DNA of 32,000 bases, from positions 480,001-512,000 of the forward strand of contig CP066689.1 of NCBI GenBank assembly GCA_016432445.1, given 5' to 3'. Origin of the DNA: Candidatus Saccharimonadota bacterium. Lineage in GTDB: Bacteria; Patescibacteriota; Microgenomatia; UBA1406; GWC2-37-13. The notes beneath the pieces were generated by a model that was not told where the DNA came from, made no database searches, and saw only the letters and a program-made list of their open reading frames with translations. Shown piece after piece: positions 1 to 32,000 of the stretch (positions within the stretch are counted from its first letter, which is position 1; each line of letters opens with the position of its first letter). The position numbers and the translations under genes are program-made.

Positions 1-2
1 TG

Positions 3-314
3 AAAGGAATTGGAGAATATTTAGGATGGGATGATATTATCTCTCCAACTTTTGTTGTTTACTATGAATATCCTCTATTAAAGAAATTTTCTTTTAAAAA
101 ACTTTATCATTTTGATCTTTATCAGCTTACTGATACTGAAGAGTTTAAATATTTAGGAATAAATGAGATATTAAATGATAAAAATATTTTATGTATTGAA
201 TGGGGCGAAAAAGCAGGGGAGATAATGGAACTTTTAAAAAAGAAATCGAAAATTGTTTATGTGAACATGAAGTATGTTGATGAAAAGAAAAGAAAAATAA
301 TAGTTAATTATTAA
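3..314 (+). CDS. tsaE: tRNA t6A37 biosynthesis ATPase TsaE (YjeE family), C-terminal part; the 5' end lies outside the window
   Basis: The frame is open from the window edge to TAA at 312-314. The translation (..ISPTFVVYYEY..LYHFDLYQL..ILCIEWGEKAGE..) carries the SPTF and HxDLY(R/Q)L motifs typical of TsaE. It ends 4 nt before tsaD. Confidence 0.7.
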   Translation, partial: KGIGEYLGWDDIISPTFVVYYEYPLLKKFSFKKLYHFDLYQLTDTEEFKYLGINEILNDKNILCIEWGEKAGEIMELLKKKSKIVYVNMKYVDEKKRKIIVNY

Positions 315-318
315 ATTT

Positions 319-1407
319 ATGAAAATTTTAGCAATTGATACATCTTGTGATGAAACATCAGCCGCGGTTGTTGATGGCAGGCGGGTTTTATCAAACGTCA
401 TTTATTCCCAGGTGCTTTTGCATAAAAAGTGGGGTGGAGTAGTGCCTTCAATTGCCAAGCGGGCTCATGAAGAAAGAATTGATTTTGTGGTTGATGAGGC
501 ATTAAAAAAATCCAAATTTCAAATTTCAAATGTCAAACATTCATTTGACATTTGTCATTTAGATTTTGACATTAAAAATTCAATGAGCAAGATTGATTAC
601 CTTGCCGTTACCTATGGCCCTGGGTTGGCAGTGGCGCTTGAGGTTGGTATAAAAAAAGTAAAAGAATTATCAAAAAAATATAATAAGAAAATAATTCCGG
701 TAAATCATATGGAGGGGCATATTTATTCCTGTTTTACTCAAAATAGCAAAGGAAATCCCAAAAGAGAATTTACATTTCCTTATTTAGTTCTTTTAGTTTC
801 TGGCGGTCATACGGAGATAGTTTTATGGAAAGATTATCTTGATTTTCAAATCATTGGCAAAACCACGGATGATGCAGCTGGCGAAGCATTGGATAAAGCG
901 GCAAAAATGTTAGGTCTTGGTTACCCTGGAGGACCAGTTATTGAGAGATTAGCTGAGGAAGCAGGAAATGTTGATCCTTACAAATTTCCCCGTCCAATGA
1001 GAAAATCAGGAGATTTAAATTTTTCTTTCTCCGGATTAAAAACAGCTTTTTATTATTTCTTGCAAAAAATGCCGGAGGAAGAAAAAAATAAAATGATTAA
1101 AGAACTGGTTAGTTCATTCCAAGAAGCGGTTTTTGATTCGTTGCTTATAAAAACTGAAGCGGCTATTAAACAAATAGGAATTATTAATTTAGTTGTGGCC
1201 GGTGGAGTAGCAGCCAATCGTGAACTTAGAAAAAGAATGAAAAATTTAGCTAAAAAATATAAAGGCTCTGTCGTTTATCCTCCTTATAAATATTTAAACG
1301 GTGATAATGCGGCCATGATCGGCGTCGCCGCTTTCTTTAAAGCAAAGGCGGGAATATTTGTTAAACATATCGAAGCTTTCGACCGCATCCCAAGATTGAG
1401 TTTATAA
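319..1407 (+). CDS. tsaD: tRNA N6-adenosine threonylcarbamoyltransferase TsaD (Kae1/Gcp family)
   Basis: The N-terminus is MKILAIDTSCDETSAAVV. The metal-binding motif NHMEGH, SGGHTE and the C-terminal AGGVAAN motif are all present. Length is 362 aa. A roughly 21-aa repeat-encoded insertion lies at 513-575. Confidence 0.95.
   Translation: MKILAIDTSCDETSAAVVDGRRVLSNVIYSQVLLHKKWGGVVPSIAKRAHEERIDFVVDEALKKSKFQISNVKHSFDICHLDFDIKNSMSKIDYLAVTYGPGLAVALEVGIKKVKELSKKYNKKIIPVNHMEGHIYSCFTQNSKGNPKREFTFPYLVLLVSGGHTEIVLWKDYLDFQIIGKTTDDAAGEALDKAAKMLGLGYPGGPVIERLAEEAGNVDPYKFPRPMRKSGDLNFSFSGLKTAFYYFLQKMPEEEKNKMIKELVSSFQEAVFDSLLIKTEAAIKQIGIINLVVAGGVAANRELRKRMKNLAKKYKGSVVYPPYKYLNGDNAAMIGVAAFFKAKAGIFVKHIEAFDRIPRLSL
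513..575. repeat. Nine 7-nt-phased repeat units forming an inverted array, in frame inside tsaD
   Basis: The units are caaattt caaattt caaatgt caaacat tcatttg acatttg tcattta gattttg acattaa (9 x 7 = 63 nt = 21 codons). The core palindrome is caaatgtcaaa (527-537) paired with tttgacatttg (544-554). The same 18-mer, caaatttcaaatgtcaaa, occurs at the sufB/sufD junction (10041-10058). Confidence 0.85.
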
Positions 1408-1454
1408 ACTACAAACTCACCTCCGAAGTGAGATAGAGCGTTGTGGCAATACTT

Positions 1455-1476
1455 TCAACTCCAGAGGTTGATTTTT
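1455..1476 (+). terminator. Weak candidate intrinsic terminator downstream of tsaD
   Basis: The stem is tcaac(1455-1459)/gttga(1467-1471), followed by ttttt (1472-1476). The stem is short, and the T-run overlaps the stop codon of the convergent regulator gene. Confidence 0.3.
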
Positions 1477-1975
1477 ATCGTATTTTACCTTGGGATTTCA
1501 TGAAGGCTATGGCACCAAAAGTAATGGCTGCATAGGCAAAACACATTACTCCAGCTTGTGTTCTAGATTTTGCGTCAATTTTTTTATAAATAGATTTTAA
1601 ATGATTGTGTATTGTATTTTTGCTTATTTCCAACTGGGCTGCAATTTCTGTATTGCTATTTTCCTTTCCATCACCTTCTATCATTTTTCCCATGACATCA
1701 CATTCTCTTTCAGTTAAATTACTCACCATTTCTAAATGACTACCTTCGGTCAATTTATTAATGTCGAACCAGTCTTCATCAAGGAAAGCCAATATTGCGG
1801 CAAGACCATTATTTGAATCTGTTGCAAGGCGGGATGGTGTTAAATGATTTTTTACTGTGCCGGATTCTATTCCCATTCTTTCTGCAATCCCATTGTAGGT
1901 TAGTCCTTGCGCTTGTAAAGATAAAGCTTCAAGACGTCTAGGGAAAGGGTTAGGTGCTGTTTTTGCTTTTTCCAT
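1475..1975 (-). CDS. Tandem LuxR/GerE-type helix-turn-helix regulator with a C-terminal hydrophobic segment
   Basis: There are two GerE-like HTH units: LSLQAQGLTYNGIAERMGIESGTVKNHL and LTERECDVM...NTEIAAQLEISKNTIHNHLKSIYKKIDAKSRTQA. The C-terminus, GVMCFAYAAITFGAIAFM, looks like a single TM helix. Confidence 0.7.
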   Translation of the reverse strand: MEKAKTAPNPFPRRLEALSLQAQGLTYNGIAERMGIESGTVKNHLTPSRLATDSNNGLAAILAFLDEDWFDINKLTEGSHLEMVSNLTERECDVMGKMIEGDGKENSNTEIAAQLEISKNTIHNHLKSIYKKIDAKSRTQAGVMCFAYAAITFGAIAFMKSQGKIR

Positions 1976-1991
1976 AGGGATAAATTGGACT

Positions 1992-2000
1992 ATTCTAGCA
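1992..2000 (-). promoter_or_regulatory. Extended -10 promoter element (TGcTAGAAT) for the LuxR-type gene
   Basis: The minus strand reads tgcTAGAAT, followed by 16 nt and then ATG (1975). No SD-like purine run lies in between. Confidence 0.5.
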
Positions 2001-2006
2001 GATTTA

Positions 2007-2035
2007 TTGACAAAATGCTTAAAGCATTTGATAAA
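2007..2035 (+). promoter_or_regulatory. Candidate promoter for mtnP-apt: TTGACA-N17-GATAAA, with a palindrome in the spacer
   Basis: TTGACA is at 2007-2012. The 17-nt spacer aaatgcttaaagcattt has 7-bp inverted arms (2013-2019 and 2023-2029). The -10-like GATAAA is at 2030-2035, and 10 nt then lead to ATG 2046. The TTG used as ORF start in the supplied track is part of this -35 box. Confidence 0.45.
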
Positions 2036-2045
2036 CTATAAAAAT

Positions 2046-2786
2046 ATGAAGATTGGAATAATTGGAGGATCTGGTTTGGATGATCCCAAAATACTAAAAA
2101 ATGCGAAAGAAAAAAAAGTAAAAACAAAATACGGAGAGCCATCTTCTTCTTTAACAACGGGAAAAATTGATGGCGTCGGCGTGGTTATCTTAGCCCGACA
2201 TGGAAAAAAACATAATGTCACTCCAACTGAGATTAACTATTTAGCCAATATTTATGCTCTTAAAGAAGAAAATTGCGACTACATTTTAGCAACGACAGCG
2301 GTAGGTTCATTAAAAGAAGAAATTAAACCGGGTAATTTAGTTTTTCCTGATCAGTTTATTGATTTTACCAAAAGGCGGAAAATGACTTTCTTTCATGATC
2401 AAGTTGTCCATACTCCAATGTCAGAGCCTTTTAGTAATAATTTAAGAGATGCGCTTTGTCAAACTTGTGATGAGTTAAAGTTTACTTACAATAAAGATGT
2501 GACTATCGTCACCATTGAAGGTCCAAGATTTTCAACTAAAGCCGAGAGTAAAATGTTTCGGCAGTGGGGCGCTGATATTATCAACATGTCAACCTGCCCT
2601 GAAGTAATTTTAGCCAATGAACTTGGGATTCCTTATCAGTCAATTGCCATGTCAACTGATTATGATTGCTGGAAGGAAGATGAAGAGCCTGTAAGTTTTG
2701 AGATGGTTTTAAAAAGAATGCAGGAGAATGCCGGCAAAGTTAAAACATTATTACTAAAAGTTATTCCTAAAATTAAATGCCAATAA
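2046..2786 (+). CDS. mtnP: S-methyl-5'-thioadenosine phosphorylase / purine nucleoside phosphorylase (MTAP family)
   Basis: The N-terminus is MKIGIIGGSGL. Also present are ARHGKKH, TTAVGSL, EGPRFSTKAES and INMSTCPEVILANELGIPY, the classical MTAP/PNP-I motifs. The start is placed at ATG 2046 rather than TTG 2007. Confidence 0.9.
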   Translation: MKIGIIGGSGLDDPKILKNAKEKKVKTKYGEPSSSLTTGKIDGVGVVILARHGKKHNVTPTEINYLANIYALKEENCDYILATTAVGSLKEEIKPGNLVFPDQFIDFTKRRKMTFFHDQVVHTPMSEPFSNNLRDALCQTCDELKFTYNKDVTIVTIEGPRFSTKAESKMFRQWGADIINMSTCPEVILANELGIPYQSIAMSTDYDCWKEDEEPVSFEMVLKRMQENAGKVKTLLLKVIPKIKCQ

Positions 2787-3304
2787 AATCCAGGATAAGA
2801 ACTATTCCCGACTGGCCGAAAAAAGGAATTATGTTTCGAGACATAACGACCTTGTTAAAAGACCCTGAAGGATTAAAAATCTGCGTTGAAGATTTTATCA
2901 AGAGATATAAAAATAAAAAATTTGATTTAGTTGTCGGTATTGATTCAAGAGGATTTATTTTAGGGGGAGTTTTGGCTTATGCTTTAGGCAAAGGTTTTGT
3001 GCCGGTGCGCAAAAAAGGCAAACTGCCGGCCGAAACTGAAAGCCAGGAATATCAATTAGAATATGGCACAGATACGGTAGAGATTCACAAAGATGCCATC
3101 AAAAAAGGGCAGAGGGTTATAGTCATTGATGATTTACTGGCAACAGGTGGTACATCACTCGCGGCAATAAAGTTAGTTAAAAAACTTGGAGGAAAAGTAA
3201 TTGAAGCAGGTTTTATTGTTGATTTGCCTGATCTTGGAGGCGGCAAAAAATTAAAAAAAGAAGGAATCAACTACTACGCTCAAGTTGCTTTTGAGGGTGA
3301 ATGA
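2777..3304 (+). CDS. apt: Adenine phosphoribosyltransferase
   Basis: Present are FRDITTLL, GIDSRGFILG, YQLEYG and the PRPP-binding loop VIVIDDLLATGGT. It overlaps the mtnP stop by 10 nt. Confidence 0.92.
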   Translation: MPIKSRIRTIPDWPKKGIMFRDITTLLKDPEGLKICVEDFIKRYKNKKFDLVVGIDSRGFILGGVLAYALGKGFVPVRKKGKLPAETESQEYQLEYGTDTVEIHKDAIKKGQRVIVIDDLLATGGTSLAAIKLVKKLGGKVIEAGFIVDLPDLGGGKKLKKEGINYYAQVAFEGE

Positions 3305-4149
3305 GAGTGATGAAAAATTTGGCCAAACCGTTTAAGTCTAGAAGGATGAGTTAGAGAATAGGCTTTTCTATAAGCTTCTTGTTCCTCGCGGTCCCAAACC
3401 AATTCTTCTCCTTCTCTAAATTGGTATTGACGTTCTTCAGGGAATAACTGATTCATTGATTCTAAGATACATTTAGCGACCGCCTCTAATTTCTCTTCCC
3501 TAGTTTTAGCTTCTTTTAATTTTTGATTAAAATTAATTGGATCACCTACAATCACTTTTATTTTACGCGGCCTAGGAAACCATTTACCAGGCGGTAGAGT
3601 TTTATATGTACCTATTTCAGCAATAGGAATGATTGGAATGTTTATTGCTGAGGCAAGTTTTGTTAACCGTGCTACTCCTTTATCAACCTTTGTTAATCGT
3701 CCATCTCTTGATCGTGTGGCTCCATAAGCAATACAAACATTTGATCCTTGTTTCAAAGTGTCAATTATGATGTTTGAGGTATCGGCATCATTGCCATCTC
3801 TATTGACGGGTAAAGCGCCGCGGGCTCTTAAAATACTTCCTAAGATAGGAACTTTAAAATATGAAGCTTTGGCTGGGAATTTAGTTAAAGGTCTATAAGG
3901 ATCAGCGATCCACAAGCCAGGGACAACATCTTCTAAACTGAAGTGTGAAGTTAAATATAGCGCTGGTCCAGTGGGTGGATATTTTTCATTAGGCGCTTCA
4001 ATGCGGTGATAAATAGTACTTGCTGCTCCAAGAAGTGCCATTCCAAGCATCATTCCGTAATTACCTGAATATTGTCTGTAGCGTTCCTTAATGCTTCTGC
4101 CGTATTTTATGGCTTTCCCAGATGTTCCCAGTTCTGCTTGAGGTGGCAT
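3280..4149 (-). CDS. PlsC-like lysophospholipid/glycerol-phosphate acyltransferase family protein
   Basis: The HX4D acyltransferase motif is present (HFSLED), and AYGATRSRDG resembles the FPEGTRS block. The 3' end overlaps apt convergently by 25 nt. Confidence 0.7.
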   Translation of the reverse strand: MPPQAELGTSGKAIKYGRSIKERYRQYSGNYGMMLGMALLGAASTIYHRIEAPNEKYPPTGPALYLTSHFSLEDVVPGLWIADPYRPLTKFPAKASYFKVPILGSILRARGALPVNRDGNDADTSNIIIDTLKQGSNVCIAYGATRSRDGRLTKVDKGVARLTKLASAINIPIIPIAEIGTYKTLPPGKWFPRPRKIKVIVGDPINFNQKLKEAKTREEKLEAVAKCILESMNQLFPEERQYQFREGEELVWDREEQEAYRKAYSLTHPSRLKRFGQIFHHSHSPSKAT

Positions 4150-4157
4150 AAGGCCAT

Positions 4158-4166
4158 ATTATAACA
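4158..4166 (-). promoter_or_regulatory. Extended -10 promoter element (TGtTATAAT) 8 nt upstream of the PlsC-like start codon
   Basis: The minus strand reads ttgtTATAATatggccttATG. There is no SD, and the predicted transcription start lies within a few nt of the ATG. Confidence 0.55.
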
Positions 4167-4174
4167 AGAAAGCT

Positions 4175-4930
4175 TTATTTTTTGTTTCCTTTTTGCCATT
4201 GGACGCTCGTAAGTAGAGAAGAAAAGACGTCGTCGCCAATGGCGATTTTTATACTATCTAATTCTTTTTTAGTGGGGTTGCGTTTTTGAAAGCGAATATT
4301 GCCAATGTTTTCAATGATTGCCAAAGGCTGTTGCTCATTGCCTTCGCCCATCTCAAGAACTGCCGCAGTAGCTAAAGCATCAGCCACATTTACTTTTTCT
4401 GCATGCATTAGCCTTCCAAAAATATCTGGTTTACCGATGTAGCTGTTGATTGCCCGGAAACCGCTGTGGGCGATAGCAACTCCAGTTACTCCCCATCTTA
4501 AGGGCGTAAGTTTGCTGTCAGTAATTATTATTCCAACGTGATTGAGTTTAAATTTTTTAGCTAAATATTCTCTTATAGAGTTAGCGCTTTTTTGAGGATC
4601 TTTTGGCCATAAAACAAGATACCCTTGGCCATTTGATTCATCAATGCCGGCTGATGCCACCATAATACCTCGATTGATGCTTATCATAAAACCATATTGG
4701 TTAAATTCTCTGGGTAAATAATACTCAGCTTCTTTTTTGGCTAAATTATTCTTTTGTTCTTCAGAAGATTTTTTGACGATTCTTCCCTCACAAATGCTGA
4801 CGATTTTTGAGGTAACGGCAACTACAGATTTTTCGGGCAGGTGAGTAATGTATTTATCTAAGATTTTAAACACATCATTATCTTTCCTTGTGATTTTATA
4901 AGTTTTAACCGGTGTAACTTTCATAACCAC
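4175..4930 (-). CDS. CofE-like (F420-0:gamma-glutamyl ligase family) protein
   Basis: The blocks SAGIDESNG, LWPKDPQKSA, GIIITDS, PLRWGVTGVAIAHSGF, GKPDIFGR and VADALATAAVLEMGEGNEQ.PLAII match the CofE-family pattern as I remember it. Confidence 0.65.
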   Translation of the reverse strand: MVMKVTPVKTYKITRKDNDVFKILDKYITHLPEKSVVAVTSKIVSICEGRIVKKSSEEQKNNLAKKEAEYYLPREFNQYGFMISINRGIMVASAGIDESNGQGYLVLWPKDPQKSANSIREYLAKKFKLNHVGIIITDSKLTPLRWGVTGVAIAHSGFRAINSYIGKPDIFGRLMHAEKVNVADALATAAVLEMGEGNEQQPLAIIENIGNIRFQKRNPTKKELDSIKIAIGDDVFSSLLTSVQWQKGNKK

Positions 4931-5500
4931 TTAGTATACAACGGATCTTAAATTATTTAATAGGTTAGCAAATAGTATGCGGCTACATGTTTGATCTTCA
5001 AATAATTCCGGATGAAATTGAAAACCGTAAATTGGTTTTTCTTTATGTTTAATAATTTCATATCCGTCTTTTGATTGAGCTAATCCAATTAAGTTTTTAG
5101 ATAAAGTTTTAATTGCCCATTTATGACATTCATATACATGGCAATCTTTTATACCTTGAAATAATAGACAATCCTGTAAAACTTCTATTTGTTCAATGCC
5201 TTTTACTTTTGTTTCGAGTCTTTCAATCTCAGCTCCAAAAGCTTGAGCAATTAATTGGGCTCCTAAACAAATTCCGAGTAGTGGAATTTTAGTATTAAGT
5301 ATTAAATTAATTTCTGTTTTATAGCGGTGAGTATGATTTTTAACAGAAAATTTATGTCCGCCCGAAAGAACGATTAAATTTATATTCTCATGAATTATAA
5401 AATCTTCTTCTAATTTTTGAATAGTAATAGAATGTCCTATTAGCAAATTTTTCAGCTGATTTATATGAGCAGATCCATTATTAATAAGAATAATATTCAC
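4931..5500 (-). CDS. Class I glutamine amidotransferase (GATase1, GuaA/PabA-like)
   Basis: The nucleophile elbow is LGICLGAQL and the His-Glu motif is FQFHPE. It starts with GTG, and its stop abuts the start of the CofE-like gene. Confidence 0.8.
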   Translation of the reverse strand: MNIILINNGSAHINQLKNLLIGHSITIQKLEEDFIIHENINLIVLSGGHKFSVKNHTHRYKTEINLILNTKIPLLGICLGAQLIAQAFGAEIERLETKVKGIEQIEVLQDCLLFQGIKDCHVYECHKWAIKTLSKNLIGLAQSKDGYEIIKHKEKPIYGFQFHPELFEDQTCSRILFANLLNNLRSVVY

Positions 5501-5506
5501 ACATAG

Positions 5507-5514
5507 ATTATACT
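5507..5514. promoter_or_regulatory. Overlapping back-to-back -10 boxes in the 14-26 nt divergent spacer
   Basis: The minus strand has TATAAT (5507-5512) 6 nt from GTG 5500. The plus strand has TATACT (5509-5514) 12 nt from ATG 5527. Confidence 0.45.
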
Positions 5515-7467
5515 ATGATAATCAATATGACAGATGAAAAGTTAAATTTATCAAATCCCGTTCTTCCTGACTCAGACGGATATAGGTTACAAACACTTGC
5601 TACTCATTTTGAAAAGAGAAAACCTTATTTTGAAAAAATATGGAAAGAAAAAACTCAGACTTTAATCAATCAGCAACCTCAAGTCGGAGATGGTGAAATA
5701 AATTACGTTCTTTGCGGTTCCAATGTTTATACAGCCTTAGCTATTGCTGATAAATCAGAAGAGATTGTAGTTAAAGATGGAAAGGTTGAAAAAAGAGCAG
5801 TCCAAGTATCACCTTTAACTAAAGCTGGTTTGACAATACCTTTGCTTATTCCCGGAGATGTGGATGCGGTTTCAATAAAGGAAAATTTTGATTTAAAAAT
5901 GCCTTTTGATGTTTCAAAACCTTCCACCAGTTTATTTTGGAAATGTATGCCTGAAGGTATGAGAATGATGGTTCATAGTATAAATGGACAAGAAGTATAT
6001 ACGGTTCATCCTGTTGATAATTTTGTCTTCAGACTAGTAGCCCAATTCATTGGGGGAAGTGACCATTCAATAGATAAAATACCTAAAAAACTTGATCAAA
6101 TTTTGAGATCTTTATCCGAAACATGGTCAATGTCTGAGATTAGGCAAAGAGCGATTGAAGCAATAAAGGCATTAAGTGGTTATAGACAACTGTCAAATGA
6201 ATCTATACAGAAGAGTAAATTTCTCATTGACTTGAATATGAATCAGCCAATTCAATATGAGTCAGAAATAAATGTTGAAGATTTCTTACCATCGACGTAT
6301 GGTCCTTTAAAATTTGCAAGAGAAAGAGGATTAACTGATGAACTTCCAACTTTAACGAATTTTCTTGATTCTCTCTCAGGTTCACATGAAAATGTTTCTA
6401 AAGAATCTCGCGCAGCACGGATAACCAATTACTTAAACTCAAATGAATATATTGATAAGCTTCAAAGATTTGATGAACGACATCGATCAGAAGTAATTGG
6501 ATTAACCACTGAGTATTTTATTCTTCATCCAGATGGTCAAGGCGCTGATGATTTTGTTAGAGATCTTCAAAAGGTAGATTTAGGGGATTATGAAAAGGAT
6601 CATAAAATTTCTAAATTATTAGCTGATTCAATTGCTCAAAGATTAGGAATAAATGACGTGACATCAAGAGAGGCAGTAGAACAAATATATAATTACTACT
6701 TAGATAGTGTCATTGTAAATGGAGTTTATTTTCATAGTTTTAATGGCGCTTTTGAATTATCAATAAGAGCAAATGGTTTAACTACAGATCAACGATTATG
6801 GGACTGGGAAGAATTAAGAAGAATAAGCGAGATTGGGGAAAAAACTGGACGAAGTATGTTATTAGGATGGGGATCACTAAATTCAAAAGGTAATATTTCC
6901 TATGCCTCAACTACGAGAGATTCATATAGGTATGCTGTAGCTTCTCCAGAATGGTTTGCGCAGTTTGTAAGTGAGGGTTTTCATATTCCCAATAATGAGC
7001 CTCAAAAAAAAGCATATTACAGAGGTGATTATGAACAGGCAAAACAAAATATTGAAGAATTATGTAATAAGATGCAATCTTCTCGACAAGAAGACATAGA
7101 TGCTCGAAAGTCTTATTCTAATATCTCAATGGAAGAACGAACGGAAATTCTTAGTTTCTTTGAGAAATATTGGAAAGTGTTTAGAGGAACAAATAGTCAG
7201 CCTTGTTTAGCATTGATTAATTGCAGTATGTTTGATGATGATCCAGTAAATTATCCAGCGCATGTAAAAGAAGATTTTGGTTCTTTAACAGAATATGTAC
7301 GAGATTATATGCACAGTGCTGGTAATAATCCTAAAGTTTTTGAGATAATTAAAAGTTTAAGATACAATATTAGTGGTGGTGTTGACAAACAAACCGAAGT
7401 TAATATTTCTCCTGAAGAAATAGAAATTGTGAAGCTACCTGAATATTCAAAAGTCTTTCCTAAATGA
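5515..7467 (+). CDS. Hypothetical protein, about 646-650 aa, with no recognisable motif
   Basis: This is a long uninterrupted ORF with host-like composition. No signal peptide or TM segment is visible. The alternative start ATG 5527 is favoured if the TATACT box at 5509-5514 is the promoter. Confidence 0.6.
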   Translation: MIINMTDEKLNLSNPVLPDSDGYRLQTLATHFEKRKPYFEKIWKEKTQTLINQQPQVGDGEINYVLCGSNVYTALAIADKSEEIVVKDGKVEKRAVQVSPLTKAGLTIPLLIPGDVDAVSIKENFDLKMPFDVSKPSTSLFWKCMPEGMRMMVHSINGQEVYTVHPVDNFVFRLVAQFIGGSDHSIDKIPKKLDQILRSLSETWSMSEIRQRAIEAIKALSGYRQLSNESIQKSKFLIDLNMNQPIQYESEINVEDFLPSTYGPLKFARERGLTDELPTLTNFLDSLSGSHENVSKESRAARITNYLNSNEYIDKLQRFDERHRSEVIGLTTEYFILHPDGQGADDFVRDLQKVDLGDYEKDHKISKLLADSIAQRLGINDVTSREAVEQIYNYYLDSVIVNGVYFHSFNGAFELSIRANGLTTDQRLWDWEELRRISEIGEKTGRSMLLGWGSLNSKGNISYASTTRDSYRYAVASPEWFAQFVSEGFHIPNNEPQKKAYYRGDYEQAKQNIEELCNKMQSSRQEDIDARKSYSNISMEERTEILSFFEKYWKVFRGTNSQPCLALINCSMFDDDPVNYPAHVKEDFGSLTEYVRDYMHSAGNNPKVFEIIKSLRYNISGGVDKQTEVNISPEEIEIVKLPEYSKVFPK

Positions 7468-7473
7468 TTTCTC

Positions 7474-7502
7474 TTGAAAACTGTCCTCTATTAAGGTAAA
7501 CT
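7474..7502 (+). promoter_or_regulatory. Candidate promoter of the Rrf2-suf operon (TTGAAA-N17-TAAACT)
   Basis: TTGAAA is at 7474-7479 and TAAACT at 7497-7502, separated by a 17-nt spacer. A further 16 nt lead to ATG 7519. Confidence 0.45.
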
Positions 7503-7518
7503 AGTACTTAATTGGTAT

Positions 7519-7920
7519 ATGTTCACTATTAATAATAAATCTGATTACGCATTGCTTTTGGTTTCTCACATTTCCAGTAAAAAGGAGTTTATTCCTTTAT
7601 CCAGGTTAGTTGTAGAAACGAAATTGCCAAAAAGGTTCATTGCCCGCATTGCTGCAGATTTGGCTAGAAACGGAATTTTGGAAAGCAAAGAAGGGAAAGA
7701 CGGCGGCTACCGATTGATGAAAAGTTTAAGTAAAATAAGTCTTTTTGATTTTTTAAGAGTTTTTGAAAAAGATCTACGTTTGGTTAAATGTCAAATTTCA
7801 GGATATCAATGCGATTTTAATAGATTATGTACTCATAAAAATCAATTAAGACAAAAAATAGCCGGTATTTTCGTTAATCAGTTAACCAACTGGACATTGC
7901 AAGATTTAATTAAAAATTAA
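7519..7920 (+). CDS. Rrf2-family transcriptional regulator (IscR/SufR-like), probably Fe-S sensing
   Basis: The N-terminal winged helix is SDYALLLV..IARIAADLARNGILESKEGKDGGYRL. A three-Cys cluster, C-x6-C-x5-C (VKCQISGYQCDFNRLC), sits directly upstream of sufC. Confidence 0.85.
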   Translation: MFTINNKSDYALLLVSHISSKKEFIPLSRLVVETKLPKRFIARIAADLARNGILESKEGKDGGYRLMKSLSKISLFDFLRVFEKDLRLVKCQISGYQCDFNRLCTHKNQLRQKIAGIFVNQLTNWTLQDLIKN

Positions 7921-7923
7921 TGT

Positions 7924-8646
7924 ATGAAAACTAATACAATTCTTTCGCTTAAAAATTTTTCAGTCAGCGTAGAAAAAAAGAAGATTATTAAGGATATAAA
8001 TTTTGAGTTTGAAAAAGGAAAGATTTATGCCCTTATGGGGCCTAACGGTTCGGGAAAATCTACCTTTGCTTACTCAATTACCGGACATCCTGCTTACTCT
8101 GTTGAAAAAGGCTCAGAAGCTGTTTTTGAGGGTGAAGATATCGTTAATCTGTCAGTGGATAAGCGGTCAGTGAAGGGAATATTTTTATCTTTTCAAAATC
8201 CTCTATCAATCTTGGGAGTCAAACTTCGTCAATTTCTTTATTTTGCTCTTCAAGGTAAAAAAGATCCATTGACAATCAGTCAAGAAATAAAAAAATACGC
8301 TAAAGATTTAAAGATTTCAGATGATTTATTAAATCGTTCGCTAAATGAAGGCGCCTCTGGTGGAGAAAAGAAAAAGCTGGAGGTTTTGCAAGCGGCAGTA
8401 TTGGATAAAAAACTGATTATTTTTGATGAGGTGGATACAGGGGTAGATGTTGATGCGTTAAAAACTATTGCTCAATTTTTGCGCAAAAACAAAACCGATA
8501 AAACTTACATCATTATTACTCACTACAACCGGATTTTAAAATATCTTAAGCCAGATCACGTGATTGTTCTTAATCAAGGTGTTATAAAAAAAGTTGGAGA
8601 TCATACGTTAGCATACGACATTGAAAAAAATGGTTATGGCAAATAA
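7924..8646 (+). CDS. sufC: Fe-S cluster assembly ATPase SufC
   Basis: Walker A is GPNGSGKST, the signature is ASGGEKKK and Walker B is LIIFDEVDTGVD. It lies next to sufB. Confidence 0.93.
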   Translation: MKTNTILSLKNFSVSVEKKKIIKDINFEFEKGKIYALMGPNGSGKSTFAYSITGHPAYSVEKGSEAVFEGEDIVNLSVDKRSVKGIFLSFQNPLSILGVKLRQFLYFALQGKKDPLTISQEIKKYAKDLKISDDLLNRSLNEGASGGEKKKLEVLQAAVLDKKLIIFDEVDTGVDVDALKTIAQFLRKNKTDKTYIIITHYNRILKYLKPDHVIVLNQGVIKKVGDHTLAYDIEKNGYGK

Positions 8647-10036
8647 ACAGACTAACATAAATTTTGAAAATAAATATGGTTTCTCCATGCCGGAAAATTA
8701 TGCGCTCAAACCTGAAAAAGGTATTAGCCAGTCTGTGGTAGTCAATATTTCCCAATTGAAAAACGAACCTGAGTGGATGAAAGAGTTTAGGCTCAAAGCC
8801 TATGAAATTTTTCTTCAAAAGTCAATGCCAAAGTGGGGGCCGGATTTATCCAAAATCAATTTTGATGATATCTACTATTACATAAAACCTACAAAAGACA
8901 GAGCTAAAAGCTGGGAAGAGTTACCGGCAGAAATCAAAGAAACTTACGACCGTATTGGTATGCCTGAAGCTGAAAAGAAATACCTATCCGGTGTAAGCGC
9001 TCAGTATGAGAGCGAGGTAGTTTATGAAAGCATTAATCGTGAACTTAGCAAGAAAGGTGTAATTTTTTGTGACATGGATACAGCAGTTAAAAAATATCCG
9101 GAAATCGTTAAAGAATACTTTGGTAAATTAATTCCACCTCATGATAATAAGTTTGCCGCTTTAAACTCAGCAGTTTGGTCAGGTGGTTCATTTGTTTATG
9201 TTCCAAAAGGGGTCAAGGTTGATCTGCCCATGCAGGCCTATTTTAGAATTAACGCCGAAAAATTCGGGCAATTTGAAAGGACACTTATTATTGCAGAAGA
9301 AGGCAGTAGTTTTCATTATGTTGAAGGATGTACTGCGCCAGTTTACACGACTGATTCTCTTCATGCGGCAGTAGTTGAAATTTTTGTTAAAAAAGGGGCC
9401 AGAGTTCGGTATACTACCGTTCAAAACTGGAGTAAAAATGTTTTTAATTTAGTAACTAAGAGAGCAAGAGCTGAGGAAAACGCTCTCATTGAATGGGTAG
9501 ACTGCAATATCGGTAGTCAAATTACGATGAAATATCCCTGCGTTTATCTTATGGGAGAAGGCGCCCGAGGAGAAATGCTCTCTGTTTCGTTTGCCGGAGC
9601 TGGTCAAGCGCAGGATACTGGCGCCAAAATGATTCATTTTGCCTCTAATACTTCCTCGCGGATTATAGCCAAATCAATTTCTAAAAATGGAGGGAGGGCA
9701 TCATATCGTGGTTTAGTGCAGGTGATGAAAGGCGCCAAGAACTCTTCAGTTCATTCATCCTGTGATGCCTTAATTATCGATGAAGATTCCCGCTCTGATA
9801 CTTATCCTAGCTTAAGAAGTCAAGAAAATAATACTCAGATTGAGCATGAGGCAAAAGTTGAAAGATTATCCGACGATAAACTTTTTTATTTGACTTCACG
9901 TGGAATTAAAAAGTCTGATGCTGAGGGATTATTAGTTAATGGATTTATTGATCCGGTTTCAAAAGAAATTCCCCTTGAGTACTCAATAGAGTTAAACAGA
10001 TTAATTAATTTGGAGATGAGCGGAAGCGTCGGTTAA
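8621..10036 (+). CDS. sufB: Fe-S cluster assembly scaffold SufB
   Basis: This is a typical SufB sequence over its full length (AVWSGGSFVYVPKGV, VEGCTAP, NWSKNVFNLVTKRA, GRASYRGLV and others). The track start at 8621 is TTG. ATG 8630 or 8636, overlapping the sufC stop, are equally plausible. Confidence 0.93.
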   Translation: MKKMVMANKQTNINFENKYGFSMPENYALKPEKGISQSVVVNISQLKNEPEWMKEFRLKAYEIFLQKSMPKWGPDLSKINFDDIYYYIKPTKDRAKSWEELPAEIKETYDRIGMPEAEKKYLSGVSAQYESEVVYESINRELSKKGVIFCDMDTAVKKYPEIVKEYFGKLIPPHDNKFAALNSAVWSGGSFVYVPKGVKVDLPMQAYFRINAEKFGQFERTLIIAEEGSSFHYVEGCTAPVYTTDSLHAAVVEIFVKKGARVRYTTVQNWSKNVFNLVTKRARAEENALIEWVDCNIGSQITMKYPCVYLMGEGARGEMLSVSFAGAGQAQDTGAKMIHFASNTSSRIIAKSISKNGGRASYRGLVQVMKGAKNSSVHSSCDALIIDEDSRSDTYPSLRSQENNTQIEHEAKVERLSDDKLFYLTSRGIKKSDAEGLLVNGFIDPVSKEIPLEYSIELNRLINLEMSGSVG

Positions 10037-10076
10037 ATGTCAAATTTCAAATGTCAAATCAATATCTAAAATCTAA
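10035..10076. repeat. 7-nt-phased repeat array spanning the sufB stop and the sufD start
   Basis: The units are aaatgtc aaatttc aaatgtc aaatcaa tatctaa aatctaa. The sufD ATG (10051) lies inside one unit. Confidence 0.75.
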
Positions 10077-10671
10077 AAAATTTATAAATCTAAACAAAAC
10101 TAGATTAGAGAACCTTGTTTTTGATAAGGCCGGTGAGTATGTGATTTTTTTTCATAACCTTTCCGGAAAATTTAATTTTGAGATAAGATCAAGCGGAGTT
10201 GATGTGAATATATTTGGATTATTTACCGGTAAAAATAATGATGAGTTTAAAGTTGAGACAGTTCAGCATCATTTATTTCCAGACTCATCATCTAATCTTT
10301 TAATAAAGGGCGTGTTTGAGGATGAGTCAAAGTTAGGTTATCATGGATTAATAAAGATTGAAAAAGAGGGAAAAGGCAGTCATGCCTATCAAAAAAATCA
10401 AAACCTTATTTTATCGCCTCAAGCTTTCGTTGAGTCCAAGCCCTATTTAGAAATTATGGCGAATGATGTTTATTGCACTCATGGATCAACAATTGGGCGG
10501 TTGAATAAGGATGAGATTATTTATCTTCAAAGCCGGGGGATTGATCAAAAATCAGCTGAAAAATTATTAGTTGAAGGGTTTATAGATGAGTTATTTGATA
10601 AGATAAAGATAAAATTCCCCGCCCTTCGGGCACCCCTTTTACAAAAAGGGGAAAAATTCTCCTCTTTCTAA
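10051..10671 (+). CDS. sufD: Short SufD-like protein (SufBD C-terminal beta-helix region only)
   Basis: It sits between sufB and sufS. The blocks AYQKNQNLILS..A.V.SKPYLEI.ANDV.CTHG.TIG.L and YLQSRGI....AEKLLVEGF parallel the SufB C-terminus in this window. At 206 aa it is unusually short, and the last 16 aa are encoded by a hairpin repeat. Confidence 0.75.
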   Translation: MSNQYLKSKKFINLNKTRLENLVFDKAGEYVIFFHNLSGKFNFEIRSSGVDVNIFGLFTGKNNDEFKVETVQHHLFPDSSSNLLIKGVFEDESKLGYHGLIKIEKEGKGSHAYQKNQNLILSPQAFVESKPYLEIMANDVYCTHGSTIGRLNKDEIIYLQSRGIDQKSAEKLLVEGFIDELFDKIKIKFPALRAPLLQKGEKFSSF

Positions 10672-10677
10672 GAGGAG
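10621..10677. repeat. Cluster of three GC-rich short hairpin modules
   Basis: The modules are gccc-ttc-gggc (10621-10631), cccctttt-aca-aaaagggg (10633-10651) and ctcctct-ttcta-agaggag (10659-10677). The same module types recur at 30891-30982. Confidence 0.8.
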
Positions 10678-10716
10678 TACCTGAACGTAGTGAAGGGGAG
10701 GAATTTTAAAATCATT

Positions 10717-11943
10717 ATGATAAACGTTAATCAAATAAAAAAGGATTTTCCGATTTTTCAACATGATCCCAGTTTGGTTTATCTGGATTCTTGCGCTACA
10801 TCTCTAAAGCCAAAGCAGGTGATTGATAAAATCGTTGAGTATTATTCACAGTACTGCGCTAATATAATGCGGGGGATCTACAAGATATCAGAAAAAGCTA
10901 CGGAAGAATATGAAGATACGAGAAAAGTAGTTGCAGAATTTATTAATGCCTATAAGCCTGAAGAGATTATTTTTACTCGAAATACTACCGAGTCAATTAA
11001 TCTAGTGGCTTATGCTTTGGGTAGACAGATTATTGACTCTGACAGTGAAGTAATTACTTCTATTATGGAACATCACTCCAACTTTATTCCCTGGCAGCAG
11101 CTGGCTTTTGAGAATGCCGCACTTTTGAAAGTTATTGATGTTGATGAAGAAGGCTGCTTAAAAAATATGGATAGGCTTGAACAAATAGTCACTAAAAAAA
11201 CAAAAATTCTGGCTTTAACTTACGTTTCCAATGTTTTTGGGACAATTAATCCAATTAAAGAAATAGTAAGAAAAGCAAAAAAAATAAATCCTCAAATAAT
11301 TACAGTGATTGATGCGGCTCAGGCAGTTCCTCATTTTAAAGTTGATGTTCAAAATTTAGGGTGTGATTTTTTGGCCTTTTCTTCACATAAGATGTTTGGT
11401 CCAACCGGAGTAGGCGTGCTTTGGGGCAGATATGATTTACTTGAGAAGATGTATCCTTTCCAGTACGGCGGTGAGATGATTGAAGAAGTAACTTTGGAAA
11501 AAAGCGTTTTTCAAAAACCACCTCATAAATATGAAGCAGGAACTCCTAATATTGCTGATGTAATCGCTTTTAAAGAAGCAATCTTTTATCTAAAACAAAT
11601 AGGCGCTGACAATGTTAGAACTCATGAAAAAAATTTAACATATTATGCCTTAAAAAGATTAAATGAAGAACTGCTGGGAAAAATAAAGATATTTGGTCCA
11701 AGAAAAGCGGATGACAGAGTAGGCGTTATAAGTTTTTCAGTAAGTGGAGTTCACCCGCATGATATTGCTCAGTTTCTTGATGAAAAAAATATTGCTATTC
11801 GTGCCGGTTATCATTGCGCAATGCCGCTTCATTTTTTTCTAAATGAAGGGGCAACAGCCAGAGTCAGTTTTCAGGTGTACAATAGTGAGGAAGACGTTGA
11901 TAAGTTAGTTGAGGAATTGAAAGAAGCGATAAGAACCTTTTAA
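10717..11943 (+). CDS. sufS: Cysteine desulfurase SufS (class V aminotransferase)
   Basis: The PLP lysine block is SSHKMFGPTGVG and the catalytic Cys block is RAGYHCAMPL. It lies in suf context. The start is placed at ATG 10717; the track start GTG 10690 lies in the hairpin element. Confidence 0.92.
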   Translation: MINVNQIKKDFPIFQHDPSLVYLDSCATSLKPKQVIDKIVEYYSQYCANIMRGIYKISEKATEEYEDTRKVVAEFINAYKPEEIIFTRNTTESINLVAYALGRQIIDSDSEVITSIMEHHSNFIPWQQLAFENAALLKVIDVDEEGCLKNMDRLEQIVTKKTKILALTYVSNVFGTINPIKEIVRKAKKINPQIITVIDAAQAVPHFKVDVQNLGCDFLAFSSHKMFGPTGVGVLWGRYDLLEKMYPFQYGGEMIEEVTLEKSVFQKPPHKYEAGTPNIADVIAFKEAIFYLKQIGADNVRTHEKNLTYYALKRLNEELLGKIKIFGPRKADDRVGVISFSVSGVHPHDIAQFLDEKNIAIRAGYHCAMPLHFFLNEGATARVSFQVYNSEEDVDKLVEELKEAIRTF

Positions 11944-11947
11944 TATG

Positions 11948-12017
11948 AAATCCAAATATCAAAATCCCAATGTCAAAAAAATTCATTTGGCATTTGATAT
12001 TTGAAATTTAGATTTTT
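11948..12017. repeat. 7-nt-phased inverted repeat array in the sufS-sufU spacer
   Basis: The units are aaatcca aatatca aaatccc aatgtca aaaaaat tcatttg gcatttg atatttg aaattta gattttt. The left and right halves are near reverse complements. It belongs to the same caaatgtcaaa family as 513-575. Confidence 0.8.
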
Positions 12018-12020
12018 ATT

Positions 12021-12398
12021 ATGTCAATGTATCAAGATATTATCTTAGACCATTATCGAAATCCAAGGAATTTTGGGAAGCTTGAAAAAGCCGATCATAC
12101 GGTTTCTGTATCCAATCCTCTTTGCGGTGACAAGATCTCAATGGAGATAATTGAGGAAGGAGACATTATTCATAACATTGCTTTTTCTGGAGAAGGCTGT
12201 GCTATATCAAAGGCAGCTGCCTCAATGCTTACAGAATATGTAAAAGGAAAATCAAAAGATGAGTTGCGAAAATTGGATAAAAGTTTTATCATGGAAATGT
12301 TAGGATTGGAACTTAGTCCAAATAGGATTAAATGCGCGCTTCTCTCATGGGAAGCGCTTATTAAAATTTTAAGTTCAACGCCGCTCACAGCGGGGTAA
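12021..12398 (+). CDS. sufU: SufU/IscU-type Fe-S cluster scaffold or sulfur-transfer protein
   Basis: Present are NPLCGD, GEGCAIS and RIKCALL (three conserved Cys). It lies downstream of sufS. Confidence 0.88.
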   Translation: MSMYQDIILDHYRNPRNFGKLEKADHTVSVSNPLCGDKISMEIIEEGDIIHNIAFSGEGCAISKAAASMLTEYVKGKSKDELRKLDKSFIMEMLGLELSPNRIKCALLSWEALIKILSSTPLTAG

Positions 12399-12403
12399 AA
12401 TAA

Positions 12404-12673
12404 ATGAGTCAACTTAAAGATTCTCAAAATCCTTCAGGCCCAGTTGTCATTGGCAAATTAAAAGTGACAGTAGACAGAAATATCTGTATAGGAGCCAGCA
12501 CCTGCGTGGCCATTGCTTCCAAAACTTTTGAACTTGATACTGAGGCTAAAGCCGTAATTTTAAACTCTGCAGGACAAGACCCCGAAGAAATAGTTTTAAA
12601 TGCAGCTAAAGTATGTCCTGTAGCGGCCATTACTATTGAGAATGAAAAAGGAGAGAAAGTTTACCCAAAATAA
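12404..12673 (+). CDS. Small single-cluster ferredoxin
   Basis: The pattern VDRNICIGASTCVAIASKTFELD ... CPVAAITIE is the C-x5-C ... CP arrangement of small mono-cluster ferredoxins. Confidence 0.75.
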   Translation: MSQLKDSQNPSGPVVIGKLKVTVDRNICIGASTCVAIASKTFELDTEAKAVILNSAGQDPEEIVLNAAKVCPVAAITIENEKGEKVYPK

Positions 12674-12682
12674 TAATTAATA

Positions 12683-12738
12683 GTTCTGGGTTTTGAGTTT
12701 TGAGCCCATAACCCATAACTCACAACTCATAACTAATT
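12683..12738. repeat. 7-nt-phased inverted repeat array in the ferredoxin-korA spacer
   Basis: The units are gttctgg gttttga gttttga gcccata acccata actcaca actcata actaatt. The array ends exactly at the korA ATG. The left units are largely complementary to actcaca/actcata. Confidence 0.8.
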
Positions 12739-14460
12739 ATGACTAAATTCTTGTGGAAGATTGGCGGGGAAGCCGGTTTTGGAATAATGACATCAGGTGT
12801 AACTTTTGCTAAAATAGCAACGAGGTCAGGCTATCACATCTTCGATTATGCCGAGTATCCTTCTTTAGTCCGCGGTGGACATAACACTTATGAAGTTTTG
12901 TTTTCTGAAGAGGAGGTTTTTGCTACTCAAAAAAAGATAGATCTTCTCATTTGTTTAAACCAAACGACTTATGATTTTCATAAATCACGATTAGACTCTA
13001 ATTCTTTGGTAGTTTATGACAACGGGATGTTTGAAATAAATGATAATATTGTCAAAGTCCATCTGCCTTTTAAATCCATTCTTCAAGAACTTAATGGACA
13101 GCAAGTAATGATGAATACTATAGTACTTGGCGCGACAATGGCGCTACTTGAGGGAGACATTAATCTTCTTTATTCTATGATTGAAGAACAGTTTCAAAGG
13201 AAAGGAAAAGAGGTTGTTGATTATAACAAACAGTTTGCTCAAAAAGGTTATGAGTATATAAAAAATAATCACCCGGATAAGATAAAATCAATACTTATAA
13301 AAAAAGATGAAAAAGAAAAATTGGTAATGACCGGGAATGAGTCTTTTTCCCTAGGAACAGTAACAGCTGACTGCAGACTTTATGCAGCCTACCCCATGAC
13401 TCCTGCTTCATCAATTTTGACAGTGCTGGCTCAGTGGCAAAATCAGACAGGCATGATTGTTCGGCATGCAGAAGATGAAATTGCTGTTATTAATACAGCC
13501 TTGGGTTCTTCACAATCGGGCGCAAGATCAGCAGTAGGTACATCAGGCGGAGGATTTGCTTTGATGACTGAGACGATATCTTTTAGCGGTACAGCTGAAT
13601 TGCCATTAGTAATATTTTTGGGTCAAAGACCAGGTCCAGCAACAGGTATGCCTACCTGGACGGAACAGGGAGATCTTCTTTTTGCTTGTTACAGCGGACA
13701 TGGAGAGTTTCCAAAAATTGTTTTAGCTCCAGGTGATATTGATGAGATGTTAAAACTAACAGTTAAAGCTTTTGATTTAGCTGATATATACCAAGTGCCT
13801 GTAATTATTCTTGCAGATAAACTGCTTTGTGAATCCCACAAAAGCCTTGATAAAGAACAAGCGATGTCATTTATGACAAATTATCAGCCTAACCGAGGGA
13901 AAACAGTTTGCTCCCCAACGGATAAACCGTATTTAAGATATAAACTTAGTGATGATGGGATATCAGAGAGGTTAATTCCTGGGGTTCAAGGCTCATTTTA
14001 CCAATCAAACTCTTATGAACATATAGAAGACGGACACACAACTGAGCAAAGCAAACCGCGGTTTGAGCAGGTCAATAAAAGAGGGAAAAAAATTAATACT
14101 TATTTAACTAAGGACTTTGATCTGCCTGCAGTTTATGGAGATGTAGAAAATGCTAATATTGTTTTTGTCTCTTGGGGTTCAAATAAGGGAGCAATTTTAG
14201 AGGCACAAAAAATTTTATATGCTCAAGGAACAAAATCGGCTTTTATTCATTTCACTCATGTTTACCCCATTGATAGTAACAAAGTTAATGGTTTGTTTAG
14301 CAAAGACAAAAGATATATTTTAATTGAGAATAACTCTCAGGCACAGTTTGGTCAGTTGTTACGAATGCAAACAGGAGTTGAGATTAAAGAAAAGTTTTTG
14401 AAATATGACGGAAGACCGGTATGGGTAGAAGAGATTGTAGATTATATTAAAAAACATTAA
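12739..14460 (+). CDS. korA: 2-oxoacid:ferredoxin oxidoreductase, fused gamma-alpha subunit
   Basis: The N-terminal gamma-type domain is GGEAGFGIMTSG..YPSLVRGG. It is followed by the alpha domain (YAAYPMTPAS, EDEIAV.NTALG, GGGFALM). It is paired with a TPP-binding beta subunit. Confidence 0.85.
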   Translation: MTKFLWKIGGEAGFGIMTSGVTFAKIATRSGYHIFDYAEYPSLVRGGHNTYEVLFSEEEVFATQKKIDLLICLNQTTYDFHKSRLDSNSLVVYDNGMFEINDNIVKVHLPFKSILQELNGQQVMMNTIVLGATMALLEGDINLLYSMIEEQFQRKGKEVVDYNKQFAQKGYEYIKNNHPDKIKSILIKKDEKEKLVMTGNESFSLGTVTADCRLYAAYPMTPASSILTVLAQWQNQTGMIVRHAEDEIAVINTALGSSQSGARSAVGTSGGGFALMTETISFSGTAELPLVIFLGQRPGPATGMPTWTEQGDLLFACYSGHGEFPKIVLAPGDIDEMLKLTVKAFDLADIYQVPVIILADKLLCESHKSLDKEQAMSFMTNYQPNRGKTVCSPTDKPYLRYKLSDDGISERLIPGVQGSFYQSNSYEHIEDGHTTEQSKPRFEQVNKRGKKINTYLTKDFDLPAVYGDVENANIVFVSWGSNKGAILEAQKILYAQGTKSAFIHFTHVYPIDSNKVNGLFSKDKRYILIENNSQAQFGQLLRMQTGVEIKEKFLKYDGRPVWVEEIVDYIKKH

Positions 14461-14463
14461 ATC

Positions 14464-14519
14464 GATTCACGATTCATGATATAAGATTCATGAATCATAA
14501 ATCGTAAATCTTGAATCAA
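14464..14519. repeat. 7-nt-phased inverted repeat array in the korA-korB spacer
   Basis: The units are gattcac gattcat gatataa gattcat gaatcat aaatcgt aaatctt gaatcaa. The outer units are complementary at 15 of 17 positions. Confidence 0.8.
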
Positions 14520-14523
14520 TATT

Positions 14524-15366
14524 ATGGATGATTTTAATGCTTATGCGCCGACATGGTGTCCGGGTTGCGGTGATTGGGCGATAGGAGTAGCTTTAAAACA
14601 AGCGCTGACAGGCTTAGGTTACAGTCCATCATCTGTGAATATGGTTTTTGATATTGGCTGTTCGGGCAATATGAATGATTTCATAAATGCCTATGCTGTT
14701 CATGGTCTTCATGGCCGGTCAATCCCGGTCGCTATCGGGATGAAATTAGCCAATCACAAAATGCCGGTTTTAGTTGTTGGCGGAGATGGTGGTATTTACG
14801 GTGAGGGAGGTAATCATTTTATACATGCCTGCCGCGGCAATCATGATATTACTGTTATTGTTCATGATAATGAAGTTTATGGTTTAACCACCGGACAAGC
14901 CGCACCGACTTCATCCAAAGGCATGAAAACCAAGTCAACACCGACAGGTTTAATAGAGTCGTCTCTTAATCCATTGGCTATTGCCATTACTCAAGGAGCA
15001 ACTTACGTTGCCAATACGTTTACCGGTGACATTAAAGGAGTTGTGGAGATCATAAAGCAGGGAATAAGCCATAAAGGTTTTTCTTTAATTAATATCCTTC
15101 AGCCTTGTATTTCCTTTAATAAATTCAATACATATCAGTATTTCAATGAGCACTCTTATAAATTGGATGAAAAGCATAACAAAGCAGACTTTAACAGTGC
15201 TTTGATTAAGGCTATGGAGATGAGCACTGAAAAATATCCACTGGGAGTTCTTTACCAAGTCGAGAAACCAGCTTATCATGAACAGCTTACCCAGCTTGTT
15301 GCAGGCGCCTTGATAGAAAACAAACGATATGAAAATTTTGGCGGTTTAATAAAAGAGTTTTTTTAA
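14524..15366 (+). CDS. korB: 2-oxoacid:ferredoxin oxidoreductase, beta (TPP-binding) subunit
   Basis: Present are WCPGCGD, DIGCSG and the TPP motif GGDGG.YGEGGNH. Confidence 0.9.
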   Translation: MDDFNAYAPTWCPGCGDWAIGVALKQALTGLGYSPSSVNMVFDIGCSGNMNDFINAYAVHGLHGRSIPVAIGMKLANHKMPVLVVGGDGGIYGEGGNHFIHACRGNHDITVIVHDNEVYGLTTGQAAPTSSKGMKTKSTPTGLIESSLNPLAIAITQGATYVANTFTGDIKGVVEIIKQGISHKGFSLINILQPCISFNKFNTYQYFNEHSYKLDEKHNKADFNSALIKAMEMSTEKYPLGVLYQVEKPAYHEQLTQLVAGALIENKRYENFGGLIKEFF

Positions 15367-15434
15367 TTAAAAGTAAATATATTTGAACGAATATTGTAGT
15401 TTGGCACTATTGGACAGGCCATACTCAATAGCTG

Positions 15435-15463
15435 TTGACAGTTAGCAAACTATTTGCTATACT
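15435..15463 (+). promoter_or_regulatory. Near-consensus sigma70-type promoter of lon (TTGACA-N17-TATACT), with a palindrome in the spacer
   Basis: TTGACA is at 15435-15440 and TATACT at 15458-15463, with a spacer of exactly 17 nt. The spacer contains agcaaa-cta-tttgct (15444-15458). Only 10 nt separate the -10 box from ATG 15474. Confidence 0.7.
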
Positions 15464-15473
15464 GCTAATATAT

Positions 15474-17918
15474 ATGGCATTTGTAGTTGGAGCTTCAAAT
15501 CAATCTATATACCCCTTAATAGCCGTTAGAGACGGAATAGTTTTTCCTTACGCAGAAAATGTTTTAGTCTTTGGCAGACAAAAAAGCACTGATGCAATAA
15601 ATGAGGCTTTGAAACGTGAAAAAAAAGCTGTCTTAGTCATGCAAAAAAACTCAAATTTAGATGATCCCAAAATAACTGATCTTTATGATATTGGTGTTGT
15701 TGTTAGTATTGAAAAGACAGTTCTTGGGGAAAAAGGTGAAATTAACGCTTTGGTTAAAGGGGTAGAGAAGATAAGAATTGTTGAATACACAAAAGAGCAT
15801 CCTTATTTTGAAGCTAAAGTTGAGAAAATTGAGGATGAACTTATTGATAACGAAGAAATACAAGCCATGGTTAAACATATATCTTTACAAGTAAAGAAGG
15901 CCATTAATTTTGGAAAAACTGTTGATTTTGTTTTCTTGATGAATATTCTTAATGTAACCTCGCCTTTAAACTTTTCTTACCAGGTGGCTATGGTTCTTGA
16001 TCTTAAGTCAGATGAAAAACAGAGATTACTTGAGGAAATCAGTCTTAAAAAAAGATTAGTTGATGAAGTTGAGTATGTAAATCGCGAGATTAAAATTCTT
16101 GAGATTGAACAGAATATATCCAATAAGACACAGCAAAAATTTGAAAAAGGAATGAGAGAAACATTCTTGAGAGAGAAAATGAAGACGATAGAGGAAGAGT
16201 TAGGCGGAAAGGGTGGTGAGGATCGGGAAATTGAGGAATATCACGATAAAATAAAAAAAGCCAAAATGCCAAAGACAGTTGAGGTAAAAGCTTTCAAAGA
16301 ACTAAAAAGATTATCACAGATGTCTCAGTTTAACCCGGAATCATCTTACATACGTACTTATCTTGATTGGTTAATTGAGATTCCATGGACAAGTAAACTT
16401 GATCATGATGTTAATATTGCCCAAGCAGAGAAGATATTAAATGAAGATCATTATGGGTTAAAGAAAATTAAAGAAAGAATTCTTGAGTACTTAGCGGTGA
16501 TAAAACTTCGTAAATCTAAAGAGGAAGAAGAAAATTTAACCAAAAAAGATGGTGATAAAAAAGAACATCCTCCAACGATTTTATGTTTTGTTGGACCTCC
16601 GGGAGTTGGTAAAACTTCACTTGGAAAATCAATTGCCCGTTCTTTAGGCCGCAAATTTGTAAAAATATCTTTAGGCGGAATTCGCGATGAAGCTGAAATA
16701 AGAGGTCATAGACGTACCTATGTCGGCGCTTTGCCTGGCCGCATGATTCAGGGTATAAAACAAGCAGGTACAAAAAATCCTGTATTTATGCTTGATGAGA
16801 TAGATAAGCTGGGACATGATTATCGAGGCGATCCGTCGGCAGCGCTTTTGGAAGCCCTTGATCCTGAACAAAATCATTCTTTCTCAGATCATTATCTTGA
16901 GGTTTCTTATGATTTATCGGATGTATTTTTTATCACCACAGCTAACATACTGGACACGATTCCTGAAGCTTTGCTTGATCGTTTGGAGGTAATTCATTTT
17001 CCAGGATACACAGAGGATGAAAAATTCAATATTGCTAAAGGATATCTTATAAAAAAACAGATTGAAGCACACAGTTTAGAATCTAATAAGATTGGGGTTA
17101 CCGATAGTGCTTTGCGTACTATTATTCGTCGCTACTCAAGGGAAGCTGGAGTAAGAGAACTCGAACGACAGATTGCTACAATCTGCAGAAAACTAGCTCG
17201 ACAAATAGTTGAAAACAAAATTAAATATAAAACGGTCGGTTTAGGTGATCTTCATAAACTTATTGGTCCTTACAAATACTCATCTTCGATGATTGAAGAA
17301 AAGGATACTGTTGGTATTTCTACTGGTTTGGCTTGGACTCAGGCCGGAGGTGACATATTGTTTATTGAGGTAGCCGTTATGCCTGGAAAAGGTCATCTTA
17401 ACTTGACGGGTCATTTAGGAGAGGTGATGAAAGAATCATGTCAAGCCGCCTTATCATACATCCGTTCTCGTTGGAGCATGTTTGGTTTATCTAAGGACTT
17501 CTTTAATAAGGTAGATATTCATGTCCACGTGCCTGAAGGCGCGGTACCAAAAGATGGGCCATCAGCTGGAATTGCAATAACGACAGCGATGGTTTCTGCC
17601 TTAACCAAAATTCCTGTCAAAAGAGATGTGGGTATGACCGGCGAGATAACATTAAGAGGAAGAGTGCTTGAGATAGGTGGAATCAAAGAAAAAGTTATTG
17701 CGGCCCACCGTGCTGAGATAAAAACTGTAATCATGCCTAAGGAAAATAAAAAAGATCTGGATGATATTCCATCATATGTACTTAAAGGTCTGAATTTTGT
17801 TTATGTTGATCACATGGATGAAGTGCTAAAAATATCTTTGGTTTTTCCAGAGAAAAAGAAACATCATTTATCATTTGCTCCAAAAAACTACGCAGTTTTA
17901 GATGAGGGGACGAATTAA
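15474..17918 (+). CDS. lon: ATP-dependent Lon protease (LonA)
   Basis: The N-domain is [14 protein letters not shown], Walker A is GPPGVGKTS, Walker B is FMLDEIDK and the catalytic Ser is in KDGPSAGIA. The start is moved from the track's TTG 15435 (the -35 box) to ATG 15474. Confidence 0.95.
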
Positions 17919-18946
17919 ATTCTTCTTTTTATCTGCAGGAATATATTTCTTAGTTTATTGAGTACGTTATAGAGCCTATAAAGTTTATTGTTTATCACTA
18001 GGTCAAAAGTGCCCATCATTTGTATATAGTCTCCTCCATAGCCTTCTTTAAACTTAGTGAATCCAACATAATCATCATTTCCCTGGTAATTAGGTGCTAA
18101 TGAACCCCACATATCAAAATTTTCGGCTCCTAGTTTTTTTCCTAGTTTGATAGCTTCCCACATCAAAAGATTAGCTCCCATTAAATTACGGTGCTTTAAA
18201 GATGAACCGCCGTAAGCATAGTAAAGAGTTTTGTTGAAATAAAAAAGTTCGTAAGCGGCAAGAGGAGTATTTTCATAATAGGCAATTAAAATATGGGAAA
18301 GATCATTTTTAAGAGTTTCCCAAACTGTTTTATGATAATCAGGATTGTGTCCAAAATATCCTTGACGGCGGCAGGTATCGAAGTAAAGTTTACTGAAAAT
18401 TTCAAAGCCTTGATCTGTAGATTCTTCTTTGACCATGACGCCTTTTTTTTCAGCTAGTCTTATATTGTATCTAGTTTTTTGTTTCATTTTGGCCAGAAGT
18501 TCCTCCTCTGTTTGTTTCAAATCAAGTAAGATTGTCCATTCTGTGAAGAGAGGTTGAGGGGATTTTATTATCGTTGATCTTAGATCTAAGATCTTAGATC
18601 TTTGAGCAATTGTTTCATTAGGTTCGAGTTTTATGAATATAACATTATTTTTTTTGCCAAGATCGGTTAAAAAATCCACAACTTCTTGTGAAGGAAAATT
18701 GGATTTTGGTAGATATCCTACTTTATAGGACGTGTATGGGATTTTGTGTAGGGTTAATTGATAAACGTTTTGTAGGGACAGGTCGCGACCTGTCCTTACA
18801 TCATTATTTTCAAATTCACCAATCCTAACAACCTTAATGCCCATTTTTTTCCTGGCTTCGCCCCACTGCCAAGATTGCAAAGGATGAGGGGCTTTTTGGT
18901 TATACAATTCCTGATCAAAATCAGATCCAATTATCTTAACGTCCAT
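17915..18946 (-). CDS. FemAB/FemX-family peptidoglycan aminoacyltransferase
   Basis: Blocks typical of the FemAB family are present: [23 protein letters not shown] and FDMWG. The start is placed at ATG 18946. The track start at 19012 would overlap the upstream GT4 gene. Confidence 0.8.
18576..18605. repeat. AGATCT-based 7-nt-phased palindrome inside the FemX-like CDS
   Basis: The sequence is gatcttagatctaagatcttagatctttga. The 20-nt perfect palindrome agatctaagatcttagatct is at 18582-18601. Positions 18582-18605 are identical to intergenic 29453-29476. It encodes RSKILDLRS. Confidence 0.85.
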
Positions 18947-18952
18947 ATACAG

Positions 18953-18958
18953 ATTATA
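18953..18958 (-). promoter_or_regulatory. -10 box (TATAAT) 6 nt upstream of the FemX-like ATG
   Basis: The minus strand reads aaggTATAATctgtatATG. It lies in the 14-nt gap after the GT4 stop. No clear -35 is present. Confidence 0.45.
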
Positions 18959-18960
18959 CC

Positions 18961-20064
18961 TTATGAAGTTTGCTTTATTATTTCCAGAGTTTCTTGGGCG
19001 CACTTTTCCCACGAGAAAAGCTTGACTCGTTCAAGACCTTTTTTGATCAGGTCTTTTCGAGTATTTTCATCTTTTAAAGCCATAATCTCATCAACTAAAT
19101 CGTTCACATCATCAGGAGTAAGATAAAGGGCGGCTTCTCCGCCAATCTCGGGAAGACTTGAGGAGAAAGAAGTAATAACCGGACAAGAGTAGGACATGGC
19201 CTCTAAAATAGGTATGCCAAAGCCTTCATAAAGCGAAGGAAGAACAAAACAAAAGGCTTGAGAATATAAGGCCGCCACTTCATCATCTGGCAGATAACCT
19301 GTAAAGATTACTTTATCCTCAAGGCCAAGGTTTTTAACTTGATTAAAAATTTCATTATAAAGCCAGCCTTTTTTTCCGACCAGAACTAATTTCCAGCCTT
19401 TTTCAGTTTCTGAAACTTTTTTAAATCCTTCAATAAGAACTTCTAAGTTCTTTCTCGGTTGGAGAGTTCCAACATAAAGTATGTAGTTCGTGGTTCGTAG
19501 TTCGTAGCGAGATAATATTTTTTTTACTAAAGATTGAGAAGGAGAAGTTTTGGCTTTGAAGCCGTTGTAGACGACATCGATTTTTTCATCAGGCGTTTGA
19601 TAAAACTTAACAATATCTTTTTTAGTGTTTTTAGAAACGGCAATAATTTTTTTAGATTTTTCAACAGCTAGTTTTGTCCAATTTTCAAGTTTATACAAAT
19701 CTTTTTTTAAAAATTCTTGAGGATAGTAAAAATAAGAAAGATCATGGATGGTTACAACAATAGGAACAGGGCAGAAGCGGGGAGTGTAGTGAGCTGGCGA
19801 AAAGAAGACGTCAATTTCTTTTTTTAAATATAGATTTAAAGGCAAAAATATTTGCGACCAAAGGAACTTTCCCGGTACAATTATGTATTTAAAATGTTCT
19901 GATTGTTTAGGCAGAAAATCTTTTGGCTCATCTCTCAAATAGATGCGAAACTGTAATTCTTCTTTTGCTTCTTTGGAAAAATATTCAAGCAGGGATAAAG
20001 TATAGACTGATACTCCAACCTGTTCATTCACATTTGCTTCATTGCCGTCAATGCCTATGATCAT
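18961..20064 (-). CDS. GT4-family (GT-B fold) glycosyltransferase
   Basis: Present are ILYVGTLQPRKN and the C-terminal E-x7-E region PSLYEGFGIPILEAM. Confidence 0.85.
   Translation of the reverse strand: MIIGIDGNEANVNEQVGVSVYTLSLLEYFSKEAKEELQFRIYLRDEPKDFLPKQSEHFKYIIVPGKFLWSQIFLPLNLYLKKEIDVFFSPAHYTPRFCPVPIVVTIHDLSYFYYPQEFLKKDLYKLENWTKLAVEKSKKIIAVSKNTKKDIVKFYQTPDEKIDVVYNGFKAKTSPSQSLVKKILSRYELRTTNYILYVGTLQPRKNLEVLIEGFKKVSETEKGWKLVLVGKKGWLYNEIFNQVKNLGLEDKVIFTGYLPDDEVAALYSQAFCFVLPSLYEGFGIPILEAMSYSCPVITSFSSSLPEIGGEAALYLTPDDVNDLVDEIMALKDENTRKDLIKKGLERVKLFSWEKCAQETLEIIKQTS
19485..19505. repeat. Three tandem heptamers (agttcgt ggttcgt agttcgt) in frame inside the GT4 CDS
   Basis: The 21 nt equal 7 codons and encode ELRTTNY on the minus strand. 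The same gttcgtN heptamer is repeated in the intergenic region at 29297-29326. Confidence 0.75.
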
Positions 20065-20152
20065 ATTTTATTATTTCGCTCGATATTCGTTTTTCGTGCG
20101 CTTCACCCCTCGGGAGAACCCAAGCGACTACTCAAAACGAATATCTTCGCTT
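20065..20152. repeat. Nested inverted repeat filling the GT4-GT4 spacer
   Basis: The perfect 12-bp arms are gatattcgtttt (20082-20093) and aaaacgaatatc (20134-20145). They enclose an inner cgctt/aagcg stem and a GC-rich cccctcggg segment. Confidence 0.7.
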
Positions 20153-21247
20153 TTAGGTATTGATAACTTCTAAAAGTTTTTCTGTAAATTTTTCAGGTGA
20201 AAATTTTTTTGCCCGTTCTAAACCTCTTTCTTTCATTTTATCTCTTAACTCTTCATTATCATGATACTGCAAAATTGATTTAGCAATATCTTCAACTGAA
20301 TTAGGATTAAACAAAAGTCCATTGTCTTGAGTAATCTCAGCCAATGATGAATTATTAGATACGGCTACTGGACAGCTTAAACTCATGGCCTCAACCACAG
20401 GATATCCAAAGCCTTCGTAAAGAGATGGATAAATAAAAAACTCTGCAAGTGAGTAAAGAGCATAAAGATCTTTATCAGGTACAAAACCTAAGAACTTTAC
20501 ATTATCACTTATTTTAAAATCATTATCCCCCCAGCCTTTAGCTCCGGCAATAATCAAATCAGTATTGTTAATTCCTGTCTTTTGAAAAGCTTCTACAAGT
20601 TTAGCAATATTTTTTCTTGGTTCCAGTTTCCCAACAGTTAAAATAAAGGGATGAACTAATTTGTATTTTTTTTTCACTCGCTCGAGATCTTCACTGCTTG
20701 GCTTTTTTACCTCCACTGCTGGATAAATCACCTTTAATTTTTGAGAATTAATCTTTAATATTTTTTCAACGTCTTTTTTTGTTGCTTCAGAATCGCACAT
20801 TATTAATTCCGACTCTTTTTTTACCCAGTTTAATCTTCTTTTTTGCGTTTTAACAATTGAAGGCGAGGAAGTTTCTGGGAATTTATAAATGACTAAATCA
20901 TGAATGGTTGTTATTTTTTTTGCAGTTATTGATGGGGGTTCAAGCCAGTCTGAGGTAATAAGAATATCAACTTTTCCTATAAACCATTCAATAGGCGCAA
21001 TGTGTAAATTATTCCAAAGGATATTAAGAATAGTAGGTGGCAGGTAAAATCTTTTTAAGACAACATTTTGTCTTTCATTGATCATTTTTTTAAGATCATC
21101 AAGAATGTCTCCTCTTAGCGAAGAAAAAAATAAAACGTATTCATTGTTAGAATCGTATTTTAAAAGGAAGCTGATAAGTGTATGAGTATACCTGGCAACT
21201 CCGCTGCCTGGGTAAGCTGTCTGACTAATATCAATGCCTATTTTCAT
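20153..21247 (-). CDS. GT4-family glycosyltransferase
   Basis: Present are FILTVGKLEPRKN and PSLYEGFGYPVVEAM. Confidence 0.85.
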   Translation of the reverse strand: MKIGIDISQTAYPGSGVARYTHTLISFLLKYDSNNEYVLFFSSLRGDILDDLKKMINERQNVVLKRFYLPPTILNILWNNLHIAPIEWFIGKVDILITSDWLEPPSITAKKITTIHDLVIYKFPETSSPSIVKTQKRRLNWVKKESELIMCDSEATKKDVEKILKINSQKLKVIYPAVEVKKPSSEDLERVKKKYKLVHPFILTVGKLEPRKNIAKLVEAFQKTGINNTDLIIAGAKGWGDNDFKISDNVKFLGFVPDKDLYALYSLAEFFIYPSLYEGFGYPVVEAMSLSCPVAVSNNSSLAEITQDNGLLFNPNSVEDIAKSILQYHDNEELRDKMKERGLERAKKFSPEKFTEKLLEVINT

Positions 21248-22445
21248 GAGAGTTAATTATATTTTTATACACAATCTCCAGCTGTTTTGAGATTGATTCC
21301 CAAGAGAATTCACTTTTAGCTAATTGGTAGGAATTCTTTCTTAAAGTATCATAAAGGTTTTTATCCTTAAGAACAACCTCGGTTTGTCGTACAAATTCTT
21401 CAGTTGTTTTGGCAATTAAGACATGTTTTTTATCTTCAGTTTTTAAACCTTCAACTCCAATTTTGGTTGCAATTACCGGTAGACCTGATGCCATAGCGGC
21501 TAGTATTTTAAGACGTGTTCCGCCTGGTCCAAATATTGGAGCTATAAATAAAGTGGCCTCATGGTAAAGCTTTTTAACAAGATTACTATCATTTTGGGGA
21601 ATATCTATAATCTTAATGCCGCCATTGCCGTTATATTTAATTTTATCTAAAGCATTTTGTCCGGCAATTATGAGCAGAACATCCTTAATTTTATCCTTAA
21701 TACGTGGGAAAAGTCTATTTATAAGATAAGAAGCCGCTTCAACATTTTGAAGCCAGTAAAAATTTCCAACGAATAATATACTAGGCTTTTCCAGATTTTT
21801 TTTTACCAAAGAGTCCACAAACATTTCATCTCCAGCTCCATTCGGAATAATCACTGGGTTAATATTTAAAACGCGGCGTTTGATCATTAATTTATCTTGT
21901 TGCGAAACTGAACTTACTAAAGTGGCTTTTTTCCAGTAATAAGTTTCCCAGAATTTAAGTTTTAAAATATCTAAGAAAAAAAAAGCACGGATGAAAATGG
22001 GCATAGTTGATACGAAATGCTGATATACCTGGTATTCGATAGTTTGTTCGACAAGTAATATCGGAATTTTAGTTTCGGGGATATGAGGCATAATATAAAA
22101 TGTTTCGGCGTGAATGACATCAAAATTTTCCTTTTCTAAAAGTTCTTTAATTTCTTTTTTTGCCTCAGATGAGTAATTCCTGACAATAAGAAAAGGTAAG
22201 AGTGAAAAAATGGACTTTAGGATATTGCCTATCTGCCAAGGCTTTTCAGCCCGTTTGCATAAATAAATTTTTTTGCAGAATGATTTTAAGTAGGAAGCAT
22301 CTTTTTTAGTATTTTTATTTTTATATAAAGAAATTAAGGTAATCTCATTATTCCGGCTTAAATATTTTAAGAGATTGTAGGTTCTTATTTGACCTCCTGA
22401 AGCTGGAGGATAAGGAAGATAAGGAGTCAGCATGAGTATTTTCAT
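21231..22445 (-). CDS. GT4-family glycosyltransferase
   Basis: The N-terminus is YPPASGGQIRTYN. ILFVGNFYW and a C-terminal GT-B region (GPGGTRLKILAAMASGLPV) follow. It overlaps both neighbours, indicating translational coupling. Confidence 0.8.
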   Translation of the reverse strand: MKILMLTPYLPYPPASGGQIRTYNLLKYLSRNNEITLISLYKNKNTKKDASYLKSFCKKIYLCKRAEKPWQIGNILKSIFSLLPFLIVRNYSSEAKKEIKELLEKENFDVIHAETFYIMPHIPETKIPILLVEQTIEYQVYQHFVSTMPIFIRAFFFLDILKLKFWETYYWKKATLVSSVSQQDKLMIKRRVLNINPVIIPNGAGDEMFVDSLVKKNLEKPSILFVGNFYWLQNVEAASYLINRLFPRIKDKIKDVLLIIAGQNALDKIKYNGNGGIKIIDIPQNDSNLVKKLYHEATLFIAPIFGPGGTRLKILAAMASGLPVIATKIGVEGLKTEDKKHVLIAKTTEEFVRQTEVVLKDKNLYDTLRKNSYQLAKSEFSWESISKQLEIVYKNIINSHENRH

Positions 22446-23908
22446 AGTTTAAACAAAGTAAATTTATCATTTTCAAAAGCAACTTTAAACTGAGTCTCTT
22501 TTTTTATTTGTTCTATAACATCTCCTTTCGCAGTATAAAAATACGTATAACCTTTTTTCTTAAGTTCATCTAAACCCTGATATACTGCTGGTGCTCCTTT
22601 TCTATCAGATAAATAAAGCAAAGTAGTGTCTCCTAAAGTATCAGTGACGATTTTGTCGTTTTTAGTGGTTAATGTATTAATTATTTTGGCAATTTGAGGA
22701 AGTTCCTTTGGATAGTTATAATAATCCTTGACTTTATAGTAGGAGAAATAAAAAGAAAAAATAAAAATAAAAAAGATGAGAATATAGGATATGATTGGAT
22801 TAAATAAAGATTTATTATCAATTAAGGTTTTAGCTCCGGCTCCTGCAAACAAGGCAAGAGTGGGGAGAGTAAAAACCTGATAATACTCATGTTGGACATT
22901 TCCTCCTTGAAAAGTAAAAAGATAAGCAGATGTAGATATAAGAAAGCTATATAAAAACCAGGTTTTTTGTTTTTTTACAATACCTAGAATGACCAAAAAA
23001 ACTGCAAATCCGCCTAAAATAAGGTTATTAATTCTTTCAAAAAAAATCCATCTGAAAAAAGCCGGTTTAAAGAAAATATTTTGAAGTCCTTGATAAGTAT
23101 TTACGCTGGTTATAAGCCAGTCGCTAGCTGGTACTCCTTCAGGGTAAAAAGAAATATAATAGCGCCAAAGGACTAGAGGAATAAAGCTTAATAAAAAGTA
23201 AATATAGAAATGGATTTTCGTAATAAGCTGGTAAGTGTATTTTTTATAAAATAAATAAATCAAGACAAATGCAAAAAAAACAGCCGGAGGTTTTACTAAT
23301 AGCGATAAAGTAAAAGAGAGCATTGATGCTATAAAAAAAACAGTTCCTGCGAGTTTATTTTTCCGGCTTGTGTAGATATAAAGGAAGAAGATAGAAAGCA
23401 TTGCTAAAGCTAAAGCCGTAGTTTCAGGCAAAATTACTCTCGAGAAAAACACAAAAAAAGGAAAAATTGAGTAGACTAAAGCTCCGATTAAAGCGCCAAC
23501 TCTGCCGACTTCACGCAAAGCCAGATAATAAATAATGGCGATAATTATTAAAGAGAAAATAATATTAGTTAACCGTCCATATTCTTCAATTGAGAACAAG
23601 GGGACATATTTTTTAAAAGCTCCGACAACAGCGTTGTAAATCGGAAATTCTACAAATCTTAAACCTTTAGGATTCTCTATCCCCGATTGAATATTAGATA
23701 AATCATCATAGCGTGGCTGCAGTAGATTAAATCCGTCTCTAGAAAAATTTCTGGCGACAGCGGCAGTATCTGCTTGGCGCCAGGAGTGAAGGTCTGCAAG
23801 AGGTGTATTGAATTTATACAATCTAAACAAAACTGCAACTAAAAGAATAAAGGCAAGTAACAAAAGATCAATTTTATGTGATGATAGTGTTGCTGTATTT
23901 TTTTTCAT
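22442..23908 (-). CDS. GT-C fold membrane glycosyltransferase (ArnT/PMT-like, GT39/GT83 type)
   Basis: It is a polytopic membrane protein. The N-terminal loop DLHSWRQADTAAVARNF matches the conserved first periplasmic loop of ArnT/PMT-like enzymes. A soluble C-terminal domain follows. Confidence 0.7.
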   Translation of the reverse strand: MKKNTATLSSHKIDLLLLAFILLVAVLFRLYKFNTPLADLHSWRQADTAAVARNFSRDGFNLLQPRYDDLSNIQSGIENPKGLRFVEFPIYNAVVGAFKKYVPLFSIEEYGRLTNIIFSLIIIAIIYYLALREVGRVGALIGALVYSIFPFFVFFSRVILPETTALALAMLSIFFLYIYTSRKNKLAGTVFFIASMLSFTLSLLVKPPAVFFAFVLIYLFYKKYTYQLITKIHFYIYFLLSFIPLVLWRYYISFYPEGVPASDWLITSVNTYQGLQNIFFKPAFFRWIFFERINNLILGGFAVFLVILGIVKKQKTWFLYSFLISTSAYLFTFQGGNVQHEYYQVFTLPTLALFAGAGAKTLIDNKSLFNPIISYILIFFIFIFSFYFSYYKVKDYYNYPKELPQIAKIINTLTTKNDKIVTDTLGDTTLLYLSDRKGAPAVYQGLDELKKKGYTYFYTAKGDVIEQIKKETQFKVAFENDKFTLFKL

Positions 23909-23926
23909 ATGTAAAACTTTTATAGC

Positions 23927-25432
23927 TTAAGCTTGATACTGTTTCTTTTTCAGAATAAGAGAGCCTACAAATAGGCCTGAGATCATCCAAAAATAATAAG
24001 CAACTTTTGATGCTTCAAAAACATCTATATAGGCGGCATTAAGAAGTAAACCGAGAATTCCGAACAAAAAACCAATATAGATTGTTTCTTCGTGTTTTTT
24101 AAACTGCCACACAAATTTAGCTATGGAGAATATAATTATTAAAAATAATGATGTGCCTAAAGCTCCAAATTCTCCTATCCATCGCAAATAATCATTATCA
24201 GTGGCTTCAGTAATTGAAGAAGGCCCTGTGCCAAGTAGTGGGTTTTTAAGAAAAGAATTTATTGCCCGTGGCCACTCTGCCTGAAGTCGTGTAGCAAATG
24301 AGATATCTGAAATAACCGTATTTACTGGTTTTAGGTTTACGGAAGCTGTAGCAATAATTTGAGCTTCTTCACTAGCTGTAAGTACTTTGCCTTCTTTTCT
24401 AGCCTCATCTCTATAGCCGCTTAAGATTGTTTCATTCAGTAAACCTTGATTAGTTGTGTTGATTACAGGTGAGGATGTGTTTTTATTTTTAATCTCGACA
24501 TAAAAAGAACCGGCTGGAAGTTCTTTGGTACTGATTTTCTGAGGTACAACTACCTGACCTGTTAGTTCGTTAACAAAAATTTGTTTAATCTGAAATGTTT
24601 TAACAAATCTAGCGATCAAATTATTGGAGAGAAAGCTTAAGCCTAAAGAGAATATAAGTACAGTTATTAATAATTTCCATTTTCTCAAGTAAACTAAGAA
24701 AGCACTTATAGATACGATATATGCTATTGATGATATTCTTGAAGCAGTTAGAGTTAAAGCAAACAATGCAACAAGGAAGATGACAAAATATAAAAATTTT
24801 TTTCTCCAAAGATAAACACTTAAAAGAAGAGGTAAAAGTAATACAAGATAAGCGGCTAAATCATAATGACCGCCAAAAGTAGAAGAAATTCTTGCTTCGG
24901 GCGTAAGATAAAGTATGTGTCCTCGGGCAAACTCCGGATTCATTGTCTGTACTGCTGGAAAGTTTAGAAATTTTTGACCTATACCATAAATGCTAACGAG
25001 GAACAAAGCTACAAAAATAAACTTAGAATACTGCAGAAGCTCGCTTTTTGATTTTATTAAAGAAAGAGCTATGAAAAAAACAATCATATACTCAACTCTT
25101 CGCGCCGAGTGAAGAAAGCCAATATTGGCAACTTGAATTGTTTTTTGTATATAAGTCCCGAAGATAAATGATAAAAAGACTGCTGTCCAGAAAAGAATAA
25201 AAAGTATTAAAAATTTTTTCCTTAAAGTAACCTTTTTCCTTAAAAGTTGAATAATAAAGACAAAAAGCATAAAACCAATAAAAAAATCTTCCAATCTGAT
25301 AGAAATGTATGTATACTCGAGATCAATAAAGGGCAGCTTAGGATAAAGAGGAATGATAAAGATGAAAGTTATAAGGAGAAGTTTAAGAAGATAATTGTCA
25401 AGCCATCTTAATAAGTTCCAAAGCTTCTCCAT
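23927..25432 (-). CDS. O-antigen ligase/polymerase-like (Wzy_C family) membrane protein
   Basis: It has about 10 or more hydrophobic helices and a large extracytoplasmic loop. The loop is followed by RLQAEWPRAINSFLKNPLLGTGP, a block typical of this family. Confidence 0.55.
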   Translation of the reverse strand: MEKLWNLLRWLDNYLLKLLLITFIFIIPLYPKLPFIDLEYTYISIRLEDFFIGFMLFVFIIQLLRKKVTLRKKFLILFILFWTAVFLSFIFGTYIQKTIQVANIGFLHSARRVEYMIVFFIALSLIKSKSELLQYSKFIFVALFLVSIYGIGQKFLNFPAVQTMNPEFARGHILYLTPEARISSTFGGHYDLAAYLVLLLPLLLSVYLWRKKFLYFVIFLVALFALTLTASRISSIAYIVSISAFLVYLRKWKLLITVLIFSLGLSFLSNNLIARFVKTFQIKQIFVNELTGQVVVPQKISTKELPAGSFYVEIKNKNTSSPVINTTNQGLLNETILSGYRDEARKEGKVLTASEEAQIIATASVNLKPVNTVISDISFATRLQAEWPRAINSFLKNPLLGTGPSSITEATDNDYLRWIGEFGALGTSLFLIIIFSIAKFVWQFKKHEETIYIGFLFGILGLLLNAAYIDVFEASKVAYYFWMISGLFVGSLILKKKQYQA

Positions 25433-26315
25433 AAGTTGTTAGTAAATACTTATTATTTGTTATCTTGCCAATAATAATTGCTGTTAATGCTTTCAATTGT
25501 AGCATAACTTTTAAGAAAAGCATAGAAAGGGGACTGTGGTGCTTGTTATAAAAATAAAGAAATCCTCGGTAAACTTGTAATATCGGGTAAGTTTTGTTTC
25601 CACTTGAGGCGGAACCTAAATGAATAAACTGTGCTTTGGGATAAAACCAGACGTGAAATTCTTGTTTTTTGGCTCGGTACAAAAGATCAATCTCATCCAT
25701 ATACATAAATATTTTTTCATCAAAGCCTCCAATTTTTTCGTAATAGGATTTTTTAGTTAAAATACAAGCACCCGAAATCCAATCAATTTCTTTTGTAATG
25801 TTTGGAGAATAACGGGTTAAACTCCAATAGTCACCTTTTAAAAATAAAGCGGCAAAGACAACAGGAAGTGAGTAAAAAGGACCACATGAGGCTTGAGGAG
25901 TAAGATCTTTATTTAAAAGTTTTCCTCCTAAAAAATGAACTTCATCTTCATTTTCTCTAAAGTAAAGAATAAGTTTTTTTATTGCGTTGTCTAAAACTAC
26001 AGTATCAGAATTAAGAAAAAGAAGATAAACTCCTTTAGCGTGAAACACAGCTTGGTTATTAGCTTTGGCAAAACCGGTATTTTTTTCATTTTGGATTAAA
26101 ATCAGATTGTCATGATGTTTTTGCAAGCTTTGCAACATCTGGGGGGAGTCGTCGGTTGAGGCGTTATCGATGACTATAAGTTCAAATGGGAGATTAGGGT
26201 GATTTGGGCTATTAGAGGAAAGAGATTTGTAGATTGAGTCAATACAATCTTTGGTAATTTTTTCGGTGTTGTAGGAGATAATGATGATTGATAAAAGAGG
26301 ATTAAAGGTAGCCAT
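25398..26315 (-). CDS. GT2-family (GT-A fold) glycosyltransferase
   Basis: Present are LSIIIISYN, VIDNASTDDS and LFLNSDT (DxD-like). Confidence 0.85.
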   Translation of the reverse strand: MATFNPLLSIIIISYNTEKITKDCIDSIYKSLSSNSPNHPNLPFELIVIDNASTDDSPQMLQSLQKHHDNLILIQNEKNTGFAKANNQAVFHAKGVYLLFLNSDTVVLDNAIKKLILYFRENEDEVHFLGGKLLNKDLTPQASCGPFYSLPVVFAALFLKGDYWSLTRYSPNITKEIDWISGACILTKKSYYEKIGGFDEKIFMYMDEIDLLYRAKKQEFHVWFYPKAQFIHLGSASSGNKTYPILQVYRGFLYFYNKHHSPLSMLFLKVMLQLKALTAIIIGKITNNKYLLTTYGEALELIKMA

Positions 26316-26323
26316 TAGCGTAG

Positions 26324-26336
26324 ATTATAGTATAAT
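26324..26336. promoter_or_regulatory. Back-to-back -10 boxes for the GT2 operon (minus) and the tRNA (plus)
   Basis: The minus strand has TATAAT (26324-26329) 8 nt from ATG 26315. The plus strand has TATAAT (26331-26336) 13 nt before the tRNA 5' end. Confidence 0.5.
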
Positions 26337-26349
26337 TTAATGTAGTTTT

Positions 26350-26421
26350 GCTAGGATAGCTCAGTGGTAGAGCAATCGTTTCATAAGCGATCGGTCGGGA
26401 GTTCGATCCTCCCTCCTAGCA
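26350..26421 (+). tRNA. tRNA with anticodon CAU (elongator Met or lysidine-modified Ile2 type); CCA not encoded
   Basis: I folded the cloverleaf by hand. The acceptor stem is GCTAGGA/TCCTAGC, the D arm is GCTC-AGTGGTA-GAGC and the anticodon arm is ATCGT-TTCATAA-GCGAT. The variable loop is CGGTC, the T arm is GGGAG-TTCGATC-CTCCC and the discriminator is A. The G1-C72 pair and an anticodon stem lacking three G-C pairs argue against an initiator. Confidence 0.9.
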
Positions 26422-26438
26422 CATTTGCTGACACAACT

Positions 26439-26461
26439 AACTTCTGTTGACAGAAGTTTTT
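26439..26461 (+). terminator. Intrinsic terminator after the tRNA
   Basis: A perfect 8-bp stem aacttctg/cagaagtt carries a ttga loop and runs into ttttt. Confidence 0.6.
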
Positions 26462-26475
26462 ATAAAAATTAAGAT
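26447..26475 (+). promoter_or_regulatory. Candidate promoter of the RmlC-like gene (TTGACA-N17-TAAGAT), embedded in the terminator hairpin
   Basis: TTGACA is at 26447-26452 and TAAGAT at 26470-26475. Only 6 nt lead to ATG 26482, so the transcript would be leaderless. Confidence 0.4.
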
Positions 26476-26481
26476 TAATTT

Positions 26482-27030
26482 ATGCAAATAACTAAAGATG
26501 ATCTGATTCAGGATATAAAAATTGAAGTATTTACTCAAAAATACGGCGCTAAACCAACAATAGATGGGCTTAAAATAATTGAACTTAAAAAATTCTCTGG
26601 TGAGGATGGAACGTTTGAAGAGCTTTTAAGGATTAATGATCAAGGTAATTTGGAGATCTTTCCTGATTTTCATTTAATGCAGGTCAATAGATCAAAACTT
26701 CTTCCAGGGGCGATCAAAGCTTGGCACATTCATCTTAATCAAGAGGATATTTGGTATGCTGATCCTGAAGATCATATGCTTTTAGGTTTATGGGATATAA
26801 GAGAAGATTCATCAACAAAAAATACAAAATTTAAATTAGTCTTAGGAGCAGGAGTATCGAGGTTAGTTTATATTCCGCGGGGAGTGGCTCATGGAGTAGT
26901 TAATATTTCCAATAATCCAGGCACAGTTATTTACTTCGTTAACAAACAATTTAACATTCAGTCACCTGATGAATATCGACTTCCTTGGGATAAGATAGGT
27001 AAAGAATTTTGGGAATGCGAAAAAGCTTAA
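26482..27030 (+). CDS. RmlC-like cupin (dTDP-4-dehydrorhamnose 3,5-epimerase family)
   Basis: Present are AWHIHLNQEDIWY, the LWDIRE..S.T block and YIPRGVAHGV, the pattern of RmlC-type epimerases/isomerases. The exact specificity cannot be determined from sequence. Confidence 0.6.
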   Translation: MQITKDDLIQDIKIEVFTQKYGAKPTIDGLKIIELKKFSGEDGTFEELLRINDQGNLEIFPDFHLMQVNRSKLLPGAIKAWHIHLNQEDIWYADPEDHMLLGLWDIREDSSTKNTKFKLVLGAGVSRLVYIPRGVAHGVVNISNNPGTVIYFVNKQFNIQSPDEYRLPWDKIGKEFWECEKA

Positions 27031-29264
27031 TGCGGTACTGGTGTAGGGGTTGGATCATGAGCGCAGTCTACGCAATATATTGAATAATCGTCTTTCATAA
27101 TTGTTTTCTCTTTCATCTCAATGTCAGGTTCTCCTGGTTGAGCTAGTTTATCAGTATTTTTATTAACCGGCACAGGTTCTCGTTTTACCGTTACAGATTG
27201 TTTATCTTCTGTGCCTTTGATAAAGTACTCAAACCGCGATGAGCAGTTCTCTTTACCTTCCTGATCTTTTGACGCTAATTTTCCTGTATCATTGCAGACT
27301 TGTTTACCAATGATTGTGTCAGGCATTATCGGCCAGAGGTCAGGCTGATCTTTTAAAATATAATTCATTATTTTATTCCAGATTGGAGCGGCACCTGTAA
27401 TTCCAGAGGTCAGGTATTGATTCATTGGACTGCCGTCATTATTGCCGACCCAGACTGCAGTTAAAAAGTTTGGAGTGTAACCAATTGTCCAATTATCTTT
27501 TTTATCATCAGTGGTTCCGGTTTTTACAGACACAGCTTTTTTAGGAATGACTAAAAAAGAAGATGACCCAAAGGCTTGGGCGCGTGCATTATTATCCAAA
27601 AGGATATGTGAGATTAGAAATGAAGTTTCTACAGAGATTGATTTTTTCCCAGGAATTGCCAGAAAGTTTGGATAAATTAATGGTTTATGAATATCTTTTA
27701 CAAAATTAAAGTCTTTAAATTCATAAAGTTTTTTTCCTATTTTATCCTGAACATCTAAAATAGCGTTAAGTGTACGTGGTTTGCCTCGGTTAGAAAATGC
27801 AGAAAAAGCCTGAGCAAGTTCAGTCATTCTCACTTCTCCTCCACCTAAGGTCAGGGCTAACCCATAACGTTGAGGATCTTTAAATGAGGTGATCGTAAAA
27901 GCTGAGGATGAGGCAACAAAATTATCAACGCCATTTATTGCCAGCATTTTCACAGCAGGAACATTGTAGGAGCTGCCAAGAGCAAATCTTAACTGAACGG
28001 GTCCATGAAAGATGCCGTCATAATTAACCGGGCAGTAAGGTTGAGGAATACTTTTAAAACAGGTTTTGGCATCTAAGAAAACTGTCGCTGGCGTGACTAG
28101 CTGACGATCGATTCCAATTGCATAATTGATAGGTTTAATAGCTGATCCCGGCTGTCTTAAACTTGTAGTTACATTAAAAGCGCCTGAAGGGGTGGCAAAA
28201 TAATCTTGCGATCCAACCATAGCTAAAATTTCTCCGGTTGTTGGACGGGTTACTAAAACTGCTCCATTGGAAACATTCAAGCCTTCCAATTTTTCGATTT
28301 CTTCTTTTAAAATTTTCTCAGCCTGTTCTTGGATGTCTAAGTCTAACGTAGTATAAACTCTTAAGCCTCCCTGCTCAATTTGATCAACATCATACTTTTC
28401 TTCAAGCAGGCTTTTAACATAAAAAACAAAATGAGGAGCTTTAATATTAATTTTAGGAGGAACGACAGTAACTGGTTTTGCTGACTGTTCTTTTCGTTTC
28501 TTTTCATCCATATACTTTTGTTCCTTCATTTTTTTTAACACCTCATTCCTCCTGGTTTTGGCAATGTCGGGATTATAGTGGGGAGAGTAAAGTGAAGGAG
28601 CCTGAGGTAGACCGGCGAGCAATGCTGCTTCATCTAAAGTTAACTCTTTTGCTTGTTTACCAAAATAAGTCCGAGTTGCTTCTTCAATACCATAGGAAGA
28701 ACCTCCATAAGCAACCTGATTTAAGTACATTTCCAAAATTTGATCTTTGGTATACATTCTTTCCGCCCAAATTGCCAGGATGATTTCTTTTATTTTTCTT
28801 TGGATAGTTCTTTCAGGAGTAAGAAGAGCGCTTTTAATAAGCTGCTGAGTTAAAGTTGAACCGCCTTGAAGATTTTTTTTAAGAATAGTATCTTTTATGG
28901 CCCTAAAAATTCCTGAGATAAAAGAGATTCCTCCATGACGGTAAAAATCTTTATCCTCAATAGCGATAGTGGCTTTGGCAATATAAGGCGGAAGATCTTT
29001 AAGTTTAACAGGAGTTCTGTTTTCGTCTTTATAAACTTCGTAAAGCAGTTTGCCATTGCGGTCATAAATGTGAGTTGATAAAGGTGTAGATCTATAATCT
29101 TTTAATTTAGATGGTGAAGGAAGATTATAAAAAATGAAAAAATAGATAAAGATCAAAAAACCCAGCAAAGGAACAACGGTCGCGAGTAAAAATTTGTAAT
29201 TTAAGAGGACTTTTTTAACATTTATGGCTTTTAATTTCTGCAGTAAATTTTTCCAAAATTCCAT
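27027..29264 (-). CDS. Class A penicillin-binding protein (PBP1A: GT51 transglycosylase plus transpeptidase)
   Basis: An N-terminal TM anchor is present. The GT51 motifs are IAIEDKDFYRHGGI, GGSTLTQQL and RKIKE. The transpeptidase motifs are SAIKP (SxxK), SYN (SxN) and KTGTT. A C-terminal tail of about 90 aa contains 4 Cys. Confidence 0.92.
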   Translation of the reverse strand: MEFWKNLLQKLKAINVKKVLLNYKFLLATVVPLLGFLIFIYFFIFYNLPSPSKLKDYRSTPLSTHIYDRNGKLLYEVYKDENRTPVKLKDLPPYIAKATIAIEDKDFYRHGGISFISGIFRAIKDTILKKNLQGGSTLTQQLIKSALLTPERTIQRKIKEIILAIWAERMYTKDQILEMYLNQVAYGGSSYGIEEATRTYFGKQAKELTLDEAALLAGLPQAPSLYSPHYNPDIAKTRRNEVLKKMKEQKYMDEKKRKEQSAKPVTVVPPKINIKAPHFVFYVKSLLEEKYDVDQIEQGGLRVYTTLDLDIQEQAEKILKEEIEKLEGLNVSNGAVLVTRPTTGEILAMVGSQDYFATPSGAFNVTTSLRQPGSAIKPINYAIGIDRQLVTPATVFLDAKTCFKSIPQPYCPVNYDGIFHGPVQLRFALGSSYNVPAVKMLAINGVDNFVASSSAFTITSFKDPQRYGLALTLGGGEVRMTELAQAFSAFSNRGKPRTLNAILDVQDKIGKKLYEFKDFNFVKDIHKPLIYPNFLAIPGKKSISVETSFLISHILLDNNARAQAFGSSSFLVIPKKAVSVKTGTTDDKKDNWTIGYTPNFLTAVWVGNNDGSPMNQYLTSGITGAAPIWNKIMNYILKDQPDLWPIMPDTIIGKQVCNDTGKLASKDQEGKENCSSRFEYFIKGTEDKQSVTVKREPVPVNKNTDKLAQPGEPDIEMKEKTIMKDDYSIYCVDCAHDPTPTPVPH

Positions 29265-29272
29265 AAATATAA

Positions 29273-29281
29273 ATTTTAGCA
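29273..29281 (-). promoter_or_regulatory. Extended -10 element (TGcTAAAAT) 8 nt upstream of the PBP1A ATG
   Basis: The minus strand reads ctgcTAAAATttatatttATG. There is no SD. Confidence 0.5.
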
Positions 29282-29296
29282 GAAAAGATAAATTAT

Positions 29297-29326
29297 GTTC
29301 GTAGTTCGTCGTTAGGAGTTCGTCGA
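29297..29326. repeat. Tandem heptamers gttcgta gttcgtc gttagga gttcgtc
   Basis: The 7-nt phasing is read directly from the sequence. It is the same unit as in the GT4 CDS at 19485-19505. Confidence 0.75.
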
Positions 29327-29351
29327 CCCTGGAATGTTAACCTATAGCAGT

Positions 29352-29380
29352 TTGACTTCAATTTTTACTTTTGTTAGAAT
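29352..29380 (+). promoter_or_regulatory. Strong orphan promoter: TTGACT-N17 (with TGn)-TAGAAT
   Basis: TTGACT is at 29352-29357, TGt at 29372-29374 and TAGAAT at 29375-29380. No start codon lies within 100 nt downstream of the predicted TSS. The next plus-strand CDS starts at 29740. Confidence 0.6.
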
Positions 29381-29442
29381 GGGACTTTCTATAAAGCACT
29401 TTGACAATCTATTTAACTCGTGGGGAGGAAATCTGAAGCAAT

Positions 29443-29484
29443 CTAACATCAAAGATCTAAGATCTTAGATCTTTGATCTGAGAT
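29443..29484. repeat. Six 7-nt-phased units containing a 26-nt perfect palindrome
   Basis: The units are ctaacat caaagat ctaagat cttagat ctttgat ctgagat. The perfect palindrome caaagatctaagatcttagatctttg is at 29450-29475 and contains three AGATCT sites. Confidence 0.85.
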
Positions 29485-29573
29485 GAAATTAAACTTTAAG
29501 AAGTTTTTAAAAGCATAAAATCTAAATAGAGTTTGAGATTTTAGATTGTATCAGGCTCGTCTCCTCACGGAAA

Positions 29574-29699
29574 GATTGGTTGATGGCTTATTGGAGATTT
29601 AGTCGTGAGTCGTTAGTCATGAGTCGAGAGAAAAAAAATCTTAAGACGAATGACTCAAGTCTCAAGACTCTTAAGTATCCAGCAAGCCATCAATCAGTC
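29574..29699 (+). other. Imperfect hairpin of about 125 nt immediately upstream of the cassette's first gene
   Basis: The outer helix pairs 29574-29594 with 29679-29699: 17 Watson-Crick pairs, 3 G-U pairs and 1 mismatch over 21 positions. The inner arms are heptamer arrays, agtcgtg agtcgtt agtcatg agtcgag (29601-29628) and gactcaa gtctcaa gactctt (29652-29672). Confidence 0.6.
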
Positions 29700-29739
29700 A
29701 AAGACTGAAAATTTTAAAGATGGAGGGAAAGGAAAGACA

Positions 29740-30273
29740 ATGGAAAAGGTAATTAACAAATTGGTGATCAGCAGTACTTCAGCAGTTCGGCTAACCGACG
29801 ATTATCAAAAGGGGGTCACGCTTCAACGGTTGTCTGAGAAGAACAGCCCTTACGTAATTCAGGTTAAAAAGGGTGAGGCTGACGTCGTAGTTGCGTTTGA
29901 AGTGTCAGGATTAGTAGGTGACGATGTTGTCTGCTATTCTGGAAGAAGGACCTACCGAAAGGGGAAGGAGATCGATACGGACTTGGGTCTTGGCTGGTTC
30001 ATCGGGACGCTCAACTCTCGTACTCAAGTTAAGGTCAGTCTATCACTTTTCCACCCAGCCTATTTTGAGCATGACGTGGAAGTCAGCGCGAACGGAATTG
30101 CATACATTAAGCCAAGTTGGCAGGGTGAGATTGTCTACGAGATGTCGGTGGCAGAAGATGCTGCTTTACCACCATTTCCTCGTATACCGATTGAGGATCT
30201 TGTTCAAGGGGAACAGATTAAGTATCTGCGCAACACCGATGACGTAATAAGACGGGAAAAAGATACCGGGTAA
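29740..30273 (+). CDS. Hypothetical protein A of the GC-rich cassette (177 aa from ATG 29740)
   Basis: The ORF sits in a region of about 50% G+C. SD-like GGAGGG (29722-29727) and AAGGAAAG lie upstream of ATG 29740. The first 30 codons of the track ORF (29650-29739) fall in the hairpin/repeat region and are probably non-coding. No recognisable motif is present. Confidence 0.6.
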   Translation: MEKVINKLVISSTSAVRLTDDYQKGVTLQRLSEKNSPYVIQVKKGEADVVVAFEVSGLVGDDVVCYSGRRTYRKGKEIDTDLGLGWFIGTLNSRTQVKVSLSLFHPAYFEHDVEVSANGIAYIKPSWQGEIVYEMSVAEDAALPPFPRIPIEDLVQGEQIKYLRNTDDVIRREKDTG

Positions 30274-30316
30274 GAGTTGCCGACAATCTAATATTAAGTG
30301 AAAGGAGGTGATGAAA

Positions 30317-30787
30317 ATGGCGCACTTGGATATTCAAGAGGGCGATACACTGATCATCAAAGTGCGGCAAGAGGGCGATCAGCGTTTTGTATTCGAAGGG
30401 ATACTGAGAAAGGAAAGAGCTTTTGGTTTTGGGCTGAGAACAGAGACTCAGCTTGAAGCAGGCTTGACACTCTTGGTAGTGATTGAACTGCTTGATGATC
30501 CAGTAGGATCTGGTGATCATGAGTATGCAACAGTCACGAAAAGAAAGGCTTATGTGCCAAGCCGCCGCAAACCATGCTGGCTAGGCAGCCTGGTTATACC
30601 GCTCTTCAAACGCACCTACCAAGTTCCGGCTCTGATCAAAATGTTCCGCATTCAGGAAGAACTCCTTACGGAAGAATTCCTTCGCCGTGTGGAAGAAAGT
30701 GGAAGCGTGGACGAAGTAAAGTATCCGATGATATGGAATGTGTATTTTGAGCGGGCTAGTTCACGAGTGAAATCGGCAGAGGTATAG
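30317..30787 (+). CDS. Hypothetical protein B of the GC-rich cassette (156 aa from ATG 30317)
   Basis: AAAGGAGGTGAT at 30301-30312 is a 12-nt match to the canonical anti-SD complement. Its GGAGG core ends 8 nt before ATG 30317. Composition is the same GC-rich type as protein A. No recognisable motif is present. Confidence 0.65.
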   Translation: MAHLDIQEGDTLIIKVRQEGDQRFVFEGILRKERAFGFGLRTETQLEAGLTLLVVIELLDDPVGSGDHEYATVTKRKAYVPSRRKPCWLGSLVIPLFKRTYQVPALIKMFRIQEELLTEEFLRRVEESGSVDEVKYPMIWNVYFERASSRVKSAEV

Positions 30788-30822
30788 CCGACAAGTTAGC
30801 GGAGGCGAGCAAAAACATAGGC

Positions 30823-30883
30823 GCCGGGGGTGATGGTATGAGTTGACATTCAACTCAAACATTATCCTCCGGCCATTTTTTTT
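30823..30883 (+). terminator. Intrinsic terminator of the cassette
   Basis: The GC-rich outer stem is gccggggg (30823-30830) paired with cctccggc (30866-30873, one G-U pair). The inner stem is tgagttga/tcaactca. A run of eight T follows at 30876-30883. Confidence 0.7.
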
Positions 30884-30890
30884 GTTAAAA

Positions 30891-30982
30891 ACACCTCCCC
30901 CCTTCGGGGTACTCCTCTTACAAAGAGGAGAAGTTAAATCCCCTCTTGCAAGAGGGGTGGCCAGCTCAGCTGGCCGGGGTGT
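30891..30982. repeat. Cluster of four GC-rich hairpin modules closed by an outer stem; on the minus strand it ends in a T-run and probably terminates metG
   Basis: The modules are cccc-ttc-gggg (30899-30909), ctcctct-tacaa-agaggag (30912-30930), cccctctt-gc-aagagggg (30940-30957) and ggccagc-tca-gctggcc (30959-30975). The outer stem pairs acacc.. (30891-) with ggggtgt (30976-30982). The modules are shared with 10621-10677. Confidence 0.8.
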
Positions 30983-30983
30983 T

Positions 30984-32000
30984 TTATATTCTAGGAAATA
31001 AGGGCGGGGATTTTTTTATTTTTCCTTGAGTAGATTGCATTATTTTTTCCGCGGTTTCGGGTAAAAATATCTGAAGCCAATATGTTCTTTTTCTAATTTC
31101 TTTCAAGTAGCGTCGCAAGTAAGGCATAATTTGATCTTTTTCTAGATTCCAAGGTTCATCTCTGTTGATTTCACCGTTTATTGATTTAAAATCTCTCCAT
31201 AATTCTTCTAAGGCAAGATTAAATTCGAATCGATTAAGATGATCAATAAATCCTCCAGTATTAAGAGTTGCAGGTAAAGAGGTATCTTCTTTTTCTGGTA
31301 AAAAGGTTACTTCATTTTGTTCACAAAGATTCGTAACTCGTGATATTAAGTTTCCCAAAACATTGGCTAAATCAGAATTATAAACTTCTTCCATGCGCCG
31401 GTAAGAGAAATCTCCATCATCAAACGGGGGAATTTCTTTTAATAAAAAATACCGGACTGCATCAGTTCTATATTTCCTAACCAGATCAACAGGATTAATT
31501 ACATTACCAAGACTTTTACTGATTTTCTGACCATCGGAAGTTACAAATCCATGAATAATTATTTGTTTTGATGTCGGCAGACCGGCTGACATAAGCATCG
31601 CCTGCCACATAGCTGACTGCTGTCGCAGATTATCTTTTCCGGCAATTTGAATTGCATTAGGGTTTTTGTGTGAACCCCACCATTGATCAAATTCATTAGG
31701 TTTACCCGGCGAAGCTTTAGCGGAGTCGGGCCAACCAAGCGTTGATATGTAATTAACTAAAGCATCAAACCAAACGTACATAACATGTTCAGGGTCTCCA
31801 GGTACATTTACTCCCCAAGGCATCTTACTTTTAAGTCTTGAAATACTAAAATCTTCAAGTCCATTCTCAACAAAATTTTTTATCTCTTTCAACCTAAAAT
31901 CTGGTACTACAAATTGTGGATTTTTTTCATAAAGTTCCAATAGCTTTTGCTGATATTTTGAAAAACGGAAAAAATAATTTTCTTCTTCAATAATCTCAAG
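30984..32000 (-). CDS. metG: Methionyl-tRNA synthetase, C-terminal portion; the 5' end lies beyond the window
   Basis: The frame stays open to position 32000 (..LEIIEEENYFFRFSKYQQKLLELYEKNP..). Present are YVWFDALVNYIS and the KMSKS-type motif (KISKS in GQKISKSLGN). Confidence 0.9.
   Translation of the reverse strand, partial: LEIIEEENYFFRFSKYQQKLLELYEKNPQFVVPDFRLKEIKNFVENGLEDFSISRLKSKMPWGVNVPGDPEHVMYVWFDALVNYISTLGWPDSAKASPGKPNEFDQWWGSHKNPNAIQIAGKDNLRQQSAMWQAMLMSAGLPTSKQIIIHGFVTSDGQKISKSLGNVINPVDLVRKYRTDAVRYFLLKEIPPFDDGDFSYRRMEEVYNSDLANVLGNLISRVTNLCEQNEVTFLPEKEDTSLPATLNTGGFIDHLNRFEFNLALEELWRDFKSINGEINRDEPWNLEKDQIMPYLRRYLKEIRKRTYWLQIFLPETAEKIMQSTQGKIKKSPPLFPRI

Follow-up and report, generated by a model that had tools for sequence, protein, structure and literature searches.

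An in-frame palindromic heptamer array in tsaD of a Patescibacteria genome, probably a tolerated copy of a dispersed element

The Rickettsia palindromic elements (RPE) were described by Ogata et al. (2000) and are summarised in PMC10969869. As far as this summary goes, RPE are dispersed palindromes which occur in intergenic regions and in frame in unrelated housekeeping genes, where they are translated in a form compatible with the protein fold (PMC10969869), and the insert in tsaD analysed here seems alike in these respects. The same summary gives Rickettsia elements of ~100-150 bp with a consensus and a conserved peptide, whereas the element reported here measures 60-66 nt and belongs to Patescibacteria. 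It is moreover heptamer-phased and associated with flanking direct repeats of 9-10 nt, whereas RPE, in that description, are not composed of 7-nt units and have no known pile-up at one site across species, unlike the site in tsaD. The tsaD insert resembles an RPE in the way it works, without being one.

Heptanucleotide repeats were described in other bacteria, namely the STRR of Calothrix and Nostoc and the GGGANTN arrays of Xanthomonas and Nostoc (PMC4692102), as well as the TAACTGA arrays of Beggiatoaceae (PMC4679880). A general excess of 7-nt repeats in bacteria is attributed to Mrazek (2007) by a paper citing that work. Like the arrays presented below, the known ones are composed of 7-nt units in which some positions are fixed and others variable, are present at many loci in a genome, mostly between co-directional genes, form at times inverted pairs able to fold into stem-loops, and vary strongly between close relatives, in length as in sequence, at a given site. 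They are however under-represented in coding regions and unreported inside essential genes, whereas about 40% of the present arrays are in-frame parts of conserved proteins and sit at recurrent loops. The units are also A/T-rich here (CAAANNT type) and found in Patescibacteria, unlike those of the known arrays.

REP/REPIN sequences, which are mobilised by RAYT (PMC3116915), share with our elements a short, imperfect and dispersed palindromic structure, a largely extragenic location and an organisation in within-genome families. They are not heptamer arrays, and neither RAYT association nor a strictly extragenic location was found here: the ORFs of the window (the whole 32-kb stretch of DNA analysed) include neither a transposase nor a RAYT nor any other gene for mobilisation, and both the tsaD copy and 36 of the 87 heptamer arrays identified in 1.35 Mb of relatives are located inside ORFs. 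To our knowledge, neither target duplications nor in-frame insertions are on record for REPINs. MITEs are comparable as small non-autonomous elements displaying inverted ends, target-site duplications and occasional in-frame ORF fusions, but they typically measure 100-400 bp, end in well-defined inverted repeats and have a cognate IS family, in contrast to an array palindrome of 60 nt with no known partner IS. The tandem repeats of Borgs (PMC9879509) finally resemble our case as fast-evolving in-ORF repeats adding flexible or disordered segments to proteins. A search of the literature on CPR or Roizmanbacteria for heptamer or palindromic repeats returned nothing relevant.

The host gene and the parts of the insert are located in the window as follows.

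319-1407, + strand: tsaD coding sequence, host of the insert (ORF of 362 aa)
513-575, + strand: heptamer-phased quasi-palindromic insert in tsaD (7-nt phasing, Tandem Repeats Finder (TRF), fold)
513-540, + strand: A-rich left arm of the insert, units CAAATTT, CAAATTT, CAAATGT and CAAACAT (TRF)
541-575, + strand: T-rich right arm, a degenerate inverse of the left arm (TRF)

The protein encoded by this gene is 100% identical to QQG44774.1, annotated as TsaD, and PF00814 (TsaD/Kae1/Qri7) is precomputed for a protein identical to it. Sequence and fold both place it in this family: comparison with the PDB returns TsaD matches (best E = 6.7e-77) and Foldseek retrieves 3zet, 8ifx and 4wq5 (E ~1e-34), with TM-scores of 0.84/0.90 to YgjD. 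The metal-binding His-x3-His plus Asp and the aromatic-GGVVP hairpin motif, whose roles are described in PMC13276492 and PMC11648230, are present. H130, H134, D329 and W38-G39-G40 correspond to invariant alignment columns and are all kept. Judged from this alignment, the catalytic residues are intact.

Nine phased 7-nt units had been proposed at 513-575 by the original prediction, and the measurements bear this out. Identity at lag 7 reaches 0.61 over the insert, the remaining lags from 1 to 12 averaging 0.27. TRF reports a period of 7 at 513-537 (3.6 copies, 94% matches) and at 542-573 (4.6 copies, 70% matches); the lower value is the reason why the right arm (units TCATTTG, ACATTTG, TCATTTA, GATTTTG and ACATTAA, 541-575) is called degenerate. 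The insert thus comprises at least three head-to-tail 7-nt units, as do repeats of the STRR / long SSR type. Its arms pair through a perfect 11-bp core (527-537 with 544-554), and the RNA fold has an energy of -15.7 kcal/mol (z = -3.1). This two-armed form is an unusual feature inside a gene. The length of 63 nt or 21 codons put forward at the outset holds as regards the reading frame and was displaced by one base as regards the codons: those for KFQISNVKHSFDICHLDFDIK are exactly 514-576, position 513 being the third base of a Ser codon.

The unit being 7 nt long, the frame is kept only by steps of three units (21 nt); the in-ORF units of Borg repeats are reportedly divisible by three. Just one of the six frames of the insert is open and it is the frame used, the other five containing two to four stops each. 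In addition, the right-arm unit that would give an in-frame TGA has TGT at 553-555. Frame and stop avoidance strongly imply that the insert is translated. The opposite reading, in which the segment would stay outside the protein, whether through misassembly, through a pseudogene lesion or through removal or bypass in expression, is extremely improbable. Hairpins are bypassed in a few systems, such as phage T4 gene 60 and the yeast mitochondrial 'byps', and this general precedent is the only argument in its favor. In addition to the open frame and the TGT, it is opposed by the conservation of every invariant residue in the rest of TsaD, by an uninterrupted tsaD frame in 79 of 80 relatives (no ORF was obtained for L068 with the extraction used, and the alignment does not include it) and by the database TsaD proteins, full-length through the insert region in 120 cases out of 120.

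The AlphaFold model of the window TsaD has a pLDDT of 92 overall and of ~52 across residues 71-80, with the insert placed between the long N-terminal helix (residues 43-67), which packs against TsaB, and the next beta strand. Alignment with the nearest solved TsaD (Aquifex, 8iey) displays a gap of 20 residues exactly at the insert. The TsaB interface is made by the TsaD helices alpha2 and alpha3 (PMC11648230), and the alpha1-alpha2 hairpin binds the tRNA anticodon loop at its opposite tip (PMC13276492). It is strongly implied that the insert adds about 20 residues, predicted to form a flexible surface loop at the helix end away from the active site, and that it is tolerated rather than useful. 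A tolerated surface-loop insertion had been anticipated, in agreement with the low pLDDT and the gap in solved structures.

The motif CAAATGTCAAA, with at most one mismatch, is found 13 times in the window for 1.8 expected, a count reached by none of 100 shuffles. Seven tandem arrays were detected at period 7, whereas shuffles gave 0.04 and any other period in the 4-12 range yielded 0-1. The original prediction required the repeat to be present elsewhere, and it is indeed found at other sites of the window. The arrays located outside tsaD are listed below.

10035-10076, + strand: one-armed array whose units belong to the family of the tsaD insert, across the sufB stop and the sufD start (shared 18-mer)
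11948-12017, + strand: sister element located between sufS and sufU, both of its arms being collinear with those of the tsaD insert (alignment)
12682-12734, + strand: palindromic heptamer array upstream of the POR alpha gene, of a different unit family (AGTTTTG / CATAACT; fold z = -3.9)
14455-14526, + strand: palindromic heptamer array filling the POR alpha-beta gene spacer (repeat scans)
18576-18605, - strand: in-frame heptamer array (GATCTWA) in a FemAB-family gene (repeat scan)
19483-19507, - strand: in-frame one-armed heptamer array in a GT4 glycosyltransferase, peptide YELRTTNY (repeat scan)
29297-29670, + strand: non-coding stretch with four further heptamer arrays, at 29297-29323, 29441-29484, 29601-29630 and 29652-29670 (TRF)

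The proposal that the tsaD insert and the intergenic elements belong to a single family is supported by the 18-mer at 520-537, identical to 10041-10058, and by the alignment with 11948-12017, in which left arm, loop and right arm are matched with a local score of 66 (shuffle mean 15.8, maximum 28). The latter element also folds as RNA (-18.8 kcal/mol, z = -3.6); no hairpin fold was obtained for the array at 10035-10076. The family is represented in the 32 kb by two full copies and one partial copy. The element can be defined as a dispersed, hairpin-forming sequence of ~60-66 nt, composed of A/T-rich 7-nt units and normally located in intergenic spacers of this genome. A metagenome scan for the 18-mer revealed the CAAATNN array type to be common to sequences of diverse GC content, so that it does not mark this genome in particular.

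As for the other arrays of the window, the POR alpha-beta junction is compact in most relatives, and the array of the FemAB-family gene is located within a linker whose length varies among orthologues. The same array (18576-18605) is 93% identical to 29448-29476 across 29 nt. Other GT4 genes carry arrays at the same interdomain-linker site as 19483-19507, and folds within the 29297-29670 stretch reach z = -3.5 and -3.7. The units of palindromic arrays hold self-complementary cores (AAATTT, AGATCT).

Comparison of the flanks revealed the following direct repeats around the tsaD insert.

500-508, + strand: CATTAAAAA, left copy of the direct repeat, formed by native Ala-Leu-Lys codons (flank comparison)
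570-578, + strand: right copy of CATTAAAAA (flank comparison)

The two copies agree at 9 positions out of 9, and an exact 9-mer is common to random flank pairs at a frequency of just 0.0003. On either side of the element at 11948-12017, TTTTAATATG (11938-11947) and TTTTATTATG (12014-12023) agree at 9 of 10 positions (chance frequency 0.0017), the comparison being based on two full copies overall. The 10-nt duplication includes the sufS stop and the sufU start, and the empty sufS-sufU junction reconstructed from it, TAATATGTCAAT, is the exact sequence of relatives L036, L022 and L017. These data slightly favor an arrival of the tsaD insert as an element copy inserted with a target duplication of 9-10 nt. 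A 13-nt likeness (inverted repeat) running into the conserved ALKK codons might extend the element, but is more probably a copy of the target repeat plus A-rich sequence. Target duplication was rejected as a general trait of palindromic heptamer arrays, comparable flanking repeats being absent at the other 13 scanned, of which two belong to the window and eleven to other species. The lack of any mobilising gene in the 32 kb weighs against insertion as well. The copies of CATTAAAAA are furthermore 70 nt apart, i.e. exactly ten heptamers; this spacing is not a multiple of three and a simple insertion would therefore have shifted the frame. The repeat at tsaD could be a leftover of the array periodicity.

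The array could alternatively have grown in place. According to this explanation, a one-armed array would have expanded by replication slippage from native Lys-Lys-Ser/Phe codons (AAAAAATCC / AAATTTC), the inverse arm would have been produced by fold-back or template switching at the AAATTT core, and the likeness to other arrays would result from gene conversion. We regard it as an unlikely account, though the most credible of the alternatives. The ten-unit spacing, the 13 arrays devoid of flanking duplications and the self-complementary cores all speak for it, whereas the collinearity of both arms and loop with the sufS-sufU element and the clean contrast between empty and filled sufS-sufU sites, with the 10-nt duplication, speak against it.

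The orthologues bear on the same question. TsaD was compared in 198 orthologues from Roizmanbacteria-type CPR bacteria; the scan of the genome collection returned relatives at identities of up to 69%. The helix-to-strand loop housing the insert ranges from 27 to 81 residues in the 198 sequences. In the window, 53 residues separate the conserved His (H50) from the GPG motif, the modes in relatives being 31-33. Extra residues are found at the site in 42 of 80 species, and the insert site is a lineage-wide hot spot. A conserved, non-repetitive segment of equal length, which would have contradicted the original prediction, was searched for in the alignment and none was found. Expansion of native codons by three units is apparent at this site: L007 and L015 carry one TTTTCAA unit, L002 carries four (+21 nt), and L081 has (AAATTTC)x4, the unit of the left arm in the window. 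The arrays of L009 and L014 begin with the identical AAAAATCCAAA, which also favors growth in place. The heptamer inserts of L081 and L082, on the other hand, are one-armed and do not fold into hairpins, so that they were rejected as hairpins of the window type. The closest relative examined as DNA (L083, P0003, 72% identity) has no insert, nor has P0004 (70%), and P0002 (73%) has a short non-repetitive one; these too argue against growth in place.

Arrays were counted over the 1.35 Mb of relatives as well. Besides the 87 arrays at period 7, 32 were found at period 8 and at most 15 at any other period, so that the excess is specific to period 7 in the 32-kb window and in the relatives. The arrays are ~15 times denser outside ORFs than inside, and an inverted partner is present for 71% of intergenic arrays versus 19% of those inside ORFs; among the 36 arrays inside ORFs, the coding strand is A-rich in 33. 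Orthologous array sites differ between species. A mainly intergenic location and a variable length at orthologous sites are also those of the STRR / long SSR type. In-frame arrays hit other genes as well, at fixed loops of conserved proteins. Exact matches of at least 16 nt link 7.5% of pairs of array sites within one genome versus 1.6% between genomes, which is compatible with the gene conversion invoked for growth in place.

Another explanation supposes that the nucleic acid itself is selected: a hairpin or a protein-bound array would be kept for pausing, processing, stability or regulation, the peptide being a by-product. This is improbable. It is favored by the folding of 19 out of 40 orthologous inserts of at least 33 nt at z < -2, compared to 8 of 80 control segments from the same gene, and by a 28-nt hairpin family of 9 species with 99% of positions paired, in which one pair is GU in four cases, GC in three and AU in two, and two pairs have both partners changed. 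The doubly changed pairs originate however from a single lineage and could be produced by self-templated correction. Some relatives carry unrelated palindromes at the tsaD site. The long palindromic inserts of other species were rejected as dispersed elements, their core GAGTGAACTCG being nearly confined to tsaD (3 of 4 hits in 1.35 Mb), a restriction that also speaks for selection. Conversely, many species are devoid of any insert, as the modes of 31-33 residues indicate; of the inserts present, about half lack a fold, and inserts at the site are mutually unrelated in sequence. Rfam at gathering thresholds matched only a tRNA, hence the arrays match no known RNA family; the sense strand has no terminator-like signal, and promoter and terminator consensus scans around intergenic arrays performed no better than shuffles.

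We therefore favor, with a probability of roughly 0.7, the reading of the insert as a translated and tolerated copy of a dispersed heptamer-array mini-palindrome, probably inserted with target duplication, at a site which also grows by slippage. After arrival of the copy, selection would have retained only an in-frame and stop-free version, at the cost of one further single-base change, and the TGT found where the right-arm unit would read TGA would be due to this selection. The site also lengthens and shortens by slippage, three units (21 nt) at a step. It is so permissive that an insert of some kind is present in over half of the related species. The original prediction had left the choice between a repeat that invaded the gene and one that expanded in it; both find support, the former in the flanking repeats and the empty sufS-sufU junction, the latter in the growth by three units in relatives.

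A broader conjecture, improbable at present, would extend this reading to the lineage. Roizmanbacteria-type CPR would possess a lineage-wide system of A/T-rich heptamer arrays (octamer in some genomes), copied by a target-duplicating mechanism, kept as hairpins and reoccupying gene junctions and loops of core proteins (TsaD, TsaC-TsaE, pyruvate:ferredoxin oxidoreductase, glycosyltransferases), with a selected role rather than as neutral junk. The roles envisaged are binding of a heptamer-reading protein, message processing or translation pace, and loop diversity in steps of 21 nt.

The insert illustrates that a repeat whose unit is not divisible by three can colonise the gene of a near-universal and normally essential enzyme in a genome of 1.1 Mb. 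The site is a soft spot common to the whole lineage, and a natural map is obtained of the positions at which 7 to 55 extra residues are tolerated in TsaD and several further core proteins. It also joins two separate literatures, on heptanucleotide arrays and on in-frame palindromic elements of the Rickettsia type. Annotation and phylogenomics of CPR should take into account that such segments are repeat-derived and non-homologous across species. If the arrays are mobile or functional, they would constitute a new class of very small elements in a phylum whose genome dynamics are little known.

The tsaD gene of the window (35% G+C) encodes a protein identical to QQG44774.1, and nearly all of the 80 nearest genomic loci by similarity carry the labels Roizmanbacteria, Microgenomates or Patescibacteria. 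The features on which the analysis rests are as follows (window positions).

3-314: end of a TsaE domain, directly upstream of tsaD (domain search)
319-1407: tsaD ORF
500-508 and 570-578: direct repeat CATTAAAAA flanking the tsaD insert
513-575: tsaD insert
10035-10076: one-armed array over the sufB stop and sufD start
11938-11947: left flanking repeat of the spacer element, TTTTAATATG, containing the sufS stop codon
11948-12017: two-armed element in the sufS-sufU spacer
12014-12023: right flanking repeat of the spacer element, TTTTATTATG, containing the sufU start codon

In related loci (designated L with a number), a gene for a TsaC(Sua5)-TsaE fusion precedes tsaD (e.g. L081:8835-9917 and L083:8923-9990). 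The other genes of the window are of the housekeeping type, encoding an Rrf2 regulator, SufCBD, SufS, SufU, pyruvate:ferredoxin oxidoreductase, Lon, a penicillin-binding protein, a member of the FemAB family and several glycosyltransferases. A 650-residue ORF at 5515-7467 has no Pfam match. No obvious Shine-Dalgarno sequence was seen by eye upstream of the starts at 319, 12021, 12739 and 14524, several of which adjoin or fall within hairpin arrays.

The insert is composed of nine 7-nt units, four in an A-rich left arm and five in a T-rich right arm. Its identity at lag 7 is 0.61 versus a mean of 0.27 at other lags, and Tandem Repeats Finder detects an array in each arm, clean on the left (94% matches) and degenerate on the right (70%). 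The two arms are paired by a perfect core of 11 bp, and the fold outperforms shuffled sequences (z = -3.1). The motif CAAATGTCAAA, allowing at most one mismatch, is present in 13 copies in the window versus 1.8 expected. Period 7 alone is enriched there: it gives seven arrays, whereas every other period between 4 and 12 gives one at most and shuffled sequences give 0.04. By all these measures the heptamer-phased repeat of the original prediction is real. Its extent of 21 codons also stands; the codons occupy 514-576, shifted rightwards by one base from the proposed heptamer register.

Over the 81-nt insert region the only open frame is the one in use; each of the other five contains two to four stops. 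Were the repeat perfect, the right arm would have an in-frame TGA at 553-555; the actual triplet there is TGT, and TGA and TAG triplets are retained out of frame. The tsaD frame runs uninterrupted across inserts of 9-162 nt in 79 of 80 relatives (the 80th, L068, was left out as ORF extraction gave none). The window protein keeps all invariant residues of a 98-sequence alignment, among them both metal-binding histidines and the aspartate. As far as the sequence can tell, the insert is translated in frame.

Alignment with the nearest solved structure, Aquifex TsaD (8iey), leaves a 20-residue gap precisely at the insert. The conserved His and the GPG motif are between 27 and 81 residues apart in 198 orthologues (modes 31-33) and 53 apart in the window. 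Among the three most similar database proteins, P0003 (72%) and P0004 (70%) lack an insert, and that of P0002 (73%) is short and free of repeats; the DNA encoding P0003 (L083) reads ...GTCAAAGATTTTTCAAAAATTGAT... at this site. A segment conserved across the lineage at this position was looked for in the TsaD orthologues, as evidence against an inserted element, and none was found. In an AlphaFold model based on the 98-sequence alignment (overall pLDDT 92; TM-score against solved TsaD structures about 0.84 by query and 0.90 by target), the insert is a loop that links helix 43-67 to strand 94-100 and is modelled with low confidence (pLDDT falling to about 52 across residues 71-80), in line with the predicted loop insertion. 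Helices alpha2 and alpha3 of TsaD form a helical bundle with TsaB (PMC11648230), and the tRNA anticodon loop is held by the tip of the alpha1-alpha2 hairpin, which bears an aromatic-GGVVP motif (PMC13276492). This motif occupies residues 38-43 in the window protein and helix 43-67 corresponds to alpha2; the model thus places the insert at the C-terminal end of that helix, opposite the tRNA-binding tip. We infer that the insert does not clash with TsaB or TsaE and that the loop leaves TsaD function unaffected.

The predicted kinship with intergenic elements was confirmed by alignment of the insert with the sufS-sufU spacer element (11945-12020), which extends over left arm, loop and right arm in both orientations with scores of 66 and 63, far above shuffles (mean 15.8, maximum 28). 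Units of the insert also form a one-armed array spanning the sufB stop and the sufD start. There, at 10034-10058, the stop and start are embedded in the array TAAATGTCAAATTTCAAATGTCAAATCAA; its two ATGs, spaced by 14 nt, are in different frames, as if the native start region had undergone a two-unit duplication. Other unit families of the window are likewise present at two places each; the array in the FemAB-family gene, for example, matches an intergenic array at a distance of 11 kb with 93% identity over 29 nt. In 1.35 Mb (window and relatives), 87 period-7 arrays were counted, at a density about 15 times higher outside long ORFs than inside. An inverted partner lies near 71% of intergenic arrays versus 19% of in-ORF arrays, and the coding strand is A-rich in 33 of 36 in-ORF arrays, as stop-codon avoidance predicts. 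The two-armed tsaD insert is therefore an intergenic architecture placed within a gene, as originally suspected.

More than 120 metagenome contigs, with G+C contents of 26-61%, contain an exact 18-mer of the insert (520-537, identical to 10041-10058), for the most part within intergenic CAAATNN arrays; this type of unit is therefore widespread and not organism-specific. In L085, L086, L091 and about 40 further WLWI/WLWD contigs, the 18-mer is also part of a dispersed repeat that is not an array and whose flanks are conserved (…CTTAGTGACCCTTACTCTAAGTCTATGC-18mer-ACAACTTAAAAGACC…); this repeat appears to be an unrelated element of another organism. Arrays of period 8 (CAAATAAN, CGTTAACN), some in inverted pairs, number 32 in the 1.35 Mb and occur in L015, L016, L028, L043, L004 and others (e.g. 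L015:9862-10001), so the preferred period across the lineage is not strictly seven. An ORF-free region of 385 nt (29265-29649), without a match to an Rfam family, holds at least four heptamer arrays from three unit families, and a promoter-like TTGACT-17-TAGAAT is located at 29352-29380.

Each of the two full copies, in tsaD and in the sufS-sufU spacer, is flanked by its own short direct repeat. Among random pairs of window flanks, an exact 9-mer occurs by chance in 0.03% and a 10-mer with at least 9 matches in 0.17%. Deletion of the spacer element with one repeat copy yields TAATATGTCAAT, exactly the compact stop-start junction of L036, L022 and L017; the sufS-sufU site shows the filled- versus empty-site pattern typical of insertion with target duplication. 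For tsaD, we give arrival by the same route a probability of about 0.55, target duplication being judged on two copies only. An element copy would have been inserted with target duplication, and one more single-base change would then have restored the frame. Such a change is needed because the tsaD repeat copies, followed by runs of seven (left) and five (right) A, lie 70 nt apart, one base over a multiple of three.

That spacing, equal to ten heptamers, would also fit growth in place combined with conversion between arrays, and growth in place is seen in relatives. Where L007 and L015 read AAAAAA(A)TTTTCAAT (KKFSMK / KKFSIK), L002 reads AAAAAATTTTCAATTTTCAATTTTCAATTTTCAATG (KKFS-IFNFQFS-MK), exactly three units, 21 nt and seven residues more. 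L081 carries (AAATTTC)x4, a one-armed array of the window's left-arm unit that does not fold and is consistent with three added units. Slippage in three-unit steps is therefore demonstrated at the tsaD site, which bears out the premise that only unit counts divisible by three keep the frame. Two further points temper the insertion model: a scan of the other 13 palindromic heptamer arrays, two from the window and eleven from other species, found no comparable flanking repeats, and no transposase or other mobilising gene was identified among the ORFs of the 32-kb window. Against growth in place stand the alignment with the spacer element over both arms and the loop and the matching empty sites of the spacer, and we regard it as rather unlikely for the tsaD insert.

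The tsaD insert lies at a hot spot: extra residues occur there in 42 of 80 relatives, and some of these inserts are heptamer arrays, others unrelated palindromes. A 28-nt hairpin, GTAGGGAACAAA-N4-TTTGTTCCYTAC, is common to nine species (L043 at 10193-10220, L004, L011, L025, L006 and L204-L207). It is 99% paired across them; one pair appears as G-C, G-U and A-U, and in a single lineage (L006) two pairs differ at both bases. Such pairing could reflect selection of the hairpin or self-templated palindrome correction. In-frame palindromes of 138-162 nt (L008:10193-10354, L024:4741-4902, L003:6072-6209) fold with z from -5.7 to -8. Three of the four occurrences of their core GAGTGAACTCG in 1.35 Mb are inside tsaD, so they are site-bound, and their being dispersed elements was ruled out. 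Nearly half of the inserts of at least 33 nt (19/40) fold with z < -2, versus 8/80 control segments, as a selected role for a hairpin at the site would favour; we hold that role to be improbable. In L056:10193-10252, two G+C-rich mini-hairpins, TCCCGCATGACGGGA and TCCCGCTCTGCGGGA, break up a heptamer array (AAAGTCT) of tsaD, an arrangement reminiscent of Nostoc, where small dispersed repeats lie within heptamer arrays. A second, weaker hot spot lies near residue 251 of the window protein, after YFLKK, with 6-26 extra residues in 12 of 80 relatives (L001-L080), some with REP-like peptides such as NHVIPVPIRGQAPAGIQLNGSPIRSG.

In-frame heptamer arrays also recur at one fixed position in several other proteins.

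Other proteins with in-frame heptamer arrays (ORF names based on sequence motifs and synteny)
Putative oxidoreductase alpha subunit, ~590-620 aa, by size and gene order: 8 species
Protein of ~430 aa: 7 species
ORF upstream of tsaD with the TsaE-like motif YYEY...DLY: cluster of 7 ORFs, 5 with an array at that site
GT4-like glycosyltransferases, probably in the interdomain linker (by comparison with the GT4 of the window, which has a Pfam annotation): 4 arrays in 3 species
Protein of ~900 aa: 2 species

The ORF with YYEY...DLY is, judging by its motif, probably the TsaC-TsaE fusion; in several species the stretch between YYEY and HLDLY is a heptamer-array hot spot. The FemAB-family and GT4 arrays of the window sit in length-variable linkers. 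Gene junctions follow this pattern too: most relatives have compact sufS-sufU and oxidoreductase alpha-beta junctions, and in others unrelated arrays or palindromes occupy them.

The tsaD insert behaves like a Rickettsia palindromic element (RPE), a dispersed palindrome read in frame in housekeeping genes (PMC10969869), but is not an RPE, being shorter, built of 7-nt units and found in another phylum. Its units match the bacterial heptanucleotide arrays, namely the cyanobacterial STRR repeats, the GGGANTN arrays of Xanthomonas and Nostoc, which also form inverted pairs and vary between close relatives (PMC4692102), and the TAACTGA arrays of Beggiatoaceae (PMC4679880). Both papers credit Mrazek and colleagues (2007) with the finding that 7-nt repeats are in excess in general. 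Such arrays are described as under-represented in coding regions, whereas the tsaD insert lies in coding sequence. The limited set of literature covered contains no report of them in CPR bacteria or essential genes, which does not establish novelty.

The interpretation first proposed is thus supported overall by family membership, a permissive loop and 21-nt slippage. The tsaD insert is an in-frame, translated-looking, hairpin-forming heptamer element of an intergenic family, located in a permissive loop that varies across the lineage and at which slippage occurs in 21-nt steps.

Follow-up and report, generated by a model that had tools for sequence, protein, structure and literature searches.

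The stretch of DNA analyzed here, referred to as the window, comprises 32,000 nucleotides. At positions 29740-30885 it harbors a cassette of two plus-strand genes, A (177 amino acids) and B (156 amino acids), which lie on the strand opposite to that of both neighbors, metG and PBP1A (Table 1). The two genes are separated by 43 nt, do not overlap, and B has an independent Shine-Dalgarno (SD) sequence. The genes around the cassette encode glycosyltransferases, PBP1A, methionine-tRNA ligase, S15, and PNPase, and there are no phage genes close by.

Table 1. Features of the cassette and its surroundings (positions in the window)
Feature	Positions	Strand	Details
PBP1A	27027-29264	-	Left neighbor; transglycosylase and transpeptidase
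Candidate sigma-70-like promoter	29352-29380	+	TTGACT, 17 nt, TAGAAT; TG precedes the -10 box
Long imperfect hairpin 1 of the leader	29418-29571	+	Core is a GATCT-heptamer palindrome (29441-29484)
Long imperfect hairpin 2 of the leader	29574-29699	+	Arms from 7- and 14-nt repeats (TTAGTCGTGAGTCG, two copies)
SD of ORF A	29722-29727	+	GGAGGG; 12 nt before ATG; duplex -9.8 kcal/mol
ORF A	29740-30273	+	177 aa; HYW86_02710 (NCBI locus tag), hypothetical protein
SD of ORF B	30302-30311	+	AAGGAGGTGA; GGAGG-to-ATG 8 nt; duplex -12.9 kcal/mol
ORF B	30317-30787	+	156 aa; soluble, pI 6.2; without genuine homologue
Intrinsic terminator	30823-30883	+	Imperfect 24-nt-arm hairpin (30823-30873), CA, T8 (30876-30883)
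Host-type four-hairpin element	30886-30978	-	metG orientation; immediately follows the metG stop codon
metG	30984-32000	-	Right neighbor; methionine-tRNA ligase; extends past the window end

An earlier, sequence-only reading of this DNA had described two plus-strand ORFs of about 177 and 156 aa between minus-strand genes, and the ORF calls and their orientation agree with this description. The product of A is soluble, has a pI of 5.3, and is rich in valine. An alternative start at 29650 would extend A to 207 aa but lacks a ribosome-binding site, and a 158-aa form of B merely reflects another start call. Paralogy between A and B was considered and rejected, since neither the BLASTP E value of 0.01 nor the Smith-Waterman score, which was equaled in 35 of 3000 shuffles, is significant. 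Single-sequence AlphaFold2 predictions yielded unusable models, with a pLDDT of 30 for A and a pLDDT of 45 and pTM of 0.43 for B. When the poor model of B was submitted to Foldseek, no match at E <= 0.001 was obtained in either PDB or BFVD; the best E values were 0.72 and 0.044, TM-scores did not exceed about 0.3, and these hits were treated as noise.

Several observations indicate that A and B are real coding sequence. Both lie in open frames on the same strand, 190 and 161 codons long, and in dinucleotide-preserving shuffles the second-longest frame reached 156 codons or more in only 5 of 5000 cases. At codon position 1, a G frequency of 0.37-0.39 and a T frequency of 0.14-0.16 are seen solely in the called frames of A and B. 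RNA structure inside the ORFs is no better than that of shuffles (z = 0.12 and -1.42), and no Rfam family was detected at the gathering score, whereas E-value thresholds returned hairpin-type noise only. The length of the open frames, their codon-position periodicity, and the absence of surplus RNA structure jointly support this conclusion. As for the integrity of the assembly, no fewer than five Logan contigs, all from different sequencing runs, cross both junctions of the cassette, and three shorter contigs are available in addition. All are 100% identical across 29200-31100, and one contig was reported in 9 samples. Read mapping over the junctions had been proposed as a check on a chimeric assembly; since at least five separately assembled contigs cross both junctions at 100% identity, a chimera is excluded. 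Among the available contigs neither strain variation nor an empty site was found, all of them carrying the insert.

The cassette had been called compositionally foreign from hand counts of a few lines, and the comparison of its G+C content, GC3, and codon usage with the rest of the window bears this out. The analysis covered the 32-kb window and 4 kb from L001, out of a genome of 1.10 Mb. The G+C content of genes A and B amounts to 46-48% vs 35% in the other 27 ORFs. In 400-nt windows, values of 0.44-0.48 were obtained over 29601-31000 and of about 0.29-0.43 in the rest of the window. The maximum-likelihood G+C-rich segment corresponds to 29763-30981 (48.2% vs 35.1%), and the best 1200-nt window has a G+C content of 0.474, the maximum outside the cassette being 0.402 (mean 0.350, sd 0.024). 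The GC3 values of the two cassette ORFs are 0.466 and 0.469, as compared to 0.14-0.34 among the remaining 27 ORFs that are 100 aa or longer. Codon choice differs sharply as well: the cassette has an AAA:AAG ratio of 0.43:0.57 and a TTA fraction of 0.07, the host values being 0.84:0.16 and 0.40.

A clear contrast also exists at the level of translation signals. SD strength was assessed as the duplex energy against a generic anti-SD sequence and compared with that of 26 host genes in the window. Both cassette genes possess a canonical SD, which was found in none of the 26 host genes. On the same energy scale, 25 of these 26 genes are weaker than -6.5, and the single exception, at 10690, is a doubtful start within a repeat hairpin. 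The difference is thus stronger than originally claimed. In 7 of the 26 host genes, a -10 box is located 3-12 nt ahead of the start codon, as compared to 7.5% of random positions. Host starts appear to be SD-less and often leaderless-looking.

The sequence upstream of A is of a different nature. The candidate sigma-70-like promoter matches the consensus at 10 of 12 positions, a level at which shuffles of the region contain 3.7 sites on average, and is located in AT-rich host-type DNA, some 360 nt ahead of ORF A; its assignment to the cassette is accordingly a putative one. The leader that follows (29385-29745) has a predicted folding energy of -121.7 kcal/mol (z = -10.2) and contains two long imperfect hairpins. 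The GATCT palindrome in the first is a host-type repeat with a second copy at 18576-18605, and the second is AT-rich and likewise of host-type style. At the other end, the GC-rich stem followed by a T8 run that had been reported as the cassette's own terminator is present as described. The adjacent four-hairpin element shares 79% identity with its counterpart at 10610-10708, and there are 5 compensatory pairs between the two; the element lies outside the foreign block, forms its right border, and contributes to the G+C peak. The proposal that host-type repeats bracket the cassette was confirmed in part, by the recurrences at 18576-18605 for the left side and at 10610-10708 for the right side. 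When the four-hairpin element was searched for with a covariance model, neither the window nor L001 nor the loci of 16 relatives yielded a further copy.

Comparison with related genomes provides the main evidence that the cassette was inserted. In all six informative relatives, metG and PBP1A are adjacent and co-directional, with metG being first, at spacings of -4 nt (L039), 5 nt (L094), 20 nt (L092), 69 nt (L008), 77 nt (L006), and 180 nt (L090). The corresponding gap in this genome is 1,719 nt. Given that the six relatives range from a 4-nt overlap to 180 nt, the gap is due to a lineage-specific insertion. A relative closer than 69% MetG identity was not present in the database. The absence of an integrase or transposase, noted before, also holds for the flanks, with none called over about 9 kb in one direction and 5 kb in the other. 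The search for terminal repeats or a target-site duplication returned only short repeats at chance level (10-of-11 matches), and no donor of the cassette was found in phage, plasmid, viral-contig, metagenome, and protein searches.

Taken together, we consider it probable, at roughly 0.8, that the region from about 29720 to 30885 represents a bicistronic transcription unit that was acquired recently and by horizontal transfer, inserted between metG and PBP1A on the opposite strand in one Roizmanbacteria lineage. The suggestion of a small, self-contained, horizontally acquired two-gene module is therefore well supported: five independent lines of evidence agree, namely composition and codon usage, SD sequences, terminator, orientation, and the relatives, and among these the adjacency of metG and PBP1A in six relatives is foremost. 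Our best guess is that it is accessory cargo whose source was a mobile element or phage not yet sampled. If selection acts on the unit at all, its most plausible role would be that of a two-protein conflict module, either of the toxin/immunity or the anti-phage type. Transcription would probably start at the sigma-70-like promoter and proceed through a hairpin-rich leader of about 350 nt made up of host-type repeats. Both cistrons would then be translated by SD-dependent initiation, in the style of the donor rather than that of the host, giving rise to two soluble, probably cytoplasmic, orphan proteins, and the hairpin-T8 terminator would end transcription before an antisense run into metG. 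The insertion would also have uncoupled PBP1A from metG. PBP1A now apparently relies on its own promoter beside its ATG, and a TGnTAAAAT box located 8 nt ahead of this ATG could be such a promoter, of the leaderless type.

The orphan status of both proteins is based on an extensive set of searches. No match for A or B at E <= 1 was obtained in Pfam, NCBIfam, and PADLOC, including none to the known anti-phage systems represented by the profile HMMs of PADLOC-DB 2.0. In PHROGs, nothing was obtained beyond three matches with E values of about 0.3, all to families without a known function. The lack of a recognizable domain, as stated in the sequence-only reading, was thus corroborated. The 207-aa form of A as well as alternative-frame and antisense ORFs had no match in Pfam either. 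A word-indexed search of 5.8 billion proteins with A and B retrieved self-hits only. With B only, 1.84 billion representatives were searched exhaustively by HMMER, which retrieved B itself and three further hits but no genuine relative; these three proteins (5162, 745, and 579 aa) are internally repetitive, align over 3-15 short stretches, and were judged spurious. The best E value in a PDB sequence search with A and B was 0.15, which is not significant. At the translated level, too, no relative of A or B was found, whether among 50,697 phage records and 72,556 plasmids or in IMG/VR and the metagenome contigs of JGI, nor was there a match in INPHARED.

Several other explanations need to be weighed against the one favored above. 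The block may be recent passenger DNA that is functionless in this cell, derived for example from uptake by a competent episymbiont, in which case its intactness would simply reflect its recency. That neither composition nor translation signals have been ameliorated is in line with this idea, as are the absence of homologues anywhere searched, the lack of mobility genes, and the zero variation among contigs, which gives no sign of selection. The complete absence of relatives from very large databases is unusual for bona fide toxin-antitoxin or defense genes and suits passenger DNA equally well. However, both genes would have to have been captured exactly and untruncated, each with its start, SD, and stop and together with the terminator, and every contig assembled across the locus contains the insert, one of these contigs being reported in 9 samples. 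We therefore regard this explanation as possible but unlikely.

Small, self-contained, foreign two-gene units are often conflict systems, and the cassette had been attributed to a toxin-antitoxin, abortive-infection/defense, or phage-derived module. This attribution received no positive evidence, as the PADLOC, PHROGs, Pfam, NCBIfam, and phage, plasmid, and metagenome searches were empty. That A and B form a functional two-protein conflict system (toxin-antitoxin, abortive-infection, or other anti-phage), with one protein as effector and the other as neutralizer or sensor, would fit a small foreign two-gene operon with a tight spacing of 43 nt and its own terminator, and the upstream palindromes could act as operators. 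Yet these palindromes are host-type repeats with copies elsewhere rather than cassette-specific operators, the lengths of 177 and 156 aa exceed those of typical type II pairs, and the profile searches described above provided nothing beyond PHROGs matches at E of about 0.3. Furthermore, A and B are without relatives, whereas known toxin-antitoxin and defense families are widely dispersed. On balance, this possibility appears improbable. A more specific version is more doubtful still, according to which A and B are an undescribed conflict module from an unsampled mobile pool whose perfect SDs ensure privileged or specially regulated translation; such translation would follow from the host's own genes being SD-less.

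Genomes of the CPR contain many lineage-specific hypothetical proteins, and given that the nearest sampled relative shares just 69% MetG identity, orphan status is less surprising; A and B might be native, fast-evolving genes whose odd composition reflects special expression demands instead of transfer. This is highly improbable, since there is nothing between metG and PBP1A in six relatives, GC3, codon choice, and SD use all set A and B apart from the remaining genes of the window, and a GC3 of about 0.27 with no SD is already the pattern in all 26 window genes. G+C-rich islands of AT-rich genomes are often RNA genes, but the interpretation of the block as a large structured non-coding RNA, or else as a chimeric assembly join, is hardly tenable and was largely refuted: the G+C peak within an AT-rich genome and the very strong structure of both flanks (z = -10.2 and -7.2) stand against junctions that are identical among contigs assembled separately from different runs, ORF interiors that fold like shuffles, the lack of an Rfam family at threshold, and long same-strand open frames with codon-position periodicity.

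This locus is a clean, datable-looking case of horizontal gene uptake into the reduced genome of an episymbiotic CPR bacterium, in which foreign DNA still has the G+C content, codon usage, and SD-led initiation of its donor inside an apparently SD-less host and splits metG and PBP1A, a tight pair in relatives. If expressed, A and B represent two new protein families without known fold or function and raise the question of how such a cell handles SD-led mRNAs. If not expressed, the cassette is a snapshot of passenger DNA prior to decay, which would be unsurprising in itself and could serve as a calibration case for the detection of transfer into CPR. Should the conflict-module interpretation be true, it would provide a new pair of protein families along with natural foreign translation signals in a largely SD-independent cell.

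Parallels to known systems exist to different degrees. Integron gene cassettes likewise carry small orphan ORFs that are compositionally foreign, with a long imperfect palindrome behind them. In contrast to these, inspection of the palindrome at 30808-30890 revealed no RYYYAAC...GTTRRRY core sites, and there is neither an integron integrase nor a cassette array. An attC site was rejected because 30788-30890 contains no core-site pair, the stem instead pairing CAAAAA with TTTTTG before the T8 run, as is typical of a terminator. Type II toxin-antitoxin operons also consist of two close, same-strand genes in a self-contained unit with palindromes upstream. Unlike them, A and B have no Pfam, NCBIfam, PADLOC, or PDB sequence match to a toxin or antitoxin family, are larger than typical members, and are separated by a gap of 43 nt with an independent SD instead of overlapping, and the palindromes are generic host repeats.

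Phage "morons," a concept of Hendrix and Juhala, are defined by a G+C content unlike that of their neighbors, their own promoter, and their own terminator (reviewed in PMC3594210). The architecture of the cassette would correspond to that of a moron in a bacterial chromosome instead of a prophage. Shared features are the additional DNA separating two genes that lie side by side in relatives (1,719 nt vs -4 to 180 nt), the deviating G+C content (48.2% vs 35.1%; GC3 of 0.47 vs 0.14-0.34), and the self-contained organization with a clear terminator. A promoter of its own would be a further parallel, the candidate for it being a consensus match. The cassette differs in that it is located among chromosomal housekeeping genes, without phage genes nearby or a match in phage databases, and in that its candidate promoter lies in host-type DNA outside the foreign block. 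ORFan genomic islets, finally, are likewise short and consist of compositionally atypical, lineage-restricted, homologue-less genes without mobility genes. The cassette is an event of this ordinary kind with an unusually clean signature: what distinguishes it from other such islets is that its recipient is a reduced CPR genome and that the contrast between its SD-led genes and the SD-less, leaderless-looking genes of the host is unusually clean.

The G+C-rich block between PBP1A and metG in the window is best explained as a foreign and genuine coding insertion, to which we assign a probability of about 0.8. The G+C content of the whole window is 35.3%, and values of 0.44 to 0.48 were found in 400-nt windows over 29601-31000, versus approximately 0.28 to 0.43 elsewhere. 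A two-state likelihood fit delimited a G+C-rich segment at 29763-30981 (48.2% versus 35.1%), and in 1,200-nt windows the cassette peaks at 0.474, as compared to a maximum of 0.402 and a mean of 0.350 (SD, 0.024) elsewhere. The block (approximately 29720-30885) comprises, in this order, a Shine-Dalgarno (SD) site, ORF A, a 43-nt spacer carrying a second SD site, ORF B, and a terminator. The SD site of A is GGAGGG, 12 nt upstream of the ATG, and that of B is AAGGAGGTGA, with GGAGG 8 nt from the ATG; their duplexes with a generic anti-SD sequence have -9.8 and -12.9 kcal/mol, respectively, whereas 25 of the 26 host genes are weaker than -6.5 kcal/mol, the sole exception being a doubtful GTG start within a repeat hairpin. 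A start-independent motif scan, with a spacing limit of 4 to 12 nt that the 13-nt spacing of A just exceeds, found GGAGG in start-codon register at a gene head for B only, all other matches being gene-internal. The sequence-only reading had described two plus-strand ORFs between minus-strand housekeeping genes, both with strong SD sites that host genes lack, followed by their own GC-rich stem and T8 terminator, and all of these features were recovered.

Features of the cassette, its flanks, and the four-hairpin repeat element (window positions)
Feature	Position	Strand	Remarks
Four-hairpin element, copy 1	10610-10708	+	Overlaps 3' end of SufBD-like gene, sense orientation
PBP1A (left neighbor)	27027-29264	-	Intact
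Best promoter-like site	29352-29380	+	TTGACT-17-TAGAAT, TG extension; candidate by consensus
Long imperfect hairpin 1	29418-29571		Left flank
Long imperfect hairpin 2	29574-29699		Left flank
ORF A	29740-30273	+	177 aa
ORF B	30317-30787	+	156 aa
Terminator	30823-30873	+	Imperfect hairpin with 24-nt arms, then T8 at 30876-30883
Four-hairpin element, copy 2	30886-30978	-	3' end of metG, sense orientation; right flank 30886-30983 (98 nt)
metG (right neighbor)	30984 to beyond window end	-	Intact

The locus was compared with the PBP1A loci of GTDB species representatives and with the contigs that carry the most similar MetG proteins. Wherever a relative has both genes on one contig, metG is located directly upstream of PBP1A on the same strand, and these relatives share a wider synteny in which metG, itself followed by PBP1A, is preceded by oppositely oriented FtsK, PNPase, and S15 genes that face it. 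The two genes overlap by 4 nt (ATGA, 5917-5920) in L039, a Roizmanbacteria locus with a PBP1A identity of 68%, and are separated by 5, 20, 69, 77, and 180 nt in the related Microgenomates loci L094, L092, L008, L006, and L090, respectively. They probably form an operon in the relatives, and the ATGA overlap suggests that translation of a tRNA ligase and of a cell-wall synthase is coupled in L039. In the window, the gap amounts to 1,719 nt between two intact genes, and the intervening genes are oppositely oriented; judged by gene order, the cassette is a lineage-specific insertion. Close dating of the insertion is not possible: even the best MetG match in a search of 5.8 billion proteins has an identity of only 69%, and the contigs covering the locus revealed no empty-site variant. 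No integrase, transposase, or phage gene was identified within approximately 9 kb on one side and 5 kb on the other, in agreement with the initial impression that no integrase or transposase accompanies the cassette, and no convincing case of terminal inverted repeats or a target-site duplication was found at the insertion.

The sole database match of ORF A was the identical NCBI protein HYW86_02710, annotated as [quoted passage not shown], which places the window in a genome of the Candidate Phyla Radiation (CPR; Microgenomates). Searches of Pfam, NCBIfam, PADLOC, and PHROGs with A and B returned nothing at an E value of ≤1 except three function-unassigned PHROGs matches (E of about 0.3), consistent with the earlier remark that neither protein carries a recognizable catalytic, DNA-binding, TM, or signal motif. 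A word-indexed search of 5.8 billion clusters retrieved only A and B themselves, a PDB sequence search gave no significant match, and translated searches of INPHARED phages, PLSDB plasmids, IMG/VR, and JGI metagenome contigs revealed no relative of either. With B as the query, an exhaustive HMMER search of 1.84 billion representatives found only B itself and three internally repetitive proteins (P0003 to P0005; E values of 3.6e-14 to 1.1e-5). The latter were judged spurious as homologues, since they are highly repetitive and matched through many (3 to 15) short stretches; summed repeat scores can imitate homology for orphan queries. Paralogy of A and B was also rejected: the BLASTP E value was 0.01, but 35 of 3,000 shuffles scored as high. 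Single-sequence AlphaFold2 models were unusable (pLDDT of 30 for A and 45 for B), and Foldseek with the low-pLDDT model of B gave nothing at an E value of ≤0.001. By default, A and B may be regarded as new protein families.

The block is probably a self-contained bicistronic unit of foreign origin, acquired recently, that has retained the composition and SD-led initiation of its donor in a host whose genes in the window lack SD sites. Morons are characterized by a different G+C content and their own promoter and terminator, and are added between otherwise adjacent genes (PMC3594210). The cassette resembles them in architecture, with its different G+C content, terminator, candidate promoter, and position between genes that are adjacent in relatives, but it does not reside in a phage, so that it may be said to work like a moron rather than be named one. 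The estimate for the main reading concerns the nature of the DNA; two of the alternatives are roles within it and two are alternatives to it, and the estimates do not sum to 1. Among the roles, passenger DNA and a selected function appear about as likely as each other, and we consider functionless passenger DNA a possible, if minority, explanation; A and B have so far shown no sign of remarkable activity. Rather doubtful is a conflict module (toxin-antitoxin, abortive infection, or defense). Such a module, or a phage-derived one, had been suggested initially, and gained no positive support from the PADLOC, PHROGs, and phage-record searches; that no relative turned up at all speaks mildly against a widespread system. 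That A and B form a new two-protein conflict module that exploits SD-led translation in a host largely devoid of SD sites has a slimmer chance still. Horizontally acquired orphan islets are of a known and common kind; the signature of this one is unusually clean, and it is found in a CPR genome.

It is very improbable that A and B are native genes. Their GC3 values are 0.466 and 0.469, versus 0.14 to 0.34 in every one of the 27 other ORFs that have 100 aa or more, and synonymous codon choice is shifted throughout the cassette relative to the host (AAG, 57% versus 16% of Lys codons; TTA, 7% versus 40%, and CTG, 23% versus 6% of Leu codons). As initially proposed, the cassette is compositionally foreign: G+C, GC3, and codon choice all set it apart from the rest of the window. 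Both proteins have a composition ordinary for soluble proteins (pI of 5.3 and 6.2), with less Lys, Asn, and Ile and more Arg and Val than host proteins.

Least probable of all is that the G+C-rich block is an artefact or RNA, against which stand junction-spanning contigs, coding periodicity, and ORF interiors without extra structure. At least 5 Logan contigs, assembled from as many sequencing runs, extend across both junctions and contradict chimerism; 3 further, shorter ones cover the region in part, none of these contigs differs from the window over 29200-31100 (100% identity), and one 17-kb contig was reported in 9 samples. Two frames of the region, both on the same strand, stay open for 190 and 161 codons, and the second-longest frame reached 156 codons in only 5 of 5,000 dinucleotide-preserving shuffles. 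The periodicity universal to coding sequence is present in the called frames (position 1 G, 0.37 to 0.39, and T, 0.14 to 0.16; position 2 G, low) and absent from all other frames and strands. A large structured RNA was rejected, because the interiors of the ORFs show no more structure than shuffled sequences (z = 0.12 and -1.42) and Rfam at gathering score matched only a tRNA-Met at 26350 in the window; below threshold, the only matches were hairpin-type ones to microRNA models, in the flanks.

The host genes in the window have no SD sequence, and 7 of the 26 possess a TATAAT-like -10 box (consensus base at 5 or all 6 positions) 3 to 12 nt upstream of the start codon, versus 7.5% of random positions; in 4 of these 7, a perfect TATAAT is located 6 to 8 nt upstream. 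These boxes suggest that leaderless mRNAs are widespread in this Roizmanbacteria genome. The host gene starts considered include those at 4149, 5500, 21247, 26315, and 29264 on the minus strand, and a TGnTAAAAT box is found 8 nt upstream of the PBP1A ATG.

The cassette is flanked on the right by a copy of an element of approximately 95 nt with four hairpins and a closing long-range stem (AAAAYNCC...GGNRTTTT). Its two copies share 79% identity, and 5 of the 31 pairs predicted are compensatory. No Rfam family matches the element, and a covariance-model search detected no further copy in the window, in 4 kb of additional sequence of the same genome, or in the loci of 16 relatives. In copy 1, the stop codon of the SufBD-like ORF falls within the hairpin 3 loop, and the C terminus of that protein is thus supplied by the element. 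The 455 nt on the left (29265-29720) are AT-rich (31 to 36% G+C), of host type, with 7- and 14-nt tandem repeats and a fold z-score of -10.2 over 29385-29745. The GATCT palindrome at 29441-29484 has a second copy at 18576-18605, which falls within a called ORF, and similar AT-rich hairpins occupy other host intergenic regions. These regions are largely filled by imperfect hairpins of tandem heptamer repeats (AAATTTC, GATTCAC/GATTCAT, and AGATCTA/AGATCTT) and their complements, as at 11944-12020, 14461-14523, 18576-18605, 29297-29324, 29441-29484, and 29599-29626. The 340 nt at 12399-12738, between two plus-strand genes, contain no called ORF that reaches 100 aa and have a G+C content of 0.37 and an MFE of -75.5 kcal/mol. 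Intergenic hairpins often reach exactly from the stop of one gene to the start of the next.
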